The translations under genes were made by a program, and so were the position numbers. Below, in pieces: positions 1 to 64,000 of a DNA stretch of 64,000 nucleotides. A model generated the notes under the pieces. That model had not been told where the DNA came from. It did not search any database and saw only the letters and a program-made list of their open reading frames with translations. The DNA is from an uncultured Desulfospira sp. (GTDB taxonomy: Bacteria > Desulfobacterota > Desulfobacteria > Desulfobacterales > Desulfobacteraceae): positions 2,240,001 through 2,304,000 of the forward strand of contig OY760175.1 of the NCBI GenBank assembly GCA_963663165.1, in the 5' to 3' direction. The stretch's first letter is position 1. Every line of letters begins with the position of its first letter.

Positions 1-32
1 CAACCAAGAACCGCCCACAACAAATAATGAAA
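1..32 (+). repeat. Partial copy of ~97-bp three-hairpin dispersed repeat (family 1), cut by the window start
   Basis: CAACCAAGAACCGCCCACAACAAATAATGAAA matches the middle of the copies at 120, 15003, 21571, 38901 and 59660. Confidence 0.8.
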
Positions 33-119
33 CTGAAGATACCAGCGACGGTAGACTATAAATTGGGCACCGCAGGTGCTTCGCCCTCTTGTCTCTTGTT
101 TCTTGTCTCCAGTTTCTTA

Positions 120-215
120 TAAACGGCCACGGGCCGCCCTGGTTATCCAACCAAGAACCCCCCGCAACAAATATTGAAAGAACTCAGCAGGTTGCTGAGT
201 CTTTCATATAAAAAA
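120..215 (+). repeat. Family 1 three-hairpin dispersed repeat
   Basis: AACGGCCACGGGCCGCCCTGGTTATCCAACCAAG...TGAAAG...CTTTCATATAAAA; four further full copies in the window. Confidence 0.9.
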
Positions 216-332
216 TGCAGGGAGACTGGAGAAAAGGAGACCGCAGACCGGAAAGCCGGATTCTGGAATCGGCATCTTGCTTTTGCTCTAAAGAATTTGA
301 GCAAAAGCAGGAAAAGCAGCCCGGACAGGGGT

Positions 333-376
333 CGGGCCATGCCCGCGATCGAATCGCGGGCATGGCCCGCTCCAAC
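333..376. repeat. REP-like perfect palindrome
   Basis: CGGGCCATGCCCGCGAT-cga-ATCGCGGGCATGGCCCG (17-bp arms) followed by CTCCAAC; minus strand reads GTTGGAGCGGGCCATGCCCGCGAT, resembling GTRG-type REPs. Confidence 0.7.
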
Positions 377-469
377 GCCGTAACCAGAGGGAACTGCAAA
401 TCCGGTCTCCCTTCTTCCGGTCTCCGGCCGCCACTCTATCCATTGCCCTGATCGTTCGGAGAAAACCCC

Positions 470-497
470 TTGACATCAATTTACGTTCTATTATAGT
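470..497 (+). promoter_or_regulatory. Putative sigma70 promoter of the kinase operon
   Basis: TTGACA(470-475)-16 nt-TATAGT(492-497). Confidence 0.5.
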
Positions 498-543
498 AGG
501 TCCTCTTGAGGCCTTTAGGCCAAGTAACGCCGTTAACACAGAG

Positions 544-581
544 TAAATATCGGTACCTGTCTATAAATATCGGTACCTGTC
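544..581. repeat. 18-bp direct repeat with 20-bp period
   Basis: TAAATATCGGTACCTGTC at 544-561 and 564-581. Confidence 0.9.
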
Positions 582-614
582 AATACTGTTTCATTTCCGG
601 GAAGGACAACACAC

Positions 615-1481
615 ATGGTTATGCAAAAGCTCAAGGACAAGGGATTCACACTTAAAAAATTTCTGGTATGCATTGCCGTCTGGTTTGCCGTCTGCCTGAT
701 CCTTCATTTTATTGTCCAGACAATGGAGCGGCGCAAACAAAAAGAACTTGTCACCACCGGCATTGCCATGTCAAAGGATATTTCCAGCCAGTCCGGGCTC
801 GCGCTGCTTGAAAAAAAATATGACCATTTAAGCCGGCTCATCAAGGACATTACCCAGCGGCCGGGGGTGGTGTTTGCGTCCATCATTGACCATAAAAACA
901 AACTCATTGCCTATTCCGACCAGAAACAGTTTTTTTCTTTAAACCGGGAAAATGCCCGCCGTGAAAGCGGCATTGAATACTGGCGGGCTTTTGGCCGGGA
1001 AACCCACAATGTAATAAATTTTCTAACACCAATTACCTTTTCCAATACACCGATCGGTGAGGTATTTCTTTCTTTTGCCGTAGAAAGTTATGACGGGTTC
1101 CATCGGGTCTTTCTGCTGTTTTCCGTACTCAGCCTGTTGGGGGTGTGTGGTGTGTTTGGCCTGGCCAATTACCGGCAGGTGATGGCCCGCCTGCAAAAAA
1201 AAGATTCCCTGCCTATTGAGAAACCGGCCGATTTGCCTTATGACAGTACTATAGATGATGCCGCATGGTTTACCTGTCCTTTATGCAGCGCAAAGAAACC
1301 GTTTTCAAGTGAGACCTGTAAAGGTGCCCCGCCTGAGTCAATGGTCATTCTGGATCGGTATGCCGGCCCGGAAAACCATATGATGCTGTGCGATCTGGAC
1401 GAAATTGAGGATCTGAGTTGGATAAAAAAACAAATCATCACCCGATGTACCCGGATTATTTCAGCGATTACCGCCCAGTAA
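615..1481 (+). CDS. Two-TM membrane protein with periplasmic Cache/PDC-like sensor domain and Cys-containing cytoplasmic tail
   Basis: Hydrophobic TM segments near aa 15-34 and 165-185; sensor motif ALLEK...VFASIIDH..LIAYSD...IGEV; CPLC in tail; GAAGGA RBS. Confidence 0.75.
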   Translation: MVMQKLKDKGFTLKKFLVCIAVWFAVCLILHFIVQTMERRKQKELVTTGIAMSKDISSQSGLALLEKKYDHLSRLIKDITQRPGVVFASIIDHKNKLIAYSDQKQFFSLNRENARRESGIEYWRAFGRETHNVINFLTPITFSNTPIGEVFLSFAVESYDGFHRVFLLFSVLSLLGVCGVFGLANYRQVMARLQKKDSLPIEKPADLPYDSTIDDAAWFTCPLCSAKKPFSSETCKGAPPESMVILDRYAGPENHMMLCDLDEIEDLSWIKKQIITRCTRIISAITAQ

Positions 1482-1511
1482 TGAAGTGTTTGTAACAACG
1501 GGAGAATCCTT

Positions 1512-3125
1512 ATGGCCGAAAACGATAATACTACAGATCAAACCGTTACCCTTTCCAAAGCCATGGCAACCGGGGTCTCGCTAACCATATCAAGGGTTGT
1601 CAAGAGCAATAAATTTGTGACCCGGAGTCTTAAGCCGGTCATTGCCTTTGGCATCCTCTTTTTGCTGATCGGGGTTTCCTGTCATTTCTTCCTGATAAAT
1701 GCCCAGGAATCCAAAAAACAGGCGGTTTATGATTCCGGCGTTCTTTCGGCCAATACCATGGCTGAAAAAATCAACGCGGCGCTGCTGGAAAAAGATATCC
1801 TTACCCTCAATGTGGCTGTGGGAGAGCTGGAAAAAAAGAATCAGACGGTTTTTGCGGCCACTCTTGACCACACCGGTAAAATCATTGTCCACAGCGATCC
1901 TGACGAAATGGGAAAACTTTACACGCCCCCGGAAACCATCAAGCAAATCGGCGTGGAAGAGGCGGTTGCCATCAGTCGTATGACCGCCGGCGGCAAGAAC
2001 ATTTTGTGCTTTTCAAAAGATCTTTTCTACTCAAAGGTAATGATCGGAAAGATCATATTTGGAATTGATGCCGCTGATTTAGACCGGGCCGTGGCCGGAT
2101 GCAAGCGGCTGATCCTCATTATCTGGGGGGCCTGTGTCATCTTGTTTCTCGCGGCCGCTGTCATAACGGACAATTATTTGAAAAAGAAACGGCAGCGTGA
2201 GCTTGAAGCCCTTGAAAAAGTCCGGCAGGTCGGCCCTTACAAGCTGATGAAAAAAATCGCCCAGGGCGGCATGGCCGAACTCTACCTTGCCGAATATGAA
2301 AGAGAGGACGGGTTTAAACGAACGGTGGCCGTTAAGAAAATCCTGCCCCATCTGGTGGAAAACAAGGATTTTGTGGACATGTTCATCAGGGAAGCCCGGC
2401 TCGCCGCCCTTCTTCAGCACCCGAACATCGTTCAGATTTATGATTTACTTAAACTGCACAATGCCAATTTCATGGCCATGGAATATGTGTCCGGCAGGAA
2501 TCTGGCTGAAGTGCTGTCCCATGAAAAGAAAGGGCTAGGGGTGGGCATGGCCACCTTTATCATCCAGAAAATCAGCCTTGGGCTCTATTATTCCCACACA
2601 CGGGTTAACGACGATACCGGGGCACCCCTCAATATTGTTCACCGGGATGTCAGCCCCCAGAACATGCTTATTTCTTTTAAGGGAGAGGTTAAAATAAGCG
2701 ATTTCGGTATTTCCAAAGCCCAGTCCGAACCCAGCCTCACCCAGGCGGGTGTCATTAAAGGCAAGCTGTCTTACCTGGCACCGGAACAGGCCTTGGGAAA
2801 AGAAGCCGGCCATCAGTCGGATCTGTATGCCTTAGGGATTATTTTCTACGAGGTACTGTCCGGTAAAAGACTGTATAAATTTGAAAATGAGCTTGACGCC
2901 TTGAGCAACCTGCCCAAAATAGAGATAGCGCCCATCAATACGATTCGAACGGATATCCCCAATCAGCTCAACGATATTGTTATGAAGTGCCTTGAAAAAG
3001 ATGTCAACTTACGGTACCGCTCGGGCAAGGAAATCTATGATGACCTGGCCAGTCTTAGAAAACGGTTGAACATCACCTTTGATGAAACTGATTTAAGTGA
3101 TTTTATGGCCAAGAGATTTAAATAA
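1512..3125 (+). CDS. Membrane Hanks-type Ser/Thr protein kinase with N-terminal periplasmic sensor domain
   Basis: IAQGGMA, VAVKK, FIREAR, HPNIV, HRDVSPQN, DFG, YLAPEQ, SDLYALG; two TM segments before the kinase domain. Confidence 0.95.
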   Translation: MAENDNTTDQTVTLSKAMATGVSLTISRVVKSNKFVTRSLKPVIAFGILFLLIGVSCHFFLINAQESKKQAVYDSGVLSANTMAEKINAALLEKDILTLNVAVGELEKKNQTVFAATLDHTGKIIVHSDPDEMGKLYTPPETIKQIGVEEAVAISRMTAGGKNILCFSKDLFYSKVMIGKIIFGIDAADLDRAVAGCKRLILIIWGACVILFLAAAVITDNYLKKKRQRELEALEKVRQVGPYKLMKKIAQGGMAELYLAEYEREDGFKRTVAVKKILPHLVENKDFVDMFIREARLAALLQHPNIVQIYDLLKLHNANFMAMEYVSGRNLAEVLSHEKKGLGVGMATFIIQKISLGLYYSHTRVNDDTGAPLNIVHRDVSPQNMLISFKGEVKISDFGISKAQSEPSLTQAGVIKGKLSYLAPEQALGKEAGHQSDLYALGIIFYEVLSGKRLYKFENELDALSNLPKIEIAPINTIRTDIPNQLNDIVMKCLEKDVNLRYRSGKEIYDDLASLRKRLNITFDETDLSDFMAKRFK

Positions 3126-3126
3126 A

Positions 3127-3852
3127 ATGAGCAATTATATCTTTGCCGGGAAAACCGACCAGGGGCTGAAAAGAAAAAAAAATGAAGATACCATTCTGAT
3201 CAATCAGGCCCTGGGCTTTGGCCTTGTTGCCGACGGAATCGGCGGGGCAAGCTGCGGTGACGTTGCCAGCAGCATGTTTGCCGGCACGGCCCAGTGGGTG
3301 TTTACCGAGGCCAAAAACTCAAATGAGCCCCGGTACGCCACCATCCAGCGCGTTTTTCTAACCGCCAATGAGCAGATCCTGGGGTATGCGGCCAAAGATC
3401 CGGGCAGAGAGGGGATGGGATGCACTGCCGAGCTGTTTGCCATTGATGAAGACCGGTATGTTTTAGGCCACATGGGAGACAGCCGGACCTACCGCTTAAG
3501 GGATAAGGAATTAACCCAGCTGACAAAAGACCACTCCCTGGTTCAAGAGCAGCTTGACCAGAACCTGATCAAACCCGAGGACATCAGCACCCATACCCTG
3601 AAAAATGTGATCTTGCGGGCAGTGGGTATCAAAAAAGAGCCGGCCATAGACGTCATCAGGGGGAACCTTCGCCCCGGCGATATATTCCTGCTGTGTTCCG
3701 ACGGCCTGACCGATCTGGTGGACCCAAAGACCATTTCAAGATACCTGGTTTCTGATTCGCCATTGCCCGAAAAGGCGGAGCTTCTGGTTCAAGAGGCCAA
3801 TACCAGGGGAGGCAAGGATAATATCTCCGTGGTCCTGATTCAGATTCTTTAG
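3127..3852 (+). CDS. PP2C/PPM family Ser/Thr phosphatase (Stp1/PppA-like)
   Basis: TDQGLKRKKNED, VADGIGG, MGCT, HMGDSR, TKDHS, LCSDGL, GGKDNIS; ATG at 3127 just after the kinase stop. Confidence 0.95.
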   Translation: MSNYIFAGKTDQGLKRKKNEDTILINQALGFGLVADGIGGASCGDVASSMFAGTAQWVFTEAKNSNEPRYATIQRVFLTANEQILGYAAKDPGREGMGCTAELFAIDEDRYVLGHMGDSRTYRLRDKELTQLTKDHSLVQEQLDQNLIKPEDISTHTLKNVILRAVGIKKEPAIDVIRGNLRPGDIFLLCSDGLTDLVDPKTISRYLVSDSPLPEKAELLVQEANTRGGKDNISVVLIQIL

Positions 3853-3872
3853 ACAGGGGCTTGAAAGTGTTA

Positions 3873-3896
3873 GGGCGATTCATGAATCGCCCCTAC
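3873..3896 (-). repeat. GTAG-type REP
   Basis: Minus strand GTAG-GGGCGATTCATGAATCGCCC, perfect palindrome after the GTAG tetranucleotide. Confidence 0.75.
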
Positions 3897-4152
3897 AACC
3901 GCCCCAACGACACCGCAAATCCGGTCTCCGGCCTCCATTTTTTACAGTATCAAATTGACCGGCAGGGAACATACCCATGGGTGGCGGCCCTGCAACGCGC
4001 CCCCCTGCCGGATGCCGTTCTGATTCCAACCGTGCAATTTTCGTAACTGCGGCTGTATTTTTCGTAACCGGGAACTCTTTTATTATATGGTGCTGGCTGT
4101 CCTGATTCGTTGGAACAGCCTGCTGTCAATGGTTTTCAGATATTTTTATGAC

Positions 4153-4169
4153 CTGGTATGCAAATTGCT
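4153..4169 (+). promoter_or_regulatory. Putative sigma54 (-24/-12) promoter
   Basis: CTGGTATGCAAATTGCT: GG-N10-GC; upstream direct repeat TTTTCGTAAC (4038, 4059) as possible activator site. Confidence 0.6.
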
Positions 4170-4180
4170 TTTCAAAAAGC

Positions 4181-5047
4181 ATGAAACTACCAAATCATCT
4201 ATCCAAATCGTTGTTGTCTTGTCTGCCGGCAACCCTTAGAAAACGGATCATCCGTACCGGCCTGCCCGCCTTCCAAACCAGCCTGAACGGCATCACTTTC
4301 CGCCAGGCATCGGGTATTGAGGATTATATCAGCTGCTTTAAGCTGCTTCATGATGTTTATGTGGCCGCCGGGTTTACAAAGCCGTCTTCTATCCCCTTGC
4401 GAATTATCCCCCACCACGCTGATCCTGAATCCAGGGTTTTCTTAGGGTGTACCGCCCTCAGTCAGACCGAGAATACACCCATTTATACGGCCAGCCTGTT
4501 CCCGGATAATCAACAGGGCCTTCCGATGGATATGGGATTTAAACGGCAGGTGGATCAGTTAAGGAACCAGGGGCGCAGGCTTGTGGAAGTCGGCTGTCTG
4601 GCCTCACACCCGTTATACCGGAAAGGGAATAAAAATATTCCCATGCTCGGCAACCGCCTGATCGTGTCCTATGCGGCCAGCACCCTCCATGCCGATGACC
4701 TGCTGATAACGGTTCACCCCAAATATTTAAACATCTACGAAGATATTCTGCTGTTTGAGAAAATCGGCCGGATTTCTTCCTATTCCTATGTAAACCATAA
4801 CCCGGCCGTGGCCCTCCGGCTCAATTTAAACACGGTGGCCCAGCGATTTAAACAGGTTTATGCCCAAAGGCCCGGGCATAAGAATCTCTACCACTTCTTT
4901 TTTGAGGCCGAATCCACCTCCATTGACCTGCCCCGGGAAGAGGAAAAAACAGGGGGAAAACGGCACTATGGGGCGGATATGATCGACCGTGTGATTCGCG
5001 CATATTCAGCCGCCCGGCCGACCAATGGCGGCATGGTCCCAGCCTGA
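4181..5047 (+). CDS. FeeM-like N-acyl amino acid synthase (GNAT fold)
   Basis: FKLLHDVYVAAGF, D..GLPMD..F, LR.QGRRLVEVG.LA, DDLLITVHPK, Y..IL.F, NPAV.L.L; start 4181 preferred over 4148. Confidence 0.75.
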   Translation: MKLPNHLSKSLLSCLPATLRKRIIRTGLPAFQTSLNGITFRQASGIEDYISCFKLLHDVYVAAGFTKPSSIPLRIIPHHADPESRVFLGCTALSQTENTPIYTASLFPDNQQGLPMDMGFKRQVDQLRNQGRRLVEVGCLASHPLYRKGNKNIPMLGNRLIVSYAASTLHADDLLITVHPKYLNIYEDILLFEKIGRISSYSYVNHNPAVALRLNLNTVAQRFKQVYAQRPGHKNLYHFFFEAESTSIDLPREEEKTGGKRHYGADMIDRVIRAYSAARPTNGGMVPA

Positions 5048-5113
5048 CCGGACCGCCCCGGCTGTCATATTTTACCCTTTCTATTTTCATCAATTATGTT
5101 CGACGCGAGGTCA

Positions 5114-5240
5114 GTGTTTGGACGAAAAGTTACCCAGATGCAAGGCCCAGGGAAAGTTGCTACCGGAGCAACCATAGGGTTGTGAGGATTGCAACTTTCC
5201 CTGCCACGCAGCAGATGGGTGGCTTTTTGTTCAAACACTA
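5114..5240 (-). mobile_element. MITE-like element, family 2
   Basis: TIRs GTGTTTGGACGAAAAG / CTTTTTGTTCAAACAC-TA; inverted homolog of 6617-6783; internal hairpin. Confidence 0.75.
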
Positions 5241-6530
5241 AAGGGGCTGGCGGTTGACCAGCTTTCTTCCGATAAACACATAGGCAACAGCAGACACCAG
5301 CACCAGGTACCCGAACACCTGGGCATTTTTGGTTTTAAGCAAAAAGGCAATGGTGATGCTGATGGCAGCGCAGATCATAAAGAATACGGGTTTGGGCGTT
5401 TCCTTAAGGATGACCCGGCCAAAATGGGCAAACCGGATATGGCTGACCATCAGGGCGGTGGACATAAGGGTCATCAGCCACAACACCGGAGGGCTTGCCA
5501 CCAGGGCCGCTCCAAGGACAATCAGGGAGCCCGCCGGGCTGGGCAGCCCGTTAAAGATTCCCACGGGCAGATCGGTCCGTTTTTTATCCACCACCACAAA
5601 CCGGATCAGGCGAAAAGCAACGCCCACAATAAAAATCCCGGCAACAATATGGCAAAGGGCGCCGCCCTTCTGGATCACCACATAGGACGGGGCCATCCCG
5701 AAACTGACAAAATCGGCAATGTCATCCAGGTAAGGGCCATATTTGGTGCCGCCGTGCTTAATGGCCATCCGGCCGTCAAACAGATCAAACAACTGGCCCA
5801 TGATGATCACAAAGATGGCCCAGGCAAAAAAACGGTTGTGGGTCAGGATCAGGCTGGTGACCCCGCAGCAGAAATTAAGCAGCGACAAAATATCCGCATA
5901 CAGCCGGTTGGGAACAAATTTAAACACCACGGATGCGGTCCCCAAAATGATACAGGCCATGAGAACCCCGTCGGCAATGTCAATCATTTCAGGGTTGGCA
6001 TCCATCAAGGCGCACAGGATGACCAGCCCAAAACAGATAATGGCCTTGATTTTTCCAAAATTATTGGCTGCCCCGGAAATCTTCATCCATGACAGGACTT
6101 TCCGGGCAAAAAACTGGCCGAAAAGTTCAATGGCTGTTAAGATCCAGAGCAGTTTCATGGAAATGATGCCGGCCTGGGCAAACCCGAACAGGGGGGGCAG
6201 ATAGGTCAGCTTGTCGCACATGGGGTCCAGCCATTCCCCCCATGTGGAACCAAGATCGCATTCTCTGGCCACACGGCCGTCCACCCCGTCCAGGATCGCT
6301 GCAAAGGTGAAGATGAATATGGCCAGGGGCTGGTAAGGGGTAAAAAAGTAAAACAGCAGTCCCACAAAGGCCATGCCGGTCCGCCAGTAGCAGATGGCGT
6401 TGGGGTGGAGCAGCCACTGGTTTGACAAAATGAACCGTTTCATGGCCGGCTTTCTTAAAGAACGGGAAAACCAGAAGAAAAAAGCCACGCCAAATACCGC
6501 CGAAAAAACTATAACCCCGAATCTTGCCAT
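5238..6530 (-). CDS. Tandem CDP-alcohol phosphatidyltransferase (PgsA-like + PssA-like domains)
   Basis: Two D-x2-DG-x2-A(R)-x7/8-G-x2-LD-x2-D motifs: DGVDGRVAR..GEWLDPMCDK and DLFDGRMA..GPYLDDIADFVSFG; FNGLPSP. Confidence 0.9.
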   Translation of the reverse strand: MARFGVIVFSAVFGVAFFFWFSRSLRKPAMKRFILSNQWLLHPNAICYWRTGMAFVGLLFYFFTPYQPLAIFIFTFAAILDGVDGRVARECDLGSTWGEWLDPMCDKLTYLPPLFGFAQAGIISMKLLWILTAIELFGQFFARKVLSWMKISGAANNFGKIKAIICFGLVILCALMDANPEMIDIADGVLMACIILGTASVVFKFVPNRLYADILSLLNFCCGVTSLILTHNRFFAWAIFVIIMGQLFDLFDGRMAIKHGGTKYGPYLDDIADFVSFGMAPSYVVIQKGGALCHIVAGIFIVGVAFRLIRFVVVDKKRTDLPVGIFNGLPSPAGSLIVLGAALVASPPVLWLMTLMSTALMVSHIRFAHFGRVILKETPKPVFFMICAAISITIAFLLKTKNAQVFGYLVLVSAVAYVFIGRKLVNRQPL

Positions 6531-6616
6531 TTTTTATTCTCATTTTCTTAAAATGGGGTGCCGGCCCACAGGGTTTTCCCTATGCCGGTATGCCCGGTTA
6601 ACATTGTCAATGTAAT

Positions 6617-6783
6617 TAGTGTTTGAACGAAAAGTCACCCATCTGCTGCGTTGCAGAAAAATTTGTAATCCTCACAACCCCCATGGTTGCTCCGGTTACA
6701 AATTTTTCTGGTTTCTGACCTTTGGTTACGCCTTGCATCTGGGCAACTTTTCGCCCAAACACGGGGTTTTCATTCAGACACTA
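6617..6783 (+). mobile_element. MITE-like element, family 2, full length with TA at both ends
   Basis: TA-GTGTTTGAACGAAAAG ... CTTTTCGCCCAAACAC-GGGGTTTTCATTCAGACAC-TA; flanks reconstruct the palindromic empty site TAAT-TA-ATTA. Confidence 0.8.
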
Positions 6784-6845
6784 ATTATCATGTCACCGGA
6801 AAATAGTCCATATGGATCGGTGGTTCTGACAGGGTGACCGGGACT

Positions 6846-8081
6846 TTAAGCCCCTTTAAGCACTTCCTTTCGAAGAAGGTTCAGGGCCGTGGCCCCGAAA
6901 ATTTTCTTATTTTTCTCCCGGTCGTCAAATTTAAACACAAACCGCTTTGAGAAGGAGATCCCCGGACCGGCCAGGCCGATGCAGACCGTGCCCACGGGTT
7001 TTTCGTCACTGCCCCCGCCGGGACCGGCAATGCCGGTGGTGGAAACCGCCCAGTCCGATCCGGCGGCCTGCTTTGCCCCCAGGGCCATTTCAAGGGCGGT
7101 CTGTTCATGAACCGCCCCGTGGTTCACCAGGGTCTCTTCTTTGACCCCCAGCACACGGGTCTTGGCCTGGTTGGCATAGGTCACCCCTGAAAACAAGAAA
7201 TAGTCCGAGCTTCCGGCCACATCGGTGATCCAGTTGGAAATCAGCCCCCCGGTACAGGACTCGGCAACGGCCAGGGTCTGGTGTTTCTGCCTTAAAATAT
7301 CCCCCACCGTTTCAGGCAGGCTTTTCCCCTCCAGGGAAATCACCTTGCCCTCCATCTGCTCAACCGCCCATGTCTTGGCCAGAGACAATTTTTGCAGATC
7401 GCCGCCGGCCATGATCAGCTTGACCTCAATAATGGGGAAACTGGCCCGGAACCCCAGGCGGATGCCGGGAAACTTACGGTTAAACTCTTTTAACTTTGCC
7501 CCGACCCTGGATTCAGCCAACCCGAACACGGTAAACCGTTCTACTAAAAGATCTGTATCCCGCCCCAGCGCGGCTTTGATCATGGGCATTACCACGGCAT
7601 CACACATCTGCTTCATCTCAGTGGGAACCCCGGGCATAAAATAAAACCGGCACTGGTTGATCTTCACGGAAAACCCGGGGGCCGTCCCCCATTGATTCAC
7701 CAGGACCCTTGCCGATGCCGGCAGCATGGCCTGCTTTTTGTTATCCTCTGAAAGCACAAACCCCCTTTTTTCAAAATAGACTTCCATGGAGGCATAGGCT
7801 TCCTGATTCAACGTTAACACTTCATTGGCGGCAAGGGCGCAGGCCTGGGCGGACAGATCATCCTGGGTAGGGCCAAGCCCGCCGGTGACCAGGCAGATAT
7901 CGGCCTGCCGGGAAATCCGGTCAATGTTCTGGCTGATCAAGTTAAGGTCATCCCCCACCGTGGCCATCTGGTTGACGGTGATCCCGGCCTGTTTGAGCCG
8001 GTCGCACAGAAAAGATGCATTGGTGTCCACAAGGTCTCCTAAGAGAATCTCATCACCGGTGGACAAAATTTGAGCGATCAT
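6846..8081 (-). CDS. cinA: CinA (MoeA-like pyrophosphatase + PncC NMN deamidase domains)
   Basis: GDEILLG..DTN, TGGLGPT.DD, GTAPG, PGVP.EM, AESCTGG, YAN.AK, TGIAGPGGG. Confidence 0.95.
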   Translation of the reverse strand: MIAQILSTGDEILLGDLVDTNASFLCDRLKQAGITVNQMATVGDDLNLISQNIDRISRQADICLVTGGLGPTQDDLSAQACALAANEVLTLNQEAYASMEVYFEKRGFVLSEDNKKQAMLPASARVLVNQWGTAPGFSVKINQCRFYFMPGVPTEMKQMCDAVVMPMIKAALGRDTDLLVERFTVFGLAESRVGAKLKEFNRKFPGIRLGFRASFPIIEVKLIMAGGDLQKLSLAKTWAVEQMEGKVISLEGKSLPETVGDILRQKHQTLAVAESCTGGLISNWITDVAGSSDYFLFSGVTYANQAKTRVLGVKEETLVNHGAVHEQTALEMALGAKQAAGSDWAVSTTGIAGPGGGSDEKPVGTVCIGLAGPGISFSKRFVFKFDDREKNKKIFGATALNLLRKEVLKGA

Positions 8082-8102
8082 GGTTGGTATCCTTGTTATT
8101 TG

Positions 8103-8209
8103 AGGCTGAAGGGATTTAGGCTGAAGGCTGTTAGGGTTGCCAATTCCGTGTCCCCCATGGCCTCGTGCTAAAATACCTTCAGTTTTCAGCCTTCAGCCTA
8201 ACCCCCTAA
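8103..8209. repeat. Inverted heptamer array (GGCTGAA / TTCAGCC)
   Basis: AGGCTGAAGG units left and CCTTCAGCCT units right of a spacer; same family at 10062, 12234, 18087, 55075. Confidence 0.75.
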
Positions 8210-9715
8210 TTAAAAAAACATAGCATGATTAGACGAAAAAAAAGCCGGGTTTTTCCTGAATTTTGACCCGATGGCCAGTTCCTTTTTAAATTTTTTATCC
8301 AGAAACTGTTTTACCTTTCGCCTGTCCCACCCCTTGGGATGGGTAAAGTTAAGGTAAAGGGACAGATCCCCATGGTAAAATTCCTGAGTTTTAAGATGAT
8401 CGGTTTCAGGGCTGAATTTGGGCAGGTTGAATACGGCCAGGTTCAGGTAGTCCATGCTTTCCTTGTGGGCTTTGACAAATTCCAGGGTCCGGTGGGCCGC
8501 GGCCTCATCTTCAAATTCCGTACCGAACAGCAGGTAGACAAAGGTCAGAATGCCGGCCTGGTGAAGGTTTTTCAACGTTGTTGAAGCGGTGTCGAGGTGG
8601 GTGCCTTTGTCCATCTGGTCCAGAACATCCTGGTCCCCGGATTCAAGCCCGAGTTTGAGCATGCTGCACCCGCTTTGTTTAAGCTTCCGGCAGAATTCAA
8701 GATCCAGAAAATCTTTTTCAAACCGGACAAACCCGTACCATTTAAAATCAAATTTTCGTTCCGACAGGGCGTGAAGAAAGGCCGGGGTCACGGAATTGTC
8801 AATAAAGTGGACCACGTCAGGCTCAAATGCCCTGGCCATGGTATCCACGTCCTCAAGGACCATGGCGGCCCGCCGGGCCGCATAGGGACGGATTTCGGCC
8901 CGTTCCGGACAAAATTTGCATTTGGACCAGTAACAGCCAATGGAGGCCCTGAAAGGCAGGATCTTTCCCGGTGCCAGATACGAATGGTTTTCAGCAAACC
9001 CATAATCGGGCACATAATGTTGTTTAGGGGTGTCCTTTACCCCGAGAAGTTCGAGCAGCGGCACCTCGCCTTCTCCCCGGACCATGACATCCACCAGCCC
9101 TGAAAACGGGTTGTTGAATCCGGGCCTGGCCATCCAGGAGGAAATCAGCCCCCCGCCCATGACCAGTTTGACCCCCTTAAAATTATCCTTTACCCATCCG
9201 GCCAGGGCAAAGGAGACCAGGGCCTGGTTCAGGTAACAAAGGGAAATCCCCACCCAGGCAGGATGGCACTCCTGAATCATTGGCCGGATTTTTTCCTCAA
9301 AAAACGGATAAAACGGATTTTCCTTGTACTGGTCAGCGCTTTTTAACAAATCACGGCTTGACACCGAAGACAGGCGGTTATCCGAGTAATCGCTTAAGGT
9401 AATCCTGAACCGGGCCTGGTCCACGGATATGGACAACAGCCGGTTCAAGTCGTAGACCCGCTGGTGATACCGGTCTTCATTGGTATACAGGGCGGGGTCC
9501 CTCAGGTCCCTTAAAATAACATCCCGGTGCTTAAGTGCCCTGGCAGACCAGGAATCCTGTGCCGTTGACACCGAGTTGATCAGGTACAGCTGCCCTTCAA
9601 TATTGGCGTCCATCACCCGGCAGTCAAGGCCGTGTTCCTTTAAGGCGGCGGACAGCAGCGCCACCCCGGCAGGGGGTTCACAGGGTTTGGCCACCGGTGG
9701 AAAAATTAACAGCAT
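8210..9715 (-). CDS. Radical SAM protein with B12-binding-like N-terminal domain
   Basis: GCYWSKCKFC (CxxxCxxC), LIFPP..PPAG.ALL, GLESG. Confidence 0.9.
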   Translation of the reverse strand: MLLIFPPVAKPCEPPAGVALLSAALKEHGLDCRVMDANIEGQLYLINSVSTAQDSWSARALKHRDVILRDLRDPALYTNEDRYHQRVYDLNRLLSISVDQARFRITLSDYSDNRLSSVSSRDLLKSADQYKENPFYPFFEEKIRPMIQECHPAWVGISLCYLNQALVSFALAGWVKDNFKGVKLVMGGGLISSWMARPGFNNPFSGLVDVMVRGEGEVPLLELLGVKDTPKQHYVPDYGFAENHSYLAPGKILPFRASIGCYWSKCKFCPERAEIRPYAARRAAMVLEDVDTMARAFEPDVVHFIDNSVTPAFLHALSERKFDFKWYGFVRFEKDFLDLEFCRKLKQSGCSMLKLGLESGDQDVLDQMDKGTHLDTASTTLKNLHQAGILTFVYLLFGTEFEDEAAAHRTLEFVKAHKESMDYLNLAVFNLPKFSPETDHLKTQEFYHGDLSLYLNFTHPKGWDRRKVKQFLDKKFKKELAIGSKFRKNPAFFSSNHAMFF

Positions 9716-9823
9716 ATCATCGATTATCCTTTAAAAATCCCCTCTTTTACCACAGGTTACCATTTAATCCATGGAAATAATAAAAAAAAATCATGCCTGT
9801 TTCTTCTCACAGAAACATTTGTC

Positions 9824-9852
9824 TTGACAATTGCTTTCGGGTTGGGTAATTT
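9824..9852 (+). promoter_or_regulatory. Putative sigma70 promoter of the trp operon
   Basis: TTGACA(9824-9829)-17 nt-TAATTT(9847-9852). Confidence 0.65.
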
Positions 9853-9876
9853 GCCCAAAAAGTTTGATCCATTAAA

Positions 9877-9969
9877 ATGAATAAAAAAATGACCGATATT
9901 AACTGTCTTTTCAAATCCGTTTTACCCTTCCGGCACGTCTGGTGTTGGCCTCTGCTGCTGCGGGAATGA
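9877..9969 (+). CDS. trpL: trp leader peptide (30 aa, MNKKMTDINCLFKSVLPFRHVWCWPLLLRE; alternative start 9889)
   Basis: Short ORF with TGG-TGT-TGG between the promoter and the terminator upstream of trpE; too short for the ORF track. Confidence 0.75.
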   Translation: MNKKMTDINCLFKSVLPFRHVWCWPLLLRE

Positions 9970-10030
9970 GTGCGTTCATCACTGCGGCAGCCGAATTCAA
10001 GGTCCTGTTGGCAGTCCATAAAAAAAATCA

Positions 10031-10060
10031 AAAAGGCTGCAACCATTGCAGCCTTTTTTT
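10031..10060 (+). terminator. trp attenuator terminator
   Basis: AAAAGGCTGCAA-cca-TTGCAGCCTTTTTTT; GCAGCC at 9987-9992 can form an antiterminator with GGCTGC. Confidence 0.85.
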
Positions 10061-10144
10061 ATGAAGGCCTGAAAGAGGATCAGCTAAAGGTTACTGAATG
10101 AAAAACCTTCAGCCTAACTCCCTTCAGTCTATACCCCTTACAAG

Positions 10145-11656
10145 GTGATCCCCATGATTTTAGAACAATTTCCAGATAAAGACCAATTCAAGAAACTTTC
10201 CCGGACCTGCAATGTCATTCCGGTCTGCACAAGGGTCCTGGCAGACACGGACACACCGGTGTCCATTCTTCAAAAAACCAGAAACCAGGCCACGGAAAGC
10301 TTTTTGCTTGAAAGTGTGGAAGGCGGTGAGCGGTGGGCACGGTACAGTTTCCTTGGCCTGTCCGCCTTTGGCACCATCAAGGTGTTTAAAGAGCAGGTTG
10401 AAGTGGCGACCCGAAACCCTCAAAGCCCGGACGGGCACGAAGAGATCAAGACCATCCCCCACCACAATGACCCCTTGAATGTGATCCGGACCCTGATCAA
10501 GGCCTATACCCCGGCCGGAATCAAGGACCTGCCCAGGTTCTGGAGCGGCATTACCGGGTATATGGCTTATGAGATGGTTTCGTTTTTTGAAAACATTCCC
10601 GTTTCCCTGCCCGATGATACCCCCTATGCCCGGTTCATCATCCCGGAGCGGATGATTATCTTTGACAACATCCAGCAGACCATGACCTTAATGAAAATTT
10701 GCTACCTTAGCCCGGATTCGGACCCGGATATGGAATTTGAAAACGCCGGTAAAAATTTAGACCGGCTGCTCAAAGAGCTTGAACAGCCCCTGCCCCCCCG
10801 GCCCCGGAAGACCGGAAACCCGGTAGAGCTGACGCCGGAGACCCAGCCGGATGTTTACATGAAAAATGTGGAAACCATCAAACACCATATAAAGGAGGGG
10901 GATATTTTCCAGGCCGTCTACTCCCAGCCCTTTTCCTGTGAAACCCAGGTGGACCCGGTACAGATATACCGGGCCCAGCGGTACATCAACCCGTCCCCCT
11001 ATATGTTTTTCATGGATTTTAAAGACATGGTCATTGCCGGCTCCTCTCCTGAGACCATGGTCCGGCTCGAAAACGGCACCGCCGTTCTAAGGCCCATTGC
11101 CGGAACAAGGCCCAGGGGAAAAACCGAACAGGAGGACAGAAAACTCGCCGACGAGCTGCTTAACGATGAAAAGGAACGGGCCGAACACGTCATGCTCATT
11201 GACCTTGGCCGGAACGACATGGGGCGGGTGGCCGAAGGGGGCACCGTCCAGGTCACGGACACCATGGTGATTGAGCGGTACTCCCATGTCATGCACCTGG
11301 TCTCCAATATTGTCTGTGATCTAAAACCCGAATATGACGCCTTTGATCTGTTCAGGGCCACCTTCCCGGCCGGGACCCTGTCAGGCGCTCCCAAAATCCG
11401 GGCCATGGAAATTATAGCCCGGATGGAAAACCGGTCCAGAAACGTGTACGGCGGGGCAGCCGGATATATTTCCTTTACAGGAAATATGGATTTTGCGATA
11501 ACCATAAGGACGGCCGTCATGGAAAAAGGCAGGCTGACCGTCCAGTCGGGCGGCGGTATCGTATACGACTCTGATCCCAGAACCGAGCTTGCGGAATGCC
11601 AAAACAAGGCCAAAAGCGTTGAAACTGCCCTGAAACTGGCTTCTTCCCATTCTTAA
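10145..11656 (+). CDS. trpE: Anthranilate synthase component I
   Basis: FLLESVEGGE, NPSPYM, GSSPE, PIAGT, KERAEH, FPAGTLSGAPK; start may be the ATG at 10154. Confidence 0.97.
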   Translation: MIPMILEQFPDKDQFKKLSRTCNVIPVCTRVLADTDTPVSILQKTRNQATESFLLESVEGGERWARYSFLGLSAFGTIKVFKEQVEVATRNPQSPDGHEEIKTIPHHNDPLNVIRTLIKAYTPAGIKDLPRFWSGITGYMAYEMVSFFENIPVSLPDDTPYARFIIPERMIIFDNIQQTMTLMKICYLSPDSDPDMEFENAGKNLDRLLKELEQPLPPRPRKTGNPVELTPETQPDVYMKNVETIKHHIKEGDIFQAVYSQPFSCETQVDPVQIYRAQRYINPSPYMFFMDFKDMVIAGSSPETMVRLENGTAVLRPIAGTRPRGKTEQEDRKLADELLNDEKERAEHVMLIDLGRNDMGRVAEGGTVQVTDTMVIERYSHVMHLVSNIVCDLKPEYDAFDLFRATFPAGTLSGAPKIRAMEIIARMENRSRNVYGGAAGYISFTGNMDFAITIRTAVMEKGRLTVQSGGGIVYDSDPRTELAECQNKAKSVETALKLASSHS

Positions 11657-11667
11657 AGGAGAGACCC

Positions 11668-12237
11668 ATGAAAGTTGCCGTTATTGACAATTATGATTCA
11701 TTTACATTTAACCTGGTCCATTATATTCTCCATGCAGGGGCAGAAGTGGCGGTTTTCAGAAACGATCAGATCAGTGTACCGGATATGGAAACCCTGTCCC
11801 CGGGGGCCATTGTTATTTCCCCGGGGCCGGGACGGCCTGAAGATGCCGGCGTGTCCATGGAACTGATTCAGGCCTTTTCAGGAAAAATTCCCATCTTAGG
11901 CGTCTGCTTGGGCCACCAGGCCATTGCCCAGAGCTTTGGGGGAACCGTTGTTCATGCCAAACAGATCATGCACGGAAAAACCTCCACGGTCACGGCAGAC
12001 GGAAAATATATTTATGAAGGGCTGACCAAACCCTTCCAGGTCATGCGGTACCATTCCCTGGCCGTTCAGGAATCAGATCTTCCCGACTGCCTGACGGTGA
12101 CCGCCCGGACCGAAGATGGAGAGATCATGGGTATCCGGCACAAAGAACACCCCACCCAGGGGGTCCAGTTCCATCCGGAATCCTTCATGACCACGGTGGG
12201 GAAACGGCTCATCAGAAATTTTATTAAAGGGATTTAG
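11668..12237 (+). CDS. trpG: Anthranilate synthase component II (glutamine amidotransferase)
   Basis: IDNYDSFTFN, SPGPG, GVCLGHQ, RYHSL, QFHPES. Confidence 0.97.
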   Translation: MKVAVIDNYDSFTFNLVHYILHAGAEVAVFRNDQISVPDMETLSPGAIVISPGPGRPEDAGVSMELIQAFSGKIPILGVCLGHQAIAQSFGGTVVHAKQIMHGKTSTVTADGKYIYEGLTKPFQVMRYHSLAVQESDLPDCLTVTARTEDGEIMGIRHKEHPTQGVQFHPESFMTTVGKRLIRNFIKGI

Positions 12238-12386
12238 ACTGAAGGAAGTTAGGCTGAAGGGAAGATGATATACAGCAACCTTTCATATGGACTGTCTTTG
12301 GCCTTTCCCCTGCTATTCCGGTTAATGTCGCTGAAACTTTGAAAGGTTGCAACCTAACAGTCTTCAGCCTATCCACCTTCAGGCTA
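12234..12386. repeat. Inverted heptamer array between trpG and trpD
   Basis: TTAGACTGAAGG/TTAGGCTGAAGG ... CTTCAGCCTA/CCTTCAGGCTA. Confidence 0.65.
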
Positions 12387-12405
12387 TAATTACAAGGAGT
12401 GTAAC

Positions 12406-13425
12406 ATGACCTTTACCGAAAACTTGAACACCATCATCCGGAGAAAAGACTTAAGTGAGGAAGCCGCCTCTTCCATGCTCATGGACATCTTTTCAGGAAA
12501 GATCACCGAATCCCAGATCGGGGCCTTTATGGCGGCCCTGGCCACCAAGGGGGAAACCTTTGAGGAACTGGCCGGCGCGGCCCGGGCCATGCGGCGAAAA
12601 GCCGTCAAAATCCAGGCCCTGGCCAAAAAAGTCATTGACACCTGCGGCACGGGCGGCGATGCATCCGGTTCATTTAATATTTCCACCACCACGGCCTTTG
12701 TGGTGGCCGGTGCCGGTATTACCGTGGCCAAGCACGGGAACCGGTCCATCTCCAGCCAATGCGGCAGCGCCGATGTGCTGGAAGCATTGGGCGTCAATTT
12801 GAACCTCAATCCTGAAATCGTGGAAGAGGCGGTCAATGAAATCGGTATCGGGTTTATGTTTGCCCCCCTTTACCACGGGTCCATGAAATATGCGGGAAAG
12901 GCCAGAAAAGAATGCGGCATCCGCAGCATTTTCAACATGCTGGGCCCCTTGACCAATCCGGCGGCAGCCTCCTGCCAGCTGTTGGGGGTCTATGCCCCGG
13001 AACTGACCGAAATGTTTGCAAGGGCCTTAAAACTGCTGGGGGTGGAGCGGGCCTTTGTGGTCCACGGCCACGACGGCATGGATGAAATCACCACCACGGG
13101 CCTGACAAGGGTCACCGAACTCAATGACGGGGACATTAAATCCTATGACCTGGACCCCCTGGCCTATTTTGACGAATATGCCGACCCTGAAGATATCAAG
13201 GGCGGGGATGTCAGAACCAATGCGACCATCACCCTGGGCCTTTTGAGAGGGGAACGGGGCCCGAAACGGGACATCGTCCTGATCAACTCAGGCTGTGCCC
13301 TTGTGGCGGCCGGTGCGGCACAGGACATCGCCCAAGGCATCAACCTTGCCAAAGAGTCCATTGACTCCGGCTATGCCTTAGACAAACTCGAGCACCTGGC
13401 CCGGTTCACACGGGAGAATGGATAA
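12406..13425 (+). CDS. trpD: Anthranilate phosphoribosyltransferase
   Basis: DTCGTGGD, FNIST, KHGNRS, GSADVLE, FN.LGPLTNP, GMDEI. Confidence 0.97.
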   Translation: MTFTENLNTIIRRKDLSEEAASSMLMDIFSGKITESQIGAFMAALATKGETFEELAGAARAMRRKAVKIQALAKKVIDTCGTGGDASGSFNISTTTAFVVAGAGITVAKHGNRSISSQCGSADVLEALGVNLNLNPEIVEEAVNEIGIGFMFAPLYHGSMKYAGKARKECGIRSIFNMLGPLTNPAAASCQLLGVYAPELTEMFARALKLLGVERAFVVHGHDGMDEITTTGLTRVTELNDGDIKSYDLDPLAYFDEYADPEDIKGGDVRTNATITLGLLRGERGPKRDIVLINSGCALVAAGAAQDIAQGINLAKESIDSGYALDKLEHLARFTRENG

Positions 13426-14221
13426 CATGGGCGTATCCGGTTTTTTAAAAACCATTCTGGAAATCAAACAAGAGGAAGTGGCCCAAAGGAAATCGGCCAT
13501 TCCCCCGGCATCCATGCGCCGGGAAGCGGAAGAGGCAAAGGTTCCGGCAGATTTTGAAAAGGCCCTGGCAGGGTCTGAGCCCCGGAACCCCGGCATTATT
13601 GCGGAAATCAAAAAAGCATCTCCCTCCAAGGGGGATATCCGAACCGACCTGGACCCTGAAGCCTATGCCAGGCAATATACCCGGGCCGGGGCCAGGGCCA
13701 TTTCCGTTCTCACTGAATCCCGGTATTTTAAAGGAAGCCTGAAGGACCTTGAAACCGTATGCCGGACCACTGATCTGCCGGTTTTAAGAAAAGATTTCAT
13801 CATTTCATCCTACCAGATATTTGAAGCCAAACGGGCCGGGGCCTCATCCGTACTTCTCATCACCACCCTGCTCTCCCGGGACCAGCAAAAAGATTTTACC
13901 GGGCTTGTCCGGGAGCTGGGTATGGAGCCTTTGGTAGAGATCACCTCGGAATACGAACTGGACCAGGCCCTGTTCTGCGGTGCAAAGGTCATGGACATCA
14001 ACAACCGGAACCTGACCACCCTTGAGGTGGACCCCACGGCCGCCAAACGGATCAGTGCTTTTCTGCCCAAAGAGATCATTCAGGTGGAGGCCTCCAGCAT
14101 TTCAGGCCGGGAGGCTATTGAGAAAGGCATCCAGGCCGGCATTTATAATTTCCTGGTAGGCGAAAGCATTGTCAGGGCAGATGATCCGGTGAAGTTCATC
14201 CGCTCCCTGAGAGGGCATTAA
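13418..14221 (+). CDS. trpC: Indole-3-glycerol phosphate synthase
   Basis: IIAEIKKASPSKG, SVLTE..YF.GS, LRKDFI, LVE, INNRNL, LVGES. Confidence 0.95.
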   Translation: MDNMGVSGFLKTILEIKQEEVAQRKSAIPPASMRREAEEAKVPADFEKALAGSEPRNPGIIAEIKKASPSKGDIRTDLDPEAYARQYTRAGARAISVLTESRYFKGSLKDLETVCRTTDLPVLRKDFIISSYQIFEAKRAGASSVLLITTLLSRDQQKDFTGLVRELGMEPLVEITSEYELDQALFCGAKVMDINNRNLTTLEVDPTAAKRISAFLPKEIIQVEASSISGREAIEKGIQAGIYNFLVGESIVRADDPVKFIRSLRGH

Positions 14222-14243
14222 AGAGGAAGAGACCCCTTAAGCC

Positions 14244-14891
14244 ATGTATCCGGATCATCCCCCTTTTATCAAGGTCTGCGGCCTGACCGAACCGAAAAAC
14301 GCCCTTGAATGTACCCACGCCGGGGCCGATGCCATCGGCCTGGTTTTTTTTGAAAAATCCCCCCGGAACGTTTCCCTGGCCCAGGCCTGCGAGATCACCC
14401 GGGTGCTTCCCCAAAATGTTATCCCCTGGGGGGTTTTTGTGGACGCCCCCTTTGAACGGATCATGGAAATCCAAAAGGCCTGCGGATTAAAGGCCGTCCA
14501 GCTCCATGGAAACGAGCCCCCGGAACTGTTAGAAAAGCTGTCCAACCGAGGCCTGATGGTCATCAAAGCCCTGTTCAAGGCAAGGCAACCCTTTCTTACC
14601 GATGCCGACATCTACCCCCATGCCACCCATTTCCTCGTGGAATACGGCAAAGGCGCCCTGCCCGGCGGCAATGCCGAAACCTGGGATTATGCCCTGTTAA
14701 CGGGCATGGCCACCCCCAAACCCGTTATCCTGGCCGGCGGCCTCACCCCTGAAAACGTCATCCGGGCCGTGGCCCTTGCCAAACCCTGGGGCCTGGACAT
14801 TTCATCGGGCGTGGAAAAAAGCCCGGGAATCAAAGATATTCATAAAGTCCAGTCCTTTATCTCTAAAGCAAGGCAAGGCACTGGGACTTAA
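14244..14891 (+). CDS. trpF: Phosphoribosylanthranilate isomerase
   Basis: IKVCGLT, GLVF..KSPR, GVFV, QLHG.E, LAGGL.PENV, D.SSGVE. Confidence 0.96.
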   Translation: MYPDHPPFIKVCGLTEPKNALECTHAGADAIGLVFFEKSPRNVSLAQACEITRVLPQNVIPWGVFVDAPFERIMEIQKACGLKAVQLHGNEPPELLEKLSNRGLMVIKALFKARQPFLTDADIYPHATHFLVEYGKGALPGGNAETWDYALLTGMATPKPVILAGGLTPENVIRAVALAKPWGLDISSGVEKSPGIKDIHKVQSFISKARQGTGT

Positions 14892-14928
14892 CTTTATGAC
14901 AATGGTCCGTATAGTGAATCATCGAATA

Positions 14929-15002
14929 TCAGGGCGTCGGTGCATCCTTTTGCTATGTGAGAAAGCCTGAATGAGCGAAGATGAGACCGGCTGAACAGTT
15001 AC
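14929..15002 (-). mobile_element. MITE-like element, family 3 (one end degenerate)
   Basis: Reverse-complement homolog of 33712-33790 (GGTGCAT.CTTTTGCTATGTGAGAA..ATGAGCGAAGATG..CTGAACAGTTAC). Confidence 0.75.
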
Positions 15003-15097
15003 AAACGGCCACAGGCCGCCTTGGTTATCCAACCAAGCACCGCCCACAACAAATATTGAAAGTCTTCTCAGGACCTTAGTGAGACTTTCTTATAAAA
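15003..15097 (+). repeat. Family 1 three-hairpin dispersed repeat
   Basis: AAACGGCCACAGGCCGCCTTGGTTATCCAACCAAG...GAGACTTTCTTATAAAA. Confidence 0.9.
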
Positions 15098-15359
15098 TTA
15101 TTTTCATCTTATATCGTCATCGGTTAATCCATAAACCACGCTGTCTCGTCGAAAATCACGAAATAAAACCCGCGAATACGTACATTTTTTTCTCATAATA
15201 CCCTAATAATGCAAAGAATCCGCCTAAAGTTTTGAAAAACTTAAATTTTTTGTTGCCAACACAACATGGGCTTTGATATGAATTTATTCGTACAGTATGG
15301 CATTTGAGGAAGCGATCTTGACACGAATCAGCACTTGACATGGAGGTGAAATATACTTT

Positions 15360-16778
15360 ATGGCGGGCCGGACAGAATTCTCAATTGCTCAGTTGATAGC
15401 GATCGTGAAAAGCGGTGGAAAGGTCAAAACCGGGGTAGATGTGTTCAATTCCAGCGGAACACTCCTTCTGGATAAAGATGTGCTGGTGGATAAGGTCAGG
15501 GTTCTGGAGATCATTCAGGAAAACGGAATAGAGTCGGTTGTGGTGGAGGGGGGGGGATTATGGGACGAGAACAACAACCCCATCAATGACGTTGAAGCCC
15601 CCGGGGAAAACGGCACTTGTGCCACTGAAGAAAAAGAGAAGACAGCCCCGATTCATTTGGGAACCATTCCCCAGTCAATTGAGCAGCGCCTGGTTGAAAT
15701 AGAACAGATAAAGGCCCAGGCCAGGGAAAAATACAAAAATACCAAAGGGTGTATTACCAAGGTCTTAGGCCAGATTAAGGAAACTGGCGGCGAGTTTGAT
15801 TACAATGCGGTTGAAACCCATGTGGCGGACATGGTGAACTTTCTTGGCAAGGATGAAAATCCGTTTTCTTACCTGACCCAGGAGCTGTTTTCCTATGATG
15901 ATTATCTTTACAGCCACTCCATCAATGTCATGACCATCGGCACCACCATGCTCAAGCGGTTCAACACCCATTTTTCAAATCATGTGGATCACCTGATTAA
16001 GGGAAACACCCAAAACATACACGATCCCTTCAAAAAAGATAACATGAGCGAAAAACCGTCTTTTACCTGTTACTACAAGGAAGATATTCAGGACATTTCC
16101 CTGGGGTTTTTCCTCCATGATATCGGCAAAGTCATGGTGGACGATAAGGTGCTGAACAAGGAAGGGAAGTTAACCGACCAGGAGTTTGCCGAGGTCAGGC
16201 ACCATTCATTCGAATACGGGGTAAAGCTTCTGGAAAAAAACCGGATTAAAAATGCCTATGTCCGCAACATCGTCAAGTACCATCATGCGCCCATTATTGA
16301 AGGCGAGGAGCGCTGCTACCCAACAGAAAGGCCTTTCACTGAGGTCCCGCTGTATACCAAAGTCTGCAAATTAGCCGATATTTATGATGCCATGACATCA
16401 AAACGGTGTTATAAGGACGCCGTCAATCCCATCAACGTGGTCACCAACATTTTCCGGACATATGCCAAAAAAGACGCCGTGCTTCAATTTCTGCTTCATT
16501 CTTTTGTCAAAAGCATCGGCATCTATCCGCCGGGCAGTATTGTGTACCTTAGAAACGGGCAGTTGGCCTATGTGCTTGAAAGCAAAGGCCCCATCGTTAT
16601 TCCATTTACAGACACCCATGGACAGACATTAAGGGGAGCGGTGGACCCCATTGATATCAACGCTCCGGATCTTGTGGATTCACAGCTCATCGACAACCGG
16701 AAAAGCGTTAAAAGCCCCAAGGATGTGTTTGACCTGCTGCCGGCCTTCTTAAGGAATGTTGAAAGCGCGGCCGCCTGA
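15360..16778 (+). CDS. HD-GYP-type metal-dependent phosphohydrolase
   Basis: YLYSHSINV, LHDIGK, YHH, CYP, LADIYDAMTSKRCYK, GIYPPGS; GGAGG RBS. Confidence 0.85.
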   Translation: MAGRTEFSIAQLIAIVKSGGKVKTGVDVFNSSGTLLLDKDVLVDKVRVLEIIQENGIESVVVEGGGLWDENNNPINDVEAPGENGTCATEEKEKTAPIHLGTIPQSIEQRLVEIEQIKAQAREKYKNTKGCITKVLGQIKETGGEFDYNAVETHVADMVNFLGKDENPFSYLTQELFSYDDYLYSHSINVMTIGTTMLKRFNTHFSNHVDHLIKGNTQNIHDPFKKDNMSEKPSFTCYYKEDIQDISLGFFLHDIGKVMVDDKVLNKEGKLTDQEFAEVRHHSFEYGVKLLEKNRIKNAYVRNIVKYHHAPIIEGEERCYPTERPFTEVPLYTKVCKLADIYDAMTSKRCYKDAVNPINVVTNIFRTYAKKDAVLQFLLHSFVKSIGIYPPGSIVYLRNGQLAYVLESKGPIVIPFTDTHGQTLRGAVDPIDINAPDLVDSQLIDNRKSVKSPKDVFDLLPAFLRNVESAAA

Positions 16779-17003
16779 TCTTCGGACCTTGTTTTGATGG
16801 TCACCACTGCCCATAGAATGCCGGGGCATTGGGCAGGCCATCCTCATCCCTAACACCGCCGCAATCATTTCATTACAGGCTGCCGCCCCTCTGATCGGGG
16901 CCTGATTCCCATGGTCCCTGTCTTGCGGGCCGGACCAAAATGTATGAACCCGACAGGAATGGTTGTTCGTTGGTGCCAACACGCCGGTGGCCCAAGCCGC
17001 CAA

Positions 17004-17130
17004 GTTCGGTAGGGTGGGCACGCTTTTTGTGCCCACCGGTTGCCGTTAGTCCGTTTTATTTGTCTTTTAGAAACAAAATGTTATACGGAAAATGGTGGGC
17101 AACGCTGCGCTTTTGCCCACCCTACCGAAC
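17004..17130. repeat. GTAG-type REP doublet (REPIN-like)
   Basis: 17-bp inverted repeat GTTCGGTAGGGTGGGCA ... TGCCCACCCTACCGAAC; each unit is itself a GGTGGGCA..TGCCCACC hairpin. Confidence 0.85.
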
Positions 17131-17138
17131 TGATCAAA

Positions 17139-18008
17139 TCAGGCAACCTGCCAGAGCATGATGCCCTGGCAGACCGTATGGTCCTGGTGAAACAAACCGT
17201 CAACCGAATGCTGTGTTACATAGGCCGTCACCTTTTCCCGGATTTGGGGGGTCGCCTCTTCATCTCCCCCCACAAAAAAAAGGATGTTGTCAACCGCCTC
17301 TTCAACAGGTTCTTTGCGGGTGATGGCCCAGGTTTCAAAACGAATCCGGGGGCGGTAGCCCAAAGCGTATACATAGCAAAAGGGGTAAATGAAATCCCAT
17401 GACTGGGATTCCAGTTCCCGGCCGGTGATTTTTTGCCACAGGGCATTGTAACTGCCCCGCATGCCGCCGCCGGAAAAGGTACTCAGGTAGCAAAATTTCC
17501 GGCTGGCTTTCATGGCCTTATCCAGGGTTTTCGGGTCATTGACCCCGGGGCTCATGGAGGCAAACACCAGGTCAAACTGGCCGGCAAGGCCCTCTTTTTG
17601 TACATCCACCTCCTGCCAGGCCCTGGGATCAATGCAAATCCGGTCGGGGCCGATCCCTTTTTGAGCCATCTTTTCCTTAAGGATATTGACCATTCCCCCG
17701 GAGGGTTCCACCGCCGTTACCGTGGCCCCGGCCTCTTCCGCCATGGGAATGGCCCAGGAGCCGGGACCGGCCCCGATATCCAGGACCCGGGTGCCGGCCC
17801 CAAGGGCCCCGGCCTCTTTGAGCATGGAAAAAATACGCTCTTTTCGCTGTACCGATTCGGGTGAATCCACTCGTTTGGCAAACCCTTTGGCGCGCCGGTC
17901 CCAGTTTTTAATAGGATCCCGGCCCGGTCTTTTTTCCGGGGCTTTTTCAAGGGCGCTGTGCCACAAATCTTTCCAGAACTCCTGGTTTTTTAGCGCAAAT
18001 AACTCCAA
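17139..18008 (-). CDS. Class I SAM-dependent methyltransferase
   Basis: WDRRA..F, VLDIGAGPG, VTAVEPS..M, FDLVFASM; TTG start with AAGGAGG RBS. Confidence 0.9.
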   Translation of the reverse strand: MELFALKNQEFWKDLWHSALEKAPEKRPGRDPIKNWDRRAKGFAKRVDSPESVQRKERIFSMLKEAGALGAGTRVLDIGAGPGSWAIPMAEEAGATVTAVEPSGGMVNILKEKMAQKGIGPDRICIDPRAWQEVDVQKEGLAGQFDLVFASMSPGVNDPKTLDKAMKASRKFCYLSTFSGGGMRGSYNALWQKITGRELESQSWDFIYPFCYVYALGYRPRIRFETWAITRKEPVEEAVDNILFFVGGDEEATPQIREKVTAYVTQHSVDGLFHQDHTVCQGIMLWQVA

Positions 18009-18209
18009 CTTGCCTCCTTTACCAATATCAACTGTTCAGTCCACAGGGTAGCCGCATTTGAAATAGTACACTATAATATAGGGAATTAGGCTGAAGGAGT
18101 TTAGGGGTTGTGGGCCCCTTCAGCCTAATTACCTTATTTCTAAATGGCCGTTCAGGCCCATGCTGATTAAAACCGTATTATCATGCCGGGCCAAAGCCCG
18201 CAATTTTTT

Positions 18210-20414
18210 TTAAAGTGCCCATTTCACGCTCACGCCGACATTGACGCCCATGGCCGGATACCCCCATGATTCCTCATAATCGGAATCGGTCAGGTTGTCC
18301 CCGTACAGTTCAATGGTGGTGTGTTTGTCCAGCTGGTAGCGAAGGCTTGCCCCGAGCAGCCAGTATTCGTCCAGGGTACCCTTGGTGGTCTGGGCCGTGC
18401 TGATGGTGTAGTCCCGGTCCCCGATATAGTTAAGGGTAACATCCAGCACCAGGTTGTTTAAGATATCCCAGGACAAGCCTGCGGTGGCTTTGAGGTTGGG
18501 GATATAATCAATTTTTTCCAGCACACCGTCGGGGTCTGACGGGTCGTTGGTTTTTTCAGTCTCCTGATAAGTGGCGGAAATCTGCCCCCGGGTGGTCGAA
18601 GAAAAGGGGCAGCCGGCCGCTGCGGTCAGGCCGTATATGACGGCATCGGTGTTCAGGGTGGCCCAGGTGGAGCCCGAGGCCGTGTTCACATATACCGACT
18701 TTTGAATGATATAGTCTTTAATGTCATAGTAGTACGCGGCCAGCTTGATGAAACCGGAATTTTGAAACCGATATTGATAGGCCAGGTCAAACCCGACTTC
18801 CGATTCCGGCTTCAGGTCCACCCCGGAAAGGTAGGGCACCGTGAGTTTTCCCTGGGCTCCCCAGTAGGCTTCCGGCATGGTCGGGGTCCGGTAGTTCATG
18901 TAGGCGGCCAGGGTAATGGTCTGGGATTCATCAATGGCGTAGGTAACCGTGGCCTTGGGGGACAGCTGGCTGTTTTCCTGTTCTTCGGAGCCTTCGGGTT
19001 CATAGGCGTAACTGTCGTACCTGAGGCCGAAATCCAGGACCAGCCGGTCTGTCACAGCATATTTATCCCCTAAAAAGATGCCGGTGATATAGGCATCAGG
19101 ACCGTCTGACGAGTCAGCCATAGCCCCGGTCCACCCGTTAGGCCCGGCACAGTTATAGTTGGTGTCCACATAATTGACCTCCGTACCGCCGGAATCCATG
19201 ACCTTGTATTCAACCCCGGCCAGGACGGCGTGAGAATCAAAATCCCAGCCCAGTTTGAACTTGCCCCCCCAGCTGTTGTCCACGGTGATCTCCCGCTCAA
19301 ATACCAGATCGCCGTCCCGGGTCTGGGCCGCCCCGTCGTTGAAAGTGTCCATGGGCGATTTTTCGGCCAGGGTGCGGGCCGCCACATCGGCGTAATTTCG
19401 CTCAACACGGGTCTCATGGTTTTTAAACAGAACAAGATCAATATAGCCGTCTTTGCCGATATTCTGGTGATAATTCAGATCCAGCAGATGCCGCTTCTTT
19501 TCCCAGTAGGCCCCGTCTCCGATGATGTTCATGGAGGGGGTGGGGGCACCGCCGGCAAAATACTCGCCGGAGTTTACCGGATAGTCGCTGTCAATGGCCG
19601 TATCAAACCCGGGAAGGGTCGGGTCAGTGTCTGTGGCAGAGACCCCGTCGTCCCGGTTGGAGCGGATCAGGCCCCGTTCGGTGTCACTGTAGTTATAGCC
19701 TAAGGTCAGTTTTCCGTCCCCGGGCAGGTCCACGTACAGTTTGGGATAAATATGGGTAGAATCATAGTCATTGTTGCGCAGGTAGGCATCGGCCTGCTGG
19801 TGGCTGCCGCCGACGCTCACGCCAATGCCTTTCCATTTCTGGGCGTATGCGGCCCGGATGTTGTGAAAATCATGGACCCCTTCCCAGCCGCCGGTGGTGG
19901 CGTAAAAATTAAAACTCGGATCTTCGGTGGGGGCCTTGGTATAGGCGTTGATCACCCCGCCCAAGGCATTGTTGCCGTATTCGATGGAACTGCCGCCCTT
20001 GATGATCTCAAGGCGCTCGATATTGTCCAGGGGGATGGTACTGAAATCGATATAGTTTCCCCCGGCAATGCCCGTGGAACTGATGTTCCGCCCGTCAAGG
20101 TTGAGCATGATCCGCTTGCTTTCAAATCCCCGGATGGAGATCACATCCCCGCTGTCCCCCATGCTGGATTTGCGTTTAAAGGATATTTCCGTATCGTTGA
20201 ACAGATAATCGGCAATGTTGTTGCTCCGGCTTTTTTCCTGAACCCGAAGGCTTGACGTGTTCAGGTTTTCTTCCTCGGCCTCTCCGGTTACGGTCACCGG
20301 TTCAAGGTAGATCACATCGGTCATCAAATTTTCCTCTGCACCCAAACAATCCGTACTTAAGATGAAAATCAACATAACCGCTCCAATACAACGCCGCATT
20401 TCTCTCCTCCTCAT
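18210..20414 (-). CDS. TonB-dependent outer-membrane receptor
   Basis: Signal peptide, PVTVTG TonB box, ISIRGF, IERLEIIKG..S..YG..ALGGVIN, LKPE, DNLTD..Y, C-terminal beta-strand. Confidence 0.95.
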   Translation of the reverse strand: MRRREMRRCIGAVMLIFILSTDCLGAEENLMTDVIYLEPVTVTGEAEEENLNTSSLRVQEKSRSNNIADYLFNDTEISFKRKSSMGDSGDVISIRGFESKRIMLNLDGRNISSTGIAGGNYIDFSTIPLDNIERLEIIKGGSSIEYGNNALGGVINAYTKAPTEDPSFNFYATTGGWEGVHDFHNIRAAYAQKWKGIGVSVGGSHQQADAYLRNNDYDSTHIYPKLYVDLPGDGKLTLGYNYSDTERGLIRSNRDDGVSATDTDPTLPGFDTAIDSDYPVNSGEYFAGGAPTPSMNIIGDGAYWEKKRHLLDLNYHQNIGKDGYIDLVLFKNHETRVERNYADVAARTLAEKSPMDTFNDGAAQTRDGDLVFEREITVDNSWGGKFKLGWDFDSHAVLAGVEYKVMDSGGTEVNYVDTNYNCAGPNGWTGAMADSSDGPDAYITGIFLGDKYAVTDRLVLDFGLRYDSYAYEPEGSEEQENSQLSPKATVTYAIDESQTITLAAYMNYRTPTMPEAYWGAQGKLTVPYLSGVDLKPESEVGFDLAYQYRFQNSGFIKLAAYYYDIKDYIIQKSVYVNTASGSTWATLNTDAVIYGLTAAAGCPFSSTTRGQISATYQETEKTNDPSDPDGVLEKIDYIPNLKATAGLSWDILNNLVLDVTLNYIGDRDYTISTAQTTKGTLDEYWLLGASLRYQLDKHTTIELYGDNLTDSDYEESWGYPAMGVNVGVSVKWAL

Positions 20415-20442
20415 AATAAATTATAAATGAATTTGCCCCGGA

Positions 20443-21555
20443 TTAGGGCCCAAGGGTGATGGCCGTAAAGCCCCCATAAAGTTCGGCCATTTTTTTATAA
20501 AGGGGGCAGCCCAGCATAAAGGTGTAAATCTCGTCGGCTTTGCGCTCAGGGTCTATCTGCTTAAAGGCTTTGGGGTAGAGCAGCTTGCCCATGAAATAGA
20601 GATCAACGATGGCCGTTTCAATGTTCCGGTAATAGGCCACATCCGGCAGCTGGACATATACCTTCTTATTTTTTACCGATGAAAGGGCCTCATAGAATGA
20701 GGGATTTTTCGCATAATCCTGTTTCACCACCCCTAAGCCGCCGGCATCAATGACAATGATATCCGGGTCCCATTGAATCAGCTTTTCTTTATCGATCATG
20801 ACCGGACCGGCTGTGGAGAGCTCGTCTGCCACGTTTTTCGCCCCAATGGCCTCAAGGAAACCCGACCGGCAGGTCGTGCTTTCAATGCCGTGCCGCCCTT
20901 TATAACTCAAGGCGCCAAGATAGAGCTTCGGTTTCTCTTCTTCGGGAATATTGGCGGTCAGTTCAGCCAGTTCAGCCTTACAGCCTTCCATAAACCTGAC
21001 CACATCACTGGCCCGGTCCTCTTTGCCGGTGACCTTTCCAATGATCCGGATGGCCCGGTAAATGGCCTCATCAAAGCCCTGGGCACTGCCCTGGCTGACA
21101 ATAACCACCGGGACACCGGTTCTTTGCTCCAGCTGTTCCAGGCTTTTAAGGTCCATGATATCGCCGGCAATAATCACATCCGGGTTAACCTGCATAACCA
21201 GTTCCGGGTCCGGATCATCGGGATGGCCTTCCCCGATGACGGGCAGGGTTTCCAGAGACGGATTGGCCATAATATAAGGCCGGCCCGTGGCCACGCGCTG
21301 CTGTTTTCTTTCAACCCCCGCCAGCCGGTCTGTACCGGCCACATAGGTATAAAGGCGCAGGGCCGAACCAATGGCAATGACCCGGTTAATTTCCCCTTTG
21401 AGGGTGATGGGCCGGCCGGCCATATCGGCAAACGCAACCGTATCAGACATATTCATGGCCTTGTCCTGGGATGCCGCGCCCGCGAAGCCGGTGCTTCCCC
21501 AAAACATCATCAATGCCAATACCGGCAGGATGACGGCCCTTTTCAGATGGCTCAT
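20443..21555 (-). CDS. ABC substrate-binding protein (Fe-siderophore/cobalamin class)
   Basis: Signal peptide, D.AGR.I, RVIA, LP.IG, E.VM..NPDVII, E.LI.WDPD.I, VKNKKVY. Confidence 0.92.
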   Translation of the reverse strand: MSHLKRAVILPVLALMMFWGSTGFAGAASQDKAMNMSDTVAFADMAGRPITLKGEINRVIAIGSALRLYTYVAGTDRLAGVERKQQRVATGRPYIMANPSLETLPVIGEGHPDDPDPELVMQVNPDVIIAGDIMDLKSLEQLEQRTGVPVVIVSQGSAQGFDEAIYRAIRIIGKVTGKEDRASDVVRFMEGCKAELAELTANIPEEEKPKLYLGALSYKGRHGIESTTCRSGFLEAIGAKNVADELSTAGPVMIDKEKLIQWDPDIIVIDAGGLGVVKQDYAKNPSFYEALSSVKNKKVYVQLPDVAYYRNIETAIVDLYFMGKLLYPKAFKQIDPERKADEIYTFMLGCPLYKKMAELYGGFTAITLGP

Positions 21556-21570
21556 TTATAGACTCCTTTT

Positions 21571-21666
21571 TTTTATATGAAAGTCTCACTAACATCTTGA
21601 GAGGACTTTCATTATTTGTTGTGGGCGGTTCTTGGTTGGATAACCAAGGCGGCCCGTGGCCGTTAT
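21571..21666 (-). repeat. Family 1 three-hairpin dispersed repeat inside the ABC operon
   Basis: Minus strand ATAACGGCCACGGGCCGCCTTGGTTATCCAACCAAG...TGAGACTTTCATATAAAA, directly before the GGAG RBS of the binding protein. Confidence 0.9.
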
Positions 21667-21690
21667 ATGGTTCTTTCCGGGTTTACACGG

Positions 21691-22443
21691 TTACCGGGGT
21701 ATGATGACCGGCATACCGCGAAAGTGATGGACATCAACATCCAGTCCGTAAACCTCAAGGATGTTCTCCGTGGTGATGATTTCCCTGCCCCCGGCCGCAA
21801 AAATCCCCCCGTCCTTCATGAAGATAAATTTAGTGGCAAAGCGTAAGGCAAGGTTGATATCATGCATGGTGACCACAACGGATATCTGCTGCCGGCGGAT
21901 GATCCCATTGATAATCCGGGCCGTGTCCATCTGATTTTTCATGTCAAGGTTGCTGGTGGGCTCATCCATTAAAAGCACCCGGGGCTGCTGGGAAAGGGCC
22001 CTGGCAATGACCACCTTTTGAAGCTCACCGCCGGAAAGTTCATCCAGATAGCGCATGGCATAGGGGCTCAGCCCCATGGTCCTTAACACCTCATCCACAA
22101 TTTTAAGATCCCGGCTGCCGGCGTCCCATTTAAAATACGGTTTTCTGCCCAGGAGCACCGCGTTGAAAACCGTGCAGTGGGTGGCCTGCTGATGCTGGGC
22201 AATGTATCCGATTCTTTGGGCAAGCTGAATGCCCGGTATCCGGTTGGAATCCTGTCCCTCAATCAGGATGGTGCCCTTTTGGGGCTTAAGGATACGGTCC
22301 AGGCATTTGAGCAGTGTGGACTTGCCGGTGCCGTTCTTGCCCAGAATGCTGATGCAGTCGCCCTGGCCGACGGAAAAGCAGATGTCGTTTAAGACATCCC
22401 GGCCGGGATAGGAAAATGTCAGGCCCTCAACCGTGAGAATCAT
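21691..22443 (-). CDS. ABC transporter ATPase (FecE/BtuD class)
   Basis: GKNGTGKST, LSGGELQ, LLMDEPT, MHDINLA. Confidence 0.95.
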   Translation of the reverse strand: MILTVEGLTFSYPGRDVLNDICFSVGQGDCISILGKNGTGKSTLLKCLDRILKPQKGTILIEGQDSNRIPGIQLAQRIGYIAQHQQATHCTVFNAVLLGRKPYFKWDAGSRDLKIVDEVLRTMGLSPYAMRYLDELSGGELQKVVIARALSQQPRVLLMDEPTSNLDMKNQMDTARIINGIIRRQQISVVVTMHDINLALRFATKFIFMKDGGIFAAGGREIITTENILEVYGLDVDVHHFRGMPVIIPR

Positions 22444-23531
22444 CTTGATGCCCCGCCGCCTTTCATTAACAGGTACAGGAACATGGGACCGCCCAGGAAT
22501 GCCGTAACCGCCCCGACCGGGAGGGTCTGGGGGCTTAAGAGGACCCGGGCCAGGGTATCGGATACCAAAAGAATCAATATGCCGACAATGGCCGAGGCTG
22601 TAATTAGAAACCGTTTATCGTTGCCGATAATCCGTTTGGTAATCTGGGGGGCCACCAGGCCCACAAAGGCGATCATGCCCAAAAATGAGACGCAGACCGC
22701 TGCAATCAGGGCGGATGCAAACATCCCGCCCAGCCTCACCCGCTCAATGTTTACCCCCAGGCTTCTGGCATTGTCCTCTCCGCTGTCAATGGCGTTGTAT
22801 TCCCACTTGTGCCAGATAAAATAGATAAAGGAGAGCAGGACCACCGCCGTCATGATCCAGATCTCGTGCCAGGATGCCCGGCCAAGGTCCCCGAAAGTCC
22901 AGAAGACAACGGCCGCCACACTGGTGGTATCTTCGGCAAAGTATTGAATGATCATGGTGCCGGCACCAAATAGCGAGCTGATGGCCACACCGGCAAGGAT
23001 AATGCTTTCCGGTGAAAACCTGCGCAGCATGGACAGGCTCAGGATAATGCCGGTGGCTGTTAAGGCGAACCCTAAGGCCATTATCGTTACCATGTACGGG
23101 TTGGATATGGTGACCTGGCCGATACCGGTGCTTAACACGCTGCCCGCCCCCAGCAGAATAATGGCCACATTCGCCCCGAATGCGGCCGCATTTGAGATCC
23201 CAAGGGTAGACGGCGAAGCAAGAGGATTGCGAAGGGTGTTTTGCATGATGCAGCCGGATATGGCAAGCCCTGCCCCGGCAACGATTCCCGCCGCGACCCG
23301 GGGCAGGCGGATGTTCCGGATCAGCATGACGGCCTTTGCATCCCCCAAGCCCAAAAGGGCTTTTAAAATCTTTGGGATGCCGATATTCACGGCCCCTGCA
23401 TTGATGGCAACAAAAAACATCACCGCCGCCAGGGCAAGAAGCAATACCATCAGCCGCCTCTTTTTACGCAACGCGCCATGGTAAGATTCAATTGTCGATT
23501 CAAACAGTACCGGGTTTTCAGCCATGTCCAT
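22440..23531 (-). CDS. FecCD/BtuC-family permease
   Basis: IRLPR, G.GLA.SG..MQ..LRNPLASP, GE.NA.SLG, FVGL.AP, PVG. Confidence 0.95.
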   Translation of the reverse strand: MDMAENPVLFESTIESYHGALRKKRRLMVLLLALAAVMFFVAINAGAVNIGIPKILKALLGLGDAKAVMLIRNIRLPRVAAGIVAGAGLAISGCIMQNTLRNPLASPSTLGISNAAAFGANVAIILLGAGSVLSTGIGQVTISNPYMVTIMALGFALTATGIILSLSMLRRFSPESIILAGVAISSLFGAGTMIIQYFAEDTTSVAAVVFWTFGDLGRASWHEIWIMTAVVLLSFIYFIWHKWEYNAIDSGEDNARSLGVNIERVRLGGMFASALIAAVCVSFLGMIAFVGLVAPQITKRIIGNDKRFLITASAIVGILILLVSDTLARVLLSPQTLPVGAVTAFLGGPMFLYLLMKGGGASR

Positions 23532-23593
23532 TTTCCAGCGCAGCAGGTTTCCTCATTAAGCGGTCAGCATTTTTGCCCACAACAGCCATCCAT

Positions 23594-23655
23594 AAAAAAA
23601 GCCACGAAGTATGCCGGGCAATCTGAACGATTGCCCGTGGCAGCCTTCGTGGCTT
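23594..23655 (-). terminator. Intrinsic terminator in the 5' leader of the uptake operon
   Basis: Minus strand AAGCCACGAAG..(GGGCAATC..GATTGCCC)..CTTCGTGGC-TTTTTTT, ~60 nt before the permease start. Confidence 0.85.
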
Positions 23656-23659
23656 AATT

Positions 23660-23830
23660 TTTTTTAGCAGCTGTGCCCTTTCGGGCACCATAACACTTGC
23701 AGGTGGTGGCGGTTTCAGGCAGACCGCCTGAAAGCTTTGATCCCGAAAAGCCCTCAGTTGAACTGCCCGAACACCTTCAATCTTTCATCAGGAATAGCGC
23801 GAACTTTCATATCCGCATTGTGAGATATGC
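23660..23830 (-). ncRNA. Candidate cis-regulatory RNA (riboswitch/attenuator-like), class not recognised
   Basis: Several stems, including GTGCCC-GAAA-GGGCAC and alternative pairings of CTGCCTGAA; lies between a TTGACA element (~23864-23869) and the terminator. Confidence 0.5.
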
Positions 23831-23979
23831 GTATAGTAAAATGAGATTGTTGTTGTCAACACTTTTTTGTTGTCATAGACACTTTATAGGCAGAACGCAA
23901 TTGGGGAAACCGCCACTTAATGCTGCGGGATATATTCTTTCCAGGGCCGAAAGTTAAGGTAACTTATGAAATTTGCAGG

Positions 23980-24486
23980 CTAAGGTTCCAGCGAGAATAC
24001 CTTTTCCCCGAGGTTTTCAAGCAGCTGTACCAGATTTCTTTTCAGCTCCAGAACCGTCTCTTCCTCGATCCCTTTAAGAGCGTCTTTCAACACCTGGCTG
24101 CTGATCTGGCACAGGGGATTTTGTAACGCACGGCCTTCTTTGGTCAGAAAGCAACGGGCGAGCCGGCCGTCATTGGCATCGGCTTTTTTGGCCACCAGCG
24201 CCTTTTGTTCAAGGCTTCGAATGATACGGCTTGTATTGTGGCGGTCTTTGAACACCCGCCGTCCCAGATCGCTTTGGTAAATACCGTCCTCATCCCAAAG
24301 CTGGCTGAGGACCATGTACTGTTCTGTGGAAATCTCATAACCGGAAGCGATAATCGCCTGGGAGAAATGTTTCCTTAAGCTCAGGGCTGCCACATTGATC
24401 AGAAAACCGGTACTGATGTCTTCAAGCTTAACGGTTTGCAATGGGTTATGGACAGAACCGGCCGGGTATGTTTTACGGATCATCAT
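23980..24486 (-). CDS. MarR-family transcriptional regulator
   Basis: IS.EQY.VL..LW..DGI.QSDL, SRII..LE.K.LV, D.R....FLT.EG. Confidence 0.9.
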   Translation of the reverse strand: MMIRKTYPAGSVHNPLQTVKLEDISTGFLINVAALSLRKHFSQAIIASGYEISTEQYMVLSQLWDEDGIYQSDLGRRVFKDRHNTSRIIRSLEQKALVAKKADANDGRLARCFLTKEGRALQNPLCQISSQVLKDALKGIEEETVLELKRNLVQLLENLGEKVFSLEP

Positions 24487-24537
24487 TTACCTTTTGCTGT
24501 GATGTTGACAAGTTAACGCAGCGAATCGTTGGGCCAT

Positions 24538-24571
24538 CTTTCGCCCAGACACGGGTTTTCGTTCAGACGCC
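24538..24571 (+). repeat. Family 2 element end fragment
   Basis: CTTTCGCCCAGACACGGGTTTTCGTTCAGACGC matches 6748-6781. Confidence 0.7.
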
Positions 24572-24690
24572 GGATAGATATAACAACAAACATGAATTGG
24601 ACTTATCATTCATTTGTGGAATAATGCAATGGTTAATTTCACCTGAGAGATGCAAGAAAACCAGATGACAAACTTATAACTGCATAAACG

Positions 24691-27600
24691 TCATGAGATA
24701 TCCGGGGCAAGCCTGTCGATCTGCTGCTGTGCCAGATCAAAATCATAATCCTCAAGAGCGCTGTTGGCCTTATCCAATATCTGTGTATAGGGTTCCATCC
24801 CGGGCATTTTCTGCAACTCCTGGATCACCCGCAACGCCGCGATATCTGATTCATCAATCATCTGCCGCAGCTTTTGGATGGCGTCAACGGTCTGCTCCGG
24901 CAGGGATGAATCCGGCGGGGCATCGACAGGGGCTTGCGCAGAGGGCGGCACAACGGCAAAAGAGGCCAACCCGGCCATCACCCGGGAAAGCTCCTGGGCA
25001 AGGGCTTGAAACAATGAGGCAATCTGCTCTTCCGGCTGGTTTTTCCGGCAGGCCGATTCAAGGATCTTGGCCTTTTCCATTACCCCGTGAGCCCCGATAT
25101 GGGCCGCCACGGTTTTAAGGGTGTGGGCGCACCTGGTCGGCGAGTTCTCGTCGCCGTCCTTAAGGGATGCCTTGAAGTCTTTTTCAAAGTCAGTGTACCC
25201 GGCATAAAATTTTTGCAATAACTTCAGATAAAGTTCACGGTTGCCTTGAATCGTCTTCAGGCCGGCTGCGGTGTCAATTCCGGGAATATCGGGCAACTTT
25301 TCCGGCACCTTTGGGGACACCGGAGACCCCACCGGGATCACCGGCTTGATCCATTTGTCCATGGCCAGGAAAAGTTCCTGGATCCGGATAGGCTTGCCGA
25401 TGTGGTCATTCATACCAGCTTCAAGGGATTTTTCCCGGTCGCCGGCCATGACGTTGGCGGTCATGGCAATGATCGGAAGATCCTTGAAGCGCGGGTCTTC
25501 CCGAAGCCTTCGGGTGGCGGTGTAGCCATCCATTACCGGCATCTGGCAGTCCATGAGCACGCCGTCAAAGGATTCTTTATCCAGCATCTCTATGGCCACC
25601 TGGCCGTTTCCGGCAATGCGGTAGTCAATGCCGTGACTGGCCAGCAAGTCTGCCGCGACATCCTGATTGATGACGTTGTCTTCCACGATCAGTACTTTGG
25701 CTGTTTTCAGCCTGGATGTTGTCTGATCCAGCTCGTCCCGCCGCAGCATCAGGCGGCTCTCGGTGCGAATCTTTCCCTCTTTGACCAGCATGATGGCGTC
25801 AAACAGGGTCGACGGCATGATCGGCTTGCTTAAAATATCTTTGATAAGGGCCACATCCTTGGCTTTATGCAACAGATTGGTATCGCTGTAGGCCGACACC
25901 AGAATCACCTTGGGCGCATGGACACGGTCTGAATTGGCCTGCATGGCCCGCGCCATATCTATGCCGGTGGTGTGGGGAAAGGCCCAGTCCAGGATCGCCA
26001 GATCATACGGCCGGTTTTTGTCCTGGTTTTCCAGAAGCTTAAAACCGGATTCCGGAGAATCCGCCAGGTCCACTGTAAAACCGAATCCTGACAGCATTTC
26101 AGAAAAAATAGACCGTGCCGTGGCATTGTCGTCCACCACCAGGAGGTGAAAGGGATCGGCCGCCATCCTTTGGCTGTCCGGAAGGCCGGCCTGAGGCTGT
26201 TTGGTGAATTGGGCGGTAAAATAAAATATGCTGCCCGTCCCCGGATGGCTTTCCACCCAGATCCTGCCGTCCATCATCTCGGTCAGTCGTTTTGAAATGG
26301 CCAGGCCCAGCCCGGCCCCGCCGTATTTCCGGGTGATGGAGGTATCGGCCTGGCTGAAATGCAAAAACAGTTTTTCCTGCTGCTTGGGGCTCATGCCGAT
26401 GCCGGTATCCCGTATGGCAAACTGGAAGGCAATCGTATTCTCACTTTCTTCCAAAACCCGAACGGAAATAACGACCTCGCCCTCGGGCGTGAATTTCACT
26501 GCATTGTTCCCCAGGTTGAGCAGCACCTGCCCCAGCCTGAGCGGGTCGCCCACCAGGGCCGTGGGCAGGCTGCAAGGCAGGTCGAACATCAGCTCAAGGC
26601 CGGCTTCCTGGGCTTTGAGCCCCACCACATTGGCCATGTGGTCGAATACATCCTCAAGAAAAAAGTTAATATGCTCCATGTCAAGTTTGCCGGCTTCAAT
26701 TTTGGAAAAATCCAGGATATCGTTGAGCAGGCCCAACAGATAGTCAGCCGAGCGGTGTACCTTTCCGATATAGCCGCGTTGTTTTTCGGTAAGATCCCCT
26801 TGCAGGGCCAGATAAGACAAGCCGATGATGGCGTTCATGGGGGTACGGATTTCATGGGACATATTGGCCAGGAAATCGGATTTGGCCCGGGTCGCCTCTT
26901 CGGCCGCCTCCTTGGCCTGGGCCAGGTCCTTCTGGGCTTCTTTCCTTCGGGTGATGTCTTCCACAATGCCTTCAACAGAAACCAGCCCGCCGGTTGAGTC
27001 CAGAACGGCATGTTCGGAGATAAGCGCCATTCGCCGGCTGCCGTCCGCATGAATAAACGAGACCTCGACTTCGTGGGAGGACTTTTCATTTTCCAGGAAA
27101 GACCGGAAGGCCTCTACGGCCCGTTCGCTCTCGCCGGGCAGCCAGTTGATAACGTCCTGCCATTTTTTTCCCAGGGCATCCTCTTTGTTCATACCGAACA
27201 CGGAGCTTGCCCCCTCACTCATAAACAGGATCTCTCCGTCTTTGGTGTGGCTGAAGACCACAAACCGCCCGCCCAGTTCCTCAACCAGCCGCTGGTATCT
27301 GGCCTGGCTTTCCCGTATCTGGTTTTCCATTGCCTTGCGGTGGGTGATATCAATCACCCAGCCGAGAATGGCCTGGCTGCCTTCATAATTATAGTGATGG
27401 GCAAATATTAAAACATCGATAACCTTTCCGTCCCGGCCCCGGAACTGGGTTTCAAAATTTAATGCCATCCCCTCTTTGTCCAGCACTTTAACCAGCCGGT
27501 CGCGGCTTTCAGGGTCCACATAGGTGTCAAAACTCTTCCGGCCGGGTTCAAAGCCCATCTGGATCATGCTCGGGTTACTGAATTTAACCGTGCCGTCAAC

Positions 27601-29184
27601 GGTGATCACCACCCCGACCGGACTGGTGACCAGGATATCCTTGAGCCGTTTCTGCTCCTGGGCCACGGCCTCCTCCATTTTGATCCGTTCGGTCACGTCG
27701 CTCATGACCGCCACAAATATGGGGGACCCGTTGACGATGTCGGTGTTCAGGGCCACTTCCATAAAAAAACGGGAGCCGTCTTTTCTTAATGCCGGAACCA
27801 CGGTCTGTTTACCGATGATCTTGGCAATGCCGGCCTCAAGGTAGCTGGAAAGGTACTGGTCATGTTCGCGGGTGTATGGTTCGGGCATCAGCCGCTTAAT
27901 GCTTTTCCCAATAATTTCTTCTCTGGTGTAGCCAAATATCTCCTGGGCTGCCGGGCTGAACTCATCGATACGCCCCTTGGCATCAATCACAATGATGCCG
28001 TTAAACGCCGTATCAATAATACCGCGCAGGTAGGCTGTCCGCGCTTCAACCTTGTCTTCGAGTTCTTTTTTGGCCTTTTCCAGTTCCTGCTGGGTCCGTT
28101 CCACCTCAGAGATGTCTATAAAAGTTTCCAGTAAAAGCTGTCTGTCCCCCTGGGTAATAAAAGAAGCCGACTTCATGATGGGCAGGATTGAGCCGTCTTT
28201 GAGCAGCAGTTTGCGCTTGGACATATCCTTGGACTGGTCCAGATCGAGAATGGGGCAATGGTCAACCTCCGAGGGGCATGTCAGCCGGTGGCAGACATGC
28301 CCCACCACCTCCTGTTTGGAATATCCGGTAAGCGCCTCGGCAAATTGATTGATATCGACAATGGTCCGGGTTTCCGGGTCGATCAGTAAAATCCCCGCGT
28401 CTATCGAGTTAAACAGCTGCCTGAGAAACTGTTCATTTTTACTCACGGCCTTGGATGTGGTGATGAGGGCCTGTTTTGACTGGTCAATGCGCTCCAGCAT
28501 GCGGTTGATGCAAACCGATAGATCATGGATTTCATCTTTTCCTTTGATAAAGATGGGAGGTGCTTTATTTTCAAGATTTTCACGCTGGGAGATCTGATCC
28601 ATGAGCGAATCCAGCGGCTCCAGAATTTTTTTATTGAGGATGACATAGCCCAACAGGCTGACCAGTAAAATGGCAAGGGTAACCGCTGTAAAAAAGGAAT
28701 TGGTGATATGTTCCCCCCGCCGGGAAAAAACCCGGTCTGTGGAAACCTTTATCAGGGCCAGGGGGGTGTTCTTTGTGTCCAGGAGGACCCCAAACCCCTC
28801 TGACGTGTTCTGGTCTCCGGGGAAAACAACCGTCTGGTCTTCAAACGCCATGGCCCTGGCCAATGTATCTGTGTTGTCCTTTAAGGGAACCAGGCTGATA
28901 TCTGACCCCAGTAAAGCGGACATTTCATCAAGTGCCGCCTGGGATACAAACCGGGAAAACCCATATGAATCATCCCCGTTGGTCCAATCGATTAAAAGCG
29001 TGTCCAGGTCTGTCAGCTTCACATGCAGCATCCGTCTGGCAGCGTTCACCAGCGATCGGGTATGACCGTCCTCAAGTTCCTGGAACCCTTTTTTGACAAT
29101 GAATTCCGATGCCGCCAGCTGAAACAGAATAAAAAAAGAAATGACCAGACAAATAGCCCATATGGAAAAATTACGAAGCTTCAC
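24691..29184 (-). CDS. Hybrid histidine kinase (shortened CHASE4-like, HAMP, 4 PAS, HisKA, HATPase, 2 REC, Hpt)
   Basis: [40 protein letters not shown], two receivers, AHTLK. Confidence 0.95.
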   Translation of the reverse strand: MKLRNFSIWAICLVISFFILFQLAASEFIVKKGFQELEDGHTRSLVNAARRMLHVKLTDLDTLLIDWTNGDDSYGFSRFVSQAALDEMSALLGSDISLVPLKDNTDTLARAMAFEDQTVVFPGDQNTSEGFGVLLDTKNTPLALIKVSTDRVFSRRGEHITNSFFTAVTLAILLVSLLGYVILNKKILEPLDSLMDQISQRENLENKAPPIFIKGKDEIHDLSVCINRMLERIDQSKQALITTSKAVSKNEQFLRQLFNSIDAGILLIDPETRTIVDINQFAEALTGYSKQEVVGHVCHRLTCPSEVDHCPILDLDQSKDMSKRKLLLKDGSILPIMKSASFITQGDRQLLLETFIDISEVERTQQELEKAKKELEDKVEARTAYLRGIIDTAFNGIIVIDAKGRIDEFSPAAQEIFGYTREEIIGKSIKRLMPEPYTREHDQYLSSYLEAGIAKIIGKQTVVPALRKDGSRFFMEVALNTDIVNGSPIFVAVMSDVTERIKMEEAVAQEQKRLKDILVTSPVGVVITVDGTVKFSNPSMIQMGFEPGRKSFDTYVDPESRDRLVKVLDKEGMALNFETQFRGRDGKVIDVLIFAHHYNYEGSQAILGWVIDITHRKAMENQIRESQARYQRLVEELGGRFVVFSHTKDGEILFMSEGASSVFGMNKEDALGKKWQDVINWLPGESERAVEAFRSFLENEKSSHEVEVSFIHADGSRRMALISEHAVLDSTGGLVSVEGIVEDITRRKEAQKDLAQAKEAAEEATRAKSDFLANMSHEIRTPMNAIIGLSYLALQGDLTEKQRGYIGKVHRSADYLLGLLNDILDFSKIEAGKLDMEHINFFLEDVFDHMANVVGLKAQEAGLELMFDLPCSLPTALVGDPLRLGQVLLNLGNNAVKFTPEGEVVISVRVLEESENTIAFQFAIRDTGIGMSPKQQEKLFLHFSQADTSITRKYGGAGLGLAISKRLTEMMDGRIWVESHPGTGSIFYFTAQFTKQPQAGLPDSQRMAADPFHLLVVDDNATARSIFSEMLSGFGFTVDLADSPESGFKLLENQDKNRPYDLAILDWAFPHTTGIDMARAMQANSDRVHAPKVILVSAYSDTNLLHKAKDVALIKDILSKPIMPSTLFDAIMLVKEGKIRTESRLMLRRDELDQTTSRLKTAKVLIVEDNVINQDVAADLLASHGIDYRIAGNGQVAIEMLDKESFDGVLMDCQMPVMDGYTATRRLREDPRFKDLPIIAMTANVMAGDREKSLEAGMNDHIGKPIRIQELFLAMDKWIKPVIPVGSPVSPKVPEKLPDIPGIDTAAGLKTIQGNRELYLKLLQKFYAGYTDFEKDFKASLKDGDENSPTRCAHTLKTVAAHIGAHGVMEKAKILESACRKNQPEEQIASLFQALAQELSRVMAGLASFAVVPPSAQAPVDAPPDSSLPEQTVDAIQKLRQMIDESDIAALRVIQELQKMPGMEPYTQILDKANSALEDYDFDLAQQQIDRLAPDIS

Positions 29185-29232
29185 GATCCCCCTTGCCTTT
29201 AAGTTGCCCGCATTTTGTTTGAGATATCGCGG

Positions 29233-30261
29233 CTATTCCGGATCTGCATTTTGCCGGGACAGCTCGATTATTTCATCCAGGTGATCCACAAAGGCCGTCA
29301 CCAGGCCAGGGTCAAAATGCCGCCCAGACTCTTCCCGGATCACTGAAACCGCCTTTTCAAAGGGCCATGCTTCCTTATAAGGCCGTTTGCTGACCAGGGC
29401 GTCAAACACATCAGCCACGGCAACGATACGGCCCGCAAGCGGGATCTGATCTCCCTTGAGGCCCTGGGGGTAACCGGTGCCGTCCCATTTTTCGTGATGG
29501 GTCAACGCCACGGTCCGGGCCATATCTAAAAGCGGATAATCGTGTTCGCCGATGATCCGGGCCCCGATTTCCGAATGCTGTTCCATGATGGACCGCTCCC
29601 GGGCATCCAGCCGTCCGGGCTTTCGAAGGATGTTGTCCGGAATACCGATTTTCCCCACATCATGCATGGGGGAGGCACTTAAGATTAAATCCGCCACCTC
29701 CTTGCTCATCCCTATGGCCGTTGCAATGACCCGGCAATAATAGCTCATGCGAATGACGTGCATGCCGGTTTCGTTGTCTTTGTATTCTGCGGCCAGGCCC
29801 AACCGGCGGATAATTTCAAGCCGGCTTTGATTCAGGGCCTTTGTCCGCTCATTAACCAGGTCCTCCAGGGCCCTGTTCTGATCGTACAATTTCAAATGCG
29901 TCCTCACCCTTGCCTGAACCACCGGCGCACTCACAGGCTTTGTAATATAATCCACGGCGCCCAGCTCAAACCCCCGTGTCTCGTCGGTTTCTTCGTCCAT
30001 TGCCGTCACAAATATAACCGGAATGTGTTTGGTATGAAGATCCCGCTTAAGGCGCGTGCAAACCGCATAACCATCCATTTCAGGCATCATGATGTCGAGC
30101 AAAATAAGGTCCGGCCTGAAACGGGATGCGATTTCCAGGGCCTTAGCCCCGTTGTTCGCCGCCTTCACTTTATAGTCGGCCAGGATATCCGACAAAATAG
30201 TGATGTTATCCGGCGTATCGTCAACAATAAGGATGGTTGGTTTATCGGCGCCGTTGGTCAT
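29233..30261 (-). CDS. REC-HD-GYP response regulator (RpfG-like c-di-GMP phosphodiesterase)
   Basis: ILIVDD, LLDIMMP, ETGMHV.R, MHDVGKIG, HHEKWDGTGYP, ADVFDAL...RPYK. Confidence 0.95.
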   Translation of the reverse strand: MTNGADKPTILIVDDTPDNITILSDILADYKVKAANNGAKALEIASRFRPDLILLDIMMPEMDGYAVCTRLKRDLHTKHIPVIFVTAMDEETDETRGFELGAVDYITKPVSAPVVQARVRTHLKLYDQNRALEDLVNERTKALNQSRLEIIRRLGLAAEYKDNETGMHVIRMSYYCRVIATAIGMSKEVADLILSASPMHDVGKIGIPDNILRKPGRLDARERSIMEQHSEIGARIIGEHDYPLLDMARTVALTHHEKWDGTGYPQGLKGDQIPLAGRIVAVADVFDALVSKRPYKEAWPFEKAVSVIREESGRHFDPGLVTAFVDHLDEIIELSRQNADPE

Positions 30262-30476
30262 AGCTCTTTCTCCAGTTAACCTATAAAAAACTGCCCTTAA
30301 ATTCTCTTAAGATGGCCCATCACAACTTGAAATGATGTCATATCATACCACATCCGCCCATCGCATCCACAGCAAATTTCAGGAAGGGTGATATTTAACC
30401 CCGGATATCTCGCAAAATTTTTCACCCCAAAATACAGGCCGGACTTTTGAGTCTGTTGGATGGCGATATCCCCAGG

Positions 30477-32981
30477 CTATCCCTCAAGATGATCTTCCAG
30501 GGGCGGGTCAATGCCTTTATCCCTGGCTTCCTGGGACAGGGTTTCCACCCGGGCTTTTTCCTTTAAGGCCTTTTTCCGGGCGGTGAGGACCTGCTGGTTG
30601 ATGGCGTTAATGAGTTTTTGGGCGTCAGGGTCGATTGGGCCTGAATGTTCATTAATGGCAGCCAGCTTTTCCTTTGCCGCATCAGCGGTTTTGGCGGCCC
30701 TTTTCTGGGCTGTGGCAGCCCTTGATACGGCGTGTTCAAGCTCGTCATAGACCGCCGCAAGCTCGCCTGCCGGGCCTTCTTCCGGGGCCGCATCCAGGTC
30801 TACCGGAATGGCGGCCATGGCCATGACGGTGAAGGAAAGCCGGTTTAAAATGTCCTGAGGGGCAAACCGGGAAAGAATCAGGCAGGCGTCATCTTTTAAA
30901 GTAAAAGGCAGGAACACCATGTCGGCATCCTTTGATTTTGACACAAGGGTGTCGGAATCCAGGCCAAGGACAATGGACGGGGCCGCGTCAATCCGGTAGT
31001 CTTCCAGAATGTCTGAAAGCTCTTTTTGAAGTTCTGAATTTTCCCGGTCATAATTCACCGCCAGCAGGTTGATCCGGGCCGATTCCGCGGGTTTGCCCCG
31101 GGTTGAAAGGTATGCCAGCAACAGCAGCAGGCGGCTTGAGTCATCGTTGTTCCACCAGACGTCAATCCGCTGGATTTTTTGGTCTGAATCCGGTCCCGGC
31201 AGGGCCTTTGAAGCACCATTGACCAGCAGGGTATTGCACTTGGCCTGGGCGGCGGATTTTATAAAGGCTTTATCGATTTTTTCCATCTCCTGCCAGTCAA
31301 ACACCACGGTATTGGCCTTGACCGGGCCTAAGCCGTAAGACTGGAAAAGGGTGTCCATGGCGGTTTCGCTGTCCATGGTGGACAGGCAAAGGGCAAAGGC
31401 CTGAAGCTGCTGGTCGAGAATTTCTTTTTTAAGCTGCTCAAGGGCGCTTTGCCGCAGCTTCATGGCCCGAGCACCTTTGGCCCGGACCAGCCGGACAGCC
31501 GTTGTGATGCCCGAGCCGCCTTCAATAAGGGTTGAAAACCGAAGCAGTCCGGGAAAACTTTCCGGCAAATGAGAAAATGTCAAAATATAAGGCCGCCATT
31601 CCCTGGGATGTTCCATGTCCCGGGAGGCCTGAATCAGGCCGGAACGGACCTGTTGAAGAAAGTGGGAGCGCTTGCTGTCGGCCCAGCGGTCAGGCCCTTT
31701 GACCTGTTTAAGATATTGGTAGACTGAAAGGAGAATGGCGGCGGCGGCAATCCCGGTTTTAATATCAATGGACAGCATGACCCCAAGGCAGGCCAGGAAC
31801 CCGGCCATGCTCACATACCGGGAATACCATTTGAACCGGGGCCTGAACGAGGGGCTCTGTGCAGAAGCCTCATAGTACGTGGCATAGTTGAGCAGGCCAT
31901 AGGAGAGCAAAAAGAACATGGACACAATGCCGGCAATCAGGTCCAGCTGCCCCAGGGAAATCACGGCCAGGGCCAGAATAAAAGAAAACAGGACTGCCCG
32001 TCTCGGGTTGTTGCCGGGCCCGGCACCTTTTTCGAACAGGTTCAGGATATGAAAAATCTTATCGGTGGCAAGGGACTGCAATATCCGGGGTGCCCCCAAA
32101 AAGGATGCCATGGCCGAGGACAGGGTGGCGGCAATGACACCGGCATCAATTAACACCCCCAAGACGGCGGTTTTTTTCATGACACCGTAATCGGACACCA
32201 GGCTGTCTGAAGGACTTGACCCGGCAAACACCAGGGCTGCGGAAACATAGACCAGGATGGACAGGCCCACCGCGGCAAAGGTGCCTGAAGGGATACTTTT
32301 TCCCGGATTTTCAAGGTCCCCGGACATGCTGACTCCCTGTGTAAACCCGGTGACCGCAGGGAAAAAAATGGCAAACAACGGCCAGAACCCCAAAGCCGGT
32401 TGGCTAACGGACCAGTTGGCCATCATTACCCCAGCGTCCCATCCCCCAATGCCGCCGGCATAAAAAGAAACCAGAGCCAGGATCAGAAAGGCCATGACAC
32501 CGTATTGAAATTTGGTGGCCAGATCCGCCCCGACCCAGGCCAGGACAAAGAGAAACAAAAGCGCCACAAAGGCAATGACCTGGGTGGATAAATTCAAGCC
32601 CGATGAGGCGGCAATCCCCTCAACGGCTTCACCGAACCCGATACAATAAAACCCGATGGACACGGACTGGGCCAGGAACAGAACAAGGCCGATGGCCCCG
32701 CCAAACTCTTTGCCCAGGGTCCGGGAAATCAGGTAATAATCCCCGCCCCCTTTGACCTTCATGTTGGTGGAAATGGCGGCCAGGGAGAAACTGGTGAGAA
32801 TGGAGATCAGATTGGCAATACAGATGATGACCAGGGCCGTGCCAAGCCCGGAGCTGCCCACCACAAATCCCATGCGCCTGAACAGGATAATGCCCAGGAT
32901 GGTTAAAACACTCGGGGTAAACACCCCGGAAAAGGTCCCCAGCTTACCGGGCCGGCTGTTTTTTAAATTATCCTTGCTCAA
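30477..32981 (-). CDS. Prokaryotic SLC12/cation-chloride cotransporter family protein
   Basis: KLGTF.GVF.P, GGG.YYLISR.LG.EFGG.IG, FAIFFPAVTG, SGDL.NP.KSIP.GT, SPSFRP.F, WRP; probable TTG start at 32981 overlapping the upstream stop (TTGA). Confidence 0.9.
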   Translation of the reverse strand: MSKDNLKNSRPGKLGTFSGVFTPSVLTILGIILFRRMGFVVGSSGLGTALVIICIANLISILTSFSLAAISTNMKVKGGGDYYLISRTLGKEFGGAIGLVLFLAQSVSIGFYCIGFGEAVEGIAASSGLNLSTQVIAFVALLFLFVLAWVGADLATKFQYGVMAFLILALVSFYAGGIGGWDAGVMMANWSVSQPALGFWPLFAIFFPAVTGFTQGVSMSGDLENPGKSIPSGTFAAVGLSILVYVSAALVFAGSSPSDSLVSDYGVMKKTAVLGVLIDAGVIAATLSSAMASFLGAPRILQSLATDKIFHILNLFEKGAGPGNNPRRAVLFSFILALAVISLGQLDLIAGIVSMFFLLSYGLLNYATYYEASAQSPSFRPRFKWYSRYVSMAGFLACLGVMLSIDIKTGIAAAAILLSVYQYLKQVKGPDRWADSKRSHFLQQVRSGLIQASRDMEHPREWRPYILTFSHLPESFPGLLRFSTLIEGGSGITTAVRLVRAKGARAMKLRQSALEQLKKEILDQQLQAFALCLSTMDSETAMDTLFQSYGLGPVKANTVVFDWQEMEKIDKAFIKSAAQAKCNTLLVNGASKALPGPDSDQKIQRIDVWWNNDDSSRLLLLLAYLSTRGKPAESARINLLAVNYDRENSELQKELSDILEDYRIDAAPSIVLGLDSDTLVSKSKDADMVFLPFTLKDDACLILSRFAPQDILNRLSFTVMAMAAIPVDLDAAPEEGPAGELAAVYDELEHAVSRAATAQKRAAKTADAAKEKLAAINEHSGPIDPDAQKLINAINQQVLTARKKALKEKARVETLSQEARDKGIDPPLEDHLEG

Positions 32982-33640
32982 TTTAAAAACCCCGGGGAAA
33001 AGGCCAGGGCAAACTGGGCCGTGTTGTACAGGGGCAGGCCAACATACCGGTTGATGACGGATTTTCTCACGAACCGGTGCCGGGCCACAAACAAATCGGA
33101 AATATAAAATACCACGGCGCCGAACAGCACCAGGGCCCGCCCGGTTATCCTGAAATCCGGGCACCCGGCAAGGGTTCCGGCACCGGTAACCATCAGGGAA
33201 ATAACGATCATATAGGCAATCACCGGCCCTTTCATCTCCCCCAGGTAAGGTTTGAGCTTCAGGTAAATTACCCCGGAGACCGGCACCACGGCCAAAAGAG
33301 AAATCCAGGTACCACAGGTGATACCCCCGGCCATAAAAAAGGCGGCCGTGTAGAACAGATGGCCTGCCAGAAAAATGACAAGCCCCAGGGTAAACACCCG
33401 CCGGTTAAAGAAAAAGATAAGGCAGATATCCCCCATAAAACAGCAGATCAGGCCCCACAAAACCGGGACATAATAGAATGGCACCGGATGGGGCGATATG
33501 GCAGCCGCCAGAATGAACAGCCCGGAAAGAAACGGCTTGGTTGCCAAAATACCTTTAAGGCTCTCCTTTTTTTCCGCAGCCAGCAGTCCGGCCAGCAAAA
33601 TGACGGCACCTGCAATAATCCCAAATTTGGTCATGGCCAT
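32978..33640 (-). CDS. YhhN/lysoplasmalogenase-family membrane protein
   Basis: TKP, GDICL, F.LGL..FL.GH.FY, PV.AY, GA..F.ISD, LY..AQ. Confidence 0.88.
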   Translation of the reverse strand: MAMTKFGIIAGAVILLAGLLAAEKKESLKGILATKPFLSGLFILAAAISPHPVPFYYVPVLWGLICCFMGDICLIFFFNRRVFTLGLVIFLAGHLFYTAAFFMAGGITCGTWISLLAVVPVSGVIYLKLKPYLGEMKGPVIAYMIVISLMVTGAGTLAGCPDFRITGRALVLFGAVVFYISDLFVARHRFVRKSVINRYVGLPLYNTAQFALAFSPGFLN

Positions 33641-33711
33641 AGGTCTCCAAAGGGGGGTTGTATCCTCTGCCTGGTTGGATACCAGATTTTTAAATCAAAG
33701 AAAATCAAATT

Positions 33712-33820
33712 GTAACTGTTCAGCAGTGCCCCATCTTCGCTCATTTAAGGTCTTCTCACATAGCAAAAGTATGCACCCAAGACCTGACCAAACAAATATG
33801 AAGCACTGATGAACAGTTAC
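33712..33820 (+). mobile_element. MITE-like element, family 3 (109 bp)
   Basis: TIRs GTAACTGTTCAGCAGTGC / GCACTGATGAACAGTTAC (17/18 match); homolog at 14929-15002 and end fragment at 39143-39164. Confidence 0.8.
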
Positions 33821-33894
33821 GGGCCAAGGTTTTACTTATTTTTCAGCATTAGCTGAATAGTTGCATTAAATTTACGGCATTTTGCATGAACGGG

Positions 33895-36800
33895 TTATTT
33901 TTCCGGACGGATATGAAGGGCCTGGCTCAGATCACCCAAAGAATTTTTGGCGCTTTCAAAATCATACCCTTTGATTTCCCGGGCCAGGCGCATGAGCAGA
34001 TCCTTGCCGGGGCTGTTGCCTATCATCCCGGACAGCTGCCGGACCTGTGCGGTGGCAGCGGTATCATTATCTTCAATCAGCGTCTCTAACTCGGCAAGCA
34101 GAGACCGGACGGTTTCAGGATCAGCCGGATGGCCCTGGATCATTTTCTCATCCGTTTTTTCAGCTTCAAGCCCCTCTATGGACTGGATAACCGTTTTCAG
34201 GTGTCCTGCAAACACCGGCAGCAACTTTAAGGATTCCTTGATATTTTCCTGTTTTAAAGCCGTCTCCAGATCGGATGCGGCCTCAAAAAGCGGCTCCGCC
34301 CCCATATTGCCGGCCACCCCTTTAACCGTATGGGCAACCATCCGGGCCGTTTCCGGATCATTGTGGTCCAGGGCCTTTTGAATATCGGCATCGGCGCTGC
34401 CCTGGCTGCCGGCAAATTTGTTGAGCAGGTCCCGGTAAAGGGTGATGTCGCCGGACAGCCGGGCCAATCCGCTTTCGGTGTCGATTCCCGGCAGGGGCCC
34501 TAAGGCATCTGCCGGACTTAAACCGGCCTTTTCGGGGTCATCTCCCGGTTCCGGGAGAACCGGCCCCTTTCCTGTGGGCTTTACCCACCGGCACAAGACG
34601 TTGAGCAAATCATTAACATCAATGGGCTTGGCCACATGATCGTTCATCCCCGCATCCAGTGCCTTTTCCCGGTCACCGGCCATGGCATTGGCGGTCATGG
34701 CGATGATGGGCAGGTCTTTATATTCATCTTTTTTCCGGATTTCCCTGGCAGCGGTATAGCCGTCCATTTCCGGCATGTGGATATCCATGAGAACCGCATC
34801 AACGGGGACCGCCTCAAGCGCCGCTATTCCTAGAAGGCCATTATCTGCCACCGTCACCAGAAAGCCATTGTTCTCCAGAATTCCCCGGGCCACCTGCTGA
34901 TTGATCTCATTGTCCTCTACCACTAGAAGCCTTGCCCCCCGGATCAATTCAACACCGGGAAGGGGAGCGTCTTTGGCCCTAGGGCCTGAAGACGCCCGCC
35001 GGCGGATGCCAAAAGCCGCCATGATGGCGTTAAACAGCAGGGAGGGGGAAACCGGTTTGATCAAATATCCGTCCAGCCCCACATCGTTAGCCGCCTGCAC
35101 CAGGTCCTCCCTGGCATAGGCAGACACCATGATAATGGCAGGGACCTTTATGGCCGGTGAATTCCGGATGATCCGGGAAGCGGCAAGCCCGTCCATCCCG
35201 GGCATTTTCCAATCCATGAGAACCAGGTCATAGGGCTCTTTTTGAGCGGCCGTTTCAAGTTCGGCCAAAGCGGCATCGGCGCTGCCGGCCTGGGTCACCC
35301 TAAAGGACATGGATTCCAGCAGTTCCTGCAGTACGGTCCGGCAAAGGGGGTTGTCGTCAACTACCAGGACTTTTTTATCCTTTAACCCGGTATGGGGCAG
35401 CAGGGGGTTGGCAGGCCGGGACCCGGACTTTTTCAAGCGGACGGTAAAAAAGAACGTGGTCCCCTGCCCCATTTCACTTTCTGCCCATATACGGCCGGCC
35501 ATCATTTCCACCAAGCTTCTGCTGATGGCAAGCCCTAAGCCCGTTCCCCCGTATTTCCGGGTGGTGGAGGCATCGGCCTGGGTAAAGGCATGAAAAAGGC
35601 CGTCCAGCTGTTTTTGGTTCATCCCGATGCCGCTGTCCTGAACAAAAAACTCCAGTTCCACTTCATTTTTGCCGTCTTCCAACAGGCGGCAGCCCAGAAC
35701 GATCTGTCCCTTTTCAGTAAATTTAACCGCATTGCCCGTCAGGTTGGCCAGTATCTGTCCTAACCGCAACGGGTCTCCTTCAAGGACATCGGGCAGGGCC
35801 GGATCAATGTTGAAAATCACCTCCAGTCCCTTTTCCTGGGCCTTGATGCCGACAAGGGCGGTGATGTTGTCCAATACCTCTTCAAGGGAAAATTCAATGA
35901 TTTCCATGGTCAGCTTGCCGGCTTCGATCTTGCTGAAATCCAGAATATCATTGATCACCCCGAGCAGGGCCTTTGAACTGCCCTGGATTTTATGGATATA
36001 ATCGGACTGAAGGTCATCAAGCTCTGTCTGAAGGGCCAGATGGGAAAACCCGATCACCGCATTTAAAGGGGTCCTTATTTCGTGGCTCATGTTGGCCAGA
36101 AATTCGCTTTTGGCCCGGGTGGCATGTTCCGCGATCTGCATGGCCTTTTGAAGGTCGGCGGTCCGTTCTTTGACCAGGGATTCCAGATGGTCTTTGTAGG
36201 CGTTCAGTTCCTGCTGGGTTTTTTTCAGTTCACTGATATCCTTGGTGATGGAGGCAATGCCCATGGGCTTTCCTTCGTCGTTTTTCAACAAAGAAAGGGT
36301 CAGCAAAATGGGAATGCTGGTCCCGTCTTTTTTCTTTCGCGACCATTCCATGGCCCGGATGGATTCCCCGCTTCTGCACCGCTGGTAAAGCTGCCGGGTC
36401 TCTTCTATCATTTCATCCGGGACAATCCCCCAGATCCGGTTGCCCAGAAGCTCTTCTCTGGAATACCCGTAGGCAGCCACAGTGGCTTCATTGACATCTT
36501 TGATATTTCCGGAAAGATCGCATACCAGGATGGAATCGGCCGCTGATTCAAAAACCCTGGACATCAGGCTTAATCCCCGCTCGGCCTGCTTTTTGGCCTG
36601 CTCCACCTGTTCAAGCAGTTTCTGTCTTTCAGTGATATCCATTATAAGACCGGCTGTCCGGGTGACGTTTCCCTGATCGTCTTTTTCAAGGGGCTGGGAA
36701 AGGGCATTGATCCAGCGCCAGTCTTTTTTATTATAAGAGATGCGGTAATCTATGCTGATTAAGAAGACTTCTCCGGAAAACAATGGAGAAAGGCCCTGGC

Positions 36801-38805
36801 TGACCTTAAGGATATCGTCGGGATGAATATAAGAGGCCAGGGCTTTGGCCGTCTGCGGAATTTCCTGGTCAGGAAACCCCATGCCGGAAAAAAACTGGGA
36901 AGAATCAAAACTGAATTGATCGGTTTTTAAATCGTGCTGAAAATAGAACGCGCCTACAGATTCCAGTGTGAACCGAAAGCTTTCCCGGGATTCTTTTATC
37001 CTTTCAAGCAGTTTCTGCCGTTCGGTAATATCCATGGTCAGACCGGCGATATGAGGGGCCCCACCGAACGGTTCATCATTTTCAGCGCCCCAGTATACGG
37101 TATGAAGCCACATCCATCCTAAATCTTTGCGCCGGAGGCGGTAATCATGCCTGACCGTGGATGTATCGCCCCGGGCGTATTGATCTAATGATGCCTGAAC
37201 CCGGGGCTGGTCATCGGGGTGGATAAAAGAAACGAACGCCTCTGAAGTCCGGGGGACTTCTTCTTCGGTATATCCGGCTTTTTCAAACAGATGCAGGGAA
37301 CTGTAGGAAAGCAAATCGGTTTTTATGTCCAGCTGCCAGTAATGGGTACCGGCAGCTTCCAAAGAGATTTTAAGGCGTTCTTCACTTTCTTTAAGGGCTT
37401 CCCCGGCCTGATGGCGTTCCGTATAGTCCTGGCTGCTGACCCTGAATCCGAAAAATGATCCATTATCCTTGAATACCGGATTCCAGGAAACCAACATCCA
37501 TCGAACACTGCCTTCCTTTCTCCGGATTCTGAGCAGGACGCCGGAACCGGCCTTTTGAGACAGGGCCGCCGTAATGACAGCCTCATACGTTGGCCAGTCT
37601 TCAGGGACAGCCAGAGGCTTGGGGAAATCCGGCATGGCCATGCACTCTTCGCAGGTATAACCGAGTATCCGCTCTACAGACTGGTTGATCCAGCGCAGTT
37701 TCCCCTTTTCATCATGCCAGCATTCCAGGCCATAGGTGTAGTCGGCAATGATCCTGAATTCCTCCTGGGACCGCATGGCCTTGTCTTCGGCCAGCTGCCG
37801 CATGACGACTTCTCTTTTCAGGCGCCGGTTGGCCATGAAAATCAGCACAAACACCACCAGGCATACAAGAACCACCGGAAGGCCGATCTTAAGCAGCGGG
37901 GCCCAGTCAACCCCCGGCTTAAATTCAACGGAAACCCACCGGTTGCGAATGGCGGTACGCTCTGACGGCGTCAGGGAGGCCAGGGCCTTGTCCAGCATCT
38001 GTGCCAGCATTGGCCAGTCCTTGCGGACCCCCATACAGAGCCGGGAGTCAAAGCCCTCCAGCAGACAGGTGATCTCCAGTTGTTTGAGGTTGTGCTGCTT
38101 AATATGGTAAGCCGCATAGACCGCATTCATGACCATGGCGTCTGTCCGGCCGCCGGCCACTGCCATCAGGCCCTCCAGGGGGGTTTCTACAGGGACGATC
38201 TGCAGCTTTGGGTGTGTCTCTGGCAGCTTTTTCCGGATGGGGTAAGATGACACCACAGCCACTTTCCGGCCGTAAAAATCCTTTACGTTCCCGGAAGGTT
38301 CAAAGTTGGAACGGGCCACCATCACCCAGGGAAAATCCAGATAGGGCCGGGTAAAGCAAAGATAATCCTCCCGGCTTTGGGTCCGCACCAGGCTGGGAAG
38401 AAAATCCAGTTGTTTCCGGCGGCCGGCCTCCTGTATTCCCCCCCATGACAGGGGGGTGCCGTCTTCTTTAACCATTCGCTTAAACGAGACATGAAGCCTG
38501 TGGCTGATCAGGCCCAGATAATCGGCGATCAACCCATGGGCATGTCCGTTGGCATCCAGAAACTCAAAGGGAGGGCGTTCGCTCACAAAGCCGGTCCGGA
38601 TCACCGGGTGGGCTTCAAGCCATTGGCGCTCTTCATGGGACAGGGCATTATAAAAGGTTACGGCCGCATCTTTATCAACCTGGACCGGTTCTGTTGCCCG
38701 GATTTCAAAAGGAAACGGCACATAGCCGTCTGCAAGGCCAAGCCCTGCTGCCTGACAGAAAACCAGACAGGTCATTAGAAACAATAATGGCGAAGAAACG
38801 CGCAT
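33895..38805 (-). CDS. Hybrid histidine kinase (periplasmic binding-protein sensor, PAS x4, HisKA, HATPase, 2 REC, Hpt)
   Basis: [53 protein letters not shown]. Confidence 0.95.
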
Positions 38806-38900
38806 CGCAAACTCCTGTGAAGCAAGGCAATGATGTTAGCAGTTAGCTATAAGCTTCTAGCCGTTACTAGGCCGGCAATGTCATTAACTTAAGGAAAGCT

Positions 38901-38996
38901 TTTTATATGAAAGTCTCACTAACATCTTGAGAAGAATTTCATTATTTGTTGCGGGCGGTTCTTGGTTGGATAACCAAGGCTGCCCGTGGCCGTTAT
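38901..38996 (-). repeat. Family 1 three-hairpin dispersed repeat
   Basis: Near-identical to 21571-21666. Confidence 0.9.
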
Positions 38997-39455
38997 TAAC
39001 ACCAAGGACATGAAGATTGATTCCCCGGCATATATTCTTCATGGACTTCATGGTGTTTTTTAATTAGATTCTTGCAGTGCCGATGGATATCAATCATAAC
39101 CACCAGAATTCATGTTATATTCTTTAAAGAATGAATTCGCCCTGGGGGCACTGCTGAACAGTTATACAAATATACAAATTTTATAGAATGCGGTAAAAAT
39201 TCGTCTTAAAGTCAATCAATTCAAGGTATGTTTACTTTTTAACAGCCAAAGAAACCGAATACAAGCTCAAATTGCAGATCCATCTTTCTTTGACGATTTA
39301 GTTCTTGCTAACCGGTCATATTTCAACTATTTTAACCCTTGCACAATCGGAACAAGGCCCCAATAATTTTCAAACCAGTTGCCAATAACCCGACAACTTA
39401 TGACACCCGGATTTTCTCACACCATTTTTTCACCCCACCATTTTAGGAGACCCCT

Positions 39456-40205
39456 ATGGCTATAATCGGCATTATCGGAGGATCCGGACTGGATGATCCT
39501 GATATTTTAAAAAATCCCCGGGAAATTGAAGCGGACACCCCTTACGGCAGACCTTCCTCTTCCATTAAATCAGGACAGATCGCCGGCAAAGACACCCTGA
39601 TCATTGCCCGGCACGGCAGAAACCATGAACTGAGCCCTGCCCAGGTTAACAACCAGGCCAACATCCATGCCCTTAAAGAGGCCGGGGCCACCCATATTCT
39701 GGCCACCACGGCCTGCGGCAGTTTAAGGGAACAGATTGACCGGGGACATTTTATCATCCTGGACCAGTTCATTGATTTGACGCGGTTGCGTAAAAACACC
39801 TTTTTTGAATCCTTTGAAGGCGGGATCAACCATACGGTCATGGCCCATCCCTTTGATGAGACCCTTGGCGCCCTTTTGTTTGAATCGGCAAAGACCCTTG
39901 GTTTTCCGGCTCACCCCAAAGGCACGGTCATCACCATTGAGGGGCCCAGATTCTCTACGGTGGCAGAGTCCAAGATGTTCCGGGCCTGGGGGGCCGATGT
40001 GATCAATATGTCCACGGCCCCTGAGACCGCCCTGGCCAACGAAGCCGGTATCCCCTATGCGGCAGTGGCCATGTCAACGGATTTTGACTGCTGGAAAGAA
40101 GATGAAGAAGTGGTCTCCTGGCAGGAAATCCTGGCCGTATTTGAACGAAATGCCGAAAATGTCAAACAGCTGCTGATTAAAACCATTGAAAATTTGAAGG
40201 AATGA
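39456..40205 (+). CDS. mtaP: 5'-methylthioadenosine phosphorylase
   Basis: IGIIGGSG, TPYG.PS, RHG, ANI.AL, ACGSL, DQFID, EGPRFST.AES, INMS..PE..LA.E, TDFDCW. Confidence 0.93.
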   Translation: MAIIGIIGGSGLDDPDILKNPREIEADTPYGRPSSSIKSGQIAGKDTLIIARHGRNHELSPAQVNNQANIHALKEAGATHILATTACGSLREQIDRGHFIILDQFIDLTRLRKNTFFESFEGGINHTVMAHPFDETLGALLFESAKTLGFPAHPKGTVITIEGPRFSTVAESKMFRAWGADVINMSTAPETALANEAGIPYAAVAMSTDFDCWKEDEEVVSWQEILAVFERNAENVKQLLIKTIENLKE

Positions 40206-40209
40206 AATC

Positions 40210-40731
40210 ATGGACATCAAATCCACCATCAGAAGCATTCCGGACTGGCCCATCAAAGGGGTCATTTTCAGGGACTTAACCACACTGATGCAGTCCCCTG
40301 AAGCACTCAAAGCATCCTGTGACCAGCTTTATGAGCGGTACAAGGAGATGAACATTGACAAGATCGTGGGCATTGATGCCAGGGGCTTTGTATTTGGGGC
40401 CATCCTTGCCTATAAGCTCGGGGTCGGGTTTATCCCGGTCCGGAAAAAAGGCAAACTGCCCTGCAAGACCATTGAGGCCAGCTACAGCCTGGAATACGGG
40501 GAAGGGACCCTGGAAATCCATGAAGACGGGATTAACAAAGGGGAAAAGGTGGTGATTGTGGATGACCTCATTGCCACCGGCGGAACCGTGGGGGCCACAG
40601 TCAAGCTGGTTAAAGAACTTGGCGGCGATCTTGTGGAATGCGCCTTTGTTGTGGAGCTTCCCGATCTTAAAGGCCGGGACCAGATCCCGGGAGTCAAGGT
40701 GTTTGCCCTTTGTGAGTTTGAAGGAGAGTAG
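40210..40731 (+). CDS. apt: Adenine phosphoribosyltransferase
   Basis: IPDWP..GV.FRD, DARGF, RKKGKLP, LEYG, VDDLIATGGT. Confidence 0.97.
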   Translation: MDIKSTIRSIPDWPIKGVIFRDLTTLMQSPEALKASCDQLYERYKEMNIDKIVGIDARGFVFGAILAYKLGVGFIPVRKKGKLPCKTIEASYSLEYGEGTLEIHEDGINKGEKVVIVDDLIATGGTVGATVKLVKELGGDLVECAFVVELPDLKGRDQIPGVKVFALCEFEGE

Positions 40732-40740
40732 TCTTATTAA

Positions 40741-41412
40741 ATGGCCCCCAAATACCGAATCAACATTAAGGAAGTAGAAAAATCCCTGCGGTATGTCCAG
40801 GCAAATTTTGAAAAAATCAACGATACCCTGGACATGCGTCGGGAGCCCATGCGCGACGAGATTCTTGAAAACATTATGGCCGGCTACCGGTATGTGAACA
40901 ACCTTTTGGAAAACGACTTCAGCATTGTCGAACAAAAGGGGCTTCACCACTTTCTTGAGCTGAACCATATTGTGCTTTGCGGCCAGGACCCCCAAAAAAG
41001 GGCGGATTTCAGCCGGCATATCAAGGCCACGGCAGACCGGTTCTACGGCCAGAAGGAATTTTCCATCCGGGATATCCGGGAATGGGCTGAACACAACAGA
41101 AAAGTTCCCACATGGAAACGGGCCGCCGGGATTTATATCCTTCATGTGAGCCAGCCCCAGCTCTTTTTTGAAGGCAACCACCGGACCGGGGCGCTCATGA
41201 TGAGCCATATCCTTGTCCGGGGAGGAAAACCGCCTTTTGTGCTTTCCGTGGAAAATGCCAAAGCCTATTTTGACCCATCGACCCTGGCCAAAACCACCAA
41301 AAAGGACTTTATGGGCAAATATGTCAAGCTGCCAAAGATCAAGAAAAAATTTGCCAAATTTCTGGAAGAGCAGGCCAATCCGGACCTGTTGATTCACAAA
41401 TCCAAACTTTAG
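40741..41412 (+). CDS. Fic/Doc-like protein with non-canonical motif
   Basis: ELNH.V and PQLFFEGNHRTG (cf. HPFxxGNGR). Confidence 0.7.
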   Translation: MAPKYRINIKEVEKSLRYVQANFEKINDTLDMRREPMRDEILENIMAGYRYVNNLLENDFSIVEQKGLHHFLELNHIVLCGQDPQKRADFSRHIKATADRFYGQKEFSIRDIREWAEHNRKVPTWKRAAGIYILHVSQPQLFFEGNHRTGALMMSHILVRGGKPPFVLSVENAKAYFDPSTLAKTTKKDFMGKYVKLPKIKKKFAKFLEEQANPDLLIHKSKL

Positions 41413-41482
41413 CGGTTGGCGGCTGGGTGATGCCGGTGTATATTACAAAAAGAACGCGTATGATAACATGTTCATTTAATTG

Positions 41483-41524
41483 GTGTCTGAACGAGAACCC
41501 GTGTTTGGACGAAAAGCTGCCCAT
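41483..41524 (-). repeat. Family 2 element end fragment
   Basis: GTGTCTGAACGAGAACCCGTGTTTGGACGAAAAGCTGCCCA is the reverse complement of the 6783 end. Confidence 0.75.
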
Positions 41525-41545
41525 AACCTTTGATTGAGGCCTGTC

Positions 41546-42451
41546 ATGAACCAACCCATTCCCACTGCCCAAGCCTTTGTCTTTGATTCCAGCAAGCTCA
41601 AACAGTTTCTTTACCAGGTGGCCTGCACCCGCATCCTGGCCAAAACCACGCGTGCGTGCTGGTCAAGCCATGATTCCAGTGTCATTTTGAATACGGTCTA
41701 CAATGTCTTTAATAGGGTACGCCCCGGTTTTGTTGAAGTCGAAACCCTTTCACCGTACCGGCTGCGCAGGGAAATCGATGAATATTATCCGCGTCTCTGG
41801 AAAGAATTCACCCTGCGTGCCACCCAGGGTCCGGCGCCCATGAAGGATTGGCTCGATCGCCAGCAGACGCTGTATACGGCCGACCGGCGCGATCTTCAAA
41901 AGCTTTTCCTCCAGGCCCGGCAGGTCAACCAACAGGTGGATGAACAGCTCCGGGTAGCCATCTTTCGCCTCGCCGAGGTCAAGATGGTCAGTGAAATTGC
42001 CCTGAACATTCTGTCGCTGTTCCCCGGCGGCGGGGCGGTCGGTTTGGCGGTCCGGCTGGCTATTGGTGTCGGTTACCCGATTTTTGTCAATGCCGTAGAC
42101 AACTGGGGCCAGGCCGGCGCAGCCCAGATGACATTGTCCGTGGCAGCCGGCAGCAGTGCCCAGTATTTGCCACCATTGGGGACAGAAGATGCGGTGGTGA
42201 AAAAAGCCCAGGTCTATCTTGTGGACAAACCCGCCATGGAAGCCGCCCGTGCCCGTGCGCTGGGCAAATTACCCCGCGGATGGAAAGGGGCTGCGGTGAA
42301 ACGGGCCACCATGGCAAAAGAATGCGATGCGGCCATGGCCCGGGTGGGAATCAAAGCCGGCACCACCGTACTCCAGGGGGTGGCCTGCTGGTACTGCTAC
42401 CAGGGCTGCCAGGACAGCGCCAACCGGTTCTGGGAAACTGTCAATCAGTGA
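41546..42451 (+). CDS. Hypothetical alpha-helical protein with Gly-rich hydrophobic hairpin
   Basis: ~300-codon ORF filling the gap, GAGG RBS before ATG 41546; no recognised motif. Confidence 0.7.
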   Translation: MNQPIPTAQAFVFDSSKLKQFLYQVACTRILAKTTRACWSSHDSSVILNTVYNVFNRVRPGFVEVETLSPYRLRREIDEYYPRLWKEFTLRATQGPAPMKDWLDRQQTLYTADRRDLQKLFLQARQVNQQVDEQLRVAIFRLAEVKMVSEIALNILSLFPGGGAVGLAVRLAIGVGYPIFVNAVDNWGQAGAAQMTLSVAAGSSAQYLPPLGTEDAVVKKAQVYLVDKPAMEAARARALGKLPRGWKGAAVKRATMAKECDAAMARVGIKAGTTVLQGVACWYCYQGCQDSANRFWETVNQ

Positions 42452-42642
42452 TCCGGCCCAAGGATTTTCAGGAGTTGGCCGGCGGGGGAAATCCAAAAGC
42501 CAACGGCTGTTTATTTGAAACAAAACCTTTTCTAAAAACAGCGTGTCTGAAAATTAATTCAAAAAAAATAAATATATTATAAAACATTCACACCCGACTC
42601 CCTCCCCCGGCCATCTCCCGCCCCAATCATTCTCTTATACTA

Positions 42643-42672
42643 TACTCATGGTTTTCTAACAAAATCATAACA
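42643..42672 (+). promoter_or_regulatory. Candidate Pho box
   Basis: TAACA at 42657 and 42668 and TCATG at 42646 (11-bp period) upstream of pstS. Confidence 0.45.
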
Positions 42673-42748
42673 TTTCAATGGTAAATATCCGGATCGTGTT
42701 AGAAATTAACCGAGCTTATGTAACTTACAAACAAAACAGGAGAAAAAA

Positions 42749-43786
42749 ATGAAACTTAAATCCTTCTTTAACTTTGCATTGTGTGCGGTTGCCGCAGCGG
42801 CTTTCACGATGGGTCAGCCCGGATCCGCATCTGCTGACGTTACCATTACCGGTGCCGGCGCAAGCTTTCCGGCCCCCATCTATACCGAATGGTTCAAAGA
42901 CTTTGCCAAAGTGACCAACGGTGAAATTAAAGTCAACTACCAGTCCATCGGTTCCGGTTCCGGCATCAAAAACTTCATCGGCCATACCGTTGATTTCGGT
43001 GCCAGTGACGCTGCCATGAAACAAAGTGAAATTGATCAGGTCAAAGAAGGCGTGCAGCTGCTGCCCATGACCGCCGGTGCAATTGTTATTGCCTACAACC
43101 TGCCTGACGTCAAAGCGCTCAAACTGCCCCGGGACGTTTATCCCGAAATCTTTTTAGGCAAAATCACCAAATGGAATGATCCCAAAATTGCTGCTGCCAA
43201 CCCCGGCGTTAACCTGCCGGACACCCCCATCACCGTTGTTGTCCGCTCCGACAAATCCGGCACCACCTTTGGTTTCACCGGTCACTTAAGCGCTATTTCT
43301 CCTGACTTCAAAGCCGCTGTAGGCCAGGGCAAAATGGTTCAGTGGCCCGCCGAAAACATGGTCAAGGGCAAAAAGAACGACGGCGTGTCTTCTGCCATCC
43401 GCCAGACCCCCGGCGCCATCGGATACACCGAATACGGGTTTGCCAAGCTGAACCAACTGCCCATGGCATGCCTTGAAAATGCTGCCGGCAAGTTTGTCTG
43501 CCCCGGTCCCGAGGGCGGTGCTGCTGCACTGGCCAACGCGGTTCTGCCGGATAACATGATCGTGTTCATCAATGACCCTGCAGGTGACGACTCTTACCCC
43601 ATTGCCACCTTCACCTGGATGCTGTTCTACAAGAAAAACAAAGATCCTGAAACCGCCGCAGCCTTGCGTAAAATGGTTGAGTACTGCCTGGATGAAGGAC
43701 AGAAAATTGCCGATAAGGCCGGATACATCCCCCTTCCTGCAAGTGTTGTAGAAAAGGTTCGGGCGGCTTCTGCAAACATCCAATAA
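42749..43786 (+). CDS. pstS: Phosphate ABC transporter substrate-binding protein
   Basis: GAGASFPAP.Y, NYQSIGSGSG, VDFGASD, RSD.SGTT, YPI. Confidence 0.97.
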   Translation: MKLKSFFNFALCAVAAAAFTMGQPGSASADVTITGAGASFPAPIYTEWFKDFAKVTNGEIKVNYQSIGSGSGIKNFIGHTVDFGASDAAMKQSEIDQVKEGVQLLPMTAGAIVIAYNLPDVKALKLPRDVYPEIFLGKITKWNDPKIAAANPGVNLPDTPITVVVRSDKSGTTFGFTGHLSAISPDFKAAVGQGKMVQWPAENMVKGKKNDGVSSAIRQTPGAIGYTEYGFAKLNQLPMACLENAAGKFVCPGPEGGAAALANAVLPDNMIVFINDPAGDDSYPIATFTWMLFYKKNKDPETAAALRKMVEYCLDEGQKIADKAGYIPLPASVVEKVRAASANIQ

Positions 43787-43859
43787 GAACCACCCTCTTT
43801 TTTGATGCAGGGCACTCTTTTATCAAGAGTGCCCTGTTTATTCTCTGGAGACTAAACAT

Positions 43860-44840
43860 ATGGCCGATAACACCAAATCCCTGGGTAATGCAGGCGGCAG
43901 AACCTTATCCAAGCCGCCTACCCCGGGGGATATTTTTTTTGACAAATCATTCAGGTTTCTGACCCATGCCTTTACCTGGGGAACCATTGTCCTGCTGGCA
44001 TTTATTGTATACAAAATCGGTGGGAAGGCCCTGCCCTATTTCCCGGATCTGGGAATCAAGTTCCTGTTCACCTCCACCTGGGATTCAGGGGCCGAGCAAT
44101 TCGGAATTCTTCCCCAGATCTGGGGGACCTTGTACAGTTCTTTTCTTGCCCTCATCCTGGGCGGATTCTTCGGCATCACCATTGCCATTTTTGTGACCCA
44201 GGATTTTCTTCCCCATAAATTAGAACTGATTTTAAAAAATATCATTGAACTGCTGGCCGCCATCCCCAGTGTTGTTTACGGGTTATGGGGCATCTATGTC
44301 CTGGTGCCGCTGATCCGGCCCCTGGCCAATTTCCTGCACGATCACTTAGGCTTTATCCCCTTTTTCTCCACACGGCTTTCAGGCCTTGGGCTGCTTCCGG
44401 CGGGCCTGGTCCTGGCCATCATGATTCTGCCCACAGTGGCCGCCATCTCCCAGGATGCCTTCAGGGCCATTCCCCATAAAACCAAAGAAGCCGCTTTCGG
44501 CATGGGAACCACCCGGTGGGAAGCCATCCTCAGGGTCATGCTGCCCACCGCCGGCGGCGGTATTTTCGGCGCCCTGGTCCTGGGGTTCGGACGGGCGTTA
44601 GGGGAAACCATGGCCCTGGCCATGCTGGTGGGCAGTATGAACACGGTGACCCTGTCCATCTTCTCTCCGGCGGATACCATTGCCGCCCTTCTGGCCAACA
44701 CCTTCCCGGAAGCCGACGTGGGACTTGAAACCGGCGCCCTCATGTATGCCGCCTGTGTCCTGTTGATCATCACCCTGATCGTTAATATTGCCGGCGCCCT
44801 CATTGTTGCCAAAGCCACACCGGGAGGAGAAAAAAGATGA
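43860..44840 (+). CDS. pstC: Phosphate ABC permease
   Basis: GTL.SS, ELLAAIPSVVYGLWG, GFGRALGETMA. Confidence 0.97.
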   Translation: MADNTKSLGNAGGRTLSKPPTPGDIFFDKSFRFLTHAFTWGTIVLLAFIVYKIGGKALPYFPDLGIKFLFTSTWDSGAEQFGILPQIWGTLYSSFLALILGGFFGITIAIFVTQDFLPHKLELILKNIIELLAAIPSVVYGLWGIYVLVPLIRPLANFLHDHLGFIPFFSTRLSGLGLLPAGLVLAIMILPTVAAISQDAFRAIPHKTKEAAFGMGTTRWEAILRVMLPTAGGGIFGALVLGFGRALGETMALAMLVGSMNTVTLSIFSPADTIAALLANTFPEADVGLETGALMYAACVLLIITLIVNIAGALIVAKATPGGEKR

Positions 44841-45709
44841 GCCAGTATCAACTGCCGAACCTGGAGCGCCAGCCTATGGAGCCCAGGGCTTTAAAATCCA
44901 TTGTTTTAAGCGCCATTACCATTGCCTGTGCCATCACCGCATGTATTCCCTTGTTTTCGGTTCTCATCATGCTGCTGTACCGGGGGGGCAGACGGTTAAC
45001 CCTTGAACTTTTCTACACCCTGCCGCCCGGCGCCTTTGATGCCCCCGGGGTCGGGGGATTCGGCAATGCCATTCTCGGCACGGCATTTATGGTCGGCATT
45101 GCCGGCCTGATCAGTATTCCTTTCGGGATTCTGGCCGCCATTTTCCTGGCAGAACTCGGGCCTTACAGCAAGGTGGCCAATGTCGCCAGATTCTGCGCCA
45201 AGACCATGACCGGTCTGCCCTCCATCATTGCCGGGGTTTTTGCCTATGCCATTGTTGTGCTTGCCATGGGCCACTACTCCGCCTGGGCAGGGGGCATTGC
45301 CTTGTCATTGCTCATGATCCCCGTGGTCATGCTCACCGCTGAGGAAGCCATAAAAATGGTCCCCAACCCCATGCGGGAAGCGGCCTACGGCATGGGATGC
45401 ACCCCCACCCAGAGCCTGCTCAAAGTCATTTTGCCCGTGGCCATGCCCGGCATCATTACCGGTGTGGTCCTTGCCGTGGCCAGGGCTGCCGGGGAGACAG
45501 CGCCCCTGTTGTTTACAGCGCTGTTTTCAGAAAGCTGGCTGGCCCCCAATGAGCCCACAGCGTCCCTTGCCGTGTTAATCTACAACTGGTCGTCCAGCCC
45601 CTATGAAAACCTCATAGAGCTGGCCTGGGCCGCATCGCTCATTCTGGTTATCCTGGTATTTGTCCTCAACATTGTCAGCCGTATCCTGGGGGGCAAAACC
45701 AAAATATAG
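44837..45709 (+). CDS. pstA: Phosphate ABC permease
   Basis: NAILGT, GLPSII.G.F, ARAAGETAPLL. Confidence 0.97.
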   Translation: MSQYQLPNLERQPMEPRALKSIVLSAITIACAITACIPLFSVLIMLLYRGGRRLTLELFYTLPPGAFDAPGVGGFGNAILGTAFMVGIAGLISIPFGILAAIFLAELGPYSKVANVARFCAKTMTGLPSIIAGVFAYAIVVLAMGHYSAWAGGIALSLLMIPVVMLTAEEAIKMVPNPMREAAYGMGCTPTQSLLKVILPVAMPGIITGVVLAVARAAGETAPLLFTALFSESWLAPNEPTASLAVLIYNWSSSPYENLIELAWAASLILVILVFVLNIVSRILGGKTKI

Positions 45710-45836
45710 GCCATCCCCTAAAGGGTGGAAACCGGGCCGCCCTGACGGTTAAGGGCATGCCCGCAACGGATATTGAAAGCAAATGGCTGCCGGCCAAGGG
45801 CTGACAGCTTATACGAATAAGGGAGTATAAACGCTC

Positions 45837-46664
45837 ATGGAAGAATTAAAAGAAGTGGATGCCAACGAAGCCTATGACAATGACCTGCCGGCAGACGTGG
45901 CATTGGACTGTAAAGCAGAACAGATTTATTACACCGACTTTCTGGCGGTCCGGGACAGCCATGTGCCCATCAAACGAAACCAGATCACCGGGTTTATCGG
46001 GCCTTCGGGCTGCGGTAAAAGTACGGTGCTCAAAAGCATCAACCGGATGAACGACCTGATCCGCGGGTTCCGCTTTGTGGGGGATGTTCATTTTCACGGG
46101 ATCAACATTTATGATAAAAATATTGACCCGGTATCGGTCCGCCGGAACATCGGCATGGTGTTCCAGCAGCCCAACCCCTTTTCCATGTCTATTTTTGACA
46201 ACGTGGCCTTTGGCCTGCGGCTGAACCGTTACAAAGGCAACATGCACGAAAAAGTGGAAAAGGCCCTTAAGGGTGCGGCCCTGTGGAAAGAGGTGAAAGA
46301 CAAACTTAAAAACAACGGGCTGTCCCTGTCCGGCGGCCAGCAGCAGCGGCTTTGCATTGCCAGGGCCATTGCCACGGAACCCCGGGTCCTTCTCATGGAC
46401 GAGCCCTGTTCCGCCCTTGACCCCATTGCCACCCGGCAGATCGAAGAACTCATGGTGGCACTCAAAGAACGGTTTACCGTTGCCATCGTGACCCATAACA
46501 TGCAGCAGGCGGTCCGGGTGGCCGACCAGACCGCGTTCTTTGCTGTGGACATTTCAAAAGGCGGCCGGACCGGCTACCTGGTTGAAATGGGCCCCACCAA
46601 AGAACTGTTTGAAAACCCCCAGGAAGAACTGACCAAAGAGTACCTCCAGGGCGAGTTCTCCTGA
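45837..46664 (+). CDS. pstB: Phosphate ABC ATPase
   Basis: [44 protein letters not shown]. Confidence 0.97.
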
Positions 46665-46773
46665 TTTTTGTTTCATTGCCATCTCTCCTGTCCAACGGGC
46701 CTGGATGGTTACCGGTTTTGGTAACCATCCGGGCCTGTTTATTTTGTTCTAAAAGAATAAAGTTTAAAAAAAA

Positions 46774-46850
46774 TGGACTTTGGATATGGGACTTGGGGAT
46801 TGCCGTATCCATGGCCTCCCCAAGTCCCAAGTCCCATATCCCAAGTCCCA
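46774..46850. repeat. Inverted heptamer array (TGGGACT / AGTCCCA)
   Basis: TGGACTT TGGATA TGGGACT TGGGGA ... TCCCCA AGTCCCA AGTCCCA TATCCCA AGTCCCA. Confidence 0.8.
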
Positions 46851-47072
46851 ATTTTATACATTATATAAACTCCCCCCCCCCCTGCAAGTCACACGGCATT
46901 GCCCTGAAAAAATTTCCCCCTGAAATTGACCTGAACAAAGGCCTTTGGTATATAGATTGATCCGGGCCGGAAACCTGTGAATGCACAAAATTTATCCGGC
47001 GGTTAAACGGAACAAAATGCCCCGCAACGGCTGGGAGCAAAATTTTTACCCAAGCGGATTTTCCCTGACAAC

Positions 47073-48746
47073 ATGTCATATCAAGTACTTGCCAGAAAAT
47101 ACCGGCCCCAGACATTTGAGGATGTCCTCGGGCAGGCCCATGTGACCCAGACCCTGGCCAACGCCATTTCAGCGGACCGGGTGGCCCATGCCATTTTGTT
47201 TACCGGGCCCAGGGGAACGGGAAAAACCACCATTGCAAGGATTATGGCCAAGGCCATGAACTGTGTTGAAGGGCCCACCCCGACCCCCTGCAACCAGTGT
47301 AGCATCTGTAAAGACATCATCCAGGGCCATTGTTCCGACGTATTTGAAATTGACGGGGCCTCCAACAACAGCGTGGACCAGATCCGGGAACTTAGAGAAA
47401 ACGTGGCCTACATGCCGTCGGCCGCACCTTATAAGATCTACATTATCGATGAGGTGCATATGCTGTCCACGGCCGCCTTTAACGCCCTGCTCAAAACCCT
47501 GGAAGAGCCGCCTTCCCATGTGATGTTCATCTTTGCCACCACGGAAGTCCACAAAATCCCGGCCACTATTCTGTCCCGGTGCCAGCGCCATGATCTGGGC
47601 CGGATTCCCCTGGCCGACATCTCAGATCATTTAAACAAGCTCTGCACCATGGAAGGATTTTCCGTGGACCGGGAGGGGCTTGACATTATTGCCATGGAGG
47701 CGGATGGGTCTGTGCGGGATTCCTTAAGCCTGCTGGACCGGATCCTGTCCTCCTCCGACGCAACCACCATTACCCGGGAACACCTGGTGGACCGGTTGGG
47801 GGTCCCGGACAGAAAACTGTTGTTTAACACGGCATCGGCCATTTTTAACAGGGACGGGGCTGCCCTTCTTGACATTGTGGAAAAAGTGGACGATTCCGGC
47901 CTTGATTTAAAAAAATTCTATGCCGACATTATCCTTCATTTCCGTAATCTAAACGTTATCCGGCTGTGCGGCCCCGAACATGCGCCGGTCAACCTGGCCG
48001 ATACGGAAAAAAAGCAGATTTCAGACCTGGTGTCGGGATTTTCTGAAAATTATCTGGGCACGCTGCTGGCCACCCTGTTAAAGGAAGAATCCATTATTAA
48101 ATTTTCTTCCCACACCCGGACCGCCATGGAGATGATCCTGCTCAAAACACTCAGGATCCGGCCCAATGCAGATCTTGACCAGGTGATCCTTCGCCTGGAC
48201 ACCCTGGCCAGATCCATTGAAAATATGCCGGTGCCGGCGGCCGCCACGCCTGAACCAGGCTATCAGGCCGTCCAAAGCCCGCCGCCCGTTCCCCAGGAAG
48301 GCCGGTGCCAGGCAGCACCCCCTTTTTCCCCGGCTCCCCCGCCGCCTGTACCGGAGCCCCCCAATGTAACCGCCCCCCCGGCACCTGCCCCGGTTCCCCC
48401 CCAACGGACCTGGCAGGGCTTTTTAAAAGAAATCGAACAGCACCTGCCCTTTATCCACGCCCTGATGGTAAAGGCGAAGGTCAAGGAGCCCGATGACAGC
48501 CACATTCTGGTGGAACTTGAAAACTGCTCAGCCTTTGATAAATCCAGGCTGGAAAACAAAAGAAAAGAACTCATTGACCTTTGCCGGAACTTTTTGGGAA
48601 AAACCCTGAACTTTAACATTGTTTCTGAAAACAGCCCGGTCATTGAACACCAGAAAAACCACGAGGATATTAAAGTGAAACAGGCTGCCTTTGGGCATCC
48701 TTTGGTACAGGAGGCCATAAGGATCTTTGACGGAGAGATAATATAA
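47073..48746 (+). CDS. dnaX: DNA polymerase III subunit gamma/tau
   Basis: YQVLARKYRPQTF, GPRGTGKTT, EIDGASN, IIDEVHML, SRCQ, Pro-rich linker. Confidence 0.98.
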   Translation: MSYQVLARKYRPQTFEDVLGQAHVTQTLANAISADRVAHAILFTGPRGTGKTTIARIMAKAMNCVEGPTPTPCNQCSICKDIIQGHCSDVFEIDGASNNSVDQIRELRENVAYMPSAAPYKIYIIDEVHMLSTAAFNALLKTLEEPPSHVMFIFATTEVHKIPATILSRCQRHDLGRIPLADISDHLNKLCTMEGFSVDREGLDIIAMEADGSVRDSLSLLDRILSSSDATTITREHLVDRLGVPDRKLLFNTASAIFNRDGAALLDIVEKVDDSGLDLKKFYADIILHFRNLNVIRLCGPEHAPVNLADTEKKQISDLVSGFSENYLGTLLATLLKEESIIKFSSHTRTAMEMILLKTLRIRPNADLDQVILRLDTLARSIENMPVPAAATPEPGYQAVQSPPPVPQEGRCQAAPPFSPAPPPPVPEPPNVTAPPAPAPVPPQRTWQGFLKEIEQHLPFIHALMVKAKVKEPDDSHILVELENCSAFDKSRLENKRKELIDLCRNFLGKTLNFNIVSENSPVIEHQKNHEDIKVKQAAFGHPLVQEAIRIFDGEII

Positions 48747-48828
48747 GCTGTTAGCTGTTAGCTTTCAGCCTTTAGCTTAAAGGAAAGTTACACCCAGCTA
48801 AAAGCTAATGGCTAACAGCGAAAAGCTA
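48746..48828. repeat. Inverted heptamer array (AGCTGTT / AGCTAAA type)
   Basis: AGCTGTT AGCTGTT AGCTTTC AGCCTTT AGCT ... AGCTAAA AGCTAAT GGCTAAC AGCGAAA AGCT. Confidence 0.75.
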
Positions 48829-48848
48829 ATAAATAAGGAGATAATAAA

Positions 48849-49157
48849 ATGAGAAATATGAACAATATGATGAAACAGGCCCAGAAGCTTCAAAAGAAAA
48901 TGCTCAAGACCCAGGAGGAACTGGTTTTGAAAACTGTTGAAGCCTCGGCCGGCGGCGGCATGGTCAAAGTGGTGGCCAATGGCGGGCAGAAAATTGAATC
49001 CATTGTCCTTGAAAAAGAGGTGGTGGACCCCGAAGATGTGGAAATGCTCCAGGATTTGATTCAGGCCGCCGTTAACGATGCCCTGAACAAGGCCCAGGAA
49101 ATGGTTTCCGCTGAAATGAACAAACTGACCGGCGGCCTGAATATTCCGGGCCTCTGA
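48849..49157 (+). CDS. ybaB: YbaB/EbfC nucleoid-associated protein
   Basis: MMKQAQ, AGGGMV, D.EMLQDLI.AAVNDA; dnaX-ybaB-recR synteny. Confidence 0.95.
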
Positions 49158-49167
49158 TTTTTATACT

Positions 49168-49767
49168 GTGAACCACTACCCTGAAGCCATTATAAAGCTG
49201 ATCAACAGCCTTTGCACCCTTCCCGGGATCGGGCAGAAAACAGCAGAACGCCTGGCCCTTCACCTGCTTTATGCCCCGGACCGCGAGTCGGCTGATATGG
49301 CAAAGGCCATTACAGAGCTGAAACAAAAGGTAAAGACCTGTTCCACCTGTTTTAATCTAAGCGACCATGATACCTGCGCCATCTGCAACGACCCGTCAAG
49401 GGATCCTTCCATCATCTGCGTGGTGGAAAATCCCGCAGACATGGCCGTAATTGAAAAATCAAACGCTTTTTTGGGCACCTACCATATCCTGGGAGGGGTC
49501 CTGTCCCCCATTGACGGGATCGGGCCTGATGACATCAGGCTGTCGGAACTCTTTGACCGGGCAGACCCAAACAAAATCAAAGAAATTATTCTAGCCCTGC
49601 GGACCAACGTTGAAGGGGAGGCCACGGCCACCTATATTTGCGACCGCCTGAAAAAAAGAAAGATCAGGATCACCCGGATTGCTTCGGGGGTCCCTTTGGG
49701 TGAAGACTTAAAATATGTGGACCCCTTGACCATGCAAAAGGCCATGGAAAAAAGATATGGATTCTAA
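49168..49767 (+). CDS. recR: Recombination protein RecR
   Basis: LPGIG.KTAER, C..C...C.IC, CVVE, YH.LGG.LSP.DG, EGEATA, RIA.G.P. Confidence 0.97.
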   Translation: MNHYPEAIIKLINSLCTLPGIGQKTAERLALHLLYAPDRESADMAKAITELKQKVKTCSTCFNLSDHDTCAICNDPSRDPSIICVVENPADMAVIEKSNAFLGTYHILGGVLSPIDGIGPDDIRLSELFDRADPNKIKEIILALRTNVEGEATATYICDRLKKRKIRITRIASGVPLGEDLKYVDPLTMQKAMEKRYGF

Positions 49768-50164
49768 GTGTCAGACCGCTGAAGATATTTTTCAATGCAA
49801 ACTTTGCGGGGAATGCTGCCGGGGATTTGGCGGCACCTATGTTACGGATGAGGATATCCGTAACATTGCCTGTTTCATCGGGACCGATCCCGCTATGTTT
49901 GTGAATGAGTACTGCGACATGGCCGGGTCAAAGCCCGTGTTAACCCAAGGCGAAAACGAAAAGTGCATTTTCTTTAATGACAGCCGCCAATGCACCATCC
50001 ACCCGGTCAAACCCTATATGTGCCGGGCCTGGCCCTTTATCAAGACCATTATTAAAAACCCGGAAAACTGGGATGCCATGGCCGGGGCCTGCCCGGGCAT
50101 GAAAAAAGGGGTTCCCCATAAAGATCTGATTCGGATCACCACCCTTGAACTGGAAAAATTATAG
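49757..50164 (+). CDS. YkgJ-family cysteine cluster protein
   Basis: F.C..CG.CC, CIF, CTIHPVKP..CR.WPF, CPG. Confidence 0.9.
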   Translation: MDSKCQTAEDIFQCKLCGECCRGFGGTYVTDEDIRNIACFIGTDPAMFVNEYCDMAGSKPVLTQGENEKCIFFNDSRQCTIHPVKPYMCRAWPFIKTIIKNPENWDAMAGACPGMKKGVPHKDLIRITTLELEKL

Positions 50165-50171
50165 GCGTTTA

Positions 50172-50243
50172 GGATGAAGGATGAAGGCTAAAGGCTAAAG
50201 GCTAAAGGCTAAAGGCTAAAGGCTAAAGGCTAAAGGCTAAAGG
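50172..50243. repeat. Tandem heptamer repeat (GGATGAA)2(GGCTAAA)8
   Basis: Eight perfect GGCTAAA units at 50186-50241. Confidence 0.95.
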
Positions 50244-50323
50244 AATTTAGACCAAAGACAGACAGGCTGCAAGACCATAACGGCACTTTATTTACAACCC
50301 CTCTTGTTTCTTGTTTCCAGTCT

Positions 50324-51145
50324 CTAGTTTCTTGCTTTCATATCATTAAACTGCCGGGCAATACTGTCCCGTTCATAGACGATTTCAACCCGCCGGTTCC
50401 GGGCACGGCCCATGGCCGTGTCATTGGTGGCCACCGGGTGGTAATGGGCATACCCTTCAGCAGAAATATACTGGGGCGGCACCCCGTTGGCCACTAAAAG
50501 ACGGACTACGGTAGACGCCCGGGCCGCTGATAATTCCCAGTTTGACGGATAAATGGAAGAGGAAATAGGAGAACTGTCGGTATGGCCCTTTACCTTGACA
50601 TGATAGGCCAGGCGCGACAGTACAGCCGCTACTTTTTTTAAGATATCCAGCCCTTTTTCAGACAGCCGCGTGCCCCCCCTGTCAAACAGCAGAAGATCCG
50701 ACATGGTGATCACCACCCCTTCCTCGGTTTTCACCACGCTCACCTCTCCGCCAAGTTTGTTGAACAGGACCAGTTCGCGCACCTCGGAAACGATGTCTTC
50801 CATCTCTTTTTCAATCATCCCCCCCATCTCATCAATCTGCTGTTCCTGTGAGGGTTCTTCAGAAGGAACCGGGTGCATGGTCAAGCCTTCCCGGGTGCCG
50901 GACTCGGGAACAGACTGGGCCCCTAAGGCACTGCGTAATGAGGTGACCAGTTCCTTATAGGTTTCCTGCTGGGTGGTACTCATGGCAAACAAAAGCACAA
51001 AAAAGCACATTAGAAGGGTAACCAGATCCGCAAAGGTGGCCATCCATTCAGGCGCACCCCCGCCTTCGTCCTTTTTCCCCTCATCTTCCGGGGGCGGTGC
51101 TAACCCGCCGCTCTCCTGTTCGTCTGCTGCGTTGTCTTCAGCCAT
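50324..51145 (-). CDS. motB: Flagellar stator MotB/PomB
   Basis: WMATFADLVTLLMCFFVLL, OmpA-like GHTD, NWELSAARA, NRRVEI. Confidence 0.95.
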   Translation of the reverse strand: MAEDNAADEQESGGLAPPPEDEGKKDEGGGAPEWMATFADLVTLLMCFFVLLFAMSTTQQETYKELVTSLRSALGAQSVPESGTREGLTMHPVPSEEPSQEQQIDEMGGMIEKEMEDIVSEVRELVLFNKLGGEVSVVKTEEGVVITMSDLLLFDRGGTRLSEKGLDILKKVAAVLSRLAYHVKVKGHTDSSPISSSIYPSNWELSAARASTVVRLLVANGVPPQYISAEGYAHYHPVATNDTAMGRARNRRVEIVYERDSIARQFNDMKARN

Positions 51146-51152
51146 AGGTTAT

Positions 51153-51920
51153 CTACTCTTTACCTTTGTCGCCACCCTTGCCGCCGGCCAGGTATACATT
51201 GAGCTTATCTTCCATGAGTTTGGGATGTTCCCCCTCTCTGATGGAAATAATGCCCTCAAAAATAATATTCATATTGGTCACTTCTTCCTCAGCCCGGCCG
51301 TTGAGCTTGTCGGCCATGGGAATAAAAAACAAATTGGCCATAACCGCCCCGTAAAACGTGGTAATCATGGCCACGGCCATTTTAGGGCCGATGGAAGACG
51401 GGTCATCCAGGTTGGCCAGCATCTGAACCAGGCCGATCAGGGTCCCGATCATGCCGAATGCCGGGGCATAGGAACCCATGGATGAAAACAGGGCTGATCC
51501 GGTCTCCAGCCGTTTTTTGGTCAGGGACATCTTTTTTTGCATGATGGCGGCAATGTCCCCTGTTTTTACCCCGTCCACGGTCATCTGAAGGGCCTGGGCC
51601 AGGTAAGGGTCCGACGTGGACTGAATATCACCTTCTATGGACAGCAGCCCCCCTTTCCGGGCTTTGTTGGATATTTCCACCAGGTTGGCAATGATGTCTT
51701 CGGCCTTTTCAATTTTAAACATAAAGACCCGCATCCCGTTTTTAAACAGTCCCATGATGTCCGATAGCGGAAAGCCGATCATTGTGGCCGCAATGGTCCC
51801 GCCCACAACTATGAGGATGGAAGGAATGTTGACAAACATCATAATACTGCCGCCGAGCAGGATGGTTCCCAGTACAAACCCCATTCCGGAAACAACACCG
51901 ATAACCGAGGAAATATCCAT
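51153..51920 (-). CDS. motA: Flagellar stator MotA/PomA
   Basis: PS..IV.GGT, ARK.GLL..E, DG, APAFGMIGTLIGL, A..TT.YG. Confidence 0.95.
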   Translation of the reverse strand: MDISSVIGVVSGMGFVLGTILLGGSIMMFVNIPSILIVVGGTIAATMIGFPLSDIMGLFKNGMRVFMFKIEKAEDIIANLVEISNKARKGGLLSIEGDIQSTSDPYLAQALQMTVDGVKTGDIAAIMQKKMSLTKKRLETGSALFSSMGSYAPAFGMIGTLIGLVQMLANLDDPSSIGPKMAVAMITTFYGAVMANLFFIPMADKLNGRAEEEVTNMNIIFEGIISIREGEHPKLMEDKLNVYLAGGKGGDKGKE

Positions 51921-51923
51921 GTT

Positions 51924-53303
51924 CTAAACCTTTATGTAAATCGTTTCATCAACAGGGTATTCCCTGTTGTACTTTATAATTTTATCAATGGCCTCCTGGG
52001 TCAGAAGGGTGTCGGCGGAAAAAAGCTTGGTTCCCGTGGCCGTAAACAAGGCCGTCCCCAGCCGCATCCCGGGTTCAAGCTGGGCAATGCCGATGCTTCT
52101 GATTTTCCAGGATTCAGCTCCCATATGAAGGACCGCATACTTTTCGAGCCATCCGGCGATCACGGGATCAAGCCTTGCGCCGGCCTCCTGTTCCAGGGCT
52201 TCTAACAGTGCCTCCAAATTGTTGTTGTCTGGATCATCTTTTAATCGTTCAAACACGTCGGCTCCGGCAAGGATTCTGGACAGTAAGGGAATATATCTTT
52301 TTTTTAACCCTTTGGGATAACCTGTCCCGTCTGAATTTTCATTCATGAACCGGATAATCCGGGCGACCCTGGTAAAACAGGTACACTGTTCAATAAGATC
52401 GGCTCCTTTGACCGGATATTGAATTAAAATATCGGCTTGGAGAGCAGATGCCTTGGCCTCCCTCACGGGTTCCGGCATGAACAATAGTCCGATTTCATGA
52501 AGCATACCAGCTTTTCTCAAATCCTCCAACTGATTTTCATCAATCCCCATACCACGGCCGATGTGACAGGCAATATGGGCCACACGTTCACAATGGTTCC
52601 GGTTGGTTTCCACCCTTGTTTTAATCAAGGTGGCCAGGATGTCGACAAAGCCCTTCACATTCTGGTCTAAATCCTGTTTGACCTGGGCCATCTGATTTTT
52701 CATCCGGTCCCGTTCCAGGTTCAGGGCCTGGATCTGTTTTAAGGCATTGTTCAGGCTGGTCTTTTCGCTGATCAGCTCCTGTTTTAAGACGGCCAGCTGC
52801 CCTTTGAACCGGTCCAGGTATGCCAGGGACTTTTCCTGGGTTTGCTGCATGGTGTCCAGCCGCTGAGAAAGATTCTTTTTGTCAAGAAAAGGCGCCAGGG
52901 TCAGCCGGATCTCTTCAGCAGTAAAGGGGCGGATTAAAAATCCATTGTACCCGCTTTCCAGAAGTTCCTGCCGGTGCCTGGCCTCCAAAGCCCTGTCCAG
53001 CACCAGAAAAATTGCCGGAGAAAACATGGCGTTAAGCTGTTTAAGCTGCCCCATACGCTGCTTTGCCCCGGGCATCACCGTGTTTTCAACAAAACTGCCG
53101 CCATCTTCAGGGCTGTTCTCCGTCCGGCCTGCGGCAAAAACAAGAACAATATCCGGCATACCGCCTGAAGCGATTTCGCCAAAGGACGACTCAGGGGCCG
53201 GATAATGGCGAAGGTTAAACCCGTTTTCCTTTGACAGCGGTGTTAAGTCTTCGTTGTCCGGGTTTCCCCCTAAACAGATTAAGGATATCAGATCATTTGA
53301 CAT
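51924..53303 (-). CDS. Degenerate HD-GYP protein with receiver-like N-terminus and coiled coil
   Basis: HCERVA, LHEIG, ENSDGTGYP, SRILAGAD; GFLIRPF receiver-like end; C-terminal L.PGM module. Confidence 0.8.
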   Translation of the reverse strand: MSNDLISLICLGGNPDNEDLTPLSKENGFNLRHYPAPESSFGEIASGGMPDIVLVFAAGRTENSPEDGGSFVENTVMPGAKQRMGQLKQLNAMFSPAIFLVLDRALEARHRQELLESGYNGFLIRPFTAEEIRLTLAPFLDKKNLSQRLDTMQQTQEKSLAYLDRFKGQLAVLKQELISEKTSLNNALKQIQALNLERDRMKNQMAQVKQDLDQNVKGFVDILATLIKTRVETNRNHCERVAHIACHIGRGMGIDENQLEDLRKAGMLHEIGLLFMPEPVREAKASALQADILIQYPVKGADLIEQCTCFTRVARIIRFMNENSDGTGYPKGLKKRYIPLLSRILAGADVFERLKDDPDNNNLEALLEALEQEAGARLDPVIAGWLEKYAVLHMGAESWKIRSIGIAQLEPGMRLGTALFTATGTKLFSADTLLTQEAIDKIIKYNREYPVDETIYIKV

Positions 53304-53339
53304 GGTTTATGTTGACACAGGTTGATATATTTATGATGG

Positions 53340-53891
53340 CTACTCAGAATAATCGGCCATCCACCATTCATCCCACCGGGTTTCAAGGATCCCCTCTTTG
53401 ATTTGCTTTCCCAAGGTCGTTTTTAAGCGGTCACACACAATGGGCAGCCATTCTTCAGGCGGTTTTGACCCCAGGTCTTTGAGCTTTTTCAATTCAAGAA
53501 TAAACGACAGCTGGTCCGCATCGTTGGCCAGCCGGGCCTCCCTGGTTTCTCCGGCATTGAACTCTTCTATGAGCATTTTGATATCTTCGCCAAAAGCGAT
53601 TTTGCCGGTTAAATGGGAAATGGCCTTGGCCTCATCGGTTTCAGAATAATTTTTCTGGACATAGTTAAAATCCCCTGTCCTGGCCTCTGCCAGGTCATGG
53701 ACCAGGGCCATGGCCAGCAGTTTTTCCCCATCCACTTCAGGGTCCAGCCGTGACATGGCAAAACAGATAAGCGCCGTGGAAAAACAATGCTCGGCAATGC
53801 TTTCCCGGCCAACGCCCAAAAAGGCGTATCCGGACCGGTTAAGGTCTTTTAATATCCTGATTTCAAACAACAGATTGGCAATCCGCTTCAT
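53340..53891 (-). CDS. HD-domain hydrolase (YfbR/HD_3-like)
   Basis: LK.L.RSG, ESIAEH, HDLAEARTGD, DADQL; start MKRIAN at 53891. Confidence 0.88.
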   Translation of the reverse strand: MKRIANLLFEIRILKDLNRSGYAFLGVGRESIAEHCFSTALICFAMSRLDPEVDGEKLLAMALVHDLAEARTGDFNYVQKNYSETDEAKAISHLTGKIAFGEDIKMLIEEFNAGETREARLANDADQLSFILELKKLKDLGSKPPEEWLPIVCDRLKTTLGKQIKEGILETRWDEWWMADYSE

Positions 53892-54060
53892 TTCCTTCAA
53901 TTCTCTTTCCCAAATTTTTCTTAAGCGCAAGCTGTGTCAGCAATATGGTCAGGATATGGACCGTCCCGGCAATAATGGCAACAATTCTTGACATTTTATA
54001 AAACACTAGCTTAAATAAAGTCAAGATATACAACAGCCACGAACCGTTACGGGAGGCTTC

Positions 54061-55074
54061 ATGTTTCAATTTAAGACCGGGCTTTTTATCTTCTGCCTCA
54101 TTTTTCTGACCACTTTCCAGGCCGCAGCTTTTGAAACCGGCACACACCAGAACACCCCATCCGTTGAGTTTGACCCTGACAGCGACTCTGGGTTTTATTA
54201 TACCATTCAAAAGGGGGACACCCTCTGGGACCTGTCCCAGAAATTTTACCATTCACAATGGGACTGGCCCGGACTGTGGGAGATGAACCAAGATATCAAA
54301 AATCCCCACTGGATTTATCCGGGTAATAAAATCAGGCTGTTTTTGAAAAAAGAGACGGCCGGTTATCAAAAGGCTCCCGAGGTCCGGCCCGTCACGGATG
54401 TTGATCCGTCTTTTGTGTTTTCAGGAATGGATTATACCGGGTTTATCCGCAAAACAGCGGTACCGGCCTTAGGCACCATTACCAGAGAAAAAACCGGAAA
54501 AGAACTGATCACGGTCAAGGATACCATCTACATCAAACCATCGGGGGAAGGAAGCCTGATCCCTGGAGAAACTTACCTGGTTTTTTCCACCCGGAAAATC
54601 AACGAGACCATTAACCAGACCCGGATCAAAGGGATCAAACACCAGCTCAAGGCCAAGGTAAAAATCCTTGAACACCAGGCCAATTTTGCCACGGCTGTTG
54701 TTGTTGACGCAGACAGAGAGATCAATACCGGGGATAAGATCATGGCCCTTTACCCCCGGGAAAACCGGTTAACGGTTGAGGAATCCCCGCCCCCCATTGA
54801 TGCCAGCATGATCTGCTCTGAAGACGACACCGTGCTGCTCAACGACCAGCGGATCGCCTTTATTGACCGGGGCCGCGCCCACAATGTCAAACCGGGGCAG
54901 ATTTATGCCGTGTTCCAGGCACTAGAGCCATCCTACCGGCAAACCCGGTCCGCTTCTGAACTCGCCCCTGTCAACATCGGCAAGCTCATTGTGCTGCATA
55001 CCGAGGAAACCACCTCAACGGTGCTGATCCTGTCTTCAACAAAAGAAATCCATCCCGGGGATAAGGTGAGGTAG
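54061..55074 (+). CDS. Secreted LysM peptidoglycan-binding protein
   Basis: Signal peptide; YTIQKGDTLWDLS..W..LW..N..IKNPHWIYPG. Confidence 0.92.
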   Translation: MFQFKTGLFIFCLIFLTTFQAAAFETGTHQNTPSVEFDPDSDSGFYYTIQKGDTLWDLSQKFYHSQWDWPGLWEMNQDIKNPHWIYPGNKIRLFLKKETAGYQKAPEVRPVTDVDPSFVFSGMDYTGFIRKTAVPALGTITREKTGKELITVKDTIYIKPSGEGSLIPGETYLVFSTRKINETINQTRIKGIKHQLKAKVKILEHQANFATAVVVDADREINTGDKIMALYPRENRLTVEESPPPIDASMICSEDDTVLLNDQRIAFIDRGRAHNVKPGQIYAVFQALEPSYRQTRSASELAPVNIGKLIVLHTEETTSTVLILSSTKEIHPGDKVR

Positions 55075-55168
55075 GGGTTTAGACTGAAGGCTGAAGGGGT
55101 TTAGGATTGCGCATCCCTTTAGCCTAACCAGCCTCAGCCTTCAGCCTAAAAACCTTCAGCCTAATCCC
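55075..55168. repeat. Inverted heptamer array (GGCTGAA / TTCAGCC) between convergent genes
   Basis: TTAGACTGAAGGCTGAAGG ... CCTTCAGCCTAA x2. Confidence 0.75.
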
Positions 55169-56974
55169 CTATAATAAATCCCAGGTTACCCTTAGGATCT
55201 CCTGATACGTCGTCTGCCCTCCCAGCATTTTGCTGATGCCGTTCTGCCGAAGCAGGGTAAGTCCCTGTTCAAGGGCCTTTCTGCGCATGGCTTCCAGATC
55301 TGCTTCGCCAGAGGTCAGATGCTTTAAACTTTCCGTATAAGGCAGGATCTCATAAATTCCGGTCCGGCCTGAATACCCGGTCTGCCGGCACTTGATACAC
55401 CCTTTGCCGTGCTTGAGGGTGATTGGCCCTGTCCGGTCGATTTTCAGGCCAAGCCCTTCGAGTTCTGCGGCATCCATTTCAAAGGACTGGGCACAGTGGG
55501 GGCAGATTTTCCTGACCAGGCGCTGGGCCACCACCCCGTTCAGGGAGGAGTGGATCAAATAAGGGGGAATGCCCAGGTCCAGGAGCCTGAAAACCGTGGA
55601 AACCGAATCGTTGGTATGAAGGGTGGACAACACCAGATGGCCGGTCAAGGCGGCCTGGACAGCTGCCCGGGCCGTTTCAAGATCCCGGATCTCACCCACC
55701 ATGATAATGTCCGGGTCCTGGCGCAGAATGTTCCTGAGCACCGACCCGAATGTTACTTCAATGGCGGGCTGGACAGCGATCTGGTTAAACTCTTCATGGA
55801 TCATCTCAATGGGGTCTTCAATGGTGGTGATGTTGACCTCAGGAGATGAGAGCATCCGCAGGCTCGAGTAAAGGGTGGTGGATTTGCCGGATCCCGTAGG
55901 CCCGGTAACCAGAACAATGCCGAAGGGCAGGGAAATCAGCTGCCGGTACTTTTGAAAATCATCCCCTGAAAAGCCCAGCATTTCAAGGTCCTGGAACAGG
56001 ATATCCGGGTCCATGATCCTTAAGACCAGTTTTTCCCCAAAGGCCACGGGAATGGTGGAAACCCGGATTTCAACTTCGGTACTGTCCTTTTCCATCTTGA
56101 TGCGCCCGTCCTGGGGACGCCGTTTTTCAGCCATATCCAGGCCGGACAGGGTTTTAATCCGGCTGACCACGGCGTTGTGAAGCTTTCTGGGAAGCTTGTA
56201 TACCGTGTGCAAAACCCCGTCGATGCGCATGCGGACCAGGCAGATCTCCCGCTTGGGTTCCACATGAATATCACTGGCTTTCTGGTCAAAGGCATATGAA
56301 AACAGGTGGTTGACCGCATTGACAATATGCTGGTCCGTGGACGGCAGCTCATCGGTGGCCGTCAGGCTGACAAATTTCTCCAGGTTGCCCAGGTCCGGCC
56401 CCTTGGCGGCAAACAGGTCCTCTGCGGCGGAAATGGAATAGTGGAATCCGAAAAACTCTTTGATCAGTTTTTCCACATCTGATTTTGAACTGACAATGGG
56501 TTTAACCTTGAGCTTGGAAACCATTTCCACGTCGTGGACGGCATCCGTGTTAAAGGGATTGGGCGTGGCCACCAGCAGCTTTCCCTCCTCCACCTGAAGG
56601 GGAAGCAGCAAATGTTTTAAGGCAAAGGATTTTGAAATGGTCCCGGTGACGGTTTTCAACTCCAGCTTCAAGGGGTCAATTTTTTTGTATTCCATTTTCC
56701 AGGATGCCGCCAGGGCCCGGTATACCAGATCTTCATCAATGGTTTTTCCAGGCTGGTCCATGCGCGAAAGCTCCAGGTGGACCACCACATCAATAAAAGA
56801 AATCTCTTTCTCCGGCCGGCCGGGTTTTCCCGCCTGCTTTTTTAATATGATCTGCCGGATCTGATCTTCCCGGCGCAGAAGGTCCAGGGCCTGGCCTTTG
56901 GAGATCAGCCGGGCCCCGATCAGGGCTTTACAGATATTCTGGGGTGTTAACTGGGATTGGGATTGGGATTGCAT
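55169..56974 (-). CDS. GspE/PilB-family secretion/pilus assembly ATPase
   Basis: ASDIHVEP, RIDG, PQDGR, GPTGSGKSTT, TIEDP.E, LRQDPD..MVGEIRD, TGHLV.STLH, C..C..C..C. Confidence 0.96.
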   Translation of the reverse strand: MQSQSQSQLTPQNICKALIGARLISKGQALDLLRREDQIRQIILKKQAGKPGRPEKEISFIDVVVHLELSRMDQPGKTIDEDLVYRALAASWKMEYKKIDPLKLELKTVTGTISKSFALKHLLLPLQVEEGKLLVATPNPFNTDAVHDVEMVSKLKVKPIVSSKSDVEKLIKEFFGFHYSISAAEDLFAAKGPDLGNLEKFVSLTATDELPSTDQHIVNAVNHLFSYAFDQKASDIHVEPKREICLVRMRIDGVLHTVYKLPRKLHNAVVSRIKTLSGLDMAEKRRPQDGRIKMEKDSTEVEIRVSTIPVAFGEKLVLRIMDPDILFQDLEMLGFSGDDFQKYRQLISLPFGIVLVTGPTGSGKSTTLYSSLRMLSSPEVNITTIEDPIEMIHEEFNQIAVQPAIEVTFGSVLRNILRQDPDIIMVGEIRDLETARAAVQAALTGHLVLSTLHTNDSVSTVFRLLDLGIPPYLIHSSLNGVVAQRLVRKICPHCAQSFEMDAAELEGLGLKIDRTGPITLKHGKGCIKCRQTGYSGRTGIYEILPYTESLKHLTSGEADLEAMRRKALEQGLTLLRQNGISKMLGGQTTYQEILRVTWDLL

Positions 56975-57016
56975 ATATTATTAACCTTTGCCTTTGCTGC
57001 ATGGGGTGGGACCGGA

Positions 57017-57053
57017 ACTTCTCATCCAAACACGGGGTTTCGTTCAGGCACTA
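57017..57053 (+). repeat. Family 2 element end fragment
   Basis: ACTTCTCATCCAAACACGGGGTTTCGTTCAGGCACTA. Confidence 0.7.
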
Positions 57054-57195
57054 TCTTAAAGGTAAGGACCATGGGAAAATGTACCTTCTCGGGCAAATCA
57101 TGTCAACGGCAATTCCCCCTTGACTTTCCGGTACCGGTCTGCGCAAATACAAAAATTAAAAATCGACTTTAACCCGCTGAACTTAAAGGAGACCC

Positions 57196-58071
57196 TTGAC
57201 CTATTTTAAACTGTTAATGACCGCCGTTTTCTGGGGCGGCACCTTTATTGCCGGCAAAACCATTGCCGGCCACATTGATCCCTGGTCCGCAGCCTTTATC
57301 CGGTTTGCTATTGCCTCTGTTTTCCTGGTCTTCCTGACCATCCGGATCGACGGACGACTGCCCGCTGTCCGGCCAAAACAGATCATTCATATCTGTTTGC
57401 TGGGGCTGACCGGGATCTTTGCGTACAATGTCCTGTTTTTTACGGGCCTGTCTTTTATCAACGCCAACCGGGCCTCCCTGATCATTGCCACCAATCCCAT
57501 ATTTATCAGCCTGTTTTCAGCCCTGATCTTCAAAGAATCCTTAACCCCTTTAAAAATTGCCGGCCTGTGCCTGTCCGTAACCGGGGCCATGGTGGTAATT
57601 TCCAACGGCCATCCCGGATTGCTTTTTCAAAGCGGCATCGGCAAAGGAGAACTTGCCATTTTCGGCTGTGTGGCGTCCTGGGTGACCTATTCCCTTCTGG
57701 GCAAACCCTTGATGAAAGATTTGTCGGCTGCGGCATCGGTATGCTATGCATCCATTGCCGGGACCATCTTTCTTTTTTTCCCGGCCATAGGGCATCACCT
57801 GCTTTCAAACGCACCCCATTATACCTTTTATCAATGGGGAAGTCTGTTTTACCTGGGATTTTTCGGAACGGTTCTGGGATTTTTCTGGTATTATCAGGGG
57901 ATCCGGGAGATCGGCCCCATGAAGGCCGGGGTCTTTATCAACTTTGTCCCTTTATCAGCCATTCTCCTGGCCCGGGTCATTTTAGGGGAACCGGTTACCC
58001 CGGCCATCCTTGCCGGGGGGGCACTGGTTATTTCCGGAGTTTTCCTGACCAACTTCCAGCCAAGCCACTAA
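57196..58071 (+). CDS. DMT/EamA-family transporter
   Basis: FWGG.F, RF, ~10 TM, GE motif, F.N.VP; TTG start with AAGGAG RBS. Confidence 0.92.
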   Translation: MTYFKLLMTAVFWGGTFIAGKTIAGHIDPWSAAFIRFAIASVFLVFLTIRIDGRLPAVRPKQIIHICLLGLTGIFAYNVLFFTGLSFINANRASLIIATNPIFISLFSALIFKESLTPLKIAGLCLSVTGAMVVISNGHPGLLFQSGIGKGELAIFGCVASWVTYSLLGKPLMKDLSAAASVCYASIAGTIFLFFPAIGHHLLSNAPHYTFYQWGSLFYLGFFGTVLGFFWYYQGIREIGPMKAGVFINFVPLSAILLARVILGEPVTPAILAGGALVISGVFLTNFQPSH

Positions 58072-58251
58072 CGGATACATCTTCTTGCTCTAGCTCTTAA
58101 TCCTGCTCTTGTTCAAATTGTTTAGAGCAGGAGCAAGACAGGCATTCCTCTGCCCCGAGCTGCAATACAAAAAAAATGCCGGATATGTTTAAGCTGATGC
58201 TTAAATACCCGGCACTGATTTTGAAACTGTATAGAATGGTGTAAAGTTGAT

Positions 58252-58440
58252 CTAGTCTTCTTCGACGGTGATTGCACCTTCTTCACAGACTTCAACGCAG
58301 CTTTCACAGCCCATGCATTCTTCAGCATTGACGGGAACGGATTTATCGTCTTCCATCTCAAATACTTCTACAGGGCAAACGTCTACACATTCTTCACAGC
58401 CTACACATTTGGATTGATCAACAACTGGGGTAAATGCCAT
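58252..58440 (-). CDS. 2[4Fe-4S] ferredoxin
   Basis: CVGCEECVDVCP and CMGCESCVEVC; AAGGAGG RBS. Confidence 0.95.
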   Translation of the reverse strand: MAFTPVVDQSKCVGCEECVDVCPVEVFEMEDDKSVPVNAEECMGCESCVEVCEEGAITVEED

Positions 58441-58543
58441 TTTAATAACCTCCTTAAGATTAATGTTACTTGAATTGCTTTCATGCCTAAGCGGAATTCA
58501 AAGACCGCTTTTATAACACGTTATTTTTTTAAATCAAGCCTTT

Positions 58544-59533
58544 TTATGCGGTTAACTGAACCAGGCAGATGCCAAAATTTTCCTGGCCCCAGATAAACTC
58601 AGATTGACTTAAAAAATCAGTTCTTTCAGAAAAGATACCCAATTTGATGTTTATGCAGGCGCTACAGCCGTCAGCTGCGTCTTCCGGGATCTCTTCCTGA
58701 GTCCTTTTTTTATCCGCTATGGCCTTTTCCAGCACCCTGCAAAACGCATCCTGCCATTTTTGCTTAAGCGGACATTCATCTTCATGCACTTTTATGGATT
58801 CAATGTCAAGGCCATTTATTACATCCTTGGACTGCTCCAAAATATAATCAAAAACCGCCGGGCTTGTGGTTACCAAAAGCTTGGGGGCGGGGCTATTTTC
58901 AAGCAATGCCGTTTCACCGGCCGCCTTAAGCCAGGACAAAACCCGGCCCCCGGTCATATTGGCCCCGGGATCTGAAAAACCGGTGTTGCCCGGGGGCAGA
59001 GGATCGGTAACATCATCCTCCCCTCTTAATTCTGAAAAGAGGGTGTCCCGGCTCTTTTCCAGGGCCTGGAGCCCGGTATCGATACGCTCGTTTTCCCGGT
59101 CCAGGTTCCGGGCAAAGGTTAAAAAGACCAGGGGATCGGCCATGATATGGTTCTGGCTGTCCGGAGCCGGCCTGTTTTGAGCCCCCTGTCCCCGGGAAAT
59201 CCTGGCCTTGAGCTGGGACTGAATCCGGGTGGGGTCCGCATCATCACTGAAGTAAGGGCTGTCTTTAATCAACGCCTTAAGGTTTTTTTCATTTCCCCGG
59301 TGCATTCTGGCCCATTCCATAAAGGATTCAACCTGTCGGTGAACCCGGGTGACGGTTTCCTCGGAATGGTATTCAGGCAGAACCTTGCCCTGGCGGATCA
59401 AAGAATCCAGGGGCGACCCTTCAACCGGCCCCGATGAAACCGGCAGATACCGGAATACAGGAAAAACCGTTAACAGCGTTTTGAGCTGCACACTGTCAAT
59501 ATGGGAAAACGGGAAAAAAACGACATCCAACAT
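58544..59533 (-). CDS. Hypothetical protein
   Basis: 329-aa ORF filling the gap; no recognised motif. Confidence 0.7.
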   Translation of the reverse strand: MLDVVFFPFSHIDSVQLKTLLTVFPVFRYLPVSSGPVEGSPLDSLIRQGKVLPEYHSEETVTRVHRQVESFMEWARMHRGNEKNLKALIKDSPYFSDDADPTRIQSQLKARISRGQGAQNRPAPDSQNHIMADPLVFLTFARNLDRENERIDTGLQALEKSRDTLFSELRGEDDVTDPLPPGNTGFSDPGANMTGGRVLSWLKAAGETALLENSPAPKLLVTTSPAVFDYILEQSKDVINGLDIESIKVHEDECPLKQKWQDAFCRVLEKAIADKKRTQEEIPEDAADGCSACINIKLGIFSERTDFLSQSEFIWGQENFGICLVQLTA

Positions 59534-59548
59534 GGTAACCCTTTGTTC

Positions 59549-59600
59549 TATCTCTTGTCTCTTGTCTCTTGTTTCTTGTTTCTTGTTTCTTGTTTCTTGC
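59549..59600. repeat. Heptamer tandem array (TCTTGTT/TCTTGTC)n
   Basis: About seven units; related arrays at 87-118 and 50301-50333. Confidence 0.8.
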
Positions 59601-59659
59601 TTGTTGACTTTTACAATTTAAAATGGCTTTATACAGTAATTTTAAATGACGTGCAATTT

Positions 59660-59757
59660 ATAACGGTCACGGACCGTCTTTGGTTATCCAACCGAGCATT
59701 GGTCCACAGCAAAGTATGAAAGTCTTTTCAGGACGTTAGTGAGACTTTCATATAAAA
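59660..59757 (+). repeat. Family 1 three-hairpin repeat, diverged copy with compensatory changes
   Basis: CGGTC-acg-GACCG in place of CGGCC-acg-GGCCG; ends 10 nt before the lptD ATG. Confidence 0.85.
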
Positions 59758-59767
59758 TGGAAAAAGC

Positions 59768-62023
59768 ATGCCCTGTTTATCCAGCAGTGCGAAAGGAATA
59801 TGGGCCGGTGTTCTGGCCGGTGTTTTTTTCTGGTTATTCTCACCCTGTGTCCAGGCAGGTCCTTTTATCCAGGACCCTAAAAAGGTTCCCTGGCATATTT
59901 TTGCCAAGGAGGTCAGCTATGACCGGGACCGCGAGTTATATATTGCCAAGGATGACGTCATCATTACCGGCGGCAAGACACGGCTGGAAGCCGACTATGT
60001 TGAATTTTCCAATAAAACAAAAGATGCTTTTGCCCAGGGCAACGTGGTCCTGATCTCGGGCCAGGATTCCATTTCCTGCAACGCCATGCAGATCAACCTT
60101 GTTACCGAGCAGGGACTTATCGACAAAGGCACCATTTTCATCCAGAAGAACCACCTGTACCTGAACGGGGAAAACATCAAAAAAACCGGGGAGTTTTCAT
60201 ACAGTGCCGAAAAAGGCGCCATTACCTCCTGTGACGGGAAATCACCGGACTGGAAAATTTCAGGCCGGAACATCCGGGTAACCATAGAAGGATATGGATA
60301 CGCGTCCCATGCGACGTTATGGGCCAAAAAAGTCCCGGCCCTGTATGCCCCCTTTCTGGCCTTCCCGGCCAAAACCAAACGGCAGACCGGGCTTCTGGTC
60401 CCCAATTTTTCCTACTCCGACCGGTTGGGGTTTGAATATGAACAGCCTTTGTTTATAGCCCTCTCCAGAAGTACGGATGCCACTTTGTATCTGGATTATC
60501 TCTCGGACAGGGGAATTAAAACCGCCGGGGAATTTCGATATGTCCTGGATGAAAACTCCAAAGGGACGATGATTTTAGATTATCTGAACGATGACAAGAT
60601 TGATGACGGGACAAGTGAAACTGAGGAGTATGCTTTCAGTTCAACCAGCAAGCGAACCAACAGGGACCGGTACTGGTTCAGGATGAAAAGCGACCAGGAT
60701 CTGCCGGCCGGATTCAAGGCCAAGCTGGACCTGGATATTGTCAGTGATGCGGATTACCTTCTGGAATTTAAGGACGGTTACACCGGATACCATACCATTC
60801 ATGACTATTTTGACGAAGAATTCGGACGGGATTTAGACGAGTATGATGACACCACCCGGGAAAACAGCCTGACCATATCCAAATCCTGGGACCAGTACAG
60901 CCTTACCTTCAAAACCCTCTGGTATGATAATGTGGTGGCCAGGCAGAACGATACCGATGATTATACCCTCCAAACCCTGCCCAGCGTGGAATTTGACATT
61001 TCCAAACATGCCCTGGGAGACAGCCGGTTCTACTATAGCCTGGATTCGGAGTTCAGGTCGTTTTACCGGCAGGACACCATCAGTGAAAACCGCAAACGGG
61101 TTAACGGCCAGCGGCTGGATATTTACCCCAAACTCTATTATCCCTTGACCATCTGGAAAAGTTTTTTCTTTGAACCTTATGTCGGCGCCCGGGAAACCAT
61201 TTATTATACGGATAATTATACAGATAAATCTGATGATGACGACAGCATCAGGAGTCGGGAATATTATGAACTCGGCGCACAGTTGTCCACCAAAATATCG
61301 AGAGTATTTAATCTGAACAATGGGTTTGCTGAAAAAATCCGCCATGAAATTGCCCCTTCCCTGGAATACCAGTATATCCCTTACAAGAAGCAGGATAAAC
61401 TGCCCTATTTTGATTCCCTGGACAGCATTGATGAGGAAAATGTCATCACCTGGACCATTGCCAACACCTTTACCTCCAGAAAAACGGTTCCGGGAAAAAA
61501 CGGCCAGGCCGGCCACAGTTACAAGGAACTGGCCTGGATCGAATTTTACCAAGATTATGATATCAATATTGAACAGGACCATGAAAAAGGCAACGGCAGG
61601 CCCTGGTCGGACATCCATATGGAGAGCGAGATCAACCCGATACCCTACCTGTCCCTGGATACGGATATTGACTGGTCCCCCTATACCGGCCATTTCACCA
61701 AAATATACTCCGGGGCAACCTTGAAGGACAACCGGGGGGATACCTTTACCAGCCGGTACCGGCTCAAGAAAACAGATGATGCCACGGTAACCCTGAGAAC
61801 ATGGTACACCAGATTCTACGCGCGGCTGACCCGGTCCATAGGGGCCTATCTTTCTTTTGAGCAGGACCTTAAAGAAAGAAACACCATTGAAACCATTGCC
61901 GGATTTGAACTGGATAAATCCTGCTGGGGCCTGAACCTTGAATACCAGGAATCAGACGGGGGTTCCCAAAAGGTCCTGTTTTTGATTATTCTTAAAGGCA
62001 TCGGAGAATTCGGCCAGAAATGA
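59768..62023 (+). CDS. lptD: LPS assembly protein LptD
   Basis: OstA-like N-terminus (I.A..V.YD, L.AD, A.GNV), ITSC...PDW, P..Y.P, RQTGLL.P, beta-barrel, final-strand CW. Confidence 0.9.
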   Translation: MPCLSSSAKGIWAGVLAGVFFWLFSPCVQAGPFIQDPKKVPWHIFAKEVSYDRDRELYIAKDDVIITGGKTRLEADYVEFSNKTKDAFAQGNVVLISGQDSISCNAMQINLVTEQGLIDKGTIFIQKNHLYLNGENIKKTGEFSYSAEKGAITSCDGKSPDWKISGRNIRVTIEGYGYASHATLWAKKVPALYAPFLAFPAKTKRQTGLLVPNFSYSDRLGFEYEQPLFIALSRSTDATLYLDYLSDRGIKTAGEFRYVLDENSKGTMILDYLNDDKIDDGTSETEEYAFSSTSKRTNRDRYWFRMKSDQDLPAGFKAKLDLDIVSDADYLLEFKDGYTGYHTIHDYFDEEFGRDLDEYDDTTRENSLTISKSWDQYSLTFKTLWYDNVVARQNDTDDYTLQTLPSVEFDISKHALGDSRFYYSLDSEFRSFYRQDTISENRKRVNGQRLDIYPKLYYPLTIWKSFFFEPYVGARETIYYTDNYTDKSDDDDSIRSREYYELGAQLSTKISRVFNLNNGFAEKIRHEIAPSLEYQYIPYKKQDKLPYFDSLDSIDEENVITWTIANTFTSRKTVPGKNGQAGHSYKELAWIEFYQDYDINIEQDHEKGNGRPWSDIHMESEINPIPYLSLDTDIDWSPYTGHFTKIYSGATLKDNRGDTFTSRYRLKKTDDATVTLRTWYTRFYARLTRSIGAYLSFEQDLKERNTIETIAGFELDKSCWGLNLEYQESDGGSQKVLFLIILKGIGEFGQK

Positions 62024-62544
62024 ACGACGAGTTAAAATGGCTTGCCCTGTTGACCCGGAGCAATTTCGAGCAGACCGTCTGCGATCAGATCACCAAAAAG
62101 CGGATTGAAGTCTTCCTTCCCAAAAAAAGAAAGCCAAGCCGGCGCAAAGACAGAAAATTAATGATTGAAGTTCCGTTGTTTCCAGGGTATCTTTTTGTCA
62201 GGTCGACCATGGCACCGGCATACCAGCTCAACGTTCTGAAAACGACCGGTGCGGTCCGGTTTTTAGGGAATACCCAAGGGCCCATTCCCGTGCCTGATTT
62301 TCAGGTGGACGCCCTTAAAATCATGACCAGCACCCGCCAGGACCTGGTCACCGGCAGCATTGTTCAGCTGAAAAAAGGCGACCCGGTAATAATCCTGGAA
62401 GGCCCAATGGCCGGGCTTAAAGGAGAGTTTTCCCAATACAAGGGAAAGGGCCGGGTCATCATCAAGGTAGACCTTTTAGGCCAGTTTGCAGGCGTTGAGG
62501 TCGAATCGGACAATATTGAAAAAGTGCCAGACTTTTTATCATAA
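62020..62544 (+). CDS. NusG-paralog antiterminator (UpxY/LoaP/RfaH-like)
   Basis: W....TRSNFE, FLP, PLFPGYLFV, G.VRF.G, KOW GD.V.I.EGP..G..G. Confidence 0.9.
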   Translation: MNDELKWLALLTRSNFEQTVCDQITKKRIEVFLPKKRKPSRRKDRKLMIEVPLFPGYLFVRSTMAPAYQLNVLKTTGAVRFLGNTQGPIPVPDFQVDALKIMTSTRQDLVTGSIVQLKKGDPVIILEGPMAGLKGEFSQYKGKGRVIIKVDLLGQFAGVEVESDNIEKVPDFLS

Positions 62545-62622
62545 CTCCTTGACTTTTTATGATTTTTTAATTACAACCCCTTTACATTAATATTTATGGT
62601 TTTGTAAAACTACAGAGGAACT

Positions 62623-62898
62623 ATGAACAAACTTGAGCTAATTTCCACCTTAAAAGAACGGTCAAATTTAACCAAATCAGAGGCAGCAGAGGTTATCAGA
62701 ATCTTTTTTGACTCGCTTTCCGATGCATTTGTAAACGGAGAACGGGTTGAAATCAGAGGGTTTTGCAGTTTTCACATCAAAGAATACAAAAGCTATACCG
62801 GCAGAAACCCCAAAACCGGCCAGAAAGTATTGATCCCCCCGAAACGGCTCCCGTTCTTCAAATGCGGAAAAGAACTTAAAGAAAGGGTAGATTACTAA
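62623..62898 (+). CDS. ihfB: IHF/HU-family DNA-binding protein (IHF beta-like)
   Basis: MNKLELI, GERVEIRGF.SF, GRNPKTG, PFFK.GKELKERVD. Confidence 0.88.
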   Translation: MNKLELISTLKERSNLTKSEAAEVIRIFFDSLSDAFVNGERVEIRGFCSFHIKEYKSYTGRNPKTGQKVLIPPKRLPFFKCGKELKERVDY

Positions 62899-62924
62899 TT
62901 TTTTGGGTCTGCCTTTGCTGATGA

Positions 62925-63959
62925 ATGATGCGGGTTCCTGATCAACATACGCTCTTGCCTCCGGAATTAGACCGTATCGTTCAGACCCGGAAAATCCCCA
63001 ATGCCTTTTTGTTTACCGGCAACCCGGGAACCGGAAAAGCCCATTGTGCGTTTGAATTTGCAAAGGCAGTCAACTGCCTTGGGGGGGACGGCAAAAAGGC
63101 TTGCCTTAACTGCATCTCCTGTAAAAAGATAGAATCCGGAATGCACCCGGACATGGTCCATGTCCATCTTCTTGATAAAAAAAGAGACATCTCCATTTCG
63201 CAAATCCGGGAAATGGAGCAGCTAACCGTGGTCAGGCCCAATGAGGCCAGGTTTCGGATGGTGTTGATATCCGATGCCCCAAAAATGACGGTTCAGGCCC
63301 AGAACGCCCTGCTCAAACTGCTGGAAGAGCCTCCGGACCATACCTTTTTTATCCTTACATCACCCGGGCTTTCCGGCCTGGTGGCCACCATTATCTCCAG
63401 ATGCCGGCAGATCCGGTTTAAGTCGGCGGGAAGCCGTGAAATGGCCCGGCAGTTAGCCGATACCTATCCGGTGGCGCCTCAAAAAGCCCTCATTGCCGCC
63501 CGGACAGCCGGGGCCGACATGCAAAGGGCCTTAAGTCTCTTAAACCTAAGCACTTTTCCTGAAACCAAAGAAAAACCGGACTGGCAAAAAAGAAGAACCT
63601 GGATACTGGAACAGCTGACAAACCTGTTTTTATCGGGATTTGGTAATGGCAGATATTTGTTTTTATCTGAAAAATTAAGCCGGGAGCCTGAGCTTATCCA
63701 GGAGTGGCTGTGCATCATCCGGTCTTTCTTCAGGGATCTGTGCGTATTCTCCCTTGACCCTGAAAAAATAGCAAACCTTGATTTTTCAGAGCGGTTAACC
63801 GATATTGGTCAAACCATGGAAAAAGAAACAGGCATGAAAATGATGGATGTTTTTTTTGAAACCGAGCAGCGCTTGGGTTCCAACAGTTCCATCAGGCTGA
63901 CCCTGGACCGTTTTTTCATTAAACTATCCGTTATCTATAACGGTCAAGGTCCATCTTAA
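62925..63959 (+). CDS. holB: DNA polymerase III delta' subunit
   Basis: AFLF.G..GTGK, C..C.SC, HPD, I.QIR, AQNALLK.LEEPP, TI.SRC. Confidence 0.93.
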   Translation: MMRVPDQHTLLPPELDRIVQTRKIPNAFLFTGNPGTGKAHCAFEFAKAVNCLGGDGKKACLNCISCKKIESGMHPDMVHVHLLDKKRDISISQIREMEQLTVVRPNEARFRMVLISDAPKMTVQAQNALLKLLEEPPDHTFFILTSPGLSGLVATIISRCRQIRFKSAGSREMARQLADTYPVAPQKALIAARTAGADMQRALSLLNLSTFPETKEKPDWQKRRTWILEQLTNLFLSGFGNGRYLFLSEKLSREPELIQEWLCIIRSFFRDLCVFSLDPEKIANLDFSERLTDIGQTMEKETGMKMMDVFFETEQRLGSNSSIRLTLDRFFIKLSVIYNGQGPS

Positions 63960-64000
63960 TGATACCCCCATTTTAAGATGGCCCCAGAACAAAAAAACAA

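Follow-up and report, generated by a model that had tools for sequence, protein, structure and literature searches.

Gene organisation of the locus

The window, by which we mean the whole 64,000-nt stretch analysed and whose numbering is used for positions within it, opens with a divergent intergenic region followed by three genes on the forward strand. These encode a kinase-less sensor protein (ORF615), a receptor Ser/Thr kinase and a PP2C-type phosphatase. Neighbours to the left of the window are given in genome coordinates (G000:C1).

1..469, no strand: divergent intergenic region with genome-wide repeat elements
470..497, + strand: sigma-70-like promoter site, TTGACA-16 nt-TATAGT (11/12 match), likely to drive ORF615, kinase and PP2C
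615..1481, + strand: ORF615, 288 aa; TM (16-34), single Cache domain, TM (165-183), cytoplasmic tail of ~100 aa with CxxC...C; kinase-less accessory receptor
1512..3125, + strand: receptor Ser/Thr kinase, 537 aa; short cytoplasmic N-tail, TM (44-62), single Cache-like sensor, TM (200-218), Hanks kinase (243-502); no HAMP
3127..3852 (ATG at 3127), + strand: PP2C/Stp1-type Ser/Thr phosphatase, 241 aa
G000:C1:2238844-2239851, just left of the window, - strand: LysM-CE4 deacetylase gene, predicted lipoprotein, 335 aa
2237481-2238836, left of the window, - strand: TPR-LysM-TPR gene, predicted lipoprotein, 451 aa
2236709-2237425, facing the two lipoprotein genes: F5, T6SS-associated gene, 238 aa
2234642-2236690, facing the two lipoprotein genes: F4, T6SS-associated gene, 682 aa

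These three reading frames, and the four periplasmic peptides quoted from their translations in an earlier sequence-only reading, were found again. As that reading had noted, the PP2C start codon lies 1 nt beyond the kinase TAA (ending at 3125), and the phosphatase is likely to be translationally coupled to the kinase. An alternative PP2C start at GTG 3097 was rejected, the orthologues examined being mostly of 241-242 aa. Scanning upstream of ORF615 gave a single promoter site, with 1.2 expected by chance at a looser 9-of-12 threshold; TTGACA occurs at a similar place in all 7 relatives compared. At the far end of the locus, F5 is separated from the TPR-LysM gene by 55 nt.

The trio had been regarded as a candidate three-part signalling system. 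That it is self-contained is not supported: the two lipoprotein genes left of the window accompany the kinase more constantly than do ORF615 and PP2C. In the explanation that we consider, taken jointly in all its parts, to lie just on the probable side, ORF615, kinase and PP2C belong to a conserved module of five genes, in which they make up the inner-membrane half and the two divergent lipoprotein genes the remainder.

The receptor kinase and its phosphatase

The kinase domain is readily recognised (Pfam Pkinase, 142 bits). Its catalytic residues K275 (VAxK), E294 (alpha-C), H377-R378-D379 (HRD), N384, D397 and G399 (DFG) and E425 (APE) are kept in 52/52 sequences, which rules out a pseudokinase. 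The sensor scores below the cut-off for sCache_3_2 (19.2 against 28.4 bits), and cyclase members of the same sensor family reach 42-43 bits. The NCBIfam YfiN model matches the sensors of ORF615 and kinase weakly (E 0.043 and 0.065). The phosphatase exceeds the cut-off for PP2C_2 (Pfam, 43.8 bits), falls below that for the Stp1/IreP model NF033484 (221.8 against 230 bits), and has all five metal-site motifs in 37/38 orthologues.

The proposal of a dedicated phosphatase agrees with its distribution. After setting aside 5 of 54 kinase loci with less than 1 kb of sequence after the kinase, PP2C is present in 37 of the remaining 49, and in 36 it is the next gene on the same strand. The complete series ORF615-kinase-PP2C occurs in 31/49. 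Genome counts below refer to 35 kinase-bearing genomes, 4 of 39 having been dropped as matches to the kinase domain only.

A kinase-less relative of the kinase sensor

Hydropathy gives two TM segments for both ORF615 and the kinase, and the homology of their periplasmic domains, previously proposed from alignment by eye, is borne out by profile-profile comparison (hhalign, 99.8%, E 1.7e-28 over 171 columns). Direct comparison gives 22% identity over 201 aa (BLASTP, E 3e-10), and Smith-Waterman alignment of the periplasmic parts only scores 107, against a mean of 27 and a maximum of 65 in 1000 shuffles. The domain between the TM segments of ORF615 matches sCache_4 above the Pfam cut-off (24.3 against 22.1 bits), and 15/47 family members match a Cache profile at E<=0.01. 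A search of PDB sequences with the ORF615 profile gave no match under E 0.1.

The cysteine-containing tail noted earlier is a conserved feature. C221 and C224 are each found in 45/47 and C278 in 46/47 orthologues, in an alignment with a mean column identity of 33%. The tail has no above-threshold Pfam or PDB match, and 2/46 orthologues are of reduced length (L040, 241 aa, stopping before the cysteine tail, and L049, 243 aa, with no tail match).

ORF615 behaves as a one-way accessory: it always accompanies the kinase, and the kinase often occurs without it. All 24 orthologues retained in the genome count (4/28 were dropped as cross-matches to other sensors) lie directly upstream of a kinase gene, and 11/35 kinase genomes lack ORF615. 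Among the best 80 deacetylase loci (see below), it is absent from 8/54 kinase loci and from all 19 cyclase loci. An obligate co-receptor is thus unlikely, and an obligate heterodimer was rejected, as the kinase often occurs alone. A truncated or frameshifted kinase is likewise ruled out by the separate clade of ORF615 (support 100/99), its conserved tail and its dN/dS of 0.24.

Two sensor trees, the first of 86 rows and the second of 47, were built from a set of 130 sensor sequences and 4 outgroups from the Desulfospira genome, leaving out the divergent kinase sensor L117 from both and two long branches from the second. The best trees place ORF615 and kinase sensors together and would favour an origin of ORF615 by direct duplication of the kinase sensor; the sister grouping is weak (86/72), and alternative topologies stay acceptable (p-AU 0.15 and 0.12).

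A lipoprotein pair combined with different output domains

The LysM-CE4 deacetylase and the TPR-LysM protein are predicted to be periplasmic lipoproteins from a visible lipobox and conserved cysteine. The deacetylase is matched in 30/35 kinase genomes, in 25 of them within ~5 kb of the kinase, against a background of 78/301 genomes of the order sample; the five kinase genomes without a match include G303. In a survey starting from the 80 closest deacetylase matches, 74 loci contain a receptor of the same sensor family, with a kinase (54), a cyclase (19) or a SpoIIE (1) output, and TPR-LysM is the next gene after the deacetylase in 75/75 loci with room. In a phylum-wide sample, the lipoprotein genes are adjacent in 14/17 neighbourhoods; the receptor is a cyclase in 11 of these and a hybrid histidine kinase in one. 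One Cache sensor family is therefore combined with four outputs: Ser/Thr kinase, class III cyclase, SpoIIE phosphatase and histidine kinase. No GGDEF-bearing member was noticed among the receptors identified in these 80 and 17 loci. The lipoprotein pair is divergent from the receptor genes in the kinase form; in the cyclase form, receptor, deacetylase and TPR-LysM genes run head to tail, often overlapping.

Pfam LysM is detected in 72/88 TPR proteins and in only 8/94 deacetylases, and in neither protein of the Desulfospira genome, whose TPR protein has a weak NCBIfam LysM match (E 5e-5). The N-terminus of the deacetylase matches the LysM region of the TPR protein in profile comparison (97.3%). 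Its catalytic residues (N-terminal H112, the Asp-Asp pair D169 and D170, H224 and H228 of His-x3-His, and R311) are all kept in 91/94 sequences, conservation of H112 being partly circular because the scan pattern included the PILxYH motif. The best PDB sequence matches are enzymes of PgaB/IcaB topology (E 1.6e-41 to 9e-21), and the protein falls below both the PgaB and IcaB family cut-offs. With such nearest solved relatives, its substrate need not be peptidoglycan.

Association with T6SS genes in relatives and their absence at the Desulfospira locus

The suggested link to a T6SS encoded outside the window is seen as gene linkage in relatives, but not at this locus. An FHA gene is present in 35/54 kinase loci as compared to 0/19 cyclase loci among the best 80 deacetylase loci, and 4/5 close relatives have a T6SS next to the module, with F4 and tssK at a distance of 31-61 kb from the kinase. 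At four loci, belonging to G053, G289 and G303, the kinase is the first gene of an F4-F5-tssJKLM operon, and in G621 a complete T6SS occupies 26.4 kb between F5 and TPR-LysM. The cognate T6SS clusters of relatives include tagF.

At the Desulfospira locus, ~26 kb from tssJ to the dual-FHA gene are missing relative to these relatives, and the cognate tss and dual-FHA genes are absent. A cognate T6SS was not found elsewhere in the genome with the queries used, and there is no FHA gene at the module locus, the four FHA matches of this genome lying at 5.70 and 6.61 Mb. Elsewhere, the genome has orphan hcp and tssB-tssC fusion genes. We infer that the T6SS block was lost here by deletion rather than gained by insertion in the relatives. 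The same short arrangement without a T6SS is seen in G001 and in a second genus (L037). F4 was retained; it has an acidic tail with repeated E-T-x-x-I/L/V, and its ESM Atlas matches, all under 0.9, serve as leads only.

Across genomes, TssC occurs in 19/35 kinase genomes (one a weak match) as compared to 70/266 others, related genomes not being independent in this comparison; it was detected in none of the six kinase genomes of genus g47. The T6SS link does not extend to all kinase genomes, and with 16/35 of them lacking TssC, an obligate role of the kinase in T6SS regulation was rejected.

The five module genes are under purifying selection despite the missing T6SS. Relative to the short locus of G001 (dS ~0.2), dN/dS is 0.09 for the kinase, 0.09 for PP2C, 0.16 for the deacetylase, 0.19 for the TPR protein and 0.24 for ORF615, against 0.07-0.24 for six neighbouring control genes. 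Conservation of the module without a T6SS at the locus suggests that it is likely to have a further job.

Comparison with known systems

PpkA has an N-terminal kinase, one TM and a C-terminal periplasmic part. The kinase domain of the module lies instead at the C-terminus, behind an N-terminal two-TM Cache sensor; the other T6SS kinase of the Desulfospira genome has its kinase domain first. Threonine-phosphorylation systems of T6SS are described in the available text of PMC13713981, PMC12607579 and PMC10482370 (TagQRST-PpkA-PppA-Fha1 of P. aeruginosa, RtkS-PpkA of Serratia and TssW-PpkA-Fha of Acidovorax). The module and its relatives resemble them in a membrane Hanks kinase, a PP2C, an FHA protein at the T6SS cluster (in the relatives) and genes for envelope lipoprotein or periplasmic accessories. 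They differ in that the accessories are of LysM, CE4 and TPR type, that a kinase-less sensor relative is present, and that the input pair is also found with cyclase, SpoIIE and histidine-kinase outputs and is retained where the cognate T6SS is missing. With Pfam and NCBIfam profiles, the lipoproteins match only CE4, LysM and TPR families and no Tag-type input (TagQ, TagR, TagS or TagT).

Relay from a lipoprotein to a receptor has precedents in TagQ/TagR-PpkA (PMC13713981) and YfiBNR of P. aeruginosa (PMC3375315), as far as the accessible parts of these papers describe them. YfiBNR shares with the module a periplasmic PAS/Cache-like sensor between two TM segments, an input through an envelope lipoprotein, and cytoplasmic outputs that can be exchanged. 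It differs in that family profiles detect no YfiR or Pal-domain YfiB among the module proteins, that no GGDEF output was seen, and that the kinase form lacks HAMP.

The sensor-first order of the kinase, presented earlier as unusual, is rare indeed but already in print (PMC4822843, Table 1, and PMC8915833, in the text available). In 2012 data, Cache-kinase fusions accounted for 2 of 2499 sCache_3_2 and none of 713 DUF2222 proteins (PMC4822843). With Cache-superfamily receptors, ORF615 and the kinase share a single Cache or Cache-like domain between two TM segments. The accessible part of that source also describes SMP_2, a sensor that occurs on its own, separated from any output domain, and that is a precedent for ORF615. 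Unlike SMP_2, ORF615 adjoins a kinase of its own sensor family and bears a cysteine tail; one of 47 members touches the SMP_2 profile (E 0.002). The deacetylase shares a lipobox and the catalytic residues with PgaB/IcaB-topology (NodB2) CE4 enzymes including PDB 6DQ3 and BA0330/BC0361 (PMC10967932 and PMC8807736, available portions). It differs from them in its N-terminal LysM-like domain and, at the loci examined, in its linkage to a receptor gene instead of a polysaccharide synthase gene.

In plants, RLK/RLP pairs combine a receptor kinase with a kinase-less receptor-like partner, and LysM-based glycan sensing is a recurrent theme. The likeness is one of analogy only: the sensor of the module is a two-TM Cache domain, its LysM domains belong to distinct lipoproteins, and the cytoplasmic tail of ORF615 is structured.

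Proposed function of the module and alternative explanations

A mechanism can be proposed from what was observed: the genes are linked, their domain anatomy is clear and their catalytic motifs are intact, output domains and FHA readers are exchanged, and the module is under purifying selection, with a T6SS linked to it in relatives and absent here. We lean slightly towards one in which the lipoproteins feed the state of the cell wall to the kinase Cache domain, ORF615 tunes the response and PP2C resets it. The LysM-deacetylase and TPR-LysM lipoproteins would bind or edit cell-wall glycan and relay wall state by contact with the Cache domain, and the kinase would be activated by dimerisation. 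ORF615 would tune it as a dispensable accessory partner, and PP2C would reset the signal. Phosphothreonine would then be read by an FHA protein, namely a dual-FHA protein together with a T6SS, or an FHA-cyclase or FHA-GAF-SpoIIE protein in other lineages. In the Desulfospira genome, the likely remaining targets would be F4, through its acidic tail, or the other T6SS of the genome in trans. On the best reading, the module would be an envelope switch of PpkA/PppA type whose input components are unrelated and whose kinase is inverted, with a modular logic like that of YfiBNR.

The lipoproteins could instead be outputs: the receptor would respond to another signal and govern a deacetylase that edits wall or exopolysaccharide, together with its scaffold, for instance in opening the wall for T6SS assembly or in guarding against rival effectors. 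An active site intact in 91/94 deacetylases is as expected of a working enzyme, and at kinase loci the receptor and the pair are divergently transcribed. The head-to-tail, often overlapping genes of the cyclase form speak against this explanation, however, and the retention of one sensor family while four outputs are swapped is easier to reconcile with a common input than with a common target, so that we regard it as rather unlikely. Slightly less probable still is the original model of a receptor/co-receptor heterodimer with its own phosphatase, taken here as self-contained and as binding a small ligand directly in its Cache pockets. The sensors are homologous and joined in the best trees, ORF615 adjoins the kinase in 24/24 cases and cyclase receptors in 0/19, and an amino-acid-binding Cache-kinase fusion is reported in the available text of PMC8915833. 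Yet ORF615 is missing from 11/35 kinase genomes and 8/54 kinase loci, the lipoprotein pair is more constant, and the tree grouping is weak (86/72; p-AU of alternatives 0.15 and 0.12).

It is improbable that ORF615 is mainly a kinase substrate or an adaptor responding to metal or redox state through its cysteine tail, with its Cache domain serving only as an anchor to the same periplasmic complex. The CxxC and third cysteine are among its best-kept residues (45, 45 and 46 of 47, despite 33% mean column identity), but three conserved cysteines are one fewer than in a classic zinc site, two of 46 orthologues are short (L040 ending before the tail, L049 without a tail match), and the tail lacks above-threshold Pfam or PDB matches. 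That the Desulfospira module is a decaying relic of T6SS loss appears very improbable. The absent cognate tss and dual-FHA genes and the orphan hcp and tssB-tssC fusion genes would fit decay; five intact frames, a retained promoter site, dN/dS as low as in neighbouring controls at dS ~0.2 and the short arrangement in a second genus (L037) do not.

It is tempting to speculate, tentatively and beyond the five-gene switch preferred here, that Desulfobacterota possess a portable "cell-wall antenna", a lipoprotein pair reading the state of peptidoglycan, with a single Cache family connecting it to any one of four outputs. In Desulfobacterales, an inverted PpkA with its kinase-less co-receptor might then be a bacterial counterpart of LysM receptor-kinase signalling, firing a T6SS on wall damage and re-wired to FHA-cyclase, FHA-SpoIIE or F4 where the weapon was lost.

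Few systems have a known activating signal for their T6SS kinase, and the inputs described (TagQRST, RtkS, TssW) bear no relation to the module genes. The module provides a candidate input of another kind, directed at glycan, and an instance of the rare sensor-first kinases, accompanied by a sensor relative that lacks an output. In the literature covered (mostly non-subscription papers, main text), no publication was found on a LysM/deacetylase/TPR lipoprotein module with kinase or cyclase in Desulfobacterota, nor on PpkA-type or FHA-linked T6SS kinases in Desulfobacterales or sulfate reducers. With a deacetylase match in 78/301 sampled genomes of the Desulfobacterales order, the module may represent a common, undescribed route of envelope signalling in sulfate reducers. 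Natural variants exist with and without T6SS, with and without ORF615, with four outputs and with three FHA readers, and cultured carriers among the named matches are Desulfospira joergensenii, Desulfobacter curvatus and Desulfosarcina widdelii.

Anatomy and conservation of the trio

The trio and its promoter site lie in the window as follows:

470-497, + strand: promoter site TTGACA-16-TATAGT
615-1481, + strand: ORF615, a kinase-less Cache sensor protein, 288 aa
1512-3125, + strand: receptor Ser/Thr kinase, 537 aa
3127-3852, + strand: PP2C phosphatase, 241 aa, after a 1-nt gap

The three-gene observation made in the sequence-only reading is confirmed as described. ORF615 and the kinase share a TM-sensor-TM layout, each having two TM segments that flank a 125-140-aa loop, and their periplasmic loops, previously aligned by eye, are homologous in pairwise, shuffle and profile tests; both fall in the single-Cache group, ORF615 above the sCache_4 cut-off and the kinase sensor (best model sCache_3_2) short of its cut-off. 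The PP2C gene does start 1 nt past the kinase stop, and the Cys-bearing tail of ORF615 keeps its three cysteines in 45-46 of 47 orthologues. Kinase catalytic residues are invariant (52/52 orthologues), and PP2C motifs are retained in 37/38. Named homologues belong to Desulfospira, Desulfobacter and Desulfobacula, which makes a sulfate reducer of the Desulfobacteraceae the probable host.

The expectation that the trio is conserved together holds in part. In 301 genomes sampled from the order, the kinase alignment found matches in 39, of which 35 were kept, their match including the sensor. ORF615 orthologues occur in 24 of the 301, in all 24 immediately upstream of the kinase and in the same orientation, and ORF615 therefore depends on the kinase; conversely, it is missing from 11 of the 35 kinase genomes, some of them fragmented assemblies. 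A second sample, built by searching first for the deacetylase gene described below, gave 54 kinase loci, 46 of them with ORF615; where there was room after the kinase (49 loci), PP2C was found in 37 and the complete trio in 31. ORF615 and kinase sensors form two separate clades, weakly grouped (support 94 in a quick tree and 86/72 in a careful one, with alternatives not rejected). The kinase is broken into two frames in one locus (L106:5964-7611), and in five others (L045, L046, L054, L092, L101) PP2C is followed by another kinase gene, whose product has a PEGA domain, and by a thioredoxin-like/TPR gene.

A constant lipoprotein pair with exchangeable outputs

Two genes that adjoin the window on its left, and whose transcription runs away from the trio, encode predicted lipoproteins: a 335-aa protein with a LysM-like N-terminus and a CE4 deacetylase domain of PgaB/IcaB topology, and a 451-aa TPR-LysM-TPR protein. 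The deacetylase is present in 30/35 kinase genomes, in 25 within ~5 kb of the kinase. Among the best 80 deacetylase loci, the receptor is the kinase in 54, a Cache-HAMP-class III cyclase in 19 and a Cache-HAMP-SpoIIE protein in 1; of the other six, four are cut off by the end of a contig, another contains a cyclase fragment and the last lacks a receptor. The TPR-LysM gene follows the deacetylase in 75 of the 75 of these loci with room for it. ORF615 is present in none of the 19 cyclase loci. In a phylum-wide sample the TPR-LysM gene occurs in 18/301 genomes and the pair in 14 of the 17 neighbourhoods retrieved; in 11 of these the receptor is a cyclase, in one a hybrid histidine kinase. Sensors of the SpoIIE and histidine-kinase receptors nest among cyclase sensors in the tree. 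The constant unit is therefore the sensor family with the two lipoproteins, and the output varies; the kinase form adds ORF615 and PP2C.

The deacetylase has lost its catalytic motifs in L032 and L090. Some cyclase-type receptors (L031, L032, L116, L124, L126) carry an N-terminal stretch, which we take to resemble the MshEN c-di-GMP-binding motif (pattern matched in 3/30; L031 and L032 by eye).

FHA genes and the T6SS

The guessed link to a secretion system encoded outside the window is real, but not obligatory. An FHA gene occurs in 35/54 kinase loci versus 0/19 cyclase loci (24/32 versus 0/5 in long loci only): dual-FHA in 21, FHA-cyclase in 9 and FHA-GAF-SpoIIE in 3. The kinase runs directly into F4-F5-tssJ-tssK-tssL-tssM, F4 and F5 being T6SS-associated genes, in four loci of three relatives (G053, G289, G303); in 4/5 relatives tested, 31-61 kb separate F4 and tssK from the kinase. 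The order in another, G621, is F4, F5, tssJKLM, tagF, tssA, B, C, E, F, G, clpV, ..., vgrG, hcp, dual-FHA, TPR-LysM, deacetylase, ORF615, kinase, PP2C. Across the order, TssC is found in 19/35 kinase genomes versus 70/266 others (Fisher p 0.0013, overstated because related genomes are not independent), and is absent from six kinase genomes of genus g47.

An FHA-class III cyclase gene directly follows PP2C in nine loci (L072, L085, L091, L097, L098, L103, L105-L107), and in L094, L102 and L110 an FHA-GAF-SpoIIE gene takes PP2C's position. In G053, the cognate T6SS cluster runs straight into mlaE/mlaF-type ABC genes (L133:7230-9272).

A locus without its T6SS

F4 and F5, which head T6SS operons in relatives, are retained here without one, just outside the window:

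G000:C1:2234642-2237425 (L001:12642-15425): F4 and F5

F5 abuts TPR-LysM in this genome (G000), in G001 and in L037 of a second genus, without the 26.4 kb that separate the two in G621. The short locus is more simply read as a deletion, since F4-F5 head the tss operon elsewhere. The only complete T6SS of this genome is divergent (G000:C1:6581027-6608180, 6.58-6.61 Mb) and has its own PP2C, a kinase-first PpkA-like gene and two FHA genes. Against G001, which has the same short locus (dS ~0.2), dN/dS is 0.09 for kinase and PP2C, 0.16 for the deacetylase, 0.19 for TPR-LysM and 0.24 for ORF615, values also spanned by six control genes nearby (0.07-0.24); selection on the module, i.e. trio plus lipoproteins, thus likely continued after the T6SS was lost.

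F4 (dN/dS 0.32) encodes 682 aa with several Cys clusters and an acidic tail of three E-T-I/V-V/I-L/I repeats, present in L022 and L027 too; a search for a family match found none, and it is a candidate kinase substrate. F5 (238 aa; dN/dS 0.42), with a weak T6SS_FHA_C match (E 4e-4), is a candidate split Fha C-terminus. Elsewhere in the genome are an orphan TssB-TssC fusion gene (G000:C1:3304277-3305767), of a type that adjoins the module in L042, L057, L063, L120 and L128, and an orphan hcp gene (3228472-3228990).

Proposed mechanism and alternatives

By a small measure, we lean towards a mechanism in which the LysM lipoproteins would bind and edit an N-acetylated glycan of the envelope and touch the Cache domains, switching the kinase; an FHA protein would read the kinase's phosphothreonines, PP2C would remove them and so reset the system, and ORF615 may modulate the switch as partner or competitor. 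Gene linkage, domain anatomy and domain swaps form its basis, and contact, signal, dimerisation and substrate are modelled on TagQ/TagR-PpkA (PMC13713981) and YfiBNR (PMC3375315).

The lipoproteins could instead be outputs of the receptor, which we find rather unlikely: the divergent orientation of their genes in the kinase form speaks for it, and the retention of one sensor family across exchanged outputs speaks against it. Slightly less probable is the self-contained, ligand-binding ORF615/kinase heterodimer of the sequence-only reading, whose overall interpretation is partly supported; the homologous sensors and the PP2C gene beside the kinase speak for it, but the lipoprotein pair is more constant than the ORF615 and PP2C add-ons. 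It is doubtful that ORF615 is an adaptor acting via its Cys tail, a role favoured by its retained cysteines. That the module is a relic in this genome we consider very improbable: the loss of the cognate T6SS speaks for it, but the dN/dS values are as low as those of control genes.

Relation to known systems

The module works like the T6SS threonine-phosphorylation pathway (PMC10482370), but kinase topology and input proteins set it outside that pathway. With YfiBNR it shares logic, but not parts; the outputs of YfiBNR are modular too (PMC3375315). Both Cache-kinase fusions and Cache sensors that stand alone have precedents, though rare ones (PMC4822843, PMC8915833). Within an incomplete coverage of the literature, main texts only, no publication on the lipoprotein/Cache-receptor module was found. 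Three elements are new: a sensor-first kinase to which ORF615 is a one-way accessory, FHA readers of three alternative kinds, and a natural T6SS-less locus under selection.

Flanking sequences

Between the promoter site and ORF615, a 20-nt tandem repeat (544-583), found once in the genome, is a possible operator; its core, GGTACCTGTC, is doubled in L035 too. In L036, L042, L043 and L057, an inverted pair TTGAC-N21-GTCAA upstream of ORF615 overlaps the promoter site. REP-like repeats or palindromes at 122-179, 333-369 and 3868-3897 have ~153, 56 and 32 genome matches. PP2C is followed by a FeeM-type N-acyl amino acid synthase gene (4148-5047; Pfam E 6e-35), seen elsewhere, among the clustered loci compared, in G001 only.

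What the first reader, a model, noticed from the sequence alone, without database searches (positions are those of the whole stretch)
23594..23870. Unassigned riboswitch/attenuator-like leader controlling the uptake operon
Seen (minus strand): a TTGACA promoter element, ~240 nt of leader, then a strong intrinsic terminator ~60 nt before the first gene. The leader has GCTTT..AAAGC and GTGCCC-GAAA-GGGCAC (a GNRA loop only on the transcribed strand). CTGCCTGAA can pair either with distal TTCGGGCAG (extended by AGGTG/CACCT) or with proximal TTTCAGGC, competing with GGCGGT/ACCGCC. An 18-codon uORF (23810-23754, MKVRAIPDERLKVFGQFN) covers the distal arm. By eye I find none of the cores of cobalamin, Moco, NiCo, TPP, FMN, SAM-I or lysine riboswitches. 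Inference: a candidate new cis-regulatory RNA (metabolite/metal riboswitch, or protein- or ribosome-dependent attenuator).
Basis: partly seen in the sequence, partly recalled or inferred. Interest (0 to 1): 0.72.

Follow-up and report, generated by a model that had tools for sequence, protein, structure and literature searches.

The report
Nickel-uptake attenuator leader, GAA-loop family
This leader is one copy of a widespread, uncatalogued RNA stop-or-go signal in front of nickel-uptake genes, found mostly in bacteria that lack the usual nickel repressor, and it is probably read by a protein rather than by sensing a molecule itself.

Summary
The promoter, leader and terminator are real, and Rfam has no match. 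The conserved parts are others: the terminator's 5' arm (GCCAYGAAGG), which can refold into a small ACGAA-loop hairpin, and a second GAA-loop hairpin just after the transcription start.

This architecture recurs at 17 hand-picked sites in this genome: TonB receptors, metal ABC transporters, an [FeFe]-hydrogenase and HydF. It occurs in 100 of 301 phylum genomes (control 14) and in Nitrospirota, NC10 and Bacillota.

It avoids NikR (20 of 100 motif genomes versus 123 of 201 others) and tracks the gene pair DUF3842 + CooT, which often sits beside or behind a site.

Best reading (about 0.6): a protein-dependent, ANTAR-like dual-hairpin antiterminator that takes NikR's place. It is off by default and switched on in low nickel, probably with DUF3842 as reader and CooT as nickel sensor. 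Binding, signal and direction are inferred, not shown. This copy is atypical (imperfect first hairpin, long insert). The scan found this family before on other DNA (e1-5110759, e1-6657532).

The parts
23854..23859 (-). -35 element TTGACA
   Evidence: Sequence, scan; identical in G001; 97 of 159 family sites have TTGAC(A/T/G) within 200 nt upstream.
23830..23838 (-). -10-like hexamer (TACTAT at spacer 15 or TATACG at spacer 18); start site inferred near 23825
   Evidence: consensus match only (4 of 6 each).
23799..23816 (-). H1: first GAA-loop hairpin, GCGGAU-AUGAA(A)-GUUCGC; imperfect family member (bulge or six-base loop). The uORF ATG is its loop.
   Evidence: Folds at every transcript length tested; loop 49 nt from the -35, family median 48, IQR 45-52; fails the strict hairpin test; z only -2.0 alone.
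23697..23780 (-).
   Evidence: -35.9 kcal/mol, z -2.7; found only in G001; alternative pairings p = 0.0.
23673..23688 (-). GUGCCC-GAAA-GGGCAC hairpin; not a family feature
   Evidence: identical in G001.
23642..23654 (-). H2: AGCC-ACGAA-GGCU antiterminator hairpin, overlapping the terminator's 5' arm (family core GCCACGAAGG, 23653-23644)
   Evidence: Forms before the 3' arm is transcribed; exact family pattern match, 0 in 100 shuffles of the window.
23594..23655 (-). Intrinsic terminator with 7-U tail; default state
   Evidence: -41.6 kcal/mol; 12.6 kcal/mol more stable than the H2 state.
23754..23810 (-). 18-codon uORF; probably incidental
   Evidence: No usable SD pairing; kept in G001 with one amino-acid change, but the DNA is 95% identical.
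22440..23531 (-). FecCD-family permease (first regulated gene)
   Evidence: PF01032, E 2e-86; no equivalog cut-off reached.
21691..22443 (-). ABC ATPase
   Evidence: PF00005.
20443..21555 (-). Periplasmic binding protein (Peripla_BP_2)
   Evidence: PF01497.
18210..20414 (-). TonB-dependent receptor
   Evidence: PF00593 and PF07715.
17139..18008 (-). Class I SAM-dependent methyltransferase
   Evidence: PF13649.
23980..24486 (-). Upstream MarR-family gene (context only)
   Evidence: PF01047; no terminator-like site between it and the promoter.

Best explanation
A nickel-responsive, protein-dependent transcription attenuator. Shown by sequence and folding: transcription from the TTGACA promoter makes H1, then H2, then a strong terminator that uses H2's own bases, so the default is OFF and no RNA-only antiterminator exists. 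Shown by comparison: both GAA loops are conserved family features on freely varying stems, and the family sits before nickel-type uptake genes and the nickel-free [FeFe]-hydrogenase, mostly in genomes without NikR and with DUF3842 + CooT. Inferred: a dimeric protein clamps the two GAA loops, holds H2 shut and lets polymerase read through when nickel is scarce. In this copy the long middle hairpin folds out and brings H1 to about the usual distance from H2 (inference).
For: Core not explained by pairing alone: with only the stem base fixed, 11 of 40 hairpin + T-run hits in G000 continue GAAGG; next commonest 2 of 40 (two of the 11 are both strands of one terminator). Upstream GAA-loop hairpin in 81 of 159 unique sites versus 7.1 after shuffling (max 14); inside the terminator loop 32 of 159 versus 1.1; GAA ends the loop in 57 of 97 leaders, next commonest ending 7, and the stems vary at every pair. 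Downstream genes: CbiM, CbiQ, DUF4198, SBP_bac_5, TonB/ExbBD, FecCD, FmdE, CooT, DUF3842, Ni_insertion; HydA and HydF above curated cut-offs. This overlaps the predicted NikR regulon of delta-proteobacteria: nikMQO, nikK/L and hydAB (PMC545781, passages). G000 has no NikR_C (control rang in 5 of 14). NikR in 20 of 100 motif genomes versus 123 of 201 others. DUF3842 in 85 of 100 motif genomes, 2 of 45 motif-negative CooT+/NikR+, 0 of 40 motif-negative CooT-negative. Five of 5 Bacillota motif genomes tested have DUF3842 and 0 of 5 NikR. Site > DUF3842 > CooT > site > cbiM layouts recur. CooT Met1-Cys2 and His55 are invariant in 19 of 19; Cys2 binds nickel (bioRxiv 10.64898/2026.03.10.710785, passages).
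Against: No binding, expression or metal data. DUF3842 folds as a generic Rossmann domain with no RNA-binding relative, and the CooT model matched only CooT structures at E<=0.001. 15 of 100 motif genomes lack DUF3842 (10 of them single raw hits; some may be chance or incomplete), 28 of 32 motif-negative CooT+/NikR- genomes have DUF3842, and 13 genomes carry both DUF3842 and NikR. Genomes are related, so the p-values overstate. This copy's H1 fails the strict test and lies 152 nt from the core, beyond the family maximum of 148 seen in a 200-nt window. H2 covariation is modest: one flanking pair 0.55 versus 0.45 permuted, outer pairs not above chance. One of G000's two nikM-type operons shows no site. 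Only 3 of 28 loci of homologous binding proteins show a site within their short flanks. The substrate of this operon is unassigned, and CbiM profiles are named cobalt transporters.
Confidence: 0.6

Rival explanations
1. Same attenuator family, but the reader is another protein (for example a NusG paralogue or Nus-type processive antitermination loading at H1), and DUF3842/CooT are only regulated nickel-handling genes.
For: Some sites are operon-internal terminators with no H1 (G000:1291959); H1 sits at a fixed distance from the promoter, like a loading site; neither candidate has a known RNA-binding fold.
Against: The core sequence is kept at every terminator, which processive antitermination would not need; DUF3842 follows the motif across two phyla and avoids NikR.
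Confidence: 0.17
2. Same mechanism, but the signal is cobalt, iron or a general metal-chelate shortage rather than nickel.
For: Many targets are FecCD/TonB systems of unknown substrate; CbiM models are named cobalt transporters.
Against: Avoids NikR; controls [FeFe]-hydrogenase and HydF; 20 of 20 CbiM-family genes behind sites start MHIPDG, MHISEG, MHISDG or MHVPDG, recalled as the NikM type; no Fur-like box above shuffle level here.
Confidence: 0.12
3. A metal- or metabolite-binding riboswitch whose aptamer is the middle region, or a minimal Ni2+-binding RNA.
For: The leader is highly structured (z -5.9) and has no Rfam match.
Against: Middle region not conserved and not coupled to the terminator; the family shares only short loops on variable stems, and some leaders are under 20 nt before the core.
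Confidence: 0.07
4. A constitutive terminator that only ends the marR transcript, or ribosome-mediated attenuation through the uORF.
For: No terminator-like site between marR and the promoter; the uORF is open in both genomes that have this leader.
Against: The promoter lies upstream of the terminator and none is seen downstream; the same promoter-H1-terminator order recurs behind unrelated upstream genes; no SD pairing for the uORF.
Confidence: 0.04

Closest known systems
ANTAR dual-hairpin antitermination (EutV, NasR, AmiR targets; PMC3369931, passages)
   Same: Two small hairpins with conserved loops on variable stems; the second overlaps the 5' arm of an intrinsic terminator; off by default; many sites per genome.
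   Different: Loops are WGAA or AHGAA (4-5 nt, mostly closed by C-G), not six-base loops with A1 and G4; spacer is longer and more variable; targets are nickel uptake genes; the candidate reader is DUF3842/CooT.
NikR regulon of delta-proteobacteria (PMC545781, passages)
   Same: Same kinds of target: nikM-type ECF transporter, accessory periplasmic proteins and the Fe-only hydrogenase.
   Different: NikR is a DNA-binding repressor; here control is at an RNA terminator, no NikR box scores above shuffles and NikR_C was not found in the genome.
CAT/RAT (BglG, LicT, SacY), HutP and PyrR attenuators (review PMC12591593, passages; PyrR recalled)
   Same: A protein binding a leader RNA decides terminator formation.
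   Different: Different RNA elements and proteins; signals are sugars, histidine or nucleotides. The review's main text has no occurrence of 'nickel'.
Metal and cofactor riboswitches (NiCo/czcD, Moco, cobalamin)
   Same: Leader with an intrinsic terminator before metal-transport genes.
   Different: No Rfam match here or at the sites of 12 other family loci; no conserved multi-helix aptamer.

Membership tests
GAA-loop nickel attenuator family (this scan) | Terminator 5' arm GCCAHGRAGG with paired 3' arm and U-run | tested here: met
   Exact match at 23653-23596; 0 in 100 shuffles.
GAA-loop nickel attenuator family (this scan) | Second GAA-loop hairpin about 48 nt from the -35, or inside the terminator loop | tested here: inconclusive
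   AUGAA loop at 49 nt that folds, but with a bulge or six-base loop; fails the strict test.
GAA-loop nickel attenuator family (this scan) | Upstream of metal-uptake genes in a DUF3842+/CooT+/NikR- genome | tested here: met
ANTAR target RNA | Dual hairpin with the second overlapping a terminator | tested here: met
   definition.
ANTAR target RNA | Six-base loops with A at position 1 and G at position 4 | tested here: not met
   Family loops are AGAA, UGAA, AUGAA, AAGAA, ACGAA; H2 loop is ACGAA; H1 read as six bases is AUGAAA (G at 3).
ANTAR target RNA | ANTAR protein (PF03861) in the genome | tested here: inconclusive
   No match in G000, but the control rang in 0 of 14 genomes.
Rfam riboswitch classes (cobalamin, Moco, NiCo, TPP, FMN, SAM, lysine and others) | Covariance-model score at the gathering threshold | tested here: not met
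   a cobalamin hit in L147, away from the site, shows the scan works.
NikR-regulated promoter | NikR box and nikR gene | tested here: not met
   Best box 9-10 of 14, shuffle mean 9.1; no NikR_C in G000.
Leader-peptide attenuator | Translated uORF with regulatory codons overlapping an antiterminator | tested here: not met
   No SD pairing; the uORF region does not pair with the terminator.
Protein-dependent antiterminator | Direct, signal-dependent protein binding to the RNA | not testable with these tools
   Needs EMSA or in vitro transcription.

The most novel reading that the evidence does not exclude
Many anaerobic bacteria across several phyla have replaced the DNA-binding repressor NikR with an RNA-level nickel sensor. 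The nickel chaperone CooT doubles as the sensing subunit, and the uncharacterised Rossmann-fold protein DUF3842 is a new class of RNA-binding antiterminator that reads tandem GAA-loop hairpins, switching on nickel uptake and the nickel-free hydrogenase together.
Probability: 0.45. Interest if true: 0.9.

Novelty: new variant of a known kind. Interest (0 to 1): 0.74.

Why it matters
Nickel is needed for [NiFe]-hydrogenases and CO dehydrogenase in sulfate reducers and other anaerobes, yet 158 of 301 genomes sampled from this phylum show no NikR_C. This family offers a testable answer to how many of them regulate nickel. It gives DUF3842 a candidate function and CooT a possible second one, and it would be a transition-metal-sensing protein antiterminator, for which the searches here found no report. 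The motif also works as an annotation tag: it flags otherwise anonymous TonB receptors, FecCD systems, FmdE proteins and methyltransferases, such as this operon, as probable nickel-chelate uptake genes.

Tried and rejected
Rfam scans: no match. DNA search for whole-leader homologues: only G001; the G053 and G138 hits lie in coding sequence; the G109 hit (21 nt) was not examined. A His-Glu-Gly leader peptide read from the core: rejected, because a stop codon precedes it here and some leaders are too short. CooT as an Sm/Hfq-like RNA binder (recalled lead): Foldseek listed only CooT structures at E<=0.001; inconclusive. DUF3842: no solved relative by sequence, generic Rossmann matches, best Z 9.2; the Atlas returned only the families' own clusters. 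ANTAR gene search uninformative. NikR and Fur boxes at chance level. The middle segment shares a short stretch with a genome-specific repeat but is not a full copy. No RNA holder listed for this stretch. Literature searches found no description of the motif; the library lacks most subscription papers and no supplements were read, so RNA-motif catalogues not taken into Rfam could hold it.

Full report
Observation. The minus strand carries, in order: TTGACA (23859-23854), a -10-like hexamer, about 230 nt of leader, and a terminator ending 63 nt before the first gene. The leader folds far better than shuffles (z -5.9), mostly through the terminator (z -8.9). Rfam 15 gives no match. The operon encodes a FecCD permease, an ABC ATPase, a Peripla_BP_2 binding protein, a TonB receptor and a methyltransferase; none reaches an equivalog cut-off, so the substrate is unnamed.

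The proposed switch does not hold. The distal pairing has probability 0.8-1.0 and both alternatives 0.0. The middle segment never pairs with the terminator at the transcript lengths folded. Among 60 relatives only G001 holds the leader, and among 200 class genomes the middle segment gave three weak hits: two in coding sequence, one of 21 nt not examined. In G001 the changes in this segment break both alternative pairings without compensation; one change improves the outer stem of the long hairpin. The uORF has no usable SD pairing.

What is conserved. Weak nhmmer hits in the own genome fell in leaders of other uptake operons. They share a terminator whose 5' arm reads GCCA(C/T/A)GAAGG. As a non-circular test I fixed only the stem base: 11 of 40 hairpin + T-run hits in G000 continue GAAGG, and the next commonest 5-mer occurs twice (two of the 11 are both strands of one terminator). 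From the scans (96 hits, many of them insertion-sequence copies or chance) I picked 17 sites by eye; 11 of the 17 have a perfect GAA-loop hairpin upstream. Their operons include seven led by TonB receptors, SBP_bac_5 transporters whose best profiles are NikA or Opp5A (below cut-off), DUF4198, FmdE, methyltransferases, HydF and a group A [FeFe]-hydrogenase. HydA lies 1.4 kb behind its site, with an unannotated frame between. One of two nikM-type operons has a variant dual-hairpin leader; the other shows none.

Breadth. A strict pattern hits 34 of 301 genomes of the window's phylum, with a reversed-pattern control of 0. A loose pattern hits 100 of 301, control 14 (control counted by me from the table). 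Gene clusters around 115 sites include CbiM, CbiQ, DUF4198, SBP_bac_5, TonB/ExbBD, FecCD, FmdE, CooT, DUF3842 and Ni_insertion (52 representatives scanned out of 576 frames). All 20 CbiM-family genes found behind sites begin MHIPDG, MHISEG, MHISDG or MHVPDG; that these mark NikM rather than CbiM, and that DUF4198 is NikK-like, is recalled.

Architecture. In 159 unique sites (antisense partners of two-way terminators included), a hairpin with a 4-5 nt loop ending in GAA lies upstream in 81 (shuffles: mean 7.1, max 14) and inside the terminator loop in 32 (mean 1.1). In 97 leaders with a TTGAC element, GAA ends such a loop in 57 and the next commonest triplet in 7; stems vary at every pair; the loop starts a median 48 nt from the -35. 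The core itself can refold as GCC-AYGAA-GGY (G1 pairs with position 11 in 93%; the next pair 0.55 versus 0.45 permuted; outer pairs at chance). Several sites with the core close to the promoter carry the second hairpin inside the terminator loop (for example L055, L073, L128, L137), so two GAA loops are exposed in the read-through state either way. In our copy H1 is 23816-23799, loop at 49 nt from the -35, imperfect; H2 is 23654-23642. The terminator is 12.6 kcal/mol more stable than the H2 state, so read-through needs a helper. The 152-nt H1-H2 distance is unusually long, but about 100 nt of it is folded into two hairpins, leaving roughly the family median of 46 (inference).

Signal and reader. 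G000 has no NikR_C, three CooT genes and two DUF3842 genes, each DUF3842 followed by a cooT. In the same 301 genomes the motif is present in 76 of 108 NikR-/CooT+, 15 of 75 NikR+/CooT+, 4 of 50 NikR-/CooT- and 5 of 68 NikR+/CooT- genomes. So DUF3842 tracks the motif and avoids NikR more tightly than CooT does; the 28 of 32 are either variant sites my pattern misses or a real mismatch. Five Bacillota genomes with sites all have DUF3842 and none NikR. In 15 loci chosen for being near CooT genes or sites, the pair often lies directly behind a site, or between two sites ahead of cbiM. Relatedness inflates all these counts. CooT keeps Met1-Cys2 and His55 in 19 of 19 and models onto solved CooT. DUF3842 has no invariant Cys or His and folds as a small Rossmann domain. 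This fits sensor plus reader but shows neither binding nor RNA contact.

Comparison. It works like ANTAR antitermination (PMC3369931, passages) but fails the loop definition. It covers the target set predicted for NikR, including the Fe-only hydrogenase (PMC545781, passages with the nickel section and Table 4). A 2025 review of RNA-binding antiterminators has no occurrence of 'nickel' (PMC12591593, passages). A nickel survey of cable bacteria mentions NikR only in its references and no riboswitch (PMC11247825, passages). Ten literature searches found no description of the motif; supplements were not read.

Verdict. A real, atypical member of a widespread uncatalogued attenuator family, probably nickel-responsive and protein-read. 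The scan has reported the family before on other DNA.

Noticed in passing
window about 21577-21670 (+), and genome-wide: A copy of a ~90-nt REP-like repeat lies between the ATPase and binding-protein genes; the pattern matched 137 times in G000 (control 0), often in tandem and often near family sites.
   Followed up: partly
G000:C1, 45 pattern hits such as 3632454, 5717763, 5801559: A second small repeat (GAAAGRCTGAAGG...) whose opposite strand often contains the family core; one copy sits inside the FmdE leader. A shared origin with the attenuator is untested (control 4).
   Followed up: no
window 18210-20414 (-): The TonB receptor's best NCBIfam hits, all below cut-off, are the PUIUD/CU/PCPU/FCYXU motif-type receptors; it has no in-frame TGA.
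   Followed up: no
G000:C1 about 665600-665850 (+): A Phe-rich leader peptide and terminator before a gene that looks like a DAHP synthase (by eye): a classic amino-acid attenuator.
   Followed up: no
G000:C1:1290615 and 1291959 (L040): Two family terminators in series around an AraC regulator, ahead of a TonB/ABC operon: a nested control layer.
   Followed up: partly
G000:C1:5711963-5712800 and 1483081-1483275: A DUF3842-cooT pair follows a kinase-like gene, and a lone cooT sits among housekeeping genes, with no family terminator seen nearby: candidate constitutive regulator copies.
   Followed up: partly
L221 (G383:C39) and L161: cooT precedes the site, but the gene before it is a 197-aa frame with no Pfam match in place of DUF3842, and G383 gave no DUF3842 hit: a possible alternative partner.
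   Followed up: no
window 40279-area equivalent G000:C1:2279007 (window 39007, +): A terminator with a core-like arm (GACATGAAGA) next to a REP-like copy, ahead of a phosphorylase-like gene; left out of the family set.
   Followed up: no
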